This document shows, piece by piece, positions 1 through 32,000 of a stretch of 32,000 nucleotides of DNA. How positions within the stretch are numbered: position 1 is the stretch's first letter; the number at the start of each line of letters is the position of its first letter. Source of the DNA: an uncultured bacterium. Its GTDB lineage: Bacteria > Patescibacteriota > Gracilibacteria > UBA1369 > PNNO01. The notes under the pieces were generated by a model, which had not been told where the DNA came from, searched no databases, and saw only the letters and a program-made list of their open reading frames with translations. The DNA lies in the NCBI GenBank assembly GCA_963704705.1, contig OY969931.1, positions 1,320,001 through 1,352,000 on the forward strand, in the 5' to 3' direction. Both the position numbers and the translations under genes were made by a program.

Positions 1-7069: not shown

Positions 7070-8044
7070 ATGAACGAAAATAGCTATTTTAGCGACATCA
7101 CCGAGTTTTTTCTTAAAGCCAAAAAAGCTGAGAATATTGAAGTGAATCCTCATTCTAAGGCTGCAATACGCGAAATGATTTCGTATAAAATCGAGCAGCT
7201 TAAAAAGGTTGCGGATTCCAAACCCGAAGAAAGCTTCTGGTCTAAATGGAAAAAAACTTTAATTGGCGTACCAGCCTCTATTTTAGCTGTATTTGTGATT
7301 GTATTCGCTTTGCAAAACAATCAAATTGCAGTTCCTCAAGAAGATTTTTCACCTACCGGAGGAGGCGATATTGTAAATGAAGCCGACCTTATAAAAACCG
7401 TTGAAGATTCAGCGGTTATTAAAGATATTGAAAAACCCGAAGAAAGAACTGTTAAAGTAGACCCTCTGGTTATTGATTATGGGGATGAGCAAAAAGCCGT
7501 TCCGAGTACCCCAAAAACTTCTAATACAAGCGCAGCATCGGAATCAGCAACTCCGGTTACTGAAAAACCCATGCTCTTGAGTGTACCAACAACTGGCGGT
7601 CCAGTGCCGACTACTACTCAGACACCTGCTCCTCTTCCAACACCGCAGCCTACAACAACTTCTGAACAGCAGCAAACCGCACCAGCGGCAAACGACGGAT
7701 TTACATATATAAATCAAACTATTAACGAGCCAGTAACCACCCAGCCAGTAACTACGCCACAGGAAATCCCAACTGAAAAAGTTAAAAAAATTATAGATAA
7801 CGGTATTATTATTCAATCAGATGAAAACATTACCCAATATAGAGAACCTATTTCCCCTATTACTCCGAATCTTGATAAAACCGCTTTGGAAAAACTCCAA
7901 ATTACTGATAACCTAAGCACTGTCAATGTCCACTATTTAAATGAGGATCAGGCAGCTATCGAGGTAAAAAATCCGGATGGCACAAGATGGTATATGGTAG
8001 AAAAAATGAACGGCAACTGGGCAGTGACACAAAAATTTGATTAA
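7070..8044 (+). CDS. single-pass membrane protein, putative anti-sigma factor
   Basis: It starts 4 nt after the sigma stop. It has one TM (LIGVPASILAVFVIVFAL), then a Pro/Thr/Gln-rich linker and a C-terminal globular part. The function is inferred from position only. Confidence 0.5.
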   Translation: MNENSYFSDITEFFLKAKKAENIEVNPHSKAAIREMISYKIEQLKKVADSKPEESFWSKWKKTLIGVPASILAVFVIVFALQNNQIAVPQEDFSPTGGGDIVNEADLIKTVEDSAVIKDIEKPEERTVKVDPLVIDYGDEQKAVPSTPKTSNTSAASESATPVTEKPMLLSVPTTGGPVPTTTQTPAPLPTPQPTTTSEQQQTAPAANDGFTYINQTINEPVTTQPVTTPQEIPTEKVKKIIDNGIIIQSDENITQYREPISPITPNLDKTALEKLQITDNLSTVNVHYLNEDQAAIEVKNPDGTRWYMVEKMNGNWAVTQKFD

Positions 8045-8059
8045 TCGATTGTTGTCACA

Positions 8060-8680
8060 ATGCAAAAACTGCTGATTGCCACTACAAATCTTGGAAAATT
8101 TTCAGAAATAAAAGAAGTAATCGGAGATCTTAATCTCGATCTTTATCATTTGCATCATGATGAATTCGCTGACATATTGGCCAGCGATCACTTTGAAGAA
8201 AACGGAGAAACATTTGAGGAAAACGCCGAAGCCAAGGCTTCGCATTATCATGAGCTTTTGGGCCTGCCAACCATTGGTGAGGATTCAGGTATAATTGTTG
8301 ATGCTTTGAAGGGCGAACTCGGCGTTAAAACGCGGCGCTGGGGAGCGGGTGCGGATGCAACTGATGAAGAATGGATAGATCATTTTATGAAAGTAATGAA
8401 GGATATACCTGAAGCCGAGCGCGGAGCGCGGTTTGTTTGCTGTGCGGCATTTATTGACGGACCCGGTGAATTGGTTTTATTCAGGGGAGAAACCGAAGGT
8501 GTGATTACCCATGAACTCGAAGCGCCTTTACGGCAGGGAATACCTCTGAGTTCTTGTTTCAGGCCAATCGGCTGCGACAAAGTTTATGCTGCCTTAAGCG
8601 AAACCGAGAAAAATCGTTTAAGTCATAGAGGAAAAGCATTTCATGAACTCCGTAAATATTTGTTGACTTATTTTCAATAA
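8060..8680 (+). CDS. rdgB: non-canonical purine NTP pyrophosphatase (RdgB/HAM1 family)
   Basis: LLIATTNLGKFSEIKEV...GEDSGIIVDALKGELGVKTRRW...FVCCAAF...FRGETEGVI...LSHRGKAF. Confidence 0.85.
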   Translation: MQKLLIATTNLGKFSEIKEVIGDLNLDLYHLHHDEFADILASDHFEENGETFEENAEAKASHYHELLGLPTIGEDSGIIVDALKGELGVKTRRWGAGADATDEEWIDHFMKVMKDIPEAERGARFVCCAAFIDGPGELVLFRGETEGVITHELEAPLRQGIPLSSCFRPIGCDKVYAALSETEKNRLSHRGKAFHELRKYLLTYFQ

Positions 8681-8690
8681 GATATAAAAT
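8663..8690 (+). promoter_or_regulatory. sigma70-like promoter TTGACT-16-TAAAAT
   Basis: TTGACT at 8663-8668 and TAAAAT at 8685-8690, inside the last codons of rdgB and facing the ORF-free GC-enriched segment. Confidence 0.45.
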
Positions 8691-8696
8691 CTCGGC

Positions 8697-8987
8697 GAGC
8701 TTGTGTTGGTTAAGGTGGTTCAAAACACCAAGGTTTTCTTTCGCGGGAAAGCTAAAGGTGTGTCCCCCCGTTTGAACCTTGATCAGCGCAAGCTCCTTAT
8801 GGGAGAGAAAGGCAGCCGGTTTGCGTTTTGGAACGCTTCCTACCTGCCCTTACTCTCCCCCTAAAAACAACCTGCTGTTGAGACCTTAACTGTGTACGCA
8901 GCGGTTCAAATATCGAGAGGCAACTTGATAAGAGCTCGGCTCGGATCCTCAAGATCCACGCTCATTATCACTTGCCTCTCCTTTTTC
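8697..8987 (+). ncRNA. candidate structured RNA A (~290 nt, unclassified)
   Basis: No ORF of 60 aa or more; GC-enriched relative to the backbone. Nested and long-range complements: gagcttg 8697-8703 with caagctc 8789-8795; ggttaaggt 8708-8716 with accttaact 8883-8891; ggttcaaaacacc 8717-8729 with ggtgt 8757-8761 plus tttgaacc 8771-8778; gggagagaaaggcag 8801-8815 with ctgcccttactctccc 8844-8859. It ends in a long terminator hairpin. Confidence 0.4.
8915..8986 (+). terminator. long intrinsic terminator hairpin plus U-tract
   Basis: gagaggcaa 8915-8923 pairs with ttgcctctc 8972-8980. The stem continues inward (gagc/gctc, ggatc/gatcc) and is followed by cTTTTTc at 8981-8987. Confidence 0.6.
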
Positions 8988-9021
8988 AGTTACTTAGTAA
9001 CCCCCTACTTACTAAGTAACT
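8988..9021. repeat. palindromic repeat element (13-bp arms, 8-nt C-rich loop)
   Basis: agttacttagtaa / ccccctac / ttactaagtaact. It has the same TTACTTAGTAA core as the elements at 27403-28004, 29484-29535 and 31161-31194. Confidence 0.85.
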
Positions 9022-9023
9022 AG

Positions 9024-9051
9024 TTGACAAACCTCCGCTTACGTATATAAT
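9024..9051 (+). promoter_or_regulatory. near-consensus promoter TTGACA-16-TATAAT
   Basis: TTGACA at 9024-9029 and TATAAT at 9046-9051. There is no downstream plus-strand ORF. Confidence 0.6.
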
Positions 9052-9057
9052 AACTTC

Positions 9058-9375
9058 CCATTGAGAGAAACTGGTCATGTTGACCTCCTTTAACAGGGTG
9101 TGGCAAATATAATTTTTATTATTATTTGGTTCTCTCGATGGGTTAAAACAAGACACTTTGGCGCTCAGCGTTTAGAGCTTAAGCAGCCAAAGTTAAAAGT
9201 TATGGGAAAGCAGGGAGGGACAGGTTGACCTTACCTCCCCGGGCATGTCTCGCGAAGGTCCCGCCTCCCTTGCTTTCCCGCCTCATCGGAGGAGTTCAGA
9301 ATTAAGCCAAGAAATCGTTCCCTGGAAAGGAATGATGGCTGTCTGGATCAGTAACGTGGTGCTCTACCATGTGAA
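9058..9375 (+). ncRNA. candidate structured RNA B (unclassified; 3' end undefined)
   Basis: cccattgagagaa 9056-9068 pairs with ttctctcgatggg about 9130-9142. actttggc pairs with gccaaagt around 9156-9194. gggaaagcagggaggg pairs with ccctcccttgctttccc (about 9203-9279), with an internal competing cctcccc. No ORF of 60 aa or more and no clear terminator. Confidence 0.3.
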
Positions 9376-9378
9376 CAT

Positions 9379-10530
9379 CTAGGATTCTAACTCCTCCACT
9401 TTTTTATAAACATTATAAGTTGAGTCAGCATAACCCTGCCACGTATATTTTTCCGCTTGTTTTAGACCTTTTGCTAGTATTTTGTCGTATAATTCTTCAT
9501 TTTCAACAAGCTGTGAAATAGTATCTGAAATAGAGTGAGGATCGCGCGGATCAAAATAAAGCGCCGCCTCTCCAAGGGCTTCCGGAAGGCTGGCCGCATC
9601 AGATGAAACAACCGGTGTGCCGCAAGCCATAGCTTCAAGCGGCGGTAATCCAAATCCTTCATATATAGAAGGAAAAACAAAAATATAAGCCATATTATAA
9701 AAAGCCACGAGCTCTTCATCCGGCACGTTCTGAATAATATGCACACTTCCGCTTAAACCTAGATTTTTAATTTGTCTGTTTAATCTGCCCACTCCTCCTT
9801 TTAAGGTTGTGTAGCCAATCAGTAAAAGGTGGATATCCATATATTTTCGTCTGAAAATTTTAAAAGCGCGAAGTAGATTATCAATATTCTTTCTTTTTAA
9901 ATCCAAAGCTCCCACGCATAGTAAATATTTTTTTCCTGGTGTTAAACCGTGCATCAAATAAAAAGAATCCGGAGCGTCGCCGTAAGCTTTAAATTGCTCA
10001 TTTACAGGCGGATAAGCAACTGAAATTTTTTCTTCCGGAATATTTAAATGCTTCATTATATCGGATTTTGTATATTCGGAATTCGCTATAATGTGCGTAG
10101 CTTTTTTCATGCCTTTATACGCCCATTTAATAAACCATCTGAATTTTCGTGAAGATTCGCCTTTAACAACCAAAGGAATCAGATCAAGACAACTCACAAT
10201 GGTTTTTTTAGTTGGCAAATAATTAAGCATAAAAGATTCTTCCGCAAACATTATGTGCTTGATTCTGTTGTGCTTAAACTCTTCTTTATATTTAATTGGA
10301 TGATAAAAATGATTAAGTAAATGCCTCCAAATAGTGTATTTTCGACCCTTTAAAGGGTATAGGTGCACTATTTTAAAACTTACTCTATCATCCAAAATAT
10401 CAAAAAATGGGCCTTCGTAATGACGCTTATAACCTGTCATAGTTTTGTCATCCCCAGTTTCAACAAAGTTTTTTTCGCCTATATAAAGCGTTACCGGTAT
10501 TTTTTTGTTATCGTTCATAGCAAAAAGCAT
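9379..10530 (-). CDS. glycosyltransferase family 4 (GT-B, Glycos_transf_1 type)
   Basis: The C-terminal signature is [37 protein letters not shown]. The start may instead be ATG 10518 (MNDNKK). Confidence 0.85.
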
Positions 10531-10596
10531 TATAACTTCTATTGATTCTAATTTGAAGTGTTATTAAAATACTTTTTCGGAAGTTTAAAAAAAAAT

Positions 10597-10848
10597 ATGG
10601 AAAATTTTAATAAAAAAAATCCGGAAAATACAGTCAGTGGAGTTGTTGAGACTAAAGATGAAATTGTCATTAATCGTCTTAAAGAACTAGCGCAACAAAC
10701 TAATGCTCAATCACTTTTTGTATTTAAAATAGCTGAAAAAACAGCAAGATCGCATCATGATATGGAAGTATTTTTAAAATTACGTGATGATTATGCAAAG
10801 CAGCAAGCAGCAAAACGTTCTCGAGCGCTTAGAAAAAGAACGTTCTGA
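10597..10848 (+). CDS. small hypothetical protein (83 aa from ATG 10597)
   Basis: An ORF with an ATG at 10597 and a charged C-terminus. It overlaps the next gene by about 55-65 nt, and I recognise no homology. It may not be real. Confidence 0.3.
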   Translation: MENFNKKNPENTVSGVVETKDEIVINRLKELAQQTNAQSLFVFKIAEKTARSHHDMEVFLKLRDDYAKQQAAKRSRALRKRTF

Positions 10849-11350
10849 AACAAACAATCAGTTTTGGACTATCGATCATGAAACAGGTGAATTTTTGCGA
10901 AATTTAATTATTAAACACAATATAAAAAAAGTTCTCGAAATCGGCACTTCAATTGGATATTCGGGTATTTGGCTTGCTACAGGCCTGCGTGAAACAGGCG
11001 GCAAACTTTATACAGTTGAATCAAAAAAAGAACGCTTTGATATGGCAGCAGCCAATTTTGCCGAAGCTGGTGTTGACGATATTGTTCAGCAAATTTTTGG
11101 ACATGCACCTGATGTAAAAATTCCTGACATGATAGAAATGCTCTTTCTGGATGCAACAAAATTCGAATATAAATATTATCTTTCAACGTATCTTTTCCAT
11201 ATGAAAAAAGGCGGAATTATTGTTGCAGATAACTCAATAAGCCATGCAGAAAAACTCGCGGATTACAAAAAAATGGTAATGGATTCAAGCCAATTCAAAA
11301 CTGAACTTAAGGAAATTGGGACCGGTCTTTTAATATCGGAAATTCTATAA
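10784..11350 (+). CDS. class I SAM-dependent O-methyltransferase (family 3, YrrM/caffeoyl-CoA OMT-like)
   Basis: VLEIGTSIGYSGIWLA is the SAM motif I. The rest reads ...GKLYTVESKKERFDMAAANFAEAGV...LFLDATKFEYKYYL...GGIIVADNSISH. Start candidates are GTG 10784, ATG 10787 and ATG 10793. Confidence 0.8.
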   Translation: MMIMQSSKQQNVLERLEKERSETNNQFWTIDHETGEFLRNLIIKHNIKKVLEIGTSIGYSGIWLATGLRETGGKLYTVESKKERFDMAAANFAEAGVDDIVQQIFGHAPDVKIPDMIEMLFLDATKFEYKYYLSTYLFHMKKGGIIVADNSISHAEKLADYKKMVMDSSQFKTELKEIGTGLLISEIL

Positions 11351-11364
11351 GAAAAAAGCCCCTG

Positions 11365-11397
11365 TGCATATTGCTAGCTTTTTAATAGCAATTTGCA
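11365..11397. terminator. bidirectional hairpin between convergent genes
   Basis: tgcatattgcta / gctttttaa / tagcaatttgca pairs 11 of 12 positions and is preceded by aaaaaagcccc. Confidence 0.45.
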
Positions 11398-11421
11398 TAT
11401 GTCGTTTTCGCGCGCTGCCCG

Positions 11422-12264
11422 CTACTTCTCCAATATCAAATAAAACGCAGAAGCAAGCCTGTGTGCCTCTTTTCGTTTTCTGAAAAAAACATCAAAATAT
11501 TTTATTGGAGCAGTGAAATATGCAAACACAGAGCGCCCGATTCTATATGCTTTCTCTGAATTAAATGAAAATAAAATCGCTAAATATTCCTGTAAAAACC
11601 AAGCCAAAGCGCTTGAGGGCCCAACTGAAATTCCTTCCTCCAATATTCTAAAATCCTTAAAAAACTCGTGCAAACCATTTATTGAAAATCTTTGATAATC
11701 ATCAGGCACAGCATGAAAAGGCTGCATAAAAGGCACTTTCGCATATATCCTGCCGCTGTTCTTAAGCACTCGTTGCAACTCATCGCGCACTTTTGAAGGA
11801 TCTCTTAAATGCTCAAAAACATTTTTAATAATTATGCCGTCCAAACTGCCATCCTTAAAAGGCAATTCGTGGGCATCCGCAACAATATCAATATTAGGAT
11901 AATAAGCTATGTCTAAATTATAAACGCCCGGGATTTTTTTGGATAATGATCCGATATTCACAACAATATCTCCCTCCCCGAAATCTTTCAAAAACTTTTC
12001 AAGCTCAGGTCCTTCGTCATTTGAAGTGCGTAAATTTTGAAAATAAACTGAATGATGTGGTGGCTTGAAAAAGCGAAAAATTCGCTTTAGCAACCCGGTC
12101 TTTCCTTTTTGATGCTGCTTAACCGCTCCAACTTCAATATCATCAATAAAAATCGGCACGTTATCTTGTTCTTTATATTTTTTACCGCATGAAGTGCACG
12201 CCAGCTCATTTAGCTCAGCCTTACACTTCGGGCAAATTAATATTTTAAACAGATGGTTGTTCAT
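11422..12264 (-). CDS. SAM-dependent methyltransferase with an N-terminal Trm112-like zinc ribbon
   Basis: CPKCKAEL...CTSCGKKY is followed by a Methyltransf_11-like core (VNIGS...DIVADAHELPFKDGSLDGIIIKNVFEHL). The likely start is ATG 12264 (MNNHLFK), overlapping the PBP stop by 20 nt. Confidence 0.75.
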   Translation of the reverse strand: MNNHLFKILICPKCKAELNELACTSCGKKYKEQDNVPIFIDDIEVGAVKQHQKGKTGLLKRIFRFFKPPHHSVYFQNLRTSNDEGPELEKFLKDFGEGDIVVNIGSLSKKIPGVYNLDIAYYPNIDIVADAHELPFKDGSLDGIIIKNVFEHLRDPSKVRDELQRVLKNSGRIYAKVPFMQPFHAVPDDYQRFSINGLHEFFKDFRILEEGISVGPSSALAWFLQEYLAILFSFNSEKAYRIGRSVFAYFTAPIKYFDVFFRKRKEAHRLASAFYLILEK

Positions 12265-15091
12265 TTGGCGGTGGTAGCGAATCTTCAACAGGAGGCGTTG
12301 CTGATTCAAAAGGGAGATAATCTTCAGGTATTGTTGTAGGGCCTTCTGTCGGAGTATCTGCAGTTGAATCGCCCTTTATTCTTATTTCAATTGATGATTC
12401 CGCTGTATAACCGCTTATGTCGGTAAGTACCGCTCTTATAGTGTGTGTTGACCCTGGTTCAAGGAATCGTGAAATTCTAAGGCTGCCAGTGTATGGAGCC
12501 GACCTTGAAGTATTCTGCAATGTACCGTCAAGATAATAAGTTACGGAATTTATTTCTAGATCACTTTGAGCTTTAACTGAAACCTGCAAATTTCCGGATT
12601 CCACTTTTGAATAATTTGATGGATCCTGTATTTTAATCGAACGTTTTGCATTTAAGTATTCTTTTGAACATAACGGACTGTAATCTGTTGGAGGAACGCC
12701 AATATTCACGCCTTCATCTTTTGATGCCATAGCCGCTGCCCAAGCCTGCACAGCTGCTTCCCAAACTGCATTTGTAGGATCTATCGAATGATGAACCTGA
12801 TAAGATCTTTCTTCTACTTCTTCTTTAGGACACCATTCATTTGCCAATAATCCGTTACGTTTATCAACATTAACAACTGTATAAGACCTATCAACTTCGG
12901 TTGGAATTCCGAAGCTGGCATAAATTTCGCTTCTTACGCTGCCATCAGGTGTATTTGATCCAGGAAGCTGTCCGTTTGAAGCGCTTACAGTAACTGTTTG
13001 TATGCCCGGAGGTCTTGGGAATTCTTCACGCGCATATCCTTTAACTTCAGCTGCCTTAGTCATAAAATTCTTAAAGATAGGCGCTGCCGCTTCATAACCA
13101 TTTGCAGTTGCTACAAGGTTGCCGCTCTTTCTGTCATCACTGTTACCAGCCCAGACACCTGTTACAATATGCGTTGTGTAACCCATTGTCCACAAGTTAC
13201 TTGGAATATTAATATTATTTACTACTTTGTTTGAAGTACCTGTTTTAGCTGCATTAACCTGACCAGGTACTGTCATCGAAGGTCCAAGTCTTACAGATAA
13301 ATCAGATAAAATATTTGTTATTAAATAAGCTATCTGCGGATCAAGTACTTCTTCATATTCCTGATTATCATCCCATTGCTCCAAAACATCCCCCTGTGCG
13401 TTTGTAATTTTTAAAATACTAACCGGCGGAACTCTTTTTCCTCCATTGGCAAAAGTAGCATATGCGGAAGTATGATCCAAAAGCGTAACTTCAGCTGTAC
13501 CAAGCGCCAAAGGCCATCCGTAATCACGGTCTTTTGTTAAAAAGTGAATACCCATTTTCTCAGCAAGATTCAAAATAGGCTCTTGTCCTCCACCCAAGAA
13601 ATACATCTTAATTGCCGGAATATTTCGAGATTGTGCAAGTGCTCTTCTTATAGTCATAGGCCCCTGAAATGTTCCGTCGTAGTTATCAGGCGGATCACCA
13701 CCACCAAAAGGAGTTCTAACATCATAAACAATATTACCCGGTGAATATCTGTTATAAAAAGCCTGCGCATAAACATAAGGCTTAAACGATGAACCCGGTT
13801 GTCTATATGAAGTTGCGATATTTACATTACCGTCAATGTCTTCATTATAATAATCTGCTGATCCAACCATAGCCAAAATCTGGCCGTTATTAGGGTCGAT
13901 TGAAACTAATGCTGCGTTTGTTGCATTAAATCTCGCATTAGCTGCAGCACCATCTTCAATTGCGGTTTCAGCCAAATTCTGAAGTTCCGGATCTATGGTT
14001 GTATAAACCTGCAAGCCTCCCTGTTCAACAACTTCTTTTCCGTATTTTTCTTCAAGTTGCTCAATCACATAAAACACAAAGTGCGGTGCTTCTATTTTAT
14101 CAACATGCTTTTCCATCTCTAAATTCTGCAATTTTCCCCAGGCCTCATCTTTTTCTTCTTTTGTAATATATCCGTCCTCATACATTTTTCTTAATATCAA
14201 ATCAGCACGACCTGGTATATAAATTCCGTCTCCGTTCGCATACTGATAACCTTTTCCAATTAAACCCATCTTATAATCCACATCTTTTGTTAAATATGAA
14301 GAATCTGTTAGATCCTTGCTTTCAAGAAGTTCAATTGGAACAATCAGTTCTGAATATTTATTTGAACCGTAAGGATTATAATAAGAAGGAGCCTGTGGAA
14401 GCCCTGCCAAAAGCGCACTTTCAGCTATGTCAAGATCCTTGGCGTCTTTATCAAAATAAATTTCAGCTGCTTTTTGTGCACCATACGCATTATTTCCATA
14501 TGGAATTTTATTTAAATAAAGTTCCATAATCGTCTGTTTATCATAAGCCTGTTCAAGCCTTACAGCCAAAATAAGCTCTTTAATTTTTCTTGTATAACTT
14601 CGTTCATTTGTAAGGAACGCGTTTTTAACATATTGCTGCGTAATAGTTGAACCTCCGCGTTGCGCGCCAAACCCAAAAGCTTCATGCAATCCGGCTTTTA
14701 TCAAGCCCGGAATATCAAAACCTTTATGAGTCCAGAACTGATCATCTTCAATTGCAACTGTAGCATCAACCAAATGTTTGGAAATCTGGTCATAAGGAAC
14801 ATATTTTCTGTTTTCATCACCGTGTTTCACATACAAAACATTCCCATCTCTATCGTATATGGTTGTTGACTGCGCTACGCTCAATTTGTCGATATCTCTG
14901 ACATCAGGCAGTCCAACACTTAATATTGCAATTAGTATTGTAAGCACAATTACTCCCGCCAAAAACAGCGTTAAAAATCCGGCCAGAATTAAAATCGCGA
15001 TTTTTTTAGCGGAAAATTTATCTCCCTGTTTAATCTTTAGGAGTGCCTTAATTTTTTGATGGATATTATTCATAAATGTATGGTTTTTCAA
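12245..15091 (-). CDS. class A penicillin-binding protein (PBP1A-type transglycosylase/transpeptidase)
   Basis: It has an N-terminal TM anchor, GT51 motifs (EDDQFWTHKGFD, RGGSTITQQYVKN) and transpeptidase motifs SSFKP and KTGTS. The C-terminus is an Ig-like extension with a Pro-rich tail. Confidence 0.95.
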   Translation of the reverse strand: MKNHTFMNNIHQKIKALLKIKQGDKFSAKKIAILILAGFLTLFLAGVIVLTILIAILSVGLPDVRDIDKLSVAQSTTIYDRDGNVLYVKHGDENRKYVPYDQISKHLVDATVAIEDDQFWTHKGFDIPGLIKAGLHEAFGFGAQRGGSTITQQYVKNAFLTNERSYTRKIKELILAVRLEQAYDKQTIMELYLNKIPYGNNAYGAQKAAEIYFDKDAKDLDIAESALLAGLPQAPSYYNPYGSNKYSELIVPIELLESKDLTDSSYLTKDVDYKMGLIGKGYQYANGDGIYIPGRADLILRKMYEDGYITKEEKDEAWGKLQNLEMEKHVDKIEAPHFVFYVIEQLEEKYGKEVVEQGGLQVYTTIDPELQNLAETAIEDGAAANARFNATNAALVSIDPNNGQILAMVGSADYYNEDIDGNVNIATSYRQPGSSFKPYVYAQAFYNRYSPGNIVYDVRTPFGGGDPPDNYDGTFQGPMTIRRALAQSRNIPAIKMYFLGGGQEPILNLAEKMGIHFLTKDRDYGWPLALGTAEVTLLDHTSAYATFANGGKRVPPVSILKITNAQGDVLEQWDDNQEYEEVLDPQIAYLITNILSDLSVRLGPSMTVPGQVNAAKTGTSNKVVNNINIPSNLWTMGYTTHIVTGVWAGNSDDRKSGNLVATANGYEAAAPIFKNFMTKAAEVKGYAREEFPRPPGIQTVTVSASNGQLPGSNTPDGSVRSEIYASFGIPTEVDRSYTVVNVDKRNGLLANEWCPKEEVEERSYQVHHSIDPTNAVWEAAVQAWAAAMASKDEGVNIGVPPTDYSPLCSKEYLNAKRSIKIQDPSNYSKVESGNLQVSVKAQSDLEINSVTYYLDGTLQNTSRSAPYTGSLRISRFLEPGSTHTIRAVLTDISGYTAESSIEIRIKGDSTADTPTEGPTTIPEDYLPFESATPPVEDSLPPPNEQPSV

Positions 15092-15144
15092 GATAAAAAA
15101 CGGCCTTCAAATTTTATAGGAAAAGGCCTTGAGTAGCAATATTA

Positions 15145-15702
15145 TTAGAACAGAGTAAGTGGTACTGTAAATTCAAAAGCTTCACCGTTTATAGCGCTGC
15201 CTTTAAAGGTAATAAGGGCTGTATTGCCTGCGCCTTCATATTTTGCAGTATTAGTACCGTTTATATAAGGTTCAACAAATCGCAAATCACCATCTCCGGC
15301 TGGAATATCGAGCTCATCTTCGTAAAGAGTCTCCCCGTCTATTCCAATCGCTGTTACAGCAACACCCTGAGCATTTTCGCTTAAAGAATATTGTATATAA
15401 ATTCCAACTGAAGTTTTACCGTCAATAGAGCGAATATTTTGTGTTACTCCAAGTTTAAATGGTCCATAATCATTATTTTGTAATATTTCCGGTACGTCGT
15501 CTATATTCGGCCTGTCTGTTTTGTTATTTTCAGCAGAACACGATGACAAACCCGCAGCACCAATTGCCAATAGTGCTAAAATACGAAATTTGTGCGCAAA
15601 AGAATTCACCTGCGTAATTGCCGGCTTTGCTTGTGTTTCAGGTTCTTTTCGTAGCTCTCGTGTCTCTCGTAATTCTGAATGTGTCATTGGCGTCTCAGCC
15701 AT
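15145..15702 (-). CDS. hypothetical lipoprotein
   Basis: The signal sequence has a lipobox (LALLAIGAAGLSSC). There is no recognisable domain. Confidence 0.6.
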   Translation of the reverse strand: MAETPMTHSELRETRELRKEPETQAKPAITQVNSFAHKFRILALLAIGAAGLSSCSAENNKTDRPNIDDVPEILQNNDYGPFKLGVTQNIRSIDGKTSVGIYIQYSLSENAQGVAVTAIGIDGETLYEDELDIPAGDGDLRFVEPYINGTNTAKYEGAGNTALITFKGSAINGEAFEFTVPLTLF

Positions 15703-15774
15703 GATTTACAAATTACTCGTAAGTACTCATATTGTCTCCAAAAAGCCAAAAAAGTCAAGCGGAAGTGAAGATTA

Positions 15775-15805
15775 CTTACCGAGTAAGGTGGTCTTACCGA
15801 GTAAG
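15775..15805. repeat. 2 direct copies (18-bp period) of the palindrome CTTACCGAGTAAG
   Basis: cttaccgagtaag-gtggt-cttaccgagtaag, directly upstream of a -35 hexamer. Confidence 0.85.
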
Positions 15806-15808
15806 CAC

Positions 15809-15836
15809 TTGCAATTTTTCAAAAAACCAGTATTAT
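15809..15836 (+). promoter_or_regulatory. promoter TTGCAA-16-TATTAT
   Basis: TTGCAA at 15809-15814 and TATTAT at 15831-15836, oriented toward the GC-rich gene at 16034. Confidence 0.45.
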
Positions 15837-16033
15837 AACAACTCTACGAATACAAATCGCGCTCATTTAAATACAGTTTTTTTGCTTATGGCAGCGCTGG
15901 AAAACACTTTGTGAAGGTACCTTTGGGCGAGCATTCCTGGTCCAATCACGCAAATATCACAGGGTGTTATGCTGGCGCTCCAAGCAGTAACGGAGCCTGA
16001 AAGTTCAACATACTCACACGAGGGGGGACGCTT

Positions 16034-16711
16034 ATGCGGAACGCCATCGCTACGTTTATGTTGGGCTTGGCTCTCAGCCTGCCTGTTGGACAGGCCAGCG
16101 CGTCGCCCCAGCCTTCAGATGCCGGGGTACAAAACGGTGATAATGATTACGTCCTTTGCGTCGAGCAACTTGGTGAGGAGGAGTGGTTAGTACATCAGTG
16201 GGTGGAAGACGGAGCCCCTTGTAGGTTCTCAATCCCGCCTTATGGTGTAATGGTGCGTCTCGACTATGGGGAAATGATCATTACTCCGTCTGAGGGCATG
16301 ATTGAACACGGGACCGCTCGTGTTTACACGGCTGGAATGCCCTTCAGAGTCATAGGAGACCAGGCTCATTTAGTCTCGTCGAACGACATTGTCGACCTCG
16401 TTGTTGAGGACGGCTTGACGGTTATCCTCTCGAAAGAGGGGGAAGCGTCCGTTGTTTCGTGCGAGATGAGTCTGGATCCAAACTGTGTAAGACGTGGATA
16501 CTACTTGCTTGAAGGTCACCTCCTGGCTCTTAAGTCTAACGGCGCATTGTATGCGTGGGAAGACGAAGAGTGCCGGGACATTAGCCCGAAATCAAGTGGT
16601 TGCAACGCTGCAGCTGGATACGGGGGCCCGGGACCCTTAAGCCTCCTAGGCTTCCTTTTCCTCACAGCTTCGTGGTTCTGGCGGCGACGTTCGCGTCGCT
16701 CGCTCAAGTAG
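16034..16711 (+). CDS. secreted protein with a MYXO-CTERM-like C-terminal sorting tag
   Basis: SD gagggggg lies 6 nt before the ATG. The signal peptide is MRNAIATFMLGLALSLPVGQASA. The C-terminus is SSGCNAAAGYGGPGPLSLLGFLFLTASWFWRRRSRRSLK. Confidence 0.75.
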   Translation: MRNAIATFMLGLALSLPVGQASASPQPSDAGVQNGDNDYVLCVEQLGEEEWLVHQWVEDGAPCRFSIPPYGVMVRLDYGEMIITPSEGMIEHGTARVYTAGMPFRVIGDQAHLVSSNDIVDLVVEDGLTVILSKEGEASVVSCEMSLDPNCVRRGYYLLEGHLLALKSNGALYAWEDEECRDISPKSSGCNAAAGYGGPGPLSLLGFLFLTASWFWRRRSRRSLK

Positions 16712-16724
16712 CCCAATCAAATTG

Positions 16725-16768
16725 CCCTTCTGGATTGGTTCATGCGTGAATCCAGGAGGGTCTCTTTT
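16725..16768. terminator. GC-rich hairpin terminator shared by convergent genes
   Basis: cccttctggatt 16725-16736 pairs with aatccaggaggg 16749-16760 (12 bp, one G.U), followed by tctctttta. It abuts the pheT stop. Confidence 0.7.
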
Positions 16769-19172
16769 ATGCTCCTCGAATTACTCCGCCCAAACTTTGA
16801 AGATTTTCAAAAATCTTTTTTTGAACTTTTGCCATTTCATCGTCAGTCAAAGTGCGGTCTTGAGCTTGCAATAAAACCCTGAATGCAAGCGCTTTTTTGT
16901 CTGCGTCAATATTTTCGCCCTGATAAATATCAAATAATTTAACTCTTTGAATTAGTGTTTCGTCAGCTTCACGGATCGCATCTTCAATTTCAGCAACCTT
17001 TTGTTTTCTATCAATCACAACTGAAATATCTATATCAAGTCCAGGGAATTTTGGTAATGGTTTGTATTTAACAAAATCCTGATCAAGCGCCGCAATTTTT
17101 GTAAAGTTGATTAAGAAAATGCCAACTTTGGCTTCAATATCCCAATTTTTTAGAACTCTTGGATGAACTTCACCAATTCCGCCAACTGTTTCTCCATTAA
17201 TTTTGATAGCTGCCTGGCGTGAAGGATGAACAAATGAAGGCTGATCTTTACCCAAAACAAACTCAGCTTCTTGTTTTAAAAACTGCGATAAAAACCCTTC
17301 AGCAACAGCTTTCACATCGTAATAAGGCTCAACTTTTGCTTTCTTTGGCAAAACAACACAGCCTCCGATCCATTTTTCTTCCAGAGGAAAATATTTTCCT
17401 TCTTCTATATATGTGCGGCCAACTTCAAAAATCCTGAAGCTGTCGAAATATCTTAAATTATCGCGAACATTTTTTAGTAAATTCGGAGCCAGTGAAACCC
17501 TTAAATGCGTCTGATCTTCAGACAAATAATTCTCCAAAAGTACATGGTTCGAATCATCCATTAAACATTTGTTGAGCTCATCTTTTCCGTAAAAAGAATA
17601 ATTATAAACCTCGCTCATTCCGTATGAATAAGCCAAAATCTTGCGTGCTTTATGTTTAAGCATTCGCTCAATATTTGCCATCGGAACTTTTATCGGAAGG
17701 TCCGGAAGATTTTCAGGAACATTTTCATATCCGTACATTCTTACAATTTCCTCAACAAGATCATCTTCGATATCGATGTCTTTTGTTGCGCGCCAGCTCG
17801 GAATTGTAACATCCAAAACTTTACCACTGCCCTTTACTTCAAATTCCAAAGACTCAAGTATTTTTTTACAATCAGCCGCACTAATTTTTACACCTATTTT
17901 TGATGAAACAACCTCGGTATCTAACTTAACAGTTTGCGGCTTTGGCAAGCCTTTATTTATATCAACAATCGATCCGGCTATTTCAGCGCCGGGACAAATC
18001 TGCATAATTAATTCGCAGGTTCTTTTAATTGCTGTCTCAGCCAAAACAGGATCCAAAGATTTCTCAAATCTCTGAACTGATTCAGTTCGTAAACCTAAAG
18101 TTGTTGAAGTTGTTCTTACGTTTTGCGGATTAAAATTCGCTGATTCAATAATAATTTCACGAGTTTTATCATTGATTTCGGAATTTTCACCACCCATTAT
18201 TCCGGCTAAAGCAACCGGTTTTTCATGATCGGCAATAACAAGCATTTTGTCAGTTAGTTTTCGCTCAACCCCATCTAAAGTTGTGATTTTTTCATCTTTT
18301 TTTGCACGTCTCACAACAATCCCTCCTTTTATAAAACCTCGGTCAAAAGCATGAAGAGGCTGGCCAAGCTCAGCCATCACATAGTTTGTAACATCAACAA
18401 TATTCGAAATCGGACGATATCCAACAGCCAGCAATCTATTCTGCATCCATTTTGGAGACGATTCGATTTTAATATTCTTGATAATTACACCGCAGTACCG
18501 AGGGCATAAATCATAGTCCTCGATTTTGATATCAGGTTGCTCACCCTTATCAGGAAATTTTACATCTAATTTAAGTGGTTTTAATTTCTTGCCGTAGATA
18601 GCCGCGAATTCGCGCGCCATACCGTAGTGCCCCCAAAGGTCAGGCCTATGCGTTAAAGACTTGTTATCGATTTCGATTGCATAATCTTCGTTAGCAAAAA
18701 GTTTTGCCAAAAGAGTCCCCGGCTTTTCTCCCATTTCACTCAGATCAACAATTTTATCACCTGTTGCTTCCAGCCCGATTTCTTCACCCGCGCAAATCAT
18801 TCCGCTGCTATCAACTCCCCGTAATTTAACAGTTTCTAACTTAACTGGATCACCTTCGCCATGCCATTTAACGTATGCGCCCGGCTTTGCAACCGGCACA
18901 AACATACCTTCATATAAATTGGTTCCGCCGCAAACAATCTGAGTGGTTTTAGCTTCGCCAATATCAACATGACAAACTTTTAATTTGTCTGCATTTGGAT
19001 GCGCTTCTAATTTAACAATTTTGCCCACAACCATATTTTCGTATCCTTTAGACAAATCTTCAATGCCCTCAACTTCAGCTGTTCTTGTTGTAATAAGATC
19101 AGCCATTTGTTGTGGTTTGAATTTTGCGTCCAAATCAACGAAATCTTTAATCCAATTTAGCGAAATATACAT
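16767..19172 (-). CDS. pheT: phenylalanine--tRNA ligase beta subunit
   Basis: 801 aa, beginning MYISLNWIKDFVDL, with a tRNA-binding OB domain (VVGKIVKLEAHPNADKLKVCHVDIG) and B3/4, B5 and FDX-ACB-like regions. Confidence 0.97.
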   Translation of the reverse strand: MYISLNWIKDFVDLDAKFKPQQMADLITTRTAEVEGIEDLSKGYENMVVGKIVKLEAHPNADKLKVCHVDIGEAKTTQIVCGGTNLYEGMFVPVAKPGAYVKWHGEGDPVKLETVKLRGVDSSGMICAGEEIGLEATGDKIVDLSEMGEKPGTLLAKLFANEDYAIEIDNKSLTHRPDLWGHYGMAREFAAIYGKKLKPLKLDVKFPDKGEQPDIKIEDYDLCPRYCGVIIKNIKIESSPKWMQNRLLAVGYRPISNIVDVTNYVMAELGQPLHAFDRGFIKGGIVVRRAKKDEKITTLDGVERKLTDKMLVIADHEKPVALAGIMGGENSEINDKTREIIIESANFNPQNVRTTSTTLGLRTESVQRFEKSLDPVLAETAIKRTCELIMQICPGAEIAGSIVDINKGLPKPQTVKLDTEVVSSKIGVKISAADCKKILESLEFEVKGSGKVLDVTIPSWRATKDIDIEDDLVEEIVRMYGYENVPENLPDLPIKVPMANIERMLKHKARKILAYSYGMSEVYNYSFYGKDELNKCLMDDSNHVLLENYLSEDQTHLRVSLAPNLLKNVRDNLRYFDSFRIFEVGRTYIEEGKYFPLEEKWIGGCVVLPKKAKVEPYYDVKAVAEGFLSQFLKQEAEFVLGKDQPSFVHPSRQAAIKINGETVGGIGEVHPRVLKNWDIEAKVGIFLINFTKIAALDQDFVKYKPLPKFPGLDIDISVVIDRKQKVAEIEDAIREADETLIQRVKLFDIYQGENIDADKKALAFRVLLQAQDRTLTDDEMAKVQKKIFENLQSLGGVIRGA

Positions 19173-19198
19173 ACTATAAATTACTAATTACTAATTTC

Positions 19199-19663
19199 TT
19201 ATTGCTGATAAGTGCAACCGGTAAGTTCAGCCAAGGTTGCAAGCGGTGTGTTACCTGATTTCATTGTGCCATCCCCGAAAATCCATGTCGGAACAGCTTT
19301 AACTCCTGCGTCTGTACATGCCTGCGCCCATCCATCGCCTTCTGCACATTCTGTGTTATCTAAATATTGAAGTGCGTCACCAAATGCTTCTTTTTGATTT
19401 TTACAATGTCCGCACCAGCTGGCAGTATAAAGTTTTGTGCCTGATTCGGTTATACATTTTGCAAGAGCAACTTCCGGTGATTCTGAAGATGCCTCTGCAG
19501 TTGCAGGAGTTTCCATTGCATCATCTTCAATTGTATCTTTAATACTCTGTGTTTCTTCATTTGATATTGCTTCAGACGTATCTTCAGGAGCAGCTGATTG
19601 GGACCATGTACATCCTGAAAAAACAAGAAGTCCTAAAACTAATAATGGTACTAATTTTTTCAT
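19199..19663 (-). CDS. thioredoxin-fold lipoprotein (VKOR-associated Trx-like/DsbA-like oxidoreductase family)
   Basis: The start is ATG 19663 (MKKLVPLLVLGLLVFSGC lipobox). The active site is YTASWCGHCKNQKEAFG, followed by ...ECAEG...AQACTDAGVKAVPTWIF...LAELTGC. Confidence 0.8.
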   Translation of the reverse strand: MKKLVPLLVLGLLVFSGCTWSQSAAPEDTSEAISNEETQSIKDTIEDDAMETPATAEASSESPEVALAKCITESGTKLYTASWCGHCKNQKEAFGDALQYLDNTECAEGDGWAQACTDAGVKAVPTWIFGDGTMKSGNTPLATLAELTGCTYQQ

Positions 19664-19664
19664 A

Positions 19665-20705
19665 TTAAAATTGGTTAATAAATCGTAAATCACCACTTAA
19701 ATTGTGGCGTATATCATCGATGCCGTGACGCATCATCACTAAACGGGTAAGGCCAAATCCAAATGCCCAGCCCTGCCATTTTTTTGGATCAATTCCGCCG
19801 GCCTTAAGCACATTTTCATGCACCATACCAGCACCCATAAATTCAACCCATCCGGTTTTTTTACAAACTCTGCAGCCTTTTCCTCCGCAAATCAAACAGC
19901 TAAAATCTACTTCAAGTCCCGGTTCAACAAACGGAAAATACCCCGGCCTGATTCTAACTTTAACTTCGCGCCCGAAAAGCCTTGAAAGAAATTCTTTGAG
20001 TACGCCTTTAAGATTTGCGATTGATATATTTTTATCAATCATCAATCCCTCAACCTGATAAAAAGTTGTATCATGCGAAGCATCGGTTGCCTCATATCTA
20101 AAAGTTCTTCCAGGAACAATCATTCGCAAAGGCGCTCCGTATTTTTCCATTGTTCTAACCTGAACAGGTGAGGTGTGAGTTCGTAAAACCATTCTTCCGT
20201 GCTTTTTATCCTGCTTATCTTTAATAAAGAAAGTGTCCTGCATGTCGCGTGCAGGATGCCAAGCAGGGATATTCAAACCTTCAAAATTATAATATTCAGA
20301 TTCCGCCTCAGGTCCGTCCATAATCATAAAACCCATGCTTGTAAAAATTTGCTCAACTTCTTCCTGCACCTGTGAAAGCGGATGAATATGGCCTTCTAAG
20401 GTTTCAGGTCCCGGCGCAGTTACATCAAAAGTTGGATCCTTTAATTGCTCGTCTAGTTGTGCTTTTTCTAAGGCGATTTTTCTTGTTGAGACCTCCTGTT
20501 CAAGTTTATTTTTCACTTCATTACTTAATTTACCGATAATTTTTTTATCTTCATCAGAAAGGTCTTTAAGCCCCCTTAAAATATTTGTGAGTTCGCCCTT
20601 TCTTCCCAAAAATTTAACTTCAACTTCATTTAGCTGATTCAGGTCGCTGGCCTTAGATATGGCGTCCAGGCATTCTTTTTTTAATTTTTCGAGTTGTTCT
20701 TTCAT
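19665..20705 (-). CDS. pheS: phenylalanine--tRNA ligase alpha subunit
   Basis: An N-terminal coiled coil is followed by class II motifs (HPL..V, LRTHTSPVQ, FRYEATDASH, GAGMVHP-like GAGMVHENVL, FGFGLTRLVM). Confidence 0.97.
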   Translation of the reverse strand: MKEQLEKLKKECLDAISKASDLNQLNEVEVKFLGRKGELTNILRGLKDLSDEDKKIIGKLSNEVKNKLEQEVSTRKIALEKAQLDEQLKDPTFDVTAPGPETLEGHIHPLSQVQEEVEQIFTSMGFMIMDGPEAESEYYNFEGLNIPAWHPARDMQDTFFIKDKQDKKHGRMVLRTHTSPVQVRTMEKYGAPLRMIVPGRTFRYEATDASHDTTFYQVEGLMIDKNISIANLKGVLKEFLSRLFGREVKVRIRPGYFPFVEPGLEVDFSCLICGGKGCRVCKKTGWVEFMGAGMVHENVLKAGGIDPKKWQGWAFGFGLTRLVMMRHGIDDIRHNLSGDLRFINQF

Positions 20706-20751
20706 GTTTTTTAAAACCTAAAGATTCGGTCTTTAATTTAGCCGTTTTTTG

Positions 20752-20800
20752 TTTGCTTGGCAAGGCGGGCTTGCCAGGCAAAGGCCCCTTGCTTAGCAAG
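20752..20800. repeat. 3 direct copies (18-bp period) of the G/C-variant palindrome YTTGC-N3-GCAAG
   Basis: tttgcttggcaag-gcggg-cttgccaggcaaag-gccc-cttgcttagcaag, in the divergent region between pheS and the GC-rich small gene. Confidence 0.8.
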
Positions 20801-20818
20801 CATATGTTTGTGTATAAT
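20789..20818 (+). promoter_or_regulatory. promoter TTGCTT-18-(TGn)TATAAT
   Basis: The -35 lies inside the third repeat unit (20789-20794). TGTGTATAAT ends at 20818, and the strong SD gaggagg follows at about 20878. Confidence 0.5.
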
Positions 20819-20894
20819 TCTCTCCTCATTTGAATTAAAAAGCTTTTTTAAGCTTTTTGGATTTGGATGGTAACCACGAGAGGAGGAAAAGTTT

Positions 20895-21104
20895 ATGGCA
20901 AGGAAGCCCAACGAAAGGTTGATTGGAGTCTGCAATGCATGCGGCATTGAACTGGAAGACAAGATTGTCGATGCGCTCTGGCGCAACGGCGACTACACAG
21001 TGCAGCCCCAGTGCACCAACTGTAAAAAAGGGCGGTTCCAGGCACGCTATCGCAAGATCGACTTTGCCACGCTAAACGTGCTCGGCACCAGGCCGGCTGA
21101 CTGA
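20895..21104 (+). CDS. small 4-Cys zinc-ribbon protein (69 aa), function unknown
   Basis: SD GGAGG lies 7 nt before the ATG. The cysteine pairs are CNAC...(32 aa)...CTNC, and codons are GC-rich. The ORF is short, so coding status is not certain. Confidence 0.55.
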   Translation: MARKPNERLIGVCNACGIELEDKIVDALWRNGDYTVQPQCTNCKKGRFQARYRKIDFATLNVLGTRPAD

Positions 21105-21200
21105 CCCCCCCAAGGTGCTCGTATCAGGCCATTCCCGTAAGGGATGCTGAAACAAGACCGAGGCCAGTGTCTTACCACGGTCTGATCGAGTACTTCTCCT

Positions 21201-21239
21201 GTCCCCGTCGCGCAACTCTGCCGATGGGGACTTTTCTTT
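21201..21239 (+). terminator. intrinsic terminator
   Basis: gtccccgtcg 21201-21210 pairs with ccgatggggac 21221-21231 (10 bp including one G.U), then TTTTcTTT. Confidence 0.7.
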
Positions 21240-21246
21240 ATGTGAG

Positions 21247-21275
21247 TTGCGACACTGTTAATTTTAAGGTATAAT
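21247..21275 (+). promoter_or_regulatory. promoter TTGCGA-17-TATAAT
   Basis: TTGCGA at 21247-21252 and TATAAT at 21270-21275, 30 nt upstream of ATG 21305. Confidence 0.55.
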
Positions 21276-21304
21276 ATATTGAAGAATAAATAACAAAAAT
21301 AAAA

Positions 21305-21745
21305 ATGCCAAAAAATAGTCCAAGAAAAGAATCTGAAAATTTTCATACTCAACATCAACATCTTGAAACTCCGGAACCTATTGACCATGCAAAAGAAATT
21401 GCTGACCTTGCCTGGAGCATTAATCTACAAGAACAAACTCCGCAAAATGAAAAAGACAAAATGTTAAATGTACTGAAAAAACTTAAATTAGAAGGATGTC
21501 CGTCTGAAAAAAAATTAATTGATAAAAAATTTACAATTGTTGAAACAAGTGTTTTTCATCCTGATGATTTATTGATTACAGATATGAAGACCGGGGAAGT
21601 AAAGCTCGACGAAAGTATGCTCGGTCATTTTACAAACAGATATATCGCAATGTATACAAATGAAAATAAAAAACAAGGTATAGACTGGGACATTGCAAAA
21701 CGCGATGACGGTACGTATGTTATTTACGAAAAAAGAAAGAGCTAA
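21305..21745 (+). CDS. hypothetical protein (146 aa)
   Basis: The ORF uses backbone codon usage and has its own promoter and terminator. No motif recognised. Confidence 0.55.
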   Translation: MPKNSPRKESENFHTQHQHLETPEPIDHAKEIADLAWSINLQEQTPQNEKDKMLNVLKKLKLEGCPSEKKLIDKKFTIVETSVFHPDDLLITDMKTGEVKLDESMLGHFTNRYIAMYTNENKKQGIDWDIAKRDDGTYVIYEKRKS

Positions 21746-21750
21746 AAAAA

Positions 21751-21770
21751 GAGGAACCAGATGGTTCCCC
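21751..21770. terminator. short bidirectional hairpin between convergent genes
   Basis: A7 is followed by ggaacc / agat / ggttcc, then cctttaattt. Confidence 0.5.
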
Positions 21771-21796
21771 TTTAATTTAACTTTTCAGTCTACAAA

Positions 21797-22072
21797 CTAT
21801 CTAACTGCATCTTTAAGAGATTTTCCAGCTTTAAAAGCAGGTAATTTCATTGCAGGGATTTTGATTTTCTGACTAGGATTTCGTGGATTCACACCAGTTC
21901 GAGCAGCTCTTTTTGAAACACGGAATGTTCCAAATCCAGTGATAGTAACATTTTGACCTTTTTTAAGGCTAGCAGTTACAGCGTCTAGAACAGCGTCTAG
22001 TACTTCCCCAGCTGCTTTTTTTGTTACACCAGCTTTTGAAGCTGCGTGATTTACTAGGTCTTGCTTTGTCAT
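21797..22072 (-). CDS. hup: HU family DNA-binding protein
   Basis: MTKQDLVNHAASKAGVTKKAAGEVLDAVLDAV...ITGFGTFRVSKRAARTGVNPRNPSQKIKIPA...AFKAGK. Confidence 0.95.
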   Translation of the reverse strand: MTKQDLVNHAASKAGVTKKAAGEVLDAVLDAVTASLKKGQNVTITGFGTFRVSKRAARTGVNPRNPSQKIKIPAMKLPAFKAGKSLKDAVR

Positions 22073-22374
22073 AGCAAAGAGAGGTTAAGAATAAATAATT
22101 GTTTGAAGAACTTAAAAAAGCCCTAAGACGTCAGCATTATAGCCAGTTCAAATAAAGATGCAAGTAAATTTAACAAAATATAGCCCTTTTTTAAGGGAAA
22201 AATCAGCCGAAATTCTCATTTGCGCGCTTATACAAGCCAATTAATTTGCCCTTGCGTAAATTTTCCTTTTATTTCCTTTTTATAAGCCAAAAATCCCAAA
22301 TTTGTTGACACTCTTGTATTAACGGTGTTAACTAAAAAGAAGCGACCTTAGATAAAATTAACCTTATTATATAT

Positions 22375-24669
22375 ATGGCAGATAACCTGGTTATAGTTGA
22401 GTCCCCTGCTAAAGCAAAAACAATTAAACAATATTTGGGGAAAGATTTTGATGTTGAAGCATCAATGGGGCATGTTAGGGATCTTCCAAAATCACAAATG
22501 GGAATTGATACTGAAAAAGACTTTGAGCCTTCTTACACGGTCCCGGCAGATAAAAAAAAGACGATCGCGAACCTAAAGAAAAAAATTAAGTCAGACACTA
22601 AAATATGGATCGCAACCGATGAGGACCGCGAAGGAGAAGCCATTGGCTGGCACTTGTTAAAAGCGCTAAAAGTAGATGAAAAAAAGCATGATGTAAAAAG
22701 AATTGTGTTCCATGAAATCACTAAAGAAGCGATTTTAAATTCTATAAAAGAACCGCGTGAAATTAATGCAGACCTGGTTGATGCGCAGCAGGCCCGAAGA
22801 GTTTTGGATCGTTTGGTTGGTTATGAACTTTCACCATTATTATGGAAAAAAATTAGATACGGACTTTCAGCTGGCCGCGTGCAGTCAGTTGCTGTTCGTT
22901 TGATTGTTGAACGTGAACGTGAAATTCTCGCTTTCAACCCGGAAGAGTTCTGGAAATTAATTGGAAATTTTATTGGAGACGAGAAAAAGGAATTCGAAGC
23001 GCAGCTATCAAAAATCAAAGGAAAAAAACAGGAAGTCACAAATAAAAAAGACGCTGATAAAATTCTAAAAGATTTGGATGGTGCCGATTATAAAGTGGTA
23101 AGTGTTGAAGAAAAGAAAGCTAAAAGAAATCCTGCGCCGCCGTTTATTACGTCTACATTGCAGCAGGAAGCTTCACGCAAACTTGGATTTTCGGTTAAGA
23201 AAACAATGATGATTGCGCAGCAGTTGTATGAAGGTGTTGAAACAGCTGAAGGTAATAAAGGTTTGATTACGTATATGAGAACAGACTCTTTTAATTTATC
23301 TGCTCAGGCAGTTAAACAGGCTCATAAAGTTATTGTTAATGAATTTGGAAAAGAATATGTTGCTGAAAAACCCCGTATTTATAAAAAAACAAAAGGAGCA
23401 CAGGAAGCTCACGAAGCGATTCGTCCTACAAATCTTGAACTTTTACCTGAAGATGTAAAAAAACATTTGAATAAAGATCAGTTCAGATTATATGAATTGA
23501 TCTGGAAAAGAACTATAGCATGTCAAATGCAGACAGCGATTTTAAATCAGGTTAAAGCCCAAATTGAAGCCAACGATTATATATTTGATGCAACGGGCCA
23601 GACTATTGATTTTGCCGGATTTATGAAAGTTTATGTGGAAGATGAAGACGAAGATGACAATCCTGACAATGAAGAAAAAGCTAAAAAGCATGAAAAATTT
23701 CTTCCTAAATTAAAAGAAGGAGAAAATCTGGATTGCAAAAAACTTGATGCAACTCAACACTTCACTCAGCCTCCGCACAGATATACCGAAGCATCGCTTG
23801 TTAAAAAACTGGAGTCTGAAGGAATCGGTCGTCCATCAACTTATGCGCCTACAATCACAACAATTCAGGCTCGCGGATATATTGAAAGAGAAGGCAAAGC
23901 CTTAAAACCAACTGATACGGGTATGGTTGTTAACGACTTTTTAGTGAAATATTTTCCTGACATTGTTGATTATAAATTCACTGCTGAAATGGAAGAAGAT
24001 CTGGATATGATCGCTCATGGAAAAAAAGAGTGGGTGCCGATTATTAAAGAATTCTATGATCCATTCCATAAAAATATTAAAGAAAAAGAAAAATCTGTTA
24101 ATAAAGCTGATGTTGTAAATGAAGAAACCGATGAAATTTGTGATTTATGCGGTAAGCCAATGGTAATTAAATTGGGAAGATTCGGAAAATTCTTAAGCTG
24201 TTCGAATTATCCTGAATGTAAAAACGCGAAACCAATCGAGAAAAAAGGAGAAGACGGCCAGCCCGAAAAAGATGAATTGGCCATTGATCCTGAACTTGCA
24301 AAAAAACTAAAAGATAAAAAATGTGAAAAATGCGGAAGTCCGATGGAAATAAAACGCGGTAAATACGGTCACTTCCTGGGCTGTACAAATTATCCAAAGT
24401 GCAAACATATTCAGCCGATAATAAAATTCAGCGGAGTTAAATGTCCGCGCTGTAAAAAAGGCCAGCTCGTCGAACGCCATGCGCGCAAAACAGGTAAAGC
24501 TTTTTATGGTTGTAATCAGTTTCCTAAATGTAAGTTTGCAACCTGGGATAAACCGCTTGTGGACAAATGCAAAGACTGTCAGGGAATGCTGGTTGAAAAA
24601 AAGGACGGAGAAATTGTTTGTACTGCATGTCAAAAACAAGCTAAAGAAGGAAAACCGAAAAAGAAATAG
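22375..24669 (+). CDS. topA: DNA topoisomerase I (type IA) with four C-terminal zinc ribbons
   Basis: Toprim domain: LVIVESPAKAKTI...ATDEDREGEAI. Active-site region: ITYMRTDS. The C-terminal Cys4 motifs are CDLCG..CSNYPEC, CEKCG..CTNYPKC, CPRC..CNQFPKC and CKDC..CTAC. Confidence 0.97.
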   Translation: MADNLVIVESPAKAKTIKQYLGKDFDVEASMGHVRDLPKSQMGIDTEKDFEPSYTVPADKKKTIANLKKKIKSDTKIWIATDEDREGEAIGWHLLKALKVDEKKHDVKRIVFHEITKEAILNSIKEPREINADLVDAQQARRVLDRLVGYELSPLLWKKIRYGLSAGRVQSVAVRLIVEREREILAFNPEEFWKLIGNFIGDEKKEFEAQLSKIKGKKQEVTNKKDADKILKDLDGADYKVVSVEEKKAKRNPAPPFITSTLQQEASRKLGFSVKKTMMIAQQLYEGVETAEGNKGLITYMRTDSFNLSAQAVKQAHKVIVNEFGKEYVAEKPRIYKKTKGAQEAHEAIRPTNLELLPEDVKKHLNKDQFRLYELIWKRTIACQMQTAILNQVKAQIEANDYIFDATGQTIDFAGFMKVYVEDEDEDDNPDNEEKAKKHEKFLPKLKEGENLDCKKLDATQHFTQPPHRYTEASLVKKLESEGIGRPSTYAPTITTIQARGYIEREGKALKPTDTGMVVNDFLVKYFPDIVDYKFTAEMEEDLDMIAHGKKEWVPIIKEFYDPFHKNIKEKEKSVNKADVVNEETDEICDLCGKPMVIKLGRFGKFLSCSNYPECKNAKPIEKKGEDGQPEKDELAIDPELAKKLKDKKCEKCGSPMEIKRGKYGHFLGCTNYPKCKHIQPIIKFSGVKCPRCKKGQLVERHARKTGKAFYGCNQFPKCKFATWDKPLVDKCKDCQGMLVEKKDGEIVCTACQKQAKEGKPKKK

Positions 24670-24750
24670 CAACTATGAAAATATATGCTGAGCCTGGTTG
24701 ATTTTTAAGCTATTTAATGGTAAAATAAAAAGAAGAAAAAATAAAAAAAT

Positions 24751-27396
24751 ATGGCAAAAAATTTTTGTATCAAAAAATATTATCATCACAGAGCCAAGAC
24801 TCAACTTAAACAGTGGCTTTTTATAGGCCTGTTTGCGATTTTATTTTTGGGAATGTTTGCGACTTGTGATGCGCTGGCTGCTTCGTACGTTGATGTTAGC
24901 GGAGCATCAAAAAATTTATGTACATTAGGAGCCGGCGTTACATGTGATGCCGGGACTTTAGATTTTAGTGCTGATCCTCCGATTGATGCAAAACCAAAAG
25001 CTCAATTATATTCAACAGGAAAACCGGAAGATTTTGAACTTCGCGGATGGCTATGGGATACAAACCTTGGGTGGATAAGTTTATACTGCCCTGAATCAGG
25101 TTTGAATTTAGGAGTTTCATGCAGACCAAGCAAATCGACCGTGAAATATGGAGTTAAAGTAAACTTAAAAAAAGAAATTTTATATGGATGGGCATGGGGA
25201 GATAATATTGGATGGATAAGCTTCAACTGCAAAGGCGGAAGAAATGAAACATTAGTATGCGGAACAAAAGATTATGAAAGTAATTTGGAAATTGATGTAA
25301 CAAAAAATCTTGGTAACTTTAGCGGATATGCATGGGCTGACACTGTGGGCTGGTTTAATTTAAGCGGAATCAGCGGTAAGATTTTGGATATTGTTATGAC
25401 TGAAAATGCAAGTGAACAAAACTGGGGAGTTTGGACCAAAGGTGAAATTGAAAATAATACTGCTGAAGGAAAATTTCAAGAAACTCAAAACAGAAAATAT
25501 TTCCCTGTTGCAGACGGTAACAATGGATATGATTTATTTGTGCACGTTGCAACAATTACCGGAACTCCTGTTGTTGATGTTCCGGGGCAGGTTTCAGTGA
25601 ATATAACAACAACATGGAATGATAATGTAAGTTTGGATCAAACTGTTGCTGATACCGGTGCTCCGCCCGAAGGACGATACGCGAATGTAAATAAAGTGGG
25701 TGCGGCATGGAAACCAGGTATTCCGGGATCCGAACTTGTATATACTCCTGATTCAACAACAGGCGGTATTACAAATTCATATCATGGCGTTGCAACTTCG
25801 GTTGCGCCAACCGATGGCGGAAACTGTTGGGATGGCGATGGTGATGGCTCATGTTACACAGGCGATTCAAATTATTTCTATAAAAACTTTGGAACAGATA
25901 TTCCGGATCAAAAACTGGAATATGAAGGTGCGACAGTTACAGTAACTATTATTCCAACAGGTGAAGTATGGAGCACAACAATCCAACCGCTTGGATATGC
26001 GGGTGGAAAATTAATGGAATTTTTACCTTTGGTTGATATTCCGGTTTTGAATTTTATGCTTCCCGGCAATCCGCCGATAGCAGCGAATATAATCCAGGCA
26101 ACAAGAAACAAAGAAGATGTGTTCCATATACAAGGTGCTGTAAATGCAGCTTTTGGCGGCAATTATGACCTTTCTCTCGAACTTGAACAAGATAATCCTG
26201 ATGTATACTTTCAATTTATAAAGGATCTAAATACAGTGCCGGTAGCTGTAAAGCCTATCAAACCATTGAGATTTAAAAATAGTGTTCCATTTGGCGACTA
26301 TTATTCAATTCCATTTGTTCCGGACATTAAACTTGCAGAAGAAATAACCGGAGCAATGCTAAGATCGACAGTAAGATTACCGGATTTTGGAGTTAAATAT
26401 TTTAACAACGGACTTCCAAGAACCGACGAATCAGTAATCTTAAATCAATCAGCTGAAATAGTTAGCGGAAGCGTATTTTCGCCAGGAGCAAAAGAAGTGA
26501 GCACAGGAGCAGAAGTTCCTTTGTTTGGAGACACTGCGGTTTATGAATTGCGCACCCAAATTTTAGAAGATGTAAGCGGAATTATCCGTGGCATTACGCC
26601 TGCTGGATTAGGCGGTGACTTTACAATCGAAAACGGTATGAGTGCTAGTGTCTTGGACGATTATGCTTTGCAGGGCGGACGCGCTTACTACTTTAAAGAT
26701 CACGATGTTTATCTAGATAGTACGGATCCTTTAACTTCAGTGGTTAGCGACAGGCCAATCACTTTGATTGTCGATGGCGGAGATCTTTATATAAATACAA
26801 ATATAGATACCGGAGAAGCATTCGGCTTAATCGCGTTAAAATCACGAACTGATGACAGCGAAGCAACCGGTGGCGGCCACATTTATGTTCACAGCGATGT
26901 TACAGATATGGTTGATGTTAGCATTTTCTCAGACGGCCCAATGTTCAGATATACAGATGGAGTATGTTACTACTGGGGTGCAGATGGAAGCGGAAACGAT
27001 TCTTTGCGCGCACCTAATTTTGTTAATAATGTTGGATGGTGCAGCTCAGCAGGTACATATAAAGAACCGGTTTCATCATTGCCAAACCAATTCTATTTAC
27101 GCGGAAATGTTGCATCGTTAAACTGCATCGGATGTTCAGCCGGCACAAATCCAACTCGCGGAGATGGCAAACTTTTAGGCGGACCATCAGCGGAAAATTA
27201 TTCAGACGCACGTTTATATGATTTGAATTACTTTAGTTATTACCGAGAAAATGCATTATCTCCAGGTACTTTCTCAGGCGCTCAGTCTTATTCTGTTCAG
27301 GCAAATTCGACCATTTTGCCTGCAAAGAAAAACCTTCCGGTTTACTTTGAATATTCCCCTGCCCCAAGCGACTTGCTAGGGTTTAGGGTGTTTTAG
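24751..27396 (+). CDS. large secreted hypothetical protein with N-terminal GW-x-W...GW(I/F) repeats
   Basis: It has a signal/anchor sequence (WLFIGLFAILFLGMFATCDALAA). Three repeats lie about 46 aa apart: GWLWDTNLGWISLYC, GWAWGDNIGWISFNC and GYAWADTVGWFNLSG (nt 25045-25365). The rest has no recognisable domains. Confidence 0.8.
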   Translation: MAKNFCIKKYYHHRAKTQLKQWLFIGLFAILFLGMFATCDALAASYVDVSGASKNLCTLGAGVTCDAGTLDFSADPPIDAKPKAQLYSTGKPEDFELRGWLWDTNLGWISLYCPESGLNLGVSCRPSKSTVKYGVKVNLKKEILYGWAWGDNIGWISFNCKGGRNETLVCGTKDYESNLEIDVTKNLGNFSGYAWADTVGWFNLSGISGKILDIVMTENASEQNWGVWTKGEIENNTAEGKFQETQNRKYFPVADGNNGYDLFVHVATITGTPVVDVPGQVSVNITTTWNDNVSLDQTVADTGAPPEGRYANVNKVGAAWKPGIPGSELVYTPDSTTGGITNSYHGVATSVAPTDGGNCWDGDGDGSCYTGDSNYFYKNFGTDIPDQKLEYEGATVTVTIIPTGEVWSTTIQPLGYAGGKLMEFLPLVDIPVLNFMLPGNPPIAANIIQATRNKEDVFHIQGAVNAAFGGNYDLSLELEQDNPDVYFQFIKDLNTVPVAVKPIKPLRFKNSVPFGDYYSIPFVPDIKLAEEITGAMLRSTVRLPDFGVKYFNNGLPRTDESVILNQSAEIVSGSVFSPGAKEVSTGAEVPLFGDTAVYELRTQILEDVSGIIRGITPAGLGGDFTIENGMSASVLDDYALQGGRAYYFKDHDVYLDSTDPLTSVVSDRPITLIVDGGDLYINTNIDTGEAFGLIALKSRTDDSEATGGGHIYVHSDVTDMVDVSIFSDGPMFRYTDGVCYYWGADGSGNDSLRAPNFVNNVGWCSSAGTYKEPVSSLPNQFYLRGNVASLNCIGCSAGTNPTRGDGKLLGGPSAENYSDARLYDLNYFSYYRENALSPGTFSGAQSYSVQANSTILPAKKNLPVYFEYSPAPSDLLGFRVF

Positions 27397-27402
27397 ATTT
27401 GC

Positions 27403-27472
27403 TTACTTAGTATGTGGGGGGTTACTTAGTATGTGGGGGGTTACTTAGTATGTGGGGGGTTACTTAGTATGG
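27403..27472. repeat. tandem array, 3.7 copies of the 19-bp unit ttacttagtatgtgggggg
   Basis: Exact units lie at 27403-27421, 27422-27440 and 27441-27459, with a partial unit at 27460-27472. The array starts 7 nt after the stop of the 881-aa gene. Confidence 0.95.
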
Positions 27473-27527
27473 AAATATTTTAAAAAAATTTTAGAATTTT
27501 TTAATAATTGAGGATTATTATTGGTGC

Positions 27528-27950
27528 ATGAGAATTCCACCAATTTTAAAGAACATGGCCTATCACATTTATGATCGTGGCATTGCAAAAAGAGTAATTT
27601 TTAAAATGCCTACAGATTATTTCTTTTTTATGTTAAAAATTGAAAAATATAAATTGAAATATAATATCGATATAACCAAATATTGTTTAATGCCTAACCA
27701 TTTTCATTTTCTAATAAATGCAGGGTCAAAACCAAAAAAAATCTCAACATTTATGAAGTGCATAAAAACTTCATATGCTTATTTTTTTAACAAAAAATAC
27801 AAACAATCTGGGCATGTATTCCAAGGCACCTTCCATGCCAATCCAATAGTTTCAGTTAAACAAATGCATGATACAATCGAATATATTAAAAACAACCCAG
27901 TTAAAAAAGGCTTAATTGATAAAGCTGAAGATTGGCCATACTCAGGATAA
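27528..27950 (+). CDS. IS200/IS605-family HUH (Y1) transposase, REP-associated tyrosine transposase (RAYT)-like
   Basis: The N-terminus is YHIYDRG. The HUH motif is MPNHFHFLI. The catalytic-Tyr helix and tail, YIKNNPVKKGLIDKAEDWPYSG, match my recollection of E. coli RayT (YIYINPVKHGWV....DWPFS). Confidence 0.85.
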   Translation: MRIPPILKNMAYHIYDRGIAKRVIFKMPTDYFFFMLKIEKYKLKYNIDITKYCLMPNHFHFLINAGSKPKKISTFMKCIKTSYAYFFNKKYKQSGHVFQGTFHANPIVSVKQMHDTIEYIKNNPVKKGLIDKAEDWPYSG

Positions 27951-27973
27951 TTGTTTTTCTTGATAGATCATAG

Positions 27974-28004
27974 TTACTAAGTAACCTACCCCTTACTAAG
28001 TAAC
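27974..28004. repeat. 2 direct copies (19-bp period) of TTACTAAGTAAC
   Basis: ttactaagtaac (27974-27985), ctacccc, ttactaagtaac (27993-28004). Confidence 0.9.
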
Positions 28005-28006
28005 TC

Positions 28007-28035
28007 TTGGAGATAATTTCCCTTTCTGCTATATT
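28007..28035 (+). promoter_or_regulatory. possible promoter TTGGAG-17-TATATT
   Basis: It lies immediately after the repeat pair, 27 nt upstream of the start at 28062. The -35 is weak. Confidence 0.35.
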
Positions 28036-28061
28036 AAAACTCCAAAATTTAACGCATTTAA

Positions 28062-29480
28062 TTGATGAAAGTTAATCCTAATATTTTTCGTGCATATGAT
28101 ATTAGAGGTATTGCACAAGCTACTGATAAATATCCAGATGTTGATCTTACTGAAGAAACAGCATATTTAATTGGAAAAGGAGCAGGAACATATATCCAAA
28201 AAATAACAAAGCCAAATGCCAATCTTGTTGTCGGCCGGGATAACCGTCTTCATTCACCAAAACTTCAACAAGCATTCATTAAAGGCTTGCTCGAAGTTGG
28301 CTGCGATGTTACAGACATCGACATTTCACCTTCTCCAATGCTCTATTATGCGGTTTGCAAATATGAGTTTGATGGGGGCGCGAACATTACGGCTTCACAC
28401 AATCCAAAAGAATACAATGGAATAAAATTGGTTAGTCGGAATGCACATTCTGTTTGTGGCGAAGATCTCCAGAAGGTTTTGAAAATTATTGAAGATGAAG
28501 ATTATGCAAAAGGCGCTGAAGGTGAATATAAAGAGTTGAAAATTTTTGATGTTTATAAAAATGATTTAGCTTCTAAAGTTAAAATCGAGAAACCCCTTAA
28601 GGTTGTTGTTGATGCGGGGAATGGTACTGCAGGTGCCTTTGCTCCCGATTTACTGCGAACTTTAGGATGCGAAGTTACTGAGCTTTACTGTGAACTTGAT
28701 GGCAATTTTCCGAATCACGAAGCCAATCCTGAAGAGTATGAAAACATGAAGGACCTGATTGCAAAAGTTAAAGAGGAGCATGCTGATTTGGGTTTGGGTT
28801 TTGATGGCGACGGTGATCGCGTTGGTGTTGTTGATGAAACCGGCCATCATTATTCTGCTGATTTTTTATTGATGCTGCTTGCGCGGGATTTGCTTACACG
28901 TCAGCCAGGAGCAAAAATAGTTTTTGATGTAAAAGTTACAACCTCTTTAATCGAAGATATAAAAAAGCATGGAGGAGAGCCGATAATGTGCAAAACCGGA
29001 CACTCTTTTATTGAAAGCAAAATGAAAGAAATTGGCGCGCCTTTAGCAGGAGAAGTAAGCGGGCATTTATTTTTTGCAGAAAATTATTATGGTTTTGATG
29101 ATGCATTTTTGGGCGCTGCAAAGTTGCTCGAAATTTTATCAAAAAGTTCTGTGCCCTTTTCACGATTATTTGACGATGTCCCAAAAACCTATGCGACACC
29201 TGAATTTAAAGCGCATACTCCGGACGATAAAAAATTTAAAATCGTGCGCGAACTCACTGATTATTTTACAAAAAATTACGATTGTATCACTTTAGACGGA
29301 GTTCGTGTAAATTTCACTGACCGTGCTTGGGGCGCTATTCGCTGCTCAAACACATCGCCAAATTTAACTTTAAGATTTGAAGCTGATAGCAAAGAGAAGC
29401 TTTGTGAAATTCAAAAAAATATGGTGGAACAATTGCGCAAATACCCTGAGGTAAGCCTTGATTGGTATAAAGAATGTTAA
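28062..29480 (+). CDS. phosphomannomutase/phosphoglucomutase (alpha-D-phosphohexomutase)
   Basis: FRAYDIRG is near the N-terminus. The active-site Ser loop is ITASHNPKEYNGIKL, the metal loop is GFDGDGDR, the sugar loop is GEVSGH, and the phosphate loop is RCSNTSP. Confidence 0.9.
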   Translation: MMKVNPNIFRAYDIRGIAQATDKYPDVDLTEETAYLIGKGAGTYIQKITKPNANLVVGRDNRLHSPKLQQAFIKGLLEVGCDVTDIDISPSPMLYYAVCKYEFDGGANITASHNPKEYNGIKLVSRNAHSVCGEDLQKVLKIIEDEDYAKGAEGEYKELKIFDVYKNDLASKVKIEKPLKVVVDAGNGTAGAFAPDLLRTLGCEVTELYCELDGNFPNHEANPEEYENMKDLIAKVKEEHADLGLGFDGDGDRVGVVDETGHHYSADFLLMLLARDLLTRQPGAKIVFDVKVTTSLIEDIKKHGGEPIMCKTGHSFIESKMKEIGAPLAGEVSGHLFFAENYYGFDDAFLGAAKLLEILSKSSVPFSRLFDDVPKTYATPEFKAHTPDDKKFKIVRELTDYFTKNYDCITLDGVRVNFTDRAWGAIRCSNTSPNLTLRFEADSKEKLCEIQKNMVEQLRKYPEVSLDWYKEC

Positions 29481-29483
29481 TTC

Positions 29484-29535
29484 ATATACTAAGTAAGTAC
29501 CCCCTTACTTAGTATATACCCAGCTACTAAGTAAC
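29484..29535. repeat. 34-bp palindromic element plus an extra half-site
   Basis: atatactaagtaa / gtaccccc / ttacttagtatat (29484-29517, perfect 13-bp arms), then ctactaagtaac at 29524-29535, ending 1 nt before ATG 29537. Confidence 0.9.
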
Positions 29536-29536
29536 T

Positions 29537-31156
29537 ATGCAACTAATTTACAAACACAAATACTGGCGTTTGCTTGAGATGGTTCCAGGGCTTCTTGCCT
29601 GGGGGGCGCTGCTTATACCTGTTGTTGTGGCGATTTATCACCCAATTTTAATTGCTGTTTTGGCTATTGTTTATGCGTTGCTTTGGCTTTTCAGATCAAT
29701 TCGATTGAGCATAAATTTGTATAGGGGTTATTGGAGAACTCAGGATGCAATGAAGGTGAACTGGAATTTTCTTCTCGATCTGGTTGAACATCCAGGAAAA
29801 ATCGACCAGGCGGTTAGTGAAACTGACCTTAGCAAGCCTCTTTTAAGGCCACAAAAAATCTTCAATCTTGAACTTAAAAATCTAAAAAACAGATTAACGT
29901 GGCTAAATCAAAATGACCAAGAGCTTAAGCCCTCACAGATTCACCATGCGATTTTAATAGTGACTTATAAAGAGTCGTATGAGCTGGTGAGGGAATCCGT
30001 TAAGTCATATGCGGAAAGTTTTTATCCTTATAAAAAAATGGTTTTGGTACTTGGAGGAGAGGAAGGCGACAAAGAAAATTTCGCGCAAATCTCAGAAAAA
30101 ATCGAGAAAGAATTCGGAGACAAATTCAGCGCAATAATTAAGACGGTACATCCAAAAGGCATGCCAGGAGAAATCCCTGGCAAAAGCGCAAATGCAACAT
30201 TTGCCGGTAAGGAATTAAAGCGATATCTCGACCACCATCACATCCCTTACGAGCATGTTATTTTATCAAATTTTGATGCTGACACTGTTGCGCATCCTGC
30301 TTATTTTAGTGAGCTTACTTTTAAATATTTGGTTACTAAAAATCGAACACAAAAAGCGTATCAGCCAACACACATGTTTCATAATAATATTTGGGATGTG
30401 CCTGTGATGATTCGTATGGTTGCTCTTTCTTGCACTTTCTGGCGCATGTCAGAGGCACTTGATAAACATAAATATAAAAGTTTTTCTTCGCGTTCAATGG
30501 GCTTTCAAACAGTTATTGATACAAATTATTGGGATCCTTCTATTATTCCTGAGGACTCGCGTCAGTTCTGGACAGCATTTTTGAAATACAACGGAAAGCA
30601 TACTGTTAGCTGGATTTATACGCCTGTTTATATGGATGCTGTTTTGTCAGATAGTTATCTTGAGACTTTTAAAAGTCAGTATGTGCAATTAAGGCGCTGG
30701 GCATGGGGTGTTATGGATTTCCCGTTCATGGCGATCAACTTGGCAAGACATCCAAAAATAAAACTCAGCGAAAAAATATATAGAATTTTTTACTTTTTAG
30801 AGAATGCGTTTTTCTGGGCAACCGGTCCTTTGATTATTATGTTCGCGGGTTGGCTTCCTTCTATGATGAACGCTGATTTCCGTAATTCGGTTCTTGCATA
30901 TAATTTACCAAATATAACCAGCCAGATTTTAACTGTTGCCGGAATAGGTATAATCATGTGCGGAATTATAAGTCTTGTGATCGTACCCCGTCAGGTAAAA
31001 CGCAGTCCGTGGGTACGAATTTCTCTATTTTTCCAGTGGCTTCTGGTGCCGATAACTTCAATTTTCCTTAGTGCGATTCCTGCTCTCGACGCTCAAACCC
31101 GCCTTCTTTTCGGCAAGCACCTCGAATACAAGGTTACGAAAAAAGCGAGGAAGTAA
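29537..31156 (+). CDS. integral-membrane family 2 glycosyltransferase, processive synthase type (QxxRW)
   Basis: It has N- and C-terminal TM helices. The GT-A core carries ILIVTYKES, FDAD (DxD), EDSRQFW and QLRRWAWG motifs. Confidence 0.8.
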   Translation: MQLIYKHKYWRLLEMVPGLLAWGALLIPVVVAIYHPILIAVLAIVYALLWLFRSIRLSINLYRGYWRTQDAMKVNWNFLLDLVEHPGKIDQAVSETDLSKPLLRPQKIFNLELKNLKNRLTWLNQNDQELKPSQIHHAILIVTYKESYELVRESVKSYAESFYPYKKMVLVLGGEEGDKENFAQISEKIEKEFGDKFSAIIKTVHPKGMPGEIPGKSANATFAGKELKRYLDHHHIPYEHVILSNFDADTVAHPAYFSELTFKYLVTKNRTQKAYQPTHMFHNNIWDVPVMIRMVALSCTFWRMSEALDKHKYKSFSSRSMGFQTVIDTNYWDPSIIPEDSRQFWTAFLKYNGKHTVSWIYTPVYMDAVLSDSYLETFKSQYVQLRRWAWGVMDFPFMAINLARHPKIKLSEKIYRIFYFLENAFFWATGPLIIMFAGWLPSMMNADFRNSVLAYNLPNITSQILTVAGIGIIMCGIISLVIVPRQVKRSPWVRISLFFQWLLVPITSIFLSAIPALDAQTRLLFGKHLEYKVTKKARK

Positions 31157-31160
31157 TTTT

Positions 31161-31194
31161 ATATACTAAGTAACCCCCACCTTACTTAGTATAT
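31161..31194. repeat. 34-bp palindromic element with arms identical to 29484-29517
   Basis: atatactaagtaa / cccccacc / ttacttagtatat, lying between convergent stops and overlapping the TGA of the NMNAT gene by 1 nt. Confidence 0.9.
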
Positions 31195-31700
31195 CAAGCA
31201 ATCATTTTCAGGCGCTCCACGCCTTTCCAGCTTTTTATGAGCTCGGCTACTTTTGGGTGCACATCGTCTTCCCACGACGCGTCGTCTTTGAGCATTTTTT
31301 CGCGCACGGAAGTTGCGCTTACACCCTCTACCATTTTAACGTCAGCAATTTTGTATTTACCGTAAACCTCGTAAAGCTGGCGCACAATCGGTGAGCCTGT
31401 GTAAACTTTATAAACCGGAGGAATATATTGATCAACGTGAGTCGTCCACAAAAAATAATTCATAACATTGCGAATCGGAATTATCACGTAGCGATCACGC
31501 GCGATTCTGCTTGCTTCAAGTGCGGCTTCGATCATCTGAAAACGTTCGCCGGCAGTAAAGGGATTCGCAAGTTCGTGATTTTCTTCTGCGCTCCCGATCA
31601 CAATTATCAAACGGTCTTCAACTTCCAGAGCGCGTTTAATCACGTCTAAATGTCCAAGATGAAAAGGCTGAAATCTACCTACAAAAAGCGCTTGTTTCAT
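31194..31700 (-). CDS. nicotinamide-nucleotide adenylyltransferase (archaeal/NadM-type cytidylyltransferase fold)
   Basis: FVGRFQPFHLGHLDVIKRAL is the (H/T)xGH motif. The protein is 168 aa, and its start overlaps the nadE stop (ATGA). Confidence 0.85.
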   Translation of the reverse strand: MKQALFVGRFQPFHLGHLDVIKRALEVEDRLIIVIGSAEENHELANPFTAGERFQMIEAALEASRIARDRYVIIPIRNVMNYFLWTTHVDQYIPPVYKVYTGSPIVRQLYEVYGKYKIADVKMVEGVSATSVREKMLKDDASWEDDVHPKVAELIKSWKGVERLKMIA

Positions 31701-31999
31701 GATTTCGGGATTATATAAGGGACGTCTAATTTATGTTTGTTTGCGCGCATACGTTTGAACAATGAACGCACTAATGAAGCGCTCATTCCTTTGCTTACAA
31801 GTTCTTCTTCTCCAAGGTCTGCCTGATATAAAATATTGTCGATTTCTTCATAATCCGCACCAAGCTCCTGTTCGTCTGTCTGTCCCTCAAAAAGTTCAGC
31901 TGATGGCGGCTTCTCGATTATTTCTTTTGGAAGCTGCAAAAATTCAGCAAGCTCACGTACCTCAGTTTTGTATAATGATCCTAATGGCAAAATGTCAGC
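31697..31999 (-). CDS. nadE: NAD+ synthetase, C-terminal part (open to the right window edge)
   Basis: ...ADILPLGSLYKTEVRELAEFLQLPKEIIEKPPSAEL...QTDEQELG..YEEID. The frame is open to nt 31999. Confidence 0.85.
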   Translation of the reverse strand, partial: ADILPLGSLYKTEVRELAEFLQLPKEIIEKPPSAELFEGQTDEQELGADYEEIDNILYQADLGEEELVSKGMSASLVRSLFKRMRANKHKLDVPYIIPKS

Positions 32000-32000
32000 T

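What the first reader, a model, noticed from the sequence alone, without database searches (positions are those of the whole stretch)
8663..8987. Promoter-to-terminator unit with no ORF: a ~290-nt GC-enriched RNA with nested long-range helices (unclassified)
Seen in the sequence:
- TTGACT-16-TAAAAT (8663-8690) faces a segment with no ORF of 60 aa or more.
- The segment ends in a 66-nt near-continuous hairpin plus a T5 run (8915-8986).
- Inside it are mutually consistent complements: 8697-8703 with 8789-8795; 8708-8716 with 8883-8891; 8717-8729 with 8757-8778; the local hairpin ctttc-gcgg-gaaag (8738-8751); and 8801-8815 with 8844-8859.
- A second copy of ggttcaaa (8903-8910) could compete for tttgaacc (8771-8778).

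In an AT-rich genome, GC-enriched ORF-free segments are usually stable RNAs. I looked for the hallmark strings of RNase P (GGAAAGUCC / ACAGAA..GGCUUA), SRP (GGAAGCAGCC around a GNRA loop), tmRNA (a tRNA-like 3' end and a tag ORF) and tRNA, and found none convincingly. This may therefore be a divergent or undescribed RNA.
Basis: partly seen in the sequence, partly recalled or inferred. Interest (0 to 1): 0.6.

Follow-up and report, generated by a model that had tools for sequence, protein, structure and literature searches.

The report
Fast-evolving modular small RNA gene
The stretch is a real gene for a roughly 290-base folded RNA that makes no protein, matches no catalogued RNA family, and occurs only in a few close relatives of this tiny uncultivated (Peribacteria/CPR) bacterium, where its hairpin modules are gained, lost and reshuffled quickly; its job is unknown.

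Summary
Window 8663-8987 (+) has a sigma-70-type promoter, four consecutive hairpins (A-D), a U5 run and no ORF over 53 aa. GC is 50% in a 35.5% GC genome, and the fold z-score is about -5.5.

No Rfam family matches it or its homologues. RNase P, 6S and tmRNA lie elsewhere in the genome. An SRP RNA reading fails because the genome shows no Ffh or FtsY.

The RNA is single-copy and found only in the gap between the Ham1/RdgB gene and a convergent glycosyltransferase gene, in part of one genus. Primary sequence has diverged beyond BLAST while Ham1 stays 81-90% identical. A covariance model built from two relatives still finds window 8864-8984 (E = 7e-5). 18 of 32 aligned pairs show compensatory changes.

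The family is modular. Relatives carry one RNA of about 330 nt. In this genome and two metagenome relatives it is split into two transcription units, the second at 9024-9400. One close relative has deleted nearly all of it.

Function is unknown. My best guess, at low confidence, is base pairing through exposed C-rich loops to the few G-rich (Shine-Dalgarno-bearing) mRNA leaders. No transcript data could be obtained.

The scan had noted the neighbouring unit and other undescribed Peribacteria RNAs, but not this family on other DNA.

The parts
8663..8690 (+). Promoter of unit 1. The -35 TTGACT (8663-8668) lies inside the last codons of the Ham1 gene. The -10 TAAAAT (8685-8690) follows right after its stop codon.
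   Evidence: Both boxes are kept at the same spacing in all 12 RNA-bearing syntenic loci. The -35 is also under coding constraint (LLTYF).
8697..8795 (+). Module A: long 5' hairpin of about 39 pairs. Its 3' side carries an exposed UCCCCCC (8763-8769).
   Evidence: MFE. The basal stem AGYTTGYGYTG/CAGCRYAARCT is shared with L057, L091, G002, L095, L093 and G001. 12 columns show double changes against 7.4 in shuffles. The C-run has unpaired probability 0.89.
8801..8859 (+). Module B: hairpin beginning UUAUGGGAG. Present in G000, G002 and L095. Absent in L057, L091, G001 and L093.
8869..8906 (+). Module C: hairpin AACC-U-stem-GGUU.
   Evidence: Covariance model R2, built only from G002 and L095, hits window 8864-8984 at E = 7e-5. 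Helix 1 has 5 of 12 pairs with double changes and 94% of cells paired.
8907..8914 (+). Conserved single-stranded linker. GGUUCAAAUAU spans 8903-8913.
   Evidence: The same string is in G002, L095 and G001, with near-identical versions in L057 and L093.
8915..8986 (+). Module D: 66-nt hairpin (8915-8980) plus U5 (8982-8986), the likely intrinsic terminator of unit 1 and of the Ham1 operon.
   Evidence: Helices 2-3 have 11 of 16 pairs with double changes. The U-run after D exists only in lineages that have the second promoter (G000, L057, L091). G002 and L095 read on into module E.
8988..9021 (.). Two copies of the 11-bp palindrome TTACTNAGTAA, 19 bp apart, between the two units and just upstream of the second -35.
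   Evidence: The same motif forms arrays at about 15 intergenic sites of the genome.
9024..9400 (+). Unit 2. It has a perfect TTGACA-16-TATAAT promoter, hairpins G, H, E and F, and a U6 run. E and F are the 3' modules of the single RNA of relatives.
   Evidence: z = -5.3. 68% identical to L057 and L091. Module E is present in G001, G002, L093 and L095, directly joined to modules C or D.

Best explanation
Window 8697-8986 (+) is a genuine, separately promoted gene for a roughly 290-nt structured non-coding RNA. It is also the 3' end of the sigma/anti-sigma/Ham1 transcript, because no terminator lies between the Ham1 stop codon and the unit.

The RNA belongs to an undescribed, single-copy, genus-restricted family built from hairpin modules.
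- The likely ancestral form, still seen in relatives, is one RNA of about 330 nt: A-(B)-C-(D)-E-(F).
- In this genome and in L057/L091, module D gained a U-tract and a new consensus promoter arose behind it. The gene is now two tandem units, and unit 1 (A-B-C-D) is the one reported.

Shown here: the promoter and terminator, the absence of coding capacity, positional conservation, compensatory base changes and the + strand orientation.

Inferred, at low confidence (about 0.25): the RNA acts in trans without Hfq. Exposed C-rich (CCUCC/UCCCCCC-like) apical loops of modules A and E would pair with the rare G-rich, Shine-Dalgarno-type leaders of this otherwise SD-poor genome. Those leaders belong mainly to GC-rich secreted or surface protein genes, and pairing would block their translation initiation.
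For: Structure:
- z = -5.8. Every homologue folds with z between -5 and -10 on the + strand, against an intergenic median of -1.2.

Homology despite sequence loss:
- BLASTN finds no hit in 40 relatives.
- Model R2, built from G002 and L095, finds the window at E = 7e-5 and L057/L091 at 1e-5.

Covariation on A6:
- 96.1% of cells are paired, against 77.7% in shuffles and about 42% when the partner is slid.
- 18 of 32 pairs have changes on both sides; 0 of 500 shuffles reach this.

Strand:
- Promoter and terminator both point along the + strand.
- Stems of the + strand hold 93 G-U pairs against 7 A-C mismatches.

Promoter: the boxes are conserved in all RNA-bearing loci.

Non-coding: no conserved ORF. 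L057 unit 1 has no ORF of 20 aa or more.

Copy number and range: model R3 finds one copy per genome, only in G000, G001 and G002.

C-rich loops:
- Unpaired in module A in 5 of 6 lineages (p = 0.40-0.97).
- Unpaired in module E in 5 of 5 (p = 0.56-0.86).

Targets:
- The genome almost lacks SD sequences. Canonical SDs sit on GC-rich genes.
- The loop GUGUCCCCCC can form 10 bp with GGGGGGACGC at -14 to -5 of the gene at window 16034.
- Orthologous leaders read GGAGG, and the G001 loop reads CCCUCCC.

Hfq is absent.
Against: - No transcript data.
- The family is narrow and patchy. It is nearly deleted in L089/L090 (Ham1 90% identical) and absent in L096, L099 and P0011. It is therefore dispensable.
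- Complementarity of the loops to translation-initiation regions is not enriched over internal coding controls.
- The loop/leader co-variation rests on one position in two genomes.
- Much of the C-rich sequence simply forms the 3' arms of GGAGG/CCUCC-type stems.
- The covariation alignment was fitted to the model's structure and holds only 6 related sequences.
- Module A covariation is modest: 12 double-change columns against 7.4 in shuffles, with 11 of 500 shuffles as high.
Confidence: 0.45

Rival explanations
1. A structured 3' UTR and terminator-insulator. The hairpins serve only in cis. They end and stabilise the Ham1 operon transcript and keep it from colliding with the convergent glycosyltransferase gene. 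There is no trans-acting role.
For: - The unit lies between convergent genes, and there is no terminator between the Ham1 stop and hairpin D.
- The terminator of unit 2 overlaps the GT4 stop codon.
- Module content is free to vary, and the whole element can be lost.
Against: - A dedicated promoter is conserved at the start of the element in every lineage that has it.
- About 300 nt of covarying hairpins is far more than termination needs.
- Relatives with overlapping Ham1 and GT4 genes manage without any hairpin.
- Single-stranded linkers such as GGUUCAAAUAU are conserved.
Confidence: 0.22
2. A protein-binding or sponge RNA. The repeated hairpins with C-rich or GGAGG/CCUCC elements would present several binding sites for an RNA-binding protein, or for the 30S subunit, rather than pairing with mRNAs.
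For: - Hairpins recur in a modular way and carry similar motifs: UUAUGGGA starts, C-rich apices, and an ACCUCCUU copy of the 16S 3' end in unit 2.
- Copy number of modules varies between lineages, as in CsrB- or CrcZ-type sponges.
Against: - No partner protein is identified.
- Hfq is absent.
- The motifs are only loosely conserved.
- No Rfam sponge family matches.
Confidence: 0.15
3. A non-functional, decaying hairpin-rich spacer. It could be a remnant of an older RNA gene or of inserted palindromic DNA that happens to be transcribed.
For: - Sequence turnover is very fast while the neighbouring protein stays 81-90% identical.
- Modules have been lost repeatedly, and a near-complete deletion is seen in L089.
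- Distribution is limited to part of one genus.
Against: - Pairing is maintained by double substitutions well above the shuffled and slid controls.
- G-U pairs are tolerated but A-C mismatches are not.
- The promoter and U-tracts are retained.
- The modules have no other copies in the genome.
Confidence: 0.13
4. A highly divergent housekeeping RNA: SRP RNA, 6S, RNase P or tmRNA.
For: No SRP RNA is detectable anywhere in the genome or in 30 relatives, which leaves that slot open.
Against: - RNase P, 6S and tmRNA are found elsewhere with good scores.
- The SRP proteins Ffh and FtsY are also undetectable.
- The RNA is missing in close relatives.
- No SRP-type match appears even at E<10.
Confidence: 0.02

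Closest known systems
3'-UTR-embedded small RNAs with their own promoter inside the upstream gene (the DapZ/MicL type of enterobacteria; from general knowledge)
   Same: The promoter overlaps the end of the upstream coding sequence (-35 in the last Ham1 codons). The RNA shares its terminator with that mRNA.
   Different: - No sequence or structure relationship.
- About 290 nt with four long hairpins, against about 80-100 nt.
- No Hfq in the genome.
- Targets are unknown.
C-rich-loop regulatory RNAs of Firmicutes (RsaE/RoxS, and RNAIII hairpins with UCCC motifs; from general knowledge)
   Same: Several hairpins expose C-rich motifs able to pair with G-rich ribosome-binding sites. They act without Hfq.
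   Different: - No Rfam match to these families.
- The host genome barely uses Shine-Dalgarno sequences, so only a small gene set could be targeted.
- Pairing with targets is not demonstrated.
Other undescribed structured RNAs of Peribacteria noted by this scan (e.g. e1-2552869 in the same genome; tandem 340-395-nt RNAs in relatives)
   Same: Consensus sigma-70 promoter, GC-enriched ORF-free body, U-tract end, restriction to Peribacteria, sometimes tandem units.
   Different: - No shared sequence words with any of them.
- This family is smaller and made of simple hairpins.
- It is limited to part of one genus and is dispensable.
Bacterial SRP RNA (Rfam RF00169 / RF01854)
   Same: Similar size to the long form. 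It is the one housekeeping RNA with no hit in the genome.
   Different: - No covariance-model match.
- No Ffh or FtsY in the genome.
- Not conserved in close relatives.

Membership tests
Any Rfam 15 family | Covariance-model score at or above the family's gathering score | tested here: not met
   One search covered the whole window and gave 0 matches. One search covered 8550-9500 at E<10 and gave only two chance miRNA hits, both in unit 2. One search covered six homologous loci at E<1 and gave 0 matches.
Bacterial SRP RNA | Match to RF00169 or RF01854 (helix 8 with its conserved loops) | tested here: not met
   Searches gave no match in the locus or anywhere in the genome.
Bacterial SRP RNA | Partner protein Ffh (SRP54 GTPase plus M domain) encoded in the genome | tested here: not met
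   - PF02978, PF00448 and TIGR00959 are all negative.
- No ORF carries the GxxGxGKTT / DTAGR / TKxDG motifs.
Bacterial SRP RNA | Universal presence in close relatives | tested here: not met
   The element is deleted or absent in L089, L096, L099 and P0011.
RNase P RNA / tmRNA / 6S RNA | Being the genome's copy of that RNA | tested here: not met
   All three are found elsewhere: RNase P at 1031984 with 166 bits, tmRNA at 21093 with 112 bits, and 6S at 12344 with 62.5 bits. ARAGORN finds nothing in the window.
Independent sRNA gene (generic) | Own promoter conserved in position | tested here: met
Independent sRNA gene (generic) | Intrinsic terminator (G+C-rich stem plus U-run) | tested here: met
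   Hairpin 8915-8980 plus U5. The simple scan does not list it. I think this is because its loop and stem limits are exceeded.
Independent sRNA gene (generic) | A discrete transcript is detected | not testable with these tools
C-rich-loop, SD-targeting sRNAs (RsaE/RoxS-like way of working) | Two or more exposed C-rich motifs | tested here: met
   Within unit 1, the UCCCCCC motif has p(unpaired) 0.89, and the CUUCCU and CCUCUCC tracts are partly open.
C-rich-loop, SD-targeting sRNAs (RsaE/RoxS-like way of working) | Complementarity to ribosome-binding sites of target mRNAs beyond chance | tested here: inconclusive
   - No enrichment over internal controls.
- One 10-bp match to the leader of the window-16034 gene, with a single co-varying position against G001.
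3'-UTR-type sRNA with internal promoter (DapZ/MicL-like arrangement) | Promoter within the end of the upstream coding sequence, and a shared terminator | tested here: met
3'-UTR-type sRNA with internal promoter (DapZ/MicL-like arrangement) | Hfq dependence | tested here: not met
   There is no Hfq domain in the genome.

The most novel reading that the evidence does not exclude
In a bacterium whose genes almost all lack Shine-Dalgarno sequences, this RNA and its neighbour act as anti-SD mimics. The neighbour carries ACCUCCUU, a copy of the 16S 3' end. Their exposed CCUCC/CCCCCC loops would specifically silence the small class of GC-rich, SD-bearing surface-protein genes. The loops would then co-evolve with those leaders (GGGGGG with CCCCCC here, GGAGG with CCUCC in G001).
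Probability: 0.15. Interest if true: 0.7.

Novelty: new member of a known kind. Interest (0 to 1): 0.4.

Why it matters
The locus adds a verified, undescribed small RNA family to a candidate-phyla lineage (Peribacteria) that seems unusually rich in unclassified structured RNAs.

It is also a clear natural example of rapid RNA gene evolution:
- Hairpin modules are gained and lost.
- One gene has split into two transcription units by gaining a U-tract and a promoter.
- A sister lineage has deleted almost the whole gene.

Pairing is preserved by compensatory changes throughout, even after the sequence has drifted beyond BLAST detection. If the anti-SD idea holds, the RNA would tie into the odd two-class translation-initiation signals of this genome.

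Tried and rejected
**Ruled out**
- Rfam at the gathering threshold and at E<10: nothing relevant.
- tRNA and tmRNA scan: none.
- SRP RNA idea. It arose because RF00169 and RF01854 find nothing in the genome or in 30 relatives. I rejected it because Ffh and FtsY are also undetectable and the RNA is missing in close relatives.
- A string in unit 2 (AAGCAGCCAAAG) that looks SRP-like by eye. No model supports it.
- Small-protein reading: no conserved ORF.

**Searches that found little or nothing**
- BLASTN of 8660-9410 against 40 relatives: no hit. In its own genome only a 35-nt palindrome recurs.
- The motif AACCT..GGTTCAAATA in 150 genomes of the order: chance level apart from G000 and G002.
- The module E motif in the same 150 genomes: G000 only.
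- MAFFT alignment of module A: the 3' arms were misaligned.
- Model R1 for module A found only its own seed sequences.
- RNAduplex scan of the loops against all translation-initiation regions: not enriched over internal controls.

**First-reader pairings**
- The long-range pairing and the alternative-pairing switch are not conserved.

**Literature and tools**
- No paper links Peribacteria or Peregrinibacteria to SRP loss or to structured RNAs.

Full report
**1. The observation**

The reported features are in the sequence:
- TTGACT-16-TAAAAT lies at 8663-8690 and scores 10/12 in the consensus scan.
- An ORF-poor stretch follows. The largest ORFs are 53 aa on the + strand and 51 aa on the - strand.
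- A 66-nt hairpin spans 8915-8980 and is followed by TTTTT at 8982-8986.

RNA folding of 8695-8990 gives -113.8 kcal/mol, z = -5.84, and 0 of 200 dinucleotide shuffles do as well.

The minimum-energy fold is four consecutive hairpins, which I call A to D:

| Module | Window coordinates |
|---|---|
| A | 8697-8795 |
| B | 8801-8859 |
| C | 8869-8906 |
| D | 8915-8980 |

It does not contain the long-range pair 8708-8716 with 8883-8891.

The unit has 50% GC in a genome of 35.5% GC. Among the genome's 199 ORF-free gaps of at least 200 nt, the median z is -1.2 and the 5th percentile is -5.4. This gap ranks 7th.

**2. Setting**

The window is G000:C1:1320001-1352000 of a complete 1.37-Mb genome.
- Earlier notes of this scan call the genome Peribacteria.
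- Sources name the Ham1 relatives as Patescibacteria or Peregrinibacteria.

The unit follows an ECF sigma factor gene, a 324-aa protein gene with no Pfam match and a Ham1/RdgB gene, all on the + strand. It faces a convergent family-4 glycosyltransferase gene.

The 700-nt gap holds a second unit. It has a perfect TTGACA-16-TATAAT promoter at 9024-9051, about 350 nt of structure (z = -5.3) and a U6 run.

**3. Known RNAs excluded**

- No Rfam family reaches its gathering score in the window.
- None of relevance appears at E<10 in 8550-9500.
- None appears at E<1 in six homologous loci.
- ARAGORN finds nothing.
- RNase P, 6S and tmRNA are elsewhere in the genome.

Neither SRP RNA model finds anything in the genome or in 30 relatives. 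That made an SRP RNA reading tempting. The SRP proteins are missing too:
- PF02978, PF00448 and TIGR00959 are all negative.
- My own six-frame scan finds no ORF with the SRP-GTPase motifs.

The RNA is also absent from close relatives (section 4). I reject the SRP reading.

**4. Relatives**

BLASTN of the gap finds nothing in 40 related genomes. I therefore used synteny through Ham1.

The promoter boxes are kept at the same place in all RNA-bearing loci. The content of the gap differs between loci:

| Locus | Ham1 identity | Gap content |
|---|---|---|
| L057, L091 | 89% | Two units, as in this genome, but without module B |
| G002 = L100 | 81% | One RNA: A-B-C-D-E, then a U-run |
| L095 | 84% | One RNA: A-B-C-D-E, then a U-run |
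| G001 | 86% | One RNA: A-C-E-F |
| L093 | 84% | One RNA: A-C-E-F |
| L089, L090 | 90% | Only the promoter, the first ~25 nt, the last ~25 nt and the U-run (internal deletion) |
| L096, L099, P0011 | 79-90% | No gap at all |
| G003, L058, L097, L098 | 77-79% | A different-looking structured transcript at the same place |

E and F are the 3' modules of what is unit 2 in this genome. The U-run after D occurs only where the second promoter exists.

The simplest history is this. An ancestral single RNA, A-(B)-C-(D)-E-(F), was split into two transcription units in the G000/L057 lineage. Modules were lost elsewhere. This order of events is an inference from module distribution and was not tested on a rooted tree.

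**5. Homology and covariation**

- A covariance model built only from modules C+D of G002 and L095 (A3, R2) finds window 8864-8984 at E = 7e-5, L057/L091 at about 1e-5 and G001 at 0.03.
- On the resulting 6-row alignment, 96.1% of cells form pairs. Shuffles give 77.7% and slid controls about 42%.
- 18 of 32 pairs show changes on both sides, and 0 of 500 shuffles reach this.
- The alignment is fitted to the model and the rows are related, so these figures are generous. The contrast with the slid controls is still large.
- For module A, a cruder arm-against-arm alignment gives 12 double-change columns against 7.4 in shuffles, with 11 of 500 shuffles as high. Module B gives 4 against 1.3.
- Every homologue folds with z between -5 and -10 on the + strand, more stably than the - strand in 9 of 11 cases.
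- Stems hold 93 G-U pairs but only 7 A-C mismatches. This fits selection on a + strand RNA.
- A broader model (R3) finds exactly one copy per genome. It hits only G000, G001 and G002 among 13 genomes of the family.
- Two motif scans over 150 genomes of the order find nothing beyond this circle.
- No ORF is conserved.

**6. How it may work**

Shown here:
- a conserved promoter that overlaps the end of Ham1
- a terminator
- a non-coding, structured, + strand RNA
- conserved single-stranded linkers (UAAAGUAACC before C, GGUUCAAAUAU after C)
- exposed pyrimidine- and C-rich tracts at the apex of A (5 of 6 lineages) and of E (5 of 5)

Hfq is absent.

I tested the obvious idea that the C-rich loops block Shine-Dalgarno sites. 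The result was unexpected. The genome hardly uses SD sequences:
- GGAGG lies upstream of only 5 of 1198 ORF starts.
- G makes up only 5-10% of bases at positions -16 to -1.
- The enriched upstream words are ATAAC and TAAC.
- The 16S 3' end still reads CACCUCCUUUCU.

Canonical SDs occur mostly on the few GC-rich genes.

The A-loop GUGUCCCCCC can form 10 bp with GGGGGGACGC at -14 to -5 of the GC-rich secreted-protein gene at window 16034. Its orthologues carry GGAGG there, and the G001 loop reads CCCUCCC.

This is suggestive, but it is a single co-varying position. Loop complementarity to initiation regions is not enriched over internal controls overall. I therefore put a trans-acting, SD-leader-targeting mechanism at about 0.25.

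The remaining probability goes to three rivals:
- a purely cis-acting 3'-UTR or terminator role
- a protein- or ribosome-binding role
- a decaying element

**7. Comparison and novelty**

By arrangement, the unit resembles 3'-UTR-embedded sRNAs with an internal promoter. By its loops, it resembles C-rich-loop regulators of Firmicutes. It is a member of neither family by sequence or structure.

It shares no sequence with the other undescribed Peribacteria RNAs noted by this scan.

I rate it a new member of a known kind: a lineage-specific bacterial small RNA. Its most instructive aspect is its evolution, with module turnover and a gene split.

**8. Limits**

- No expression data could be obtained.
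- Only about six independent sequences were available.
- The function is inferred, not shown.

Noticed in passing
whole genome G000 and relatives: No SRP pathway is detectable. SRP RNA (RF00169, RF01854), the Ffh M domain, the SRP54 GTPase domain and TIGR00959 are all negative in this complete genome, and no ORF carries the SRP-GTPase motifs. PF00448 was also negative above cut-off in 30 genomes of the order. It was negative apart from one short (34-residue) P-loop match in 40 genomes of the class, and negative in 24 genomes of the phylum. It was positive in all 14 control genomes. A phylum-wide absence conflicts with my expectation, so the first-look filter of the genome-search tool may be missing them in relatives. 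For G000 the absence was checked independently.
   Followed up: partly
whole genome G000 (e.g. leaders at window 16034; genome 638357, 1096496, 1274351): The genome is nearly free of Shine-Dalgarno sequences. G makes up 5-10% of bases at -16 to -1, and ATAAC/TAAC words are enriched around -15 to -10. The 16S 3' end still reads CACCUCCUUUCU. Canonical AGGAGG sites sit almost only in front of GC-rich (at least 0.5 GC) genes, many of them secreted or surface proteins. This suggests two classes of translation-initiation signal. Start codons came from a crude ORF caller.
   Followed up: partly
window 9024-9400 (+): The second unit is conserved at 68% identity in L057 and L091. Its module E (GG-UU-GACNNN...NNNGUC-CC stem, CCCGGGC apex, GUCCCGCC) covaries across six lineages. 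Its first hairpin contains ACCUCCUU, identical to the 16S 3' end, and this is kept in L057. In this genome the terminator hairpin F carries an insertion of about 110 nt that L057 lacks.
   Followed up: partly
window 8988-9021, and about 15 other intergenic sites (e.g. genome 99484, 247664, 1274181, 1317066, 1347420, 1347972): The 11-bp palindrome TTACTNAGTAA occurs in arrays with an 18-19-bp period and G/C-rich linkers. This looks like an operator for a dimeric transcription factor. Two copies sit directly upstream of the -35 of unit 2. L057 lacks them.
   Followed up: partly
L024 (G003), L058, L097, L098: the gap after Ham1: A sister lineage has, at the same position and with the same promoter placement, a different-looking structured transcript. 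It has a long hairpin, then a single-stranded UAAAAAGGAGG (a perfect SD with no ORF behind it), a small hairpin and a GUUGA-containing terminator hairpin. Its z-scores run from -3.7 to -6.8.
   Followed up: partly
genome 1126750-1126971, 1207355-1207723, 971311-971545, 1187170-1187490, 1190694-1190945, 1094265-1094700, 115608-115989: These are other ORF-free gaps with very strong predicted structure (z down to -10.3) and/or high GC. Several sit behind consensus promoters (for example 1094301, 115615, 935402). They are likely further unclassified RNAs.
   Followed up: no
L091:2450-2560: An AT-rich insertion of about 110 nt, containing a perfect palindrome (AAATTTCAAAAATT...AATTTTTGAAATT), lies between the two units. 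The otherwise near-identical L057 lacks it.
   Followed up: no

What the first reader, a model, noticed from the sequence alone, without database searches (positions are those of the whole stretch)
16034..16711. A second GC-rich secreted protein carries the same C-terminal tag, including an almost identical RRSRRS codon string; no sorting enzyme is in the window
Seen in the sequence:
- The 225-aa protein ends SSGCNAAAGYGGPGPLSLLGFLFLTASWFWRRRSRRSLK.
- The 927-aa protein ends ...GCAGCSQSDGATPTGVMMFGLLMFWLLWSVRRSRRS...
- Both tails consist of Gly-Cys, 8-12 small residues, a Phe/Leu/Trp-rich helix ending in W, then RRSRRS.
- At DNA level, cgacgttcacgtcgt (3502-3516) differs from cgacgttcgcgtcgc (16685-16699) only at two synonymous third positions. 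The rest of the two proteins is unrelated.

Inference: this is a shared, dedicated C-terminal sorting/anchoring signal, the class that includes exosortase, myxosortase and rhombosortase substrates. It was either imported with both genes or is maintained by selection. Such tags normally need a cognate processing enzyme, and none is recognisable in these 32 kb.
Basis: partly seen in the sequence, partly recalled or inferred. Interest (0 to 1): 0.75.

Follow-up and report, generated by a model that had tools for sequence, protein, structure and literature searches.

The report
MYXO-CTERM-like sorting tail in Patescibacteria
Two unrelated secreted proteins of a tiny candidate-phyla (Patescibacteria) bacterium end in the same cysteine, membrane-helix and arginine tail that myxobacteria use to lipid-anchor surface proteins, which points to a sorting pathway not yet described in this group, though its enzyme could not be looked for.

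Summary
ORF 16034-16711 (225 aa) and ORF 790-3573 (927 aa) each have an N-terminal signal peptide. Both end in Gly-Cys, a short spacer of small residues, a Trp-containing hydrophobic helix and an Arg cluster.

- **Shared part:** only this ~41-residue tail is common to the two proteins (hhalign E 1e-5).
- **Conservation:** the Cys is invariant and the G nearly so (17/18; one V-C) across 18 tails from both families, 24-29 residues before the basic cluster.
- **Closest known signal:** MYXO-CTERM. TIGR03901.2 matches 10 of 18 tails, and the 927-aa protein scores 20.2 bits against a cut-off of 20.
- **Host:** the closest named relatives are two Patescibacteria single-cell genomes. Both genes are syntenic and vertically inherited in this clade.
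- **Rejected point:** the near-identical RRSRRS codon string is not beyond chance (P~0.16). RRSRRS is not conserved in the 225-aa family.
- **Sorting enzyme:** no CPBP, sortase, exosortase or rhomboid gene lies in the window or in 264 kb of related loci. The rest of the 1.37-Mb genome could not be reached, so the cognate enzyme is untested.
- **Unexplained side result:** both genes, and a third lipoprotein family in relatives, keep a strongly C-ending codon bias in a 38% GC genome.

Verdict: a new lineage variant of a known kind of signal.

The parts
16034..16711 (+). Gene for the 225-aa secreted protein with the C-terminal tail (stop codon included)
   Evidence: ORF. Eight database homologs plus two SAG orthologs, all carrying the tail. 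GC3 0.58.
16034..16102 (+). Predicted Sec signal peptide (residues 1-23, MRNAIATFMLGLALSLPVGQASA|S)
   Evidence: Read from the sequence: basic n-region, hydrophobic core, A-x-A site. A23-S24-P25 are invariant among the eight database homologs. AF2 models helix 2-13. No dedicated signal-peptide predictor was available.
16586..16708 (+). Tail module, residues 185-225. Signature G189-C190 (Cys codon 16601-16603), spacer, helix L202-W216 (16637-16681), basic cluster R217-S223 (16682-16702).
   Evidence: G189, C190 and R218 are invariant in 10 orthologs. It is the only part shared with the 927-aa family. AF2 models helix 201-223. Weak NCBIfam hits to MYXO-CTERM models.
790..3573 (+). Gene for the 927-aa surface protein (likely true start at M7, nt 808). 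Order of parts: signal peptide, beta-propeller, Cys-rich acidic repeats, beta-sandwich domain, tail.
   Evidence: ORF. TIGR02232 and DUF4215 repeats. The database copy P0010 starts at M7. AF2 plus Foldseek give a beta-propeller for the N-terminal ~300 aa (E 6e-9) and a confident beta domain at 660-850.
3400..3570 (+). Tail module of the 927-aa protein, residues 871-927. G875-C876-A-G-C879 (Cys codons 3415-3417 and 3424-3426), helix V890-V904 (3457-3501), RRSRRS (3502-3519), then a 17-residue basic extension.
   Evidence: TIGR03901.2 MYXO-CTERM 20.2 bits against cut-off 20, residues 875-909. The tail is conserved in P0010-14, P0031, P0038, P0079, P0130 and P0131.
575..789 (+). Promoter (TTGACA-17-TAATAT, 581-609) and a conserved ~175-nt structured leader of the 927-aa gene
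   Evidence: 82% mean column identity across 4 genomes whose proteins are 36-73% identical. Three predicted hairpins. Promoter scan. No Rfam family.
3611..3636 (+). Intrinsic terminator after the 927-aa gene (10-bp stem, 7 G-C pairs, T-run)
15703..16033 (+). Promoter (TTGCAA-16-TATTAT, 15809-15836) and conserved leader with a long hairpin upstream of the 225-aa gene
   Evidence: Conserved blocks across 5 genomes. Hairpin with compensatory changes in 6 of 21 pairs. Promoter scan.
1..574 (+). 3' end of the fourth gene of a minor-pilin-like cluster that always precedes the 927-aa gene
   Evidence: Frame 2 (bases 2-574) is open from the window start and matches the C-terminus of the 420-aa protein of L005. 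The same gene order, with a PF07963 N_methyl protein, is seen in L005, L010, L011 and L017.

Best explanation
[quoted passage not shown] Here it is carried by two unrelated, vertically inherited surface proteins of a Patescibacteria clade.

Proposed pathway:
1. Each precursor is exported by Sec through its N-terminal signal peptide.
2. It is held in the cytoplasmic membrane by the C-terminal helix, with the Arg/Lys cluster on the cytoplasmic side.
3. The invariant juxtamembrane Cys is modified, probably with a lipid.
4. The helix is then removed by a glutamic intramembrane protease of the CPBP/Rce1 (myxosortase-like) family encoded elsewhere in the genome.
5. The ectodomain is left lipid-anchored on the cell surface.

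Because these cells are thought to lack an outer membrane, no type II secretion step would be needed. This is as proposed for the archaeal CGP-CTERM/MrtA system.

What is shown: the architecture, the conservation, the similarity to MYXO-CTERM and the vertical inheritance. What is inferred: export, modification, cleavage and the identity of the enzyme.
For: - **Shared module only.** The ~41-residue tail is the only part the two families share (hhalign 82%, E 1e-5; BLASTP).
- **Conserved signature.** In 18 tails from both families the Cys is invariant and the preceding Gly nearly so. The Cys lies 24-29 residues before the basic cluster, and a Trp sits near the cytoplasmic end of the helix.
- **Signature matters.** The signature region adds about 5.5 bits to cross-family recognition. 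None of 200 shuffles matched the real score.
- **Best known match.** Among all NCBIfam models the top matches are MYXO-CTERM TIGR03901.2 (10 of 18 tails, best E 1.5e-6) and TIGR03382 (8 of 18). PEP-CTERM, LPXTG and GlyGly-CTERM match only weakly through the helix and arginines.
- **Cut-offs.** The window's 927-aa protein passes the curated cut-off (20.2 against 20). Ortholog P0002 passes TIGR03382 (17.9 against 15.85).
- **Profile comparison.** The tails against GC-type tails of Myxococcota-like Cys-repeat proteins give 96.5% probability, E 8e-10. Two of those six proteins pass TIGR03901.2.
- **Second Cys.** The 927-aa family carries GCxGC or GCC. A second Cys is described as typical of MYXO-CTERM (Haft preprint).
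- **Export.** Both proteins have signal-peptide-like N-termini.
- **Published model.** Lipidation of the Cys followed by CPBP cleavage is the published model, with MrtX shown experimentally for TraA (PMC11980579). All four known Cys-type signals pair with CPBP enzymes, including one in archaea that have no outer membrane (abstract).
- **Retention.** Both genes were kept through divergence to 36-46% amino-acid identity at fixed syntenic positions.
Against: - No candidate enzyme was found. There is no CPBP, sortase, rhomboid or exosortase Pfam hit in the window or among the genes called in related loci. No EExxxR...FxxxH...HxxxN/D motif ORF occurs in 264 kb of loci. That is only a small fraction of a 1.37-Mb genome.
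- Only two substrate families were seen. A tail profile run against 1.84 billion representative proteins found no further family from this clade at E<=1e-3.
- Most tails score below the curated MYXO-CTERM cut-offs.
- The 927-aa family has a 15-25-residue semi-conserved basic extension after the Arg cluster (..IKENDRKSR). This is unusual for a peptide that is cleaved off and discarded, and it hints at a function for the cytoplasmic end.
- The helix itself carries conserved residues (T211, W214).
- MYXO-CTERM has so far been curated as restricted to Myxococcota and Bradymonadales.
Confidence: 0.6

Rival explanations
1. The tail is an ordinary, unprocessed C-terminal stop-transfer anchor (type I bitopic membrane protein). 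The conserved juxtamembrane Cys would serve another role, such as an intermolecular disulfide or a link to a wall or S-layer component. The resemblance to MYXO-CTERM would reflect shared ancestry or convergence without the processing step.
For: - No processing enzyme was found anywhere in the sequence that could be examined.
- The 927-aa family has a semi-conserved cytoplasmic extension beyond the Arg cluster.
- The helix has conserved T and W positions.
- Only two families carry the tail.
- Most tails are below the curated HMM cut-offs.
Against: - Two unrelated proteins share the same G-C signature at the same distance from the helix end, which a generic anchor does not need.
- The best matches among all curated families are sorting-signal models, not membrane-anchor regions of any protein family.
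- The 927-aa family has the doubled Cys typical of MYXO-CTERM.
Confidence: 0.27
2. The genes are recent imports from a GC-rich donor such as Myxococcota. The tail would be a non-functional relic of the donor's MYXO-CTERM system.
For: - GC3 is 0.72 and 0.58 in a genome with GC3 of about 0.30.
- The Cys-rich acidic repeats (TIGR02232/DUF4215) are otherwise found mostly in proteins labelled Myxococcota, at 40-60% identity over the repeat region.
- The architecture (signal peptide, N-terminal domain, Cys-rich stalk, MYXO-CTERM) recalls TraA (PMC3325183).
Against: - Orthologs sit at the same syntenic positions in at least five related genomes.
- Identity at 4-fold sites between orthologs is like that of PheT, PBP1A and TopA. 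Against the closer relative it is 0.64 and 0.52 versus 0.53-0.60. It is near saturation against the SAG. So the genes are as old as the clade.
- The tail's G-C and Arg cluster stay conserved through that divergence.
- The propeller and C-terminal domains of the 927-aa protein, and the whole 225-aa family, have no homologs outside the clade.
- An ancient import at the base of the clade is not excluded.
Confidence: 0.06
3. Host mimicry. The epibiont displays or delivers proteins that carry the host's sorting tag, so that a myxobacterial host's machinery processes or accepts them, for example to exploit outer-membrane exchange.
For: - The tag and the repeat type are otherwise myxobacterial.
- The 927-aa gene always follows a minor-pilin cluster, which would be consistent with a role in attachment.
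- All cultivated Patescibacteria are obligate episymbionts living on other microbes (abstract of PMC12206443).
Against: - There is no evidence on the host.
- Both proteins have their own Sec signal peptides and membrane anchors, which place them in the epibiont's own membrane.
- There is no PA14 domain or TIGR04201 repeat as in TraA.
Confidence: 0.03

Closest known systems
MYXO-CTERM sorting signal (TIGR03901.2 / TIGR03382) with myxosortases MrtX, MrtC, MrtP (CPBP/Rce1 family)
   Same: - Tripartite tail: G-C signature, often with a second Cys, then a hydrophobic helix without charges, then an Arg cluster.
- Best HMM and profile-profile match.
- Found on secreted proteins with Cys-rich acidic repeats.
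   Different: - The host is Patescibacteria, not Myxococcota or Bradymonadales.
- Scores are mostly below the curated cut-offs.
- The 927-aa family has a 15-25-residue basic extension after the Arg cluster.
- These cells presumably have no outer membrane or type II secretion step (my own knowledge of the group).
- No myxosortase has been identified.
CGP-CTERM / MrtA of Thermococcales (archaeal Cys-type signal)
   Same: An invariant-Cys tripartite signal in cells without an outer membrane, predicted to be processed by a CPBP enzyme. This is the best functional analogy for a Patescibacteria cell.
   Different: [quoted passage not shown] The tails here have a 10-14-residue spacer and no CGP motif. 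No NCBIfam hit to it was seen.
JDVT-CTERM / MrtJ and Synerg-CTERM / MrtS
   Same: Cys-containing tripartite signals with CPBP enzymes.
   Different: Only weak hits: JDVT-CTERM 2 of 18 tails at E 1.9, Synerg-CTERM 1 of 18 at E 0.021. The tails lack the DP motif of JDVT and the invariant Pro in the helix of Synerg. No adjacent enzyme gene is present, unlike the MrtJ two-gene cassette.
TraA / MXAN_4924 of Myxococcus xanthus
   Same: Same order of parts as the 927-aa protein: signal peptide, N-terminal recognition domain, Cys-rich repeat stalk, MYXO-CTERM (PMC3325183).
   Different: TraA has a PA14 domain and TIGR04201 repeats. The 927-aa protein has a beta-propeller, TIGR02232/DUF4215 repeats and an extra beta-sandwich domain.
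PGF-CTERM / archaeosortase A; PEP-CTERM / exosortase; GlyGly-CTERM / rhombosortase; LPXTG / sortase
   Same: The same general tripartite logic: a motif, a helix and a basic cluster.
   Different: The signature motifs PGF, PEP, GG and LPXTG are absent. These models match only weakly through the helix and arginines.

Membership tests
MYXO-CTERM (TIGR03901.2) | Tripartite architecture: short signature motif, transmembrane helix, Arg-rich cluster | tested here: met
   Seen in all 18 tails of both families. AF2 models helices 201-223 and 882-901.
MYXO-CTERM (TIGR03901.2) | Invariant Cys in the signature, frequently with a second nearby Cys | tested here: met
   The Cys is invariant in 18 of 18 tails. 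The 927-aa family has GCxGC, GCC or CGC.
MYXO-CTERM (TIGR03901.2) | Score at or above the curated HMM cut-off (20 bits; TIGR03382 15.85 bits) | tested here: inconclusive
   The 927-aa protein scores 20.2, a marginal pass. The 225-aa tail scores 10.7, a fail. Orthologs score 14.5-19.6. P0002 passes TIGR03382 at 17.9. Haft notes that one HMM cannot cover all lineages and that curation is needed.
MYXO-CTERM (TIGR03901.2) | Domain lies close to the C-terminus | tested here: inconclusive
   225-aa family: 2-9 residues follow the basic cluster (met). 927-aa family: 6-20 further residues follow.
MYXO-CTERM (TIGR03901.2) | [quoted passage not shown] | tested here: met
   The window helices LSLLGFLFLTASWFW and VMMFGLLMFWLLWSV have neither. 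Some orthologs (P0013, P0031, P0038) have Pro near the helix start.
MYXO-CTERM (TIGR03901.2) | Several to dozens of tagged proteins per genome (3-73 in curated species) | not testable with these tools
   Two tagged proteins in 32 kb, and none further among 1521 ORFs from the window and 15 related loci.
MYXO-CTERM (TIGR03901.2) | Cognate myxosortase (CPBP core, NF040914) in the same genome | not testable with these tools
   None in the window or in 264 kb of clade loci. The remaining ~1.3 Mb of the genome could not be read.
MYXO-CTERM (TIGR03901.2) | Lineage: Myxococcota, extended to Bradymonadales | tested here: not met
   The closest named relatives are Patescibacteria group SAGs AM-311-A13 and AM-312-L06. 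NCBI names P0031 and P0038 as Patescibacteria group bacterium.
MYXO-CTERM (TIGR03901.2) | Surface display through a type II secretion system across an outer membrane | not testable with these tools
   Only a minor-pilin-like cluster is seen next to the 927-aa gene. The absence of an outer membrane in Patescibacteria is from general knowledge and was not tested here.
Cys-containing tripartite sorting signals in general (Mrt-type: MYXO-, JDVT-, Synerg-, CGP-CTERM) | Signature with invariant Cys, then helix, then Arg cluster, on exported proteins, shared by unrelated proteins of one genome | tested here: met
   Signal peptides were read from the sequence.
PEP-CTERM / GlyGly-CTERM / LPXTG / PGF-CTERM | The eponymous signature motif before the helix | tested here: not met
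   The motifs are absent from all tails. Only weak model hits: PEP_CTERM best E 0.047, LPXTG 0.0075, GlyGly 0.27.

The most novel reading that the evidence does not exclude
A clade of Patescibacteria runs its own Cys-dependent, myxosortase-like C-terminal sorting pathway on a cell without an outer membrane. Its substrates would belong to a small set of surface-protein genes with three shared features: a maintained C-ending codon bias, long conserved structured leaders, and a position next to the minor-pilin cluster. That set could be a dedicated, specially regulated host-attachment apparatus, possibly founded by an ancient gene acquisition from Myxococcota.
Probability: 0.3. Interest if true: 0.72.

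Novelty: new variant of a known kind. Interest (0 to 1): 0.55.

Why it matters
- **Range of the signal.** Cys-type C-terminal sorting signals and their CPBP 'myxosortases' were defined only recently. They are curated as confined to Myxococcota/Bradymonadales, some Beta- and Gammaproteobacteria, Synergistetes and Thermococcales.
- **What a Patescibacteria variant would add.** It would extend the system to the candidate phyla radiation. The surface proteins of these organisms are central to their epibiotic life, and how those proteins are anchored is largely unknown.
- **A concrete test.** The result gives a specific target: find the co-occurring CPBP protease.
- **A handle on surface proteins.** It also offers a way to find surface proteins in these genomes: the tail HMM, the odd codon composition and the conserved leaders.
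- **A separate evolutionary question.** The C-ending codon bias is gene-specific and has been maintained over a long time. It is not explained by recent transfer or by high expression.

Tried and rejected
- **DNA-level common origin of the RRSRRS string: rejected.** 13 of 18 identical bases has P~0.16 given the peptide and the genes' codon usage, and the local DNA alignment ends after 15 nt.
- **Search for a third tagged family: nothing found.**
  - The tail HMM against the 1521 ORFs of the window and loci L001-L015, then against L016-L020, hit only the two families.
  - The tail profile against 1.84 billion representative proteins gave 9 hits at E<=1e-3. These were the two families (including two fragments of the 927-aa family), two GC-type proteins (P0133, P0134) and one hit (P0132) that was not inspected.
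  - The word-indexed search with the tail alignment returned a single fragment and was effectively wasted.
- **Search for the enzyme by gene neighbourhood: none found.** Nine context look-ups (one returned nothing) and two collection scans all show the same synteny. None shows a CPBP, sortase, rhomboid or exosortase gene. A motif screen for EExxxR..FxxxH..HxxxN/D found nothing.
- **Known RNA families for the conserved leaders: none.** There was no hit at gathering score. A lysM-TM7 hit (18 bits, E 0.41) in the window did not recur in L010.
- **Function of the 225-aa ectodomain: unresolved.**
  - The AF2 model is poor (mean pLDDT 54.6).
  - The two top Foldseek hits are FecR-type anti-sigma sensor domains at E 5e-3 to 8.5e-3.
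  - Pfam shows no FecR and only a weak single RCC1_2 repeat.
  - PDB sequence search found nothing. I treat this as a lead only.
- **High-expression codon bias as the cause of GC richness: rejected.** The HU gene has GC3 0.17.
- **Antisense ORFs inside the 927-aa gene** (1606-2106, 2537-3151, 2587-3261): by-products of GC-rich sequence, not genes.
- **Literature:** no paper in the library links MYXO-CTERM or CPBP with Patescibacteria. The sample and assembly accessions searched gave no paper.
Full report
**1. The observation**

ORF 16034-16711 (+) encodes a 225-aa protein. ORF 790-3573 (+) encodes a 927-aa protein whose database copy starts at M7.

Both begin with signal-peptide-like N-termini: MRNAIATFMLGLALSLPVGQASA|SP and MRQITTIAFLFFLCVLNIRSASA|Q.

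Both are compositional outliers. GC is 0.58 and 0.55, and GC3 is 0.72 and 0.58, whereas all neighbouring genes have GC3 of 0.21-0.38. A screen of every window ORF for a C-terminal hydrophobic run followed by a basic cluster picks out only these two among real genes.

**2. Is the shared tail more than chance?**

- BLASTP and profile-profile comparison of the two families align only the last ~41 residues (hhalign 82%, E 1e-5). The rest is unrelated.
- An alignment of 18 tails (10 from the 225-aa family, 8 from the 927-aa family) has an invariant Cys and a nearly invariant preceding Gly. The Cys lies 24-29 residues before the basic cluster.
- HMMs built from one family recognise the other at 12.8-14.7 bits on average. 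Shuffling only the signature region lowers this by about 5.5 bits, and none of 200 shuffles reached the real value. The signature therefore contributes, not just the helix and arginines.
- The DNA argument does not hold. Given the same peptide and the genes' own codon usage, 13 of 18 identical bases has P~0.16, and the DNA similarity stops after 15 nt.
- RRSRR is conserved in most of the 927-aa family but not in the 225-aa family, which has RRQRKR, RRRKKR, RRRSRH, RRRARV and RRRSSS.

**3. What the tail is**

Against all NCBIfam models, the window's 927-aa protein hits the MYXO-CTERM domain TIGR03901.2 at 20.2 bits (cut-off 20). It also hits the 'cysteine-rich acidic repeat' TIGR02232 and Pfam DUF4215.

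Scanning the 18 tails one by one gives this ranking:

| Model | Tails matched (of 18) | Best E-value |
|---|---|---|
| MYXO-CTERM TIGR03901.2 | 10 | 1.5e-6 |
| TIGR03382 (second MYXO-CTERM model) | 8 | 2.8e-6 |
| PEP-CTERM | 4 | 0.047 |
| LPXTG | 2 | 0.0075 |
| GlyGly-CTERM | 2 | 0.27 |
| JDVT-CTERM | 2 | 1.9 |
| Synerg-CTERM | 1 | 0.021 |
| Heimdall-CTERM | 1 | 0.057 |

Most orthologs fall just under the curated cut-offs (14.5-19.6 bits). One 225-aa-family member passes TIGR03382.

A profile of the tails aligns with a small profile of G-C tails from Myxococcota-like Cys-repeat proteins at 96.5% probability. Two of those six proteins pass TIGR03901.2 themselves.

Run against 1.84 billion representative proteins, the tail profile gave 9 hits at E<=1e-3. 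Six were members or fragments of the two families. Two were GC-type proteins (P0133, P0134), and one (P0132) I did not inspect. P0133 carries two MYXO-CTERM-like motifs.

The doubled Cys of the 927-aa family (GCxGC, GCC) is the feature that Haft describes as typical of MYXO-CTERM.

**4. Whose genome is this?**

The exact 225-aa protein is on record on a 1,374,545-bp contig. The two most distant orthologs found in species-representative genomes are in single-cell assemblies titled 'Patescibacteria group bacterium' (SAGs AM-311-A13 and AM-312-L06). NCBI gives the same label to two 927-aa orthologs.

The window holds ordinary housekeeping genes at ~38% GC: pheS/pheT, topA, efp, a class A PBP, an ECF sigma factor, and a CHASE2 adenylate cyclase. 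It has no RNA genes.

MYXO-CTERM has been curated as restricted to Myxococcota, later extended to Bradymonadales. No paper in the library links it or CPBP proteases with Patescibacteria.

**5. History of the two genes**

Both are fixed features of this clade.

- The 225-aa gene always lies between a small lipoprotein plus PBP1A on one side and pheT on the other.
- The 927-aa gene always lies between a four-gene minor-pilin-like cluster and the CHASE2 cyclase.
- This holds in every related contig retrieved: L002, L003, L005, L006, L010, L011, L012, L017 and L020.

Identity at 4-fold sites within identical codons matches that of the neighbours.

| Comparison | 927-aa gene | 225-aa gene | Neighbouring genes |
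|---|---|---|---|
| Window vs closer relative (L005/L006) | 0.64 | 0.52 | 0.53-0.60 |
| Window vs SAG AM-312-L06 (L010/L003) | 0.45 | 0.19 | 0.42-0.47 (near saturation) |

So the genes are as old as the clade and were not recently imported.

The propeller and C-terminal domains of the 927-aa protein, and the whole 225-aa family, have no homologs outside the clade. Only the Cys-rich repeats are shared with Myxococcota proteins.

**6. The proteins themselves**

The AF2 models are of low overall confidence, with pLDDT of about 55.

- **927-aa protein.** The N-terminal ~300 residues form a beta-propeller (Foldseek E ~6e-9 to designed and natural propellers, including YncE). Residues 660-850 form a confident beta domain. 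The tail is a helix at 882-901. The order of parts recalls the myxobacterial receptor TraA: signal peptide, recognition domain, Cys-rich stalk, MYXO-CTERM. The repeat family differs and there is no PA14 domain.
- **225-aa protein.** The ectodomain is all-beta. Its only fold hits are FecR-type anti-sigma sensor domains at E 5e-3 to 8.5e-3, which is a lead and not a result.

**7. The enzyme**

No CPBP, sortase, rhomboid or exosortase gene is found in any of these places:

- the window
- the gene tables of the related loci
- a motif screen of 264 kb of loci

Sorting enzymes are usually not next to their substrates, so this says little. The decisive search of the remaining ~1.3 Mb could not be run, because the tools give no access to the rest of the genome.

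**8. Most likely mechanism**

The steps are inferred from the published MYXO-CTERM model:

1. Sec export.
2. Retention by the C-terminal helix, with the basic cluster inside the cell.
3. Modification of the invariant Cys.
4. Removal of the helix by a CPBP-type intramembrane protease.
5. The ectodomain stays lipid-anchored on the cell surface.

The nearest functional analogy is the archaeal CGP-CTERM/MrtA system, which also works without an outer membrane.

The main rival is an unprocessed bitopic anchor. Three things favour it: the semi-conserved basic extension after the Arg cluster in the 927-aa family (..IKENDRKSR), the conserved T and W positions in the helix, and the small number of substrates seen.

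**9. Side findings**

- **(a) Codon bias.** At 4-fold sites the 927-aa gene and its 36%-identical ortholog have ~50% C, against 8-14% in housekeeping genes.
  - A third family shows the same bias. It consists of 338-358-aa lipoproteins with an N-terminal lipobox. It is present between the cyclase and efp in relatives and absent from this window.
  - The 225-aa family shows a milder bias.
  - Synonymous sites have turned over, and HU has GC3 of 0.17. The bias is therefore actively maintained and is not an expression effect. I have no explanation for it.
- **(b) Conserved leaders.** Both tail genes have their own sigma-70-type promoters and long conserved leaders.
  - The 215-nt region upstream of the 927-aa gene is 82% identical across genomes whose proteins are 36-73% identical. 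It folds into three hairpins.
  - The 225-aa leader has a long hairpin with compensatory changes in 6 of 21 pairs.
  - No Rfam family matches either leader.

**10. Verdict**

More precisely, the tail is a MYXO-CTERM-like, Cys-type sorting tail.

It is a new lineage variant of a known kind, in a phylum-level group where it has not been described. Processing and the enzyme remain untested.

Noticed in passing
window 790-3573 and 16034-16711; L010 10001-12577 and 15585-16601; L011 8130-9182; L005 17987-19063; L003 10001-10645: Surface-protein genes of this clade keep a strong C-ending codon bias in a ~38% GC genome. C at 4-fold sites is about 0.5, against 0.08-0.14 in housekeeping genes. The bias persists in syntenic orthologs down to 36% amino-acid identity, although synonymous sites have diverged as much as in neighbouring genes. 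HU has GC3 of 0.17, so this is not an expression-type bias. Unexplained.
   Followed up: partly
window 575-789: The intergenic region upstream of the 927-aa gene is 82% identical across four genomes whose proteins are 36-73% identical. It has a near-consensus promoter followed by a ~175-nt leader with three predicted hairpins. No Rfam family matches. It may be an undescribed cis-regulatory RNA or an operator region.
   Followed up: partly
window 15703-16033: The leader of the 225-aa gene has a conserved promoter, a conserved CGCGCTCATTTAAAT box and a long hairpin (GCAGCGCTGG...CTGGCGCT). The hairpin shows compensatory changes in 6 of 21 pairs across five genomes.
   Followed up: partly
window 1-574; L005 6385-9763; L010 6419-9774: The 927-aa gene always follows a four-gene cluster of type IV pilin-like proteins, with prepilin N-termini KGF[LT]LVE and PF07963. 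The window starts inside the fourth gene. This suggests a link between the tagged protein and a pilus or pseudopilus.
   Followed up: partly
window 5700-5702 (junction of the cyclase gene and efp); L005 17987-19063; L010 15585-16601; L011 8130-9182; L017 13977-14990: Relatives carry a very GC-rich gene here (GC3 0.75-0.87 in L005, L010 and L011). It encodes a 338-358-aa lipoprotein with an N-terminal lipobox, a poly-Asn linker and a faint SLH hit. The gene is missing from this window, so it is gained or lost within the clade.
   Followed up: partly
window 16154-16460 (residues ~41-142 of the 225-aa protein); window 6493-8044: The moderately confident part of the AF2 model of the 225-aa ectodomain resembles FecR-type anti-sigma sensor domains (PDB 4m0h and 6ovk, E 5e-3 to 8.5e-3). 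An ECF sigma factor and a probable membrane anti-sigma gene lie 8 kb upstream. The evidence is weak.
   Followed up: partly
window 27528-27950: An IS200-like Y1 transposase gene (PF01797) with the lowest GC in the window (0.279). It sits between a conserved 881-aa protein of unknown function and phosphoglucomutase.
   Followed up: no
L013 1249-2502: In one metagenome variant, a DDE transposase gene (PF01609) is inserted just upstream of the 225-aa ortholog. It lies between that gene and the small lipoprotein gene.
   Followed up: no
L002 9705-10358: Another GC-rich gene (GC3 0.61) in a SAG relative. It encodes a 217-aa protein with a highly acidic C-terminus and no tail. It lies between the HU gene and the contig end.
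   Followed up: no
window 24751-27396 and 29537-31156: Two large conserved proteins (881 aa and 539 aa) have no Pfam match. The 881-aa gene follows topA in all relatives examined.
   Followed up: no

What the first reader, a model, noticed from the sequence alone, without database searches (positions are those of the whole stretch)
27403..28004. A RAYT-like HUH transposase gene bracketed by inverted 19-bp-period repeat arrays
Seen in the sequence:
- The 140-aa ORF has YHIYDRG, the HUH motif NHFHFLI, and YIKNNPVKKGLIDKAEDWPYSG.
- Upstream lie 3.7 exact tandem copies of ttacttagtatgtgggggg.
- Downstream lie two copies of ttactaagtaac separated by ctacccc. That is the reverse-complement orientation with the same 19-bp period.

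Established knowledge: REP-associated tyrosine transposases are single-copy IS200-like Y1 genes. They are typically flanked by inverted copies of the REP sequences they are thought to mobilise.

Inference: this gene is the 'master' copy for the TTACTTAGTAA repeat family scattered through the window. RAYT/REP systems are best characterised in Proteobacteria. A clean example in this kind of AT-rich, reduced genome, with a very short 11-13-nt core arranged in phased arrays, would be worth documenting.
Basis: partly seen in the sequence, partly recalled or inferred. Interest (0 to 1): 0.7.

Follow-up and report, generated by a model that had tools for sequence, protein, structure and literature searches.

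The report
Miniature REP arrays around RAYT gene
A 140-residue REP-associated (RAYT-type) transposase-like gene in a candidate-phyla bacterium is bracketed by, and sits among, tightly phased arrays of a 13-base palindrome that it most probably binds and cuts; this is a compact version of the REP/RAYT systems known from E. coli and Pseudomonas, so it is a known kind of system in an unusual form and host.

Summary
ORF 27528-27950 encodes a 140-aa HUH/Y1 protein, preceded by 3.6 exact 19-bp repeats and followed by two inverted units.

The protein is RAYT-class, not IS200-class:
- NCBIfam REP_Tyr_transpos scores 79.2 bits (cutoff 80); IS200 scores 21 (cutoff 55).
- The best solved relative by sequence and by fold is E. 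coli TnpA-REP (4er8, TM 0.81).

The gene sits at a conserved chromosomal position. In 10 of 10 independent clade members (45-84% identity) it is bracketed by TAC-NNN-GTA palindromes at a 17-19-nt period. Their details change with the lineage. Of 79 more distant relatives, none has this motif in multiple copies, though most have other inverted flank repeats.

The window holds eight such arrays, all extragenic. Dispersed doublets fold as near-perfect 13-14-bp hairpins.

- The family is not single-copy. A 43%-identical paralog lies on the same 1.37-Mb contig.
- The repeats cluster near the gene. Twenty kb elsewhere in a sister genome has none.
- The canonical 5' GT[AG]G hairpin foot is absent.
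- Genome-wide abundance and actual mobilisation remain untested.

Verdict: a real REPtron-like system, a compact variant of a known kind in a Peregrinibacteria-like CPR host. Interest is moderate.

The parts
27403..27471 (+). Upstream flank array: 3.6 exact tandem units TTACTTAGTAT + GTGGGGGG (19-nt period). All units have the same polarity (centre T) and the spacer is G-rich.
   Evidence: Orthologs L001 and L005 have 2 units at the same place. It starts 6 nt after the stop codon of the 881-aa gene. As single-stranded DNA it folds only weakly (z -2.8).
27470..27497 (+). Candidate promoter of the RAYT gene (TGGAAA - 16 nt - TAGAAT). The -35 element abuts the last repeat unit.
   Evidence: Consensus scan; this is not significant on its own, with 15 sites found against 12.1 expected. 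The TTTAGAAT..TTCTTAAT stretch is conserved in the non-coding DNA upstream of clade members down to about 50% identity, and upstream of the second paralog.
27528..27950 (+). RAYT-class HUH/Y1 gene, 140 aa. HUH is H58-F-H60 and the catalytic tyrosine is Y119 (YIKNNP). The protein ends at WPYSG, with no C-terminal tail.
   Evidence: Pfam Y1_Tnp 46.3 bits. NCBIfam REP_Tyr_transpos 79.2 bits against a cutoff of 80, IS200 21.3 against 55. 4er8 is the best hit by sequence and by fold (TM 0.81, rmsd 2.5 A). Catalytic residues are invariant in 14 clade members.
27974..28004 (+). Downstream flank array: two units GTTACTAAGTAAC with spacer CTACCCC. The polarity is opposite to the upstream array (centre A, C-rich spacer).
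   Evidence: It is conserved in L001 and L005. It folds as a hairpin with a central A.A mismatch, dG -6.4, z -3.2.
29486..29534 (+). Three-unit array of alternating polarity (centres A, T, A) that fills the 56-nt PGM/539-aa intergenic region.
   Evidence: The first two units form a 14-bp hairpin with a 6-nt loop, dG -9.7, z -4.2. An array is present at the orthologous site in L001 and L005, and in lineage-specific form in L010.
31163..31192 (+). Inverted doublet (centres A, T; loop CCCCCACC) that fills the 37-nt region between the convergent 539-aa and NadD genes.
   Evidence: It forms a 13-bp stem with an 8-nt loop, dG -8.1, z -7.8. It lies at one end of the segment that is inverted between lineages.
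8990..9019 (+). Dispersed inverted doublet, 18.5 kb from the gene: AGTTACTTAGTAA-CCCCCTAC-TTACTAAGTAACT.
   Evidence: It forms a perfect 13-bp stem with an 8-nt loop, dG -9.3, z -4.9. It is extragenic.
6329..6357 (+). Second sub-type, 18-nt period: CTTACCGAGTAAG-GGGGT-CTTGCCGAGTAAG.
   Evidence: It resembles the units that flank the RAYT genes of L132 and L007. It is extragenic. No cognate gene was identified.
15776..15804 (+). Second sub-type, 18-nt period: CTTACCGAGTAAG-GTGGT-CTTACCGAGTAAG. Both units have the same polarity.
   Evidence: Fold dG -6.9, z -3.0. It is extragenic, in a divergent intergenic region.
20753..20799 (+). Third sub-type, three units of TTGC-YNR-GCAA at an 18-nt period, upstream of PheS. 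The change from TTAC..GTAA is symmetric (A to G and T to C).
   Evidence: L001 has the same type at the orthologous site. L005 has a TTAC-type doublet with a G6 loop there instead.

Best explanation
This is a REPtron: a chromosomally fixed, vertically inherited RAYT-class HUH/Y1 single-strand DNA nuclease-transferase gene, flanked by its cognate repeats.

The repeats are unusually compact. The unit is an 11-13-nt palindrome, (T/G)TAC-YNR-GTA(A/C), followed by a 5-8-nt spacer that is C- or G-rich in this lineage, which gives a period of 17-19 nt.

Proposed mechanism:
1. Two neighbouring units of opposite polarity plus their spacer form a hairpin of about 31 nt in single-stranded DNA. This is a miniature REP doublet (REPIN/BIME).
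2. By analogy with E. coli TnpA-REP, the protein binds this hairpin during replication, cleaves nearby through Y119 and rejoins strands.
3. This adds, deletes or homogenises units. The result is arrays that stay in phase and evolve in concert within a genome.

Shown here: the class of the protein, the intact and conserved active site, the fixed genomic position, the gene-repeat association across lineages, the extragenic restriction and the hairpin potential.

Inferred: binding, cleavage and mobilisation.

The hairpins probably also serve the host at the 3' ends of genes, as REPs do in E. coli.
For: Protein class:
- Pfam Y1_Tnp E = 5e-12.
- NCBIfam REP_Tyr_transpos 79.2 bits against IS200 21.3 bits. 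All 14 clade members hit the REP model.
- The best PDB sequence hit is E. coli TnpA-REP 4er8 (E = 2e-5), while ISDra2 TnpA scores E = 1.5.
- The AlphaFold model (pLDDT 93.5) superposes best on 4er8 (TM 0.81, rmsd 2.5 A). IS608, ISDra2 and IS200 TnpA reach TM 0.55-0.62.
- H58, H60, Y119, N123-P124 and W136 are invariant down to 44% identity.

Fixed locus:
- TopA-881aa-RAYT-PGM-539aa synteny holds in relatives at 83-84% identity.
- The gene is still next to PGM at 45-53% identity.
- There is no tnpB partner.

Gene-repeat link:
- In 10 of 10 clade lineages, in at least four different gene neighbourhoods, TAC-NNN-GTA units lie on both sides.
- Among 79 more distant relatives the motif does not occur in multiple copies.
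- Those distant relatives nevertheless share inverted 10-mers between their flanks in 30 of 44 cases, against 20 of 141 displaced controls (p = 2e-11).

Concerted evolution:
- Each genome has its own unit flanks, period and spacer, including at orthologous intergenic regions.
- In L005 a TTAC-type doublet replaces the TTGC-type units of its sister lineages.
- The window has 3.6 exact upstream units where its orthologs have 2.

Repeats:
- There are eight arrays in the window, all extragenic.
- Dispersed doublets fold as near-perfect hairpins with z from -4.2 to -7.8.

Literature:
- A REP is defined by a palindrome of about 14 bp, and a REPIN is an inverted REP doublet (10.1101/2021.07.10.451892).
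Against: - No biochemical evidence and no observed transposition event. The strain pairs available were 100% identical.
- Genome-wide abundance could not be measured, because the source contig was not retrievable.
- The repeats cluster within about 4 kb of the gene. They are absent from a 20-kb sample elsewhere in a sister genome. Numbers may therefore be tens, not the hundreds typical of classical REPs.
- Arrays occupy the same intergenic sites in lineages at 83-84% identity. That fits stable, possibly host-selected elements as well as it fits mobile ones.
[quoted passage not shown] GTAG and GTGG occur only inside spacers.
- The NCBIfam score is 0.8 bits under the curated cutoff.
- The second and third repeat sub-types have no identified cognate enzyme. 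My prediction that the second paralog is flanked by the CGAG sub-type failed.
- The extra exact upstream units could arise by replication slippage alone.
Confidence: 0.72

Rival explanations
1. The arrays are primarily host cis-elements. They could be RNA 3'-end hairpins (termination or mRNA protection), or operator sites for a dimeric double-strand DNA-binding protein that recognises TTAC-N3-GTAA. On this reading the RAYT gene merely sits among them, or is regulated by them, and it no longer moves them.
For: - Arrays start 5-6 nt after the stop codons of the 881-aa, PGM and 539-aa genes and fill whole short intergenic regions.
- Their positions are conserved between lineages.
- The invariant part is two 3-4-bp half-sites separated by 3 variable bases, like a dimer operator.
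- The last upstream unit abuts a conserved promoter-like element.
- The repeats cluster locally rather than being dispersed.
- E. coli REPs are known to have such host roles (PMC2817692, PMC3479197).
Against: - The gene is bracketed in 10 of 10 lineages even where its neighbours differ completely, as in L007, L009 and L206.
- The repeat type follows the protein clade.
- Arrays within a genome evolve in concert.
- The catalytic residues are invariant, so the enzyme is still doing chemistry.
- No array matches an intrinsic-terminator pattern: the stems are AT-rich and there is no T-run. There is no Rfam match either.
- This reading is not exclusive of the main one.
Confidence: 0.17
2. The gene and its two flank arrays form an active, autonomous IS200/IS605-type insertion sequence. 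The arrays would be its left and right subterminal hairpins, and the other arrays would be solo ends or MITE-like derivatives.
For: - Y1_Tnp fold with HUH and Tyr.
- Inverted repeats bracket the gene.
- The units begin with TTAC, which is the IS608 target and left cleavage site. In IS608 that site lies 19 nt from the hairpin (PMC3201880).
- 9 of 14 clade members give weak IS200 model hits.
Against: - The gene holds the same chromosomal position across relatives at 83-84% identity, and stays next to PGM at 45-53%.
- No identical or near-identical second copy was seen; the paralog is only 43% identical.
- There is no tnpB.
- The IS200 model scores 21 bits against a cutoff of 55, and IS200-type structures fit much worse than TnpA-REP.
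- The 19-nt period is lineage-specific, so the IS608 parallel is weak.
Confidence: 0.04
3. The arrays grow, shrink and homogenise only by replication slippage and gene conversion between short direct or inverted repeats. The RAYT-like protein has a different substrate or role.
For: - The extra exact 19-nt units in the window's upstream array (compared) are what slippage produces.
- An inversion of the RAYT-PGM-539aa segment has array-bearing ends, which fits recombination between inverted repeats.
Against: - Slippage does not explain why every clade member, in several unrelated neighbourhoods, is bracketed by the same kind of palindrome.
- It does not explain why a doublet of the genome's own type appears at a site that holds another sub-type in sister lineages.
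- It does not explain why distant relatives each carry their own inverted flank repeats.
Confidence: 0.07

Closest known systems
E. coli TnpA-REP (YafM, PDB 4er8) with REP/BIME sequences: the 'REPtron' (Ton-Hoang 2012, PMC3333891; Messing 2012, PMC3479197)
   Same: - It is the best sequence and fold match, with HUH and a Tyr on the last long helix.
- The gene is flanked by inverted REPs.
- REPs are extragenic hairpins, often in regularly spaced, alternating arrays (BIMEs).
- A stem mismatch is present in the gene-flanking copies, and such a mismatch is required for binding in E. coli.
   Different: - Only 21% identical.
- 140 aa against 165 aa. The protein ends at the equivalent of E. coli residue ~136, so it lacks the C-terminal tail that auto-inhibits the E. 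coli enzyme (PMC3479197).
- There is no 5' GTAG foot at the hairpin base.
- The unit is 11-13 nt and the period 17-19 nt, against REPs of about 35 nt with longer linkers.
- The stems are AT-rich.
- The host is a candidate-phyla bacterium, not a gammaproteobacterium.
REPIN-RAYT systems of Pseudomonas and enterobacteria (Bertels & Rainey; PMC3116915, PMC5581495, 10.1101/2021.07.10.451892)
   Same: - The architecture matches: a short palindrome (about 14 bp in REPINs, 13 nt here) occurs as inverted doublets that fold into a longer hairpin.
- The transposase-like gene is vertically inherited at a fixed locus.
- One genome can hold several RAYT paralogs.
   Different: - The doublet is about 31 nt, not about 100 bp.
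- Copy number appears modest and local rather than hundreds per genome.
[quoted passage not shown]
- The gene-flanking copies are direct tandem arrays, not inverted doublets.
TnpA-Y1 subclass 2.4 / Bertels Group 4 (Quentin 2018, PMC6006769)
   Same: - Motifs NH[IFV]H and YIxNNP match NHFH and YIKNNP.
- This subclass is one of the few without a domain after the core.
- It is found scattered in various phyla.
- It is associated with 'double-foot' REPs (GT[AG]G ... C[TC]AC). The half-units GTA(A/G) and (T/C)TAC on either side of each spacer resemble these.
   Different: - Placement rests on motifs only; no tree with reference sequences was built.
- The protein has FQ instead of WQ.
- Length is 140 aa against a median of 194 aa, and no REP insertions were seen inside the gene.
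- The clade consensus Y-motif is YIAxNP.
- The feet flank a 5-8-nt spacer, not a hairpin body.
IS608 / ISDra2 TnpA (IS200/IS605 family)
   Same: - Same fold and chemistry.
- It recognises subterminal DNA hairpins in single-stranded DNA.
- IS608 cleaves and inserts 3' of TTAC, located 19 nt from the left hairpin (PMC3201880). TTAC is the first tetranucleotide of the unit here.
   Different: - Much weaker match (TM about 0.6; NCBIfam 21 bits).
- The gene here is not mobile and has no tnpB.
- The 19-nt period is not conserved in the clade.
- IS200-type enzymes are obligate dimers with trans active sites, whereas the closest structure here is the monomeric TnpA-REP.

Membership tests
RAYT (REP-associated tyrosine transposase, TnpA-REP) | [quoted passage not shown] | tested here: met
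   Pfam PF01797 46.3 bits against a cutoff of 23. H58/H60 and Y119 are invariant in 14 members. The AlphaFold model has pLDDT 93.5 and matches Y1 transposases.
RAYT (REP-associated tyrosine transposase, TnpA-REP) | Closer to TnpA-REP than to IS200/IS605 TnpA | tested here: met
   NCBIfam REP model 79.2 bits against IS200 21.3 bits, and 14 of 14 members hit the REP model. PDB sequence search gives 4er8 E = 2e-5 against 2xm3 E = 1.5. Foldseek TM is 0.81 against 0.55-0.62.
RAYT (REP-associated tyrosine transposase, TnpA-REP) | Passes the curated NCBIfam equivalog cutoff (NF047646, 80 bits) | tested here: inconclusive
   79.2 bits, which is 0.8 below the cutoff. The model is built mainly from proteobacterial sequences; that statement is inference.
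RAYT (REP-associated tyrosine transposase, TnpA-REP) | [quoted passage not shown] | tested here: met
   The upstream array (centre T, G-rich spacer) and the downstream array (centre A, C-rich spacer) are reverse complements in type. Units lie on both sides in 10 of 10 clade lineages.
RAYT (REP-associated tyrosine transposase, TnpA-REP) | Flanking repeat is over-represented elsewhere in the genome and is extragenic | tested here: inconclusive
   Met within the 32-kb window: 17 matches against 0.77 expected, and eight arrays that are all extragenic. However, the repeats cluster near the gene and are absent from 20 kb elsewhere in a sister genome. The whole genome was not obtainable.
RAYT (REP-associated tyrosine transposase, TnpA-REP) | Fixed chromosomal locus, vertical inheritance, no recent duplicates, no tnpB | tested here: met
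   Synteny holds in relatives at 83-84% identity, and partly at 45-53%. The only other family member on the source contig is 43% identical. An identical duplicate on the same contig cannot be excluded by that search.
RAYT (REP-associated tyrosine transposase, TnpA-REP) | Single gene of the family per genome | tested here: not met
   P0203 lies on the same 1,374,545-bp contig, and two paralogs also occur on the contigs of L001 and L009. Several diverged RAYTs per genome are known in Pseudomonas and Stenotrophomonas (PMC2817692, PMC6006769), so this does not exclude membership.
RAYT (REP-associated tyrosine transposase, TnpA-REP) | Binds and cleaves its REP as single-stranded DNA | not testable with these tools
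   Needs purified protein and oligonucleotides.
Canonical REP (Quentin 2018; Di Nocera 2013) | 5' GT[AG]G tetranucleotide at the foot of an imperfect hairpin of 20-40 nt | tested here: not met
   The hairpins of about 31 nt have no GT[AG]G at either foot. GTAG and GTGG occur only in the loop or spacer on the G-rich strand. The half-units GTA(A/G) and (T/C)TAC resemble feet, but that is a resemblance only.
REPIN / BIME | Short palindromes in inverted (alternating) orientation at regular spacing, folding into a longer hairpin | tested here: met
   Dispersed TTACTWAGTAA sites alternate in polarity (TA, AT, ATA) and fold as near-perfect 13-14-bp hairpins with z from -4.2 to -7.8. The gene-flanking arrays and the CGAG sub-type arrays are direct, not alternating.
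REPIN / BIME | Hundreds of copies per genome forming a sequence population | not testable with these tools
   The source genome is not retrievable. The available samples suggest a much lower, locally concentrated number.
IS200/IS605 insertion sequence | Multi-copy mobile element; TnpA passes the IS200 model; often has tnpB | tested here: not met
   The IS200 model scores 21.3 bits against a cutoff of 55. The locus is fixed, there is no tnpB, and no near-identical copies were found.

The most novel reading that the evidence does not exclude
The clade is a minimal, tail-less RAYT whose substrate is reduced to the bare essentials. Each 17-19-nt module carries both 'feet' (YTAC and GTAR) around a 3-nt centre, plus a short spacer. 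Recognition element, guide and cleavage or target site therefore coincide. New modules are added in phase next to old ones, which would explain the tandem arrays at the gene, the alternating arrays nearby and the local rather than genome-wide spread. In these very small genomes the same arrays may have been co-opted as the main punctuation at gene 3' ends, and may serve as substrates for local inversions such as the RAYT-PGM-539aa flip.
Probability: 0.15. Interest if true: 0.7.

Novelty: new variant of a known kind. Interest (0 to 1): 0.45.

Why it matters
REP/RAYT systems have been characterised almost entirely in Proteobacteria, and the main surveys predate or omit candidate-phyla genomes (PMC2817692, PMC5581495, PMC6006769). 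In the paper library I searched, nothing links them with Patescibacteria.

What this case offers:
- A conserved clade of the smallest RAYTs (140 aa, no inhibitory tail).
- The smallest, most regular cognate repeats known to me, in genomes of about 1.4 Mb where the arrays occupy a third of the intergenic regions locally.
- A very simple substrate (about 31 nt, or 19 nt per module) and a small protein with a confident structural model. That makes a convenient system for working out how a monomeric RAYT recognises, cuts and copies its repeat, which is still unresolved for E. coli TnpA-REP.
- A test of whether REP-type elements are domesticated as gene punctuation in reduced genomes.

It does not reveal a new kind of system.

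Tried and rejected
1. **Genome-wide count.** The identical protein (P0001) is on a 1.37-Mb NCBI/ENA contig, but neither it nor a neighbouring gene could retrieve that contig. It returned 113 mostly single chance matches in unrelated phyla, none with a RAYT nearby.

2. **Metagenome scan.** These were useful only as a negative control.

3. **Recent gain or loss of units.** All contig pairs carrying the same protein were 100% identical, so they were uninformative.

4. **Cognate of the CGAG sub-type.** I predicted that the second paralog would be flanked by the window's CTTACCGAGTAAG sub-type. This failed. P0186 has a different upstream palindrome (GTCGT-TCAGG-ACGAC), which is not dispersed.

5. 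**IS608 parallel.** TTAC as target, 19 nt from the hairpin, is verified in PMC3201880. I down-weighted it because the period is 17-18 nt in most of the clade.

6. **Inter-unit covariation at the central triplet.** It is perfect for dispersed TTACTWAGTAA doublets in this lineage but inconsistent in L010 and L132. It therefore does not decide between a hairpin formed by two units and a mini-hairpin within each unit.

7. **Known RNA families, tRNAs and intrinsic terminators.** None was found at the arrays.

8. **CRISPR-like array.** Rejected: the period is far too short and there are no unique spacers.
Full report
**1. Observation**

The sequence is as described.
- ORF 27528..27950 (+) encodes a 140-aa protein with YHIYDRG, the HUH motif NHFHF and YIKNNPVKKGLIDKAEDWPYSG.
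- Upstream, 27403-27471 is a 19-nt tandem repeat of 3.6 copies at 100% identity, unit TTACTTAGTATGTGGGGGG.
- Downstream, 27974-28004 is TTACTAAGTAAC-CTACCCC-TTACTAAGTAAC. Its central base and spacer composition are reversed relative to the upstream array, so the two flanks are inverted.
- The 11-mer with at most 1 mismatch gives 17 matches, against 0.77 expected.

**2. The protein**

It passes Pfam Y1_Tnp (46.3 bits). Against NCBIfam it scores 79.2 bits on the REP-associated tyrosine transposase equivalog, just under the cutoff of 80. It scores only 21.3 bits on the IS200 model, whose cutoff is 55. All 14 members of its clade hit the REP model.

The only significant solved relative by sequence is E. 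coli TnpA-REP, 4er8 (E = 2e-5); ISDra2 TnpA scores E = 1.5. A confident AlphaFold model (pLDDT 93.5) superposes on 4er8 at TM 0.81 and rmsd 2.5 A. IS608, ISDra2 and IS200 TnpA reach TM 0.55-0.62.

H58, H60, Y119, N123, P124 and W136 are invariant down to 44% identity. The alignment to 4er8 ends at E. coli residue 135 of 165, one residue before this protein's own end. The protein therefore lacks the C-terminal tail that auto-inhibits the E. coli enzyme (PMC3479197). Its motifs NHFH and YIKNNP, and the lack of a post-core domain, fit subclass 2.4 / Group 4 of Quentin et al. (PMC6006769). That placement rests on motifs only. JGI's pipeline already names several relatives 'REP element-mobilizing transposase RayT'.

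**3. Host**

PheS from the window is 100% identical to a protein on the same 1,374,545-bp contig. Its nearest named relatives are Patescibacteria group bacteria (86% and 77%), Candidatus Peregrinibacteria (71-72%) and Candidatus Gracilibacteria (72%). The ORFs read through in the standard code. I infer that the host is a Peregrinibacteria-like member of the candidate phyla radiation.

**4. Fixed locus**

In relatives with 84% and 83% identical proteins the gene lies in the same place: TopA, 881-aa protein, RAYT, phosphoglucomutase, 539-aa protein, then NadD, NadE and SmpB on the other strand. At 45-53% identity it is still next to PGM. There is no tnpB. This is the behaviour of a domesticated RAYT, not of an insertion sequence.

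**5. The gene-repeat link across lineages**

The orthologs carry the same repeat on both sides in the same inverted arrangement, with two upstream units instead of 3.6. Seven further lineages at 45-53% identity are also bracketed by units of the form (T/G)TAC-YNR-GTA(A/C) at a 17-18-nt period. Three of them (L007, L009, L206) lie in unrelated neighbourhoods. Each lineage has its own flanking bases, central triplets and spacers. That makes 10 of 10.

As a negative control, none of 79 more distant relatives (30-43% identity, 150-370 aa) from metagenomes has the motif in multiple copies; six have a single hit each. Those relatives do carry other flank repeats of their own. In 30 of 44 the two flanks share an inverted 10-mer, against 20 of 141 displaced control positions (Fisher p = 2e-11). 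The whole family therefore behaves as RAYTs with cognate REPs, and this palindrome type is specific to the 140-aa clade.

**6. The repeats in the window**

A motif-agnostic scan found 7 clusters against 1.3 expected; five are family arrays and two are A/T-rich chance hits. Together with the motif searches, this gives eight arrays in three sub-types.

| Sub-type | Period | Sites |
|---|---|---|
| TTACT-W-AGTAA | 19 nt | 8990, 27403, 27974, 29486, 31163 |
| CTTACCGAGTAAG | 18 nt | 6329, 15776 |
| TTGC-YNR-GCAA | 18 nt | 20753 |

All eight are extragenic in a window that is 87.5% coding (P about 6e-8). They occupy 8 of 20 intergenic regions and fill the two shortest almost completely. Three of them start 5-6 nt after a stop codon.

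Dispersed TTACTWAGTAA sites have units of alternating polarity. As single-stranded DNA they fold into near-perfect hairpins with 13-14-bp stems and 6-8-nt C-rich loops (dG -8 to -10 kcal/mol, z -4.2 to -7.8). The gene-flanking arrays have units of one polarity and fold weakly, with a central mismatch. The '11-13-nt core' is thus best read as one arm of a hairpin of about 31 nt whose arm is itself a palindrome. That is the REPIN/BIME architecture in miniature: a ~14-bp palindrome in inverted doublets (10.1101/2021.07.10.451892), or regularly spaced REPs in alternating orientation (PMC2817692).

The canonical 5' GT[AG]G foot (PMC6006769) is absent; GTAG and GTGG occur only inside spacers. No array matches Rfam or an intrinsic-terminator pattern.

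**7. Signs of turnover**

- Within a genome all arrays share genome-specific details, even at intergenic regions that are orthologous between lineages. The PGM/539-aa region, for example, holds three 19-nt units in the window and three 18-nt ATTAC-YNR-GTAAT units in L010.
- At the region upstream of PheS, the window and L001 have TTGC-type units, whereas L005 has a TTAC-type doublet with that genome's G6 loop.
- The window's upstream array has two extra exact units.
- These points suggest continuing homogenisation or insertion, but slippage and gene conversion could contribute. No event could be caught between strains.

**8. Corrections and limits**

- The family is not single-copy. A profile search found P0203 (142 aa, 43% identical) on the same 1.37-Mb contig. 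Second paralogs also lie on the contigs of L001 and L009, and these paralogs form their own sub-clade.
- I predicted that this second paralog would be flanked by the window's CGAG sub-type. It is not. In the sister genome it has a different upstream palindrome that is not dispersed, and it has no downstream intergenic region.
- That 20-kb locus, about 65 kb from the first paralog, contains no TTACTWAGTAA unit. In the window, four of the five such sites lie within 3.7 kb of the gene. The repeats are therefore concentrated locally.
- Their genome-wide number is unknown.

**9. Mechanism**

The mechanism I consider most likely, at about 0.7, is as follows. The protein is an active monomeric RAYT. 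It recognises the hairpin formed by adjacent units in single-stranded DNA and cleaves through Y119. By strand transfer it adds, removes or converts units, mainly close to its own gene. The hairpins also serve the host at gene ends.

- Shown: class, active-site conservation, fixed locus, clade-specific gene-repeat association, extragenic restriction, hairpin potential.
- Inferred: binding, cleavage, mobilisation and any host function.

The main rival, at about 0.17 and not exclusive, is that the arrays are now chiefly host cis-elements. An autonomous IS (0.04) and slippage-only dynamics (0.07) are unlikely.

**10. Novelty**

This is a known kind of system, RAYT plus REP/BIME. It occurs here in a compact variant: a minimal tail-less enzyme, 17-19-nt modules, no GTAG foot and direct tandem arrays at the gene. 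The host group is one for which the library I searched holds no description. Interest is moderate.

Noticed in passing
Source contig outside the window (protein P0203); L209 10001-10438 (P0186); contig of L009 (P0177): A second RAYT paralog of the same clade (142-145 aa, 43-49% identical) lies on the same contig in the source genome and in two sister genomes. These paralogs form their own sub-clade, marked by GHVFE, KYILNNPV and a KYYxWPYxW ending.
   Followed up: partly
L209 9898-9931: The second paralog is preceded by two copies of a different palindrome (GTCGT-TCAGG-ACGAC and GTTGT-TCAGG-AAGAC, 18-19 nt apart). It also has the same conserved TTTAGAA...TTCTTAAT promoter-like motif. Its 3' end overlaps a convergent M16 peptidase gene. 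This palindrome is not found elsewhere in the available DNA.
   Followed up: yes
window 24751-31700, compared with L010 9388-16128 and L011 5323-14982: The three-gene segment RAYT-PGM-539aa is inverted between lineages. The window has TopA> 881aa> [segment] <NadD, and L010/L011/L207 have NadD> [segment] <881aa <TopA. In the window both ends of the segment carry repeat arrays (27403 and 31163), which suggests recombination between inverted repeats.
   Followed up: partly
window 6329-6357 and 15776-15804: Two arrays of a CTTACCGAGTAAG sub-type (18-nt period, G-rich spacers) resemble the units that flank the RAYT genes of L132 and L007. They have no identified cognate gene in this genome.
   Followed up: partly
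window 20753-20799; L001 2224-2270; L005 2853-2930: A TTGC-YNR-GCAA sub-type differs from TTAC..GTAA by a symmetric A-to-G and T-to-C change. It lies upstream of PheS in the window and in L001. At the orthologous site L005 has a TTAC-type doublet plus degenerate units, so the array has been replaced or converted.
   Followed up: partly
window 27473-27510, and the equivalent upstream regions of L001, L005, L009, L010, L132 and L209: A non-coding motif around TTTAGAATTTCTTAAT lies between the upstream array and the start codon. It is conserved across proteins only about 50% identical, and upstream of the second paralog. It is a likely promoter (-10 TAGAAT) or operator.
   Followed up: partly
window 27528-27950, compared with L011: The RAYT diverges much faster than most of its neighbours. 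It is 53% identical, against 79% for PGM, 80% for the 539-aa protein, 78% for TopA and 71% for NadD. Only the 881-aa protein is lower, at 45%. The catalytic residues nevertheless stay invariant.
   Followed up: partly
window 24751-27396: The 881-aa protein immediately upstream has no Pfam hit on record for its orthologs. It contains several GW(I/F)(S/N)(L/F)-like motifs near its N-terminus. It is conserved in position but diverges quickly.
   Followed up: no
L132 1576-1588: In this relative the stop codon of the RAYT gene lies inside the first downstream repeat unit (..CCGAG TAA GT..), so gene and repeat overlap.
   Followed up: no
L205 position 1 (= window 27442): An independent short-read assembly of the same strain (ERR11571143) breaks inside the upstream 19-nt tandem array. 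The unit number there depends on the assembly and should be checked with long reads.
   Followed up: no
L035 102-205 and L073 7596-7699: In the genome-collection scan, a Verrucomicrobia contig and a Methanosarcinales contig each show three doublet matches spaced 38 nt apart, at contig ends. They may be a different kind of repeat array that contains TACTWAGTA.
   Followed up: no

What the first reader, a model, noticed from the sequence alone, without database searches (positions are those of the whole stretch)
29484..31194. Identical 34-bp hairpin elements fill consecutive intergenic gaps and bracket the GT2 synthase gene
Seen in the sequence:
- atatactaagtaa-N8(C-rich)-ttacttagtatat occurs at 29484-29517 and again at 31161-31194. 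The 13-bp arms are perfect and differ only in the loop (gtaccccc versus cccccacc).
- A related element, agttacttagtaa-ccccctac-ttactaagtaact, lies at 8988-9021.
- With the arrays at 27403-27472 and 27974-28004, every intergenic gap between 27.4 and 31.2 kb contains this core.
- One extra half-site ends 1 nt before the GT2 start codon, and one hairpin overlaps the NMNAT stop codon.

Possible roles, which are not mutually exclusive:
- REP/BIME-like elements mobilised by the adjacent RAYT.
- Bidirectional terminators or mRNA-stabilising hairpins.
- A DNA-uptake-sequence-like motif. DUS/USS elements also accumulate as inverted pairs in terminators, and small-genome bacteria are often competent.
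Basis: partly seen in the sequence, partly recalled or inferred. Interest (0 to 1): 0.6.

Follow-up and report, generated by a model that had tools for sequence, protein, structure and literature searches.

The report
Mini REP hairpins of a RAYT
The repeated 34-base hairpins are scattered copies of the short DNA palindrome that belongs to the neighbouring transposase-like (RAYT) gene. This is a miniature version, in an ultra-small Peregrinibacteria (candidate phyla radiation, CPR) genome, of the known REP/RAYT repeat system, and the copies also mark the ends of an inverted gene block.

Summary
Perfect 13-bp-arm hairpins lie at 29484-29517 and 31161-31194, with relatives at 8988-9021, 27403-27472 and 27972-28005.

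**What the element is**
- The core is a 9-bp odd palindrome, TACTWAGTA, repeated at a 19-bp period with a C-run spacer.
- The genome (1.37 Mb) holds 14 such loci, all intergenic. Four non-flanking loci lie within 31 kb of the RAYT gene at 27528-27950, which is itself bracketed by mutually inverted copies.

**Comparative evidence**
- The motif is missing from 40 relatives, apart from one pair.
- This genome has four RAYT paralogues, each with its own palindrome. Most of the 14 RAYT genes I inspected in sister genomes are also bracketed by their own.
- Orthologous gaps in congeners are empty or hold another variant, so the elements come and go.
- The RAYT-PGM-"GT2" block is inverted relative to the ancestral gene order, with elements at both junctions.

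**Verdict**
- Best reading (0.75): REP-like doublets cognate to this RAYT.
- A DUS role is rejected.
- A terminator or mRNA-stabiliser role is untested.
- RAYT cleavage or mobilisation is inferred, not shown. The canonical GTAG foot is absent.
- This scan had already reported the RAYT and its arrays (e1-2552768), so this is a new variant of a known kind.

The parts
27403..27472 (.). Array of four 19-bp units (TTACTTAGTA + TGTGGGGGG). It starts 7 nt after the stop of the 881-aa gene and lies upstream of the RAYT. The G-run is on the + strand, so it is inverted relative to all downstream copies. It is the left junction of the inverted block.
27528..27950 (+). RAYT-type Y1 HUH nuclease gene (140 aa). 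HUH motif HFH; catalytic Tyr in EYIKNNPV, which aligns with Y115 of E. coli TnpAREP.
   Evidence: PF01797 at 5e-12. NF047646 REP_Tyr_transpos scores 79.2 bits (cut-off 80) against 21.3 bits for IS200. The best PDB match is 4ER8.
27972..28005 (.). Doublet AGTTACTAAGTAA-CCTACCCC-TTACTAAGTAACT downstream of the RAYT stop, with the C-run on the + strand. There is a central A/A mismatch if folded.
29484..29517 (.). Hairpin 1: 13-bp perfect arms (14 bp in the minimum-energy fold), C-rich loop. It starts 3 nt after the PGM stop.
   Evidence: RNA -15.8 kcal/mol, z -3.95; DNA -9.7
29524..29535 (.). Third unit (half-site CTACTAAGTAAC), 19 bp after unit 2. It ends 1 nt before the ATG of the 539-aa gene.
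31161..31194 (.). Hairpin 2: the same 13-bp arms. It fills the 37-bp gap between the convergent 539-aa gene and NMNAT, overlaps the NMNAT stop by 1 nt, and is the right junction of the inverted block.
   Evidence: (RNA -12.5 / -14.3)
8988..9021 (.). Hairpin of the AGT...ACT subtype (13-bp arms, loop CCCCCTAC), 2 nt upstream of a consensus TTGACA-17-TATAAT promoter.
   Evidence: (-14.5 kcal/mol)
15775..15805 (.). Doublet of a sister variant (CTTACCGAGTAAG x2, 18-bp period), the type that dominates in congeneric genomes.
20753..20799 (.). Triplet of another variant (TTGCYWRGCAA x3, 18-bp period, G/C-rich spacers).

Best explanation
The hairpins are dispersed copies of a miniature REP-like element cognate to the RAYT (REP-associated tyrosine transposase, a Y1 HUH nuclease) encoded at 27528-27950.

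The building block is a 9-11-bp odd palindrome (TTACT-W-AGTAA) followed by a C-run. Two adjacent blocks, 19 bp apart, fold in single-stranded DNA (and in RNA) into a 12-13-bp stem with an 8-nt C-rich loop.

Proposed mechanism, by analogy with E. coli TnpAREP and IS200/IS605 TnpA:
- The RAYT recognises this folded single strand, for example at replication forks.
- It cuts and rejoins it. This copies doublets into nearby permissive spacers (mostly the few bases between a stop codon and the next promoter or gene) and amplifies units locally into arrays.
- Being self-complementary repeats, copies in opposite orientation also serve as recombination substrates. One such event inverted the RAYT-PGM-'GT2' block.

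Shown here:
- The architecture and the strict extragenic location.
- Genome specificity.
- A one-RAYT-one-palindrome rule across paralogues and relatives.
- Insertion and variant polymorphism at orthologous sites.
- Elements at both inversion junctions.

Inferred: catalysis by the RAYT, the route of copying, and any effect on transcripts.
For: **1. RAYT identity**
- PF01797 at 5e-12.
- NF047646 scores 79.2 bits against 21.3 for the IS200 model.
- 4ER8 TnpAREP is the only significant PDB match, with HUH and Tyr aligned.

**2. REPtron layout**
- A G-run array lies upstream of the gene and a C-run doublet downstream, so the flanks are inverted.

**3. Census**
- There are 17 exact pairs in 14 loci. 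The control pattern scores 0.
- 14 of 14 loci are intergenic in a genome that is 92% coding.
- 8 of 14 start 1-13 nt after a stop codon.
- Four of the 12 loci that do not flank the RAYT lie within 31 kb of it, against about 0.5 expected.

**4. Specificity**
- 39 of 40 relatives have no pair, and one congener has a single pair.

**5. Each RAYT has its own palindrome**
- The three other RAYT paralogues in this genome each have a different palindrome beside them. One carries a 13-unit array.
- Most of the 14 RAYT genes inspected in seven sister genomes are bracketed on both sides by their own palindrome.
- Close RAYT pairs (G003_a/G004_c; R4/G001_a) share closely similar palindromes.

**6. Superfamily distribution**
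- The generalised pair TACYNRGTA-N8-12-TACYNRGTA occurs in 10 of 13 genomes of the family, with the reversed control at 0.
- It is rare elsewhere in the order.
- All 8 RAYT-positive genomes of the family have pairs.

**7. Polymorphism at orthologous sites**
- The PGM|'GT2' gap is absent in G005 and G013. It holds other sequences in G004, G007 and G009.
- Own loci 508998, 135460 and 1317069 are empty in congeners.
- A metagenome relative (77% nt identity) has this same hairpin where the own genome has a mixed three-variant array.

**8. Copy relationships**
- The unconstrained spacer is identical between the array and locus 508998 (28 of 28 nt).
- It is near-identical between 29487 and 247667.

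**9. Outer-stem complementarity**
- Outer stem positions pair in most isolated doublets, in two compensating subtypes: ATA...TAT and AGT...ACT.

**10. Inversion**
- The ancestral order nadE>NMNAT>[RAYT>]PGM>GT2><p881 is seen in G001, G003, G004, G005, G008, G009 and G013.
- The own genome and G007 have the block flipped, with elements at both junctions.
Against: - No biochemical or population-level evidence of movement. The only other assembly of this stretch (Logan contig L035) is 100% identical.
- The canonical 5' GTAG/CGTC foot of REPs is absent.
- Copy number is tiny: 14 loci, against hundreds in classical systems.
- The central base of the arms pairs in only 9 of 18 pairs, which is the chance level. 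Selection for a perfect hairpin is therefore not evident, and a double-stranded binding-site reading of the palindrome is not excluded.
- Genome G002 (99% complete, 100 contigs) has 13 pairs but no detectable RAYT.
- The RAYT falls 0.8 bits short of NCBIfam's cut-off.
- The RAYT tree is unresolved, so co-divergence is shown only for two close pairs.
- The proximity statistic uses a window chosen after the fact.
- Gene boundaries for the genome-wide positions come from my own crude ORF caller.
Confidence: 0.75

Rival explanations
1. The hairpins are primarily RNA-level signals, either bidirectional terminators or 3'-end stabilisers. Selection keeps them at gene ends, and they have no dependence on the RAYT.
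For: - 8 of 14 loci begin 1-13 nt after a stop codon, and one fills a convergent gap.
- The C-run is on the mRNA-sense strand in about 9 of 10 loci that follow a stop codon.
- RNA folds are stable: -12.5 to -15.8 kcal/mol, z -3 to -5.6.
- E. coli REPs are known to stabilise upstream mRNA (own knowledge; reviewed in PMC8266576).
Against: - There is no U-tract, only one G-C pair in the 9-bp core, and the terminator scan did not call them.
- Four loci lie in divergent promoter regions.
- Hairpin 1 lies inside an operon that is gap-less in outgroups.
- At 325.5 kb the elements sit next to a separate, conserved GC-stem terminator-like hairpin.
- The sequence is genome-specific, and orthologous gaps in congeners are empty. 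That is not expected of conserved terminators.
- This reading does not explain the one-RAYT-one-palindrome rule.
Confidence: 0.1
2. The palindromic units are double-stranded binding sites for a dimeric DNA-binding protein (a regulator or a nucleoid or partition factor), phased every 18-19 bp. The hairpin potential is a by-product.
For: - The unit itself is an odd palindrome, as dimer operators are.
- The central base is free (paired in 9 of 18 pairs).
- The 18-19-bp phasing is strict across variants.
- Two copies sit directly upstream of -35 boxes.
Against: - The sequence changes between congeneric species and between loci of one genome, which would need a co-varying binding protein. The only co-varying neighbour seen is the RAYT.
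- Outer-flank complementarity exists between the two units of a doublet but not within a unit.
- Loci are gained and lost at orthologous sites.
- No candidate regulator gene is linked.
Confidence: 0.07
3. The RAYT gene with its flanking palindromes is an ordinary, active IS200/IS605-type insertion sequence. The scattered hairpins are its solo ends or footprints.
For: - Y1_Tnp domain.
- Inverted palindromes on both sides of the gene.
- The unit starts with TTAC, the IS608 target tetranucleotide (own knowledge).
Against: - The four copies in the genome are only 42-47% identical to the window's RAYT and each is unique.
- The gene keeps its position upstream of PGM in two other genera.
- The IS200 model scores 21 bits against 79 for the REP-transposase model.
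- No tnpB is present.
- Doublets are far more numerous than genes.
Confidence: 0.05
4. The core is a DNA-uptake sequence (DUS/USS-like) that accumulates as inverted pairs.
Against: - Only 39 copies of the 9-mer in 1.37 Mb, against about 31 expected from composition.
- Only 8 copies lie outside the clusters and none of the paired loci is in coding sequence.
- Uptake sequences occur about once per kb, including in genes (own knowledge).
- The motif is absent from congeners.
Confidence: 0.01

Closest known systems
REPtrons: TnpAREP/RAYT with REP/BIME sequences (E. coli yafM/rayT, PDB 4ER8; Ton-Hoang 2012 PMC3333891; Corneloup 2021 PMC8266576)
   Same: - A small, single-copy-per-type Y1 HUH gene bracketed by inverted palindromes.
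- The same palindromes scattered extragenically, often at gene ends and in tandem.
- Protein and palindrome differ together between lineages.
- The gene can be lost while its repeats remain. Compare G007 and G002 with the E. coli B2 strains.
   Different: - The unit is only 9-11 bp and is itself a palindrome.
- There is a fixed 18-19-bp period with a C/G-run spacer.
- There is no GTAG/CGTC foot.
- About 14 loci instead of hundreds.
- Four paralogous RAYTs with four palindromes in a 1.37-Mb genome.
- Units of different variants are mixed within one array.
REPIN-RAYT systems of Pseudomonas (Bertels & Rainey 2011, PMC3116915)
   Same: The mobile unit appears to be a doublet of inverted repeats that folds into one hairpin. 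RAYTs are vertically inherited.
   Different: REPINs are roughly 70-110 nt, with two separate REP hairpins and populations of hundreds. Here the whole doublet is 34 nt.
TnpA_Y1 subclass 2.6 / RAYT group 5 with 'atypical secondary structures' (Quentin 2018, PMC6006769)
   Same: RAYT genes are flanked by non-canonical structures that lack the GTAG foot, with copies elsewhere in the genome.
   Different: That subclass is mostly in Bacteroidetes. I did not test whether these CPR proteins belong to it. The paper contains none of the CPR terms I searched for.
IS200/IS605 insertion sequences (IS608, ISDra2)
   Same: Y1 HUH enzyme; subterminal hairpins recognised as single strands.
   Different: Those are multi-copy mobile genes, often with tnpB. 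Here the genes are unique, divergent and kept in the same position relative to neighbouring genes.

Membership tests
REP/RAYT system (REPtron) | Y1 HUH nuclease of the TnpAREP/RAYT clade, rather than IS200/IS605 TnpA | tested here: met
   NF047646 scores 79.2 bits (0.8 below the cut-off) against 21.3 for IS200. 4ER8 is the top PDB match, with HUH and Y115 aligned.
REP/RAYT system (REPtron) | RAYT gene bracketed by its palindromes in inverted orientation | tested here: met
   A G-run array lies upstream at 27403-27472 and a C-run doublet downstream at 27972-28005. The same layout holds for most of the 14 RAYT genes inspected in sister genomes.
REP/RAYT system (REPtron) | The same palindrome dispersed in extragenic positions genome-wide | tested here: met
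   14 loci, all intergenic. The copy number is very low for the family.
REP/RAYT system (REPtron) | RAYT gene single-copy, not itself mobile, vertically inherited | tested here: inconclusive
   Four paralogues, each unique and 42-47% identical to the window's RAYT. The position upstream of PGM is shared with G008 and G009. The tree does not resolve orthology.
REP/RAYT system (REPtron) | REP of 20-50 nt preceded by a conserved GTAG (or CGTC) tetranucleotide | tested here: not met
   There is no GTAG or CGTC at the foot of any of the 18 pairs. The units end in GTAA/GTAT instead. The definition is taken from PMC8266576.
REP/RAYT system (REPtron) | RAYT binds, cleaves and joins the single-stranded REP | not testable with these tools
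   Needs purified protein and oligonucleotide substrates.
REPIN | Two inverted REPs forming one long hairpin that replicates as a unit | tested here: inconclusive
   Isolated doublets have 12-13-bp arms with outer-flank complementarity. The units are self-palindromic, the centre pairs in only 9 of 18, and the total size is 34 nt.
IS200/IS605 insertion sequence | Several near-identical copies of gene plus ends | tested here: not met
Intrinsic (Rho-independent) terminator | G+C-rich stem followed by a U-tract | tested here: not met
   The scan did not call either hairpin. The stems are AT-rich and no T-run follows.
DNA uptake sequence (DUS/USS) | Hundreds to thousands of copies, roughly one per kb, inside genes as well | tested here: not met
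   39 copies of the 9-mer and 14 clustered loci, none in coding sequence.

The most novel reading that the evidence does not exclude
The doublets are not just passive repeats. They are live recombination substrates of a modular system.
- Several RAYT paralogues each add 18-19-bp units of their own variant to shared arrays, which is a phased, unit-wise mode of growth not described for REP/BIME.
- Oppositely oriented copies repeatedly flip the RAYT-PGM-'GT2' segment. That segment has been inverted independently in two lineages, with elements at both junctions.
Probability: 0.15. Interest if true: 0.65.

Novelty: new variant of a known kind. Interest (0 to 1): 0.45.

Why it matters
REP/RAYT systems are known mostly from Proteobacteria, where hundreds of 20-50-nt REPs make it hard to trace individual events.

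Here the system is reduced to a 140-aa enzyme, a 34-nt doublet and 14 loci in a closed 1.37-Mb CPR genome. Four paralogous enzyme/palindrome pairs sit side by side, and sister genomes carry other variants.

This gives a small natural test set for how a Y1 HUH nuclease reads its hairpin. It also offers countable gains and losses and an inversion whose junctions carry the elements.

The elements also explain why assemblies of these genomes break at such loci, and why consecutive gaps in a very compact genome are filled. I found no paper linking RAYTs to CPR bacteria in the library searched.

Tried and rejected
- **Strain-level polymorphism.** The RAYT protein is not on record. The NMNAT look-up returned one Logan contig that is 100% identical from 27442 onward and breaks inside the array, so it is uninformative.
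- **Metagenome pattern scan.** It gave 76 hits. Only one, L039, is a relative with this element. About 45 are an unrelated conserved hairpin in contigs of 60-70% GC. None carries a RAYT homologue.
- **Replication-strand bias.** Cumulative GC skew is too noisy to place the origin and terminus.
- **Genome-contig search with the RAYT.** It returned only distant homologues in other phyla.
- **RAYT tree.** It is largely unresolved and the window's RAYT is a long branch, so no formal co-phylogeny was attempted.
- **Rfam and tRNA scans.** Neither gave anything around the hairpin at 8988.
- **attC/integron reading.** Considered and dropped. None of the loci lies in the integron array that this scan reported about 117-137 kb upstream of the window, and the units lack the attC core.
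- **G-quadruplex in the array.** Dropped, because there are only three G-runs.
Full report
**1. The observation**

- Two hairpins with identical perfect 13-bp arms and different C-rich 8-nt loops lie at 29484-29517 and 31161-31194.
- A third hairpin, with AGT...ACT outer flanks, lies at 8988-9021.
- A 4 x 19-bp array lies at 27403-27472 and a doublet at 27972-28005.
- A further unit at 29524-29535 ends one base before the ATG at 29537.
- Base 31194 is shared with the NMNAT stop codon.

The 10-mer TTACTWAGTA occurs 17 times in the window, against 0.11 expected; no shuffle reached 17.

One refinement matters. The arm is itself an odd palindrome (TACT-W-AGTA). 'Direct' and 'inverted' arrangements therefore differ only at the central base and in the flanks. 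All copies share a 19-bp period with a spacer that holds a run of C (or G on the other strand).

**2. Gene context**
- ORF 27528-27950 is a Y1 HUH nuclease: PF01797 at 5e-12.
- It fits NCBIfam's REP-associated tyrosine transposase model (79.2 bits, cut-off 80) far better than the IS200 model (21.3 bits).
- Its only significant PDB relative is E. coli TnpAREP, 4ER8, with the HUH motif and the catalytic tyrosine aligned.
- The neighbours are a phosphoglucomutase/phosphomannomutase, an NMN adenylyltransferase, and a 539-aa membrane protein.
- The 539-aa protein has no Pfam, NCBIfam or PDB match. It does carry DAD, ED and QLRRW motifs in the order typical of processive GT2 enzymes, so the 'GT2' label is plausible but unverified.

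**3. Genome-wide census**

The window is G000:C1:1320001-1352000 of a closed genome of 1,374,545 bp and 35.5% GC. Earlier notes of this scan call it Peregrinibacteria/CPR.
- The paired arrangement occurs 17 times in 14 loci, and the reversed control pattern occurs 0 times.
- All 14 loci are intergenic, although my ORF map puts 92% of the genome in coding sequence.
- Eight loci begin 1-13 nt after a stop codon. Four lie next to gene starts in divergent regions.
- Six of the 14 lie within 31 kb of the RAYT. Leaving out the two that bracket the gene, that is 4 of 12 against about 0.5 expected. The binomial P is about 0.002, but I chose the distance after seeing the data.
- The bare 9-mer is not enriched outside these clusters: 8 isolated copies.

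This rules out a DUS-like role.

**4. Folding**
- As RNA the hairpins reach -12.5 to -15.8 kcal/mol, with z from -3.0 to -5.6.
- As DNA they reach -8.1 to -10.5 kcal/mol.
- The array and the doublet at 27972 fold weakly, because the central bases clash.
- Across all 18 pairs the centre is complementary in 9, which is the chance level.
- The three positions outside the core are complementary in most isolated doublets. They come in two compensating subtypes, ATA...TAT and AGT...ACT.
- The inner flanks do not extend the unit's own palindrome, so the doublet rather than the single unit behaves as the folded element.
- No T-tract follows either hairpin, and the terminator scan did not call them.

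**5. One RAYT, one palindrome**

The genome has four Y1 genes, and each has its own palindrome beside it.
- The RAYT at 85.5 kb has ATCACYNAGTGAT, including a 13-unit array with an 18-bp period.
- The RAYT at 35 kb has AGACCWGGTCT. Three further dispersed loci carry this palindrome.
- The RAYT at 1267 kb has a longer hairpin.
- All four share a conserved A/T-rich sequence just upstream of the start codon.

Fourteen further RAYT genes in seven sister genomes show the same layout. Most have lineage-specific short palindromes on both sides, usually built on a TAC-YNR-GTA core.

The two well-supported close pairs in the tree (G003_a/G004_c and R4/G001_a) have closely similar palindromes. The rest of the tree is unresolved, and the window's RAYT is a long branch, 40-50% identical to everything else.

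**6. Distribution**
- The exact motif pair is found in this genome only, apart from a single pair in one congener, among 41 genomes searched.
- The generalised pair TACYNRGTA-N8-12-TACYNRGTA is found in 10 of 13 genomes of the family, with the control at 0.
- Across 81 genomes of the order it is almost confined to this family and one other.
- All eight RAYT-positive genomes of the family have pairs.
- Of the five RAYT-negative genomes, three have none, one has two, and G002 has 13.
- G002 is either a case of repeats outliving their enzyme, as in E. coli B2 strains (PMC3333891), or an assembly gap. It has 100 contigs, and arrays break assemblies, as contig L035 shows.

**7. Orthologous sites**

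*The PGM|'GT2' gap (56 bp here)*
- It does not exist in G005 (the genes overlap) or in G013 (2 nt).
- It holds different palindromes in G004, G007 and G009.

*The gap after the 539-aa gene*
- It holds a doublet of another variant in the closest relative, G001.

*Three other loci of this genome*
- 508998 is empty in G001 and G002, where the stop codon runs almost straight into a conserved TTGACA promoter.
- 135460 is empty in G002, G004 and G007.
- 1317069 is empty in G001 and holds a unit of another variant in G002.

*A metagenome relative*
- Contig L039 has 77% nt identity to 323.8-326.3 kb of this genome. It carries this very hairpin at a site where the own genome has three units of three different variants in 18-bp phase.

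*Spacers*
- Spacers, which palindromy does not constrain, are identical between the array and locus 508998 (28 of 28 nt). They are nearly identical between 29487 and 247667. This points to copying rather than convergence.

So the elements are gained, lost and replaced.

**8. An inversion bounded by the elements**

In G001, G003, G004, G005, G008, G009 and the outgroup G013, the 881-aa gene's homologue lies convergent after the 539-aa gene. Where the upstream flank was sequenced (G004, G005, G008, G009), the full order nadE > NMNAT > [RAYT >] PGM > 539-aa gene > < 881-aa gene is confirmed.

In this genome and in G007 the order is 881-aa gene > [RAYT >] PGM > 539-aa gene > < NMNAT < nadE.

This is a simple in-place inversion of the block.
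- Here its two junctions are the G-run array (27403-27472) and hairpin 2 (31161-31194). These are mutually inverted copies, as inversion by recombination between them requires.
- G007 has doublets or units of its own variant at both junctions.
- G009, in the ancestral order, already has arrays at both future breakpoints.
- The congeners of both genomes keep the ancestral order, so the flip seems to have happened twice.

The sample is small. Whether RecA or the RAYT made the exchange is unknown.

**9. Interpretation**

These are REP-like elements cognate to the adjacent RAYT.

They differ from textbook REPs as defined in PMC8266576:
- a much smaller, self-palindromic unit;
- strict 18-19-bp phasing with a C/G-run;
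- no GTAG foot;
- very low copy number;
- several RAYT/palindrome pairs in one small genome.

The atypical, GTAG-less structures of TnpA_Y1 subclass 2.6 (PMC6006769) are the nearest published precedent. That paper contains none of the CPR terms I searched for, and no paper in the library linked RAYTs with CPR bacteria.

An added RNA-level role is possible. In E. coli, REPs close to stop codons and inside operons affect mRNA stability and translation (own knowledge). Here it remains untested.

**10. Standing within this scan**

The RAYT and its flanking arrays in this same genome were already followed up (e1-2552768), with the same verdict. Similar systems were reported in other Peregrinibacteria genomes (e1-2701814, e1-3405586).

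This report adds:
- the genome-wide census of the dispersed copies;
- the insertion polymorphism at five orthologous sites;
- the spacer identities between distant loci;
- the mixed-variant arrays;
- the inversion.

Noticed in passing
window 8681-9378: A roughly 700-nt stretch without a long ORF. A consensus TTGACA-17-TATAAT promoter at 9024-9052 sits directly after the hairpin at 8988-9021. There was no Rfam or tRNA/tmRNA hit, so this may be an undescribed non-coding RNA.
   Followed up: partly
G000:C1:85935-86170 (outside the window): A 13-unit tandem array (18-bp period, ATCACCGAGTGAT plus a 5-nt spacer) lies directly downstream of another RAYT paralogue. Single units of the same type occur at 229.6, 300.0 and 412.4 kb.
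   Followed up: partly
G000:C1:325520-325575 (outside the window): A three-unit array mixes three different palindrome variants (ATCACCTAGTGAT, ATTACTCGGTAAT, ATTACTAAGTAAT) in 18-bp phase, next to a conserved GC-stem terminator-like hairpin. The orthologous site in metagenome contig L039 has a single doublet of the window's type.
   Followed up: partly
upstream of all four RAYT genes (window 27473-27500; L001, L003, L004): A conserved A/T-rich sequence (approximately AAAATTTTAGAAWWTTTTTAG) precedes every RAYT paralogue here and many in sister genomes. It may be a shared promoter or operator.
   Followed up: no
window 29537-31156: A 539-aa membrane protein is conserved across the family (74-92% identity) and in two other families of the order (57-58%). 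It has no Pfam, NCBIfam or PDB sequence match, yet carries DAD, ED and QLRRW motifs like processive GT2 synthases.
   Followed up: partly
loci L037-L112 (metagenome contigs): About 45 contigs of 60-70% GC carry a conserved AT-rich hairpin, AAGCTTACTAAGTAA-(8 nt, often TCCTAGGA)-TTACTTAGTAAGCTT. It shares the window's arm sequence by coincidence and is unrelated to this genome. Its function is unknown.
   Followed up: no
G008:C109:5536-6862 (L116): A second, degenerate RAYT-like frame lies between the C-terminus of an 881-aa-gene homologue and fragments of a paralogue of the 539-aa gene. This suggests the same neighbourhood was duplicated or rearranged in that genome.
   Followed up: no
G000:C1:135155-135457 (outside the window): A roughly 390-bp segment carrying a 100-aa ORF plus a three-unit element is present here. 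It is absent from the orthologous 70-80-bp gap of G002 and G004. G001 and G003 have larger, different inserts at the same spot, so this is a variable insertion hot spot.
   Followed up: partly
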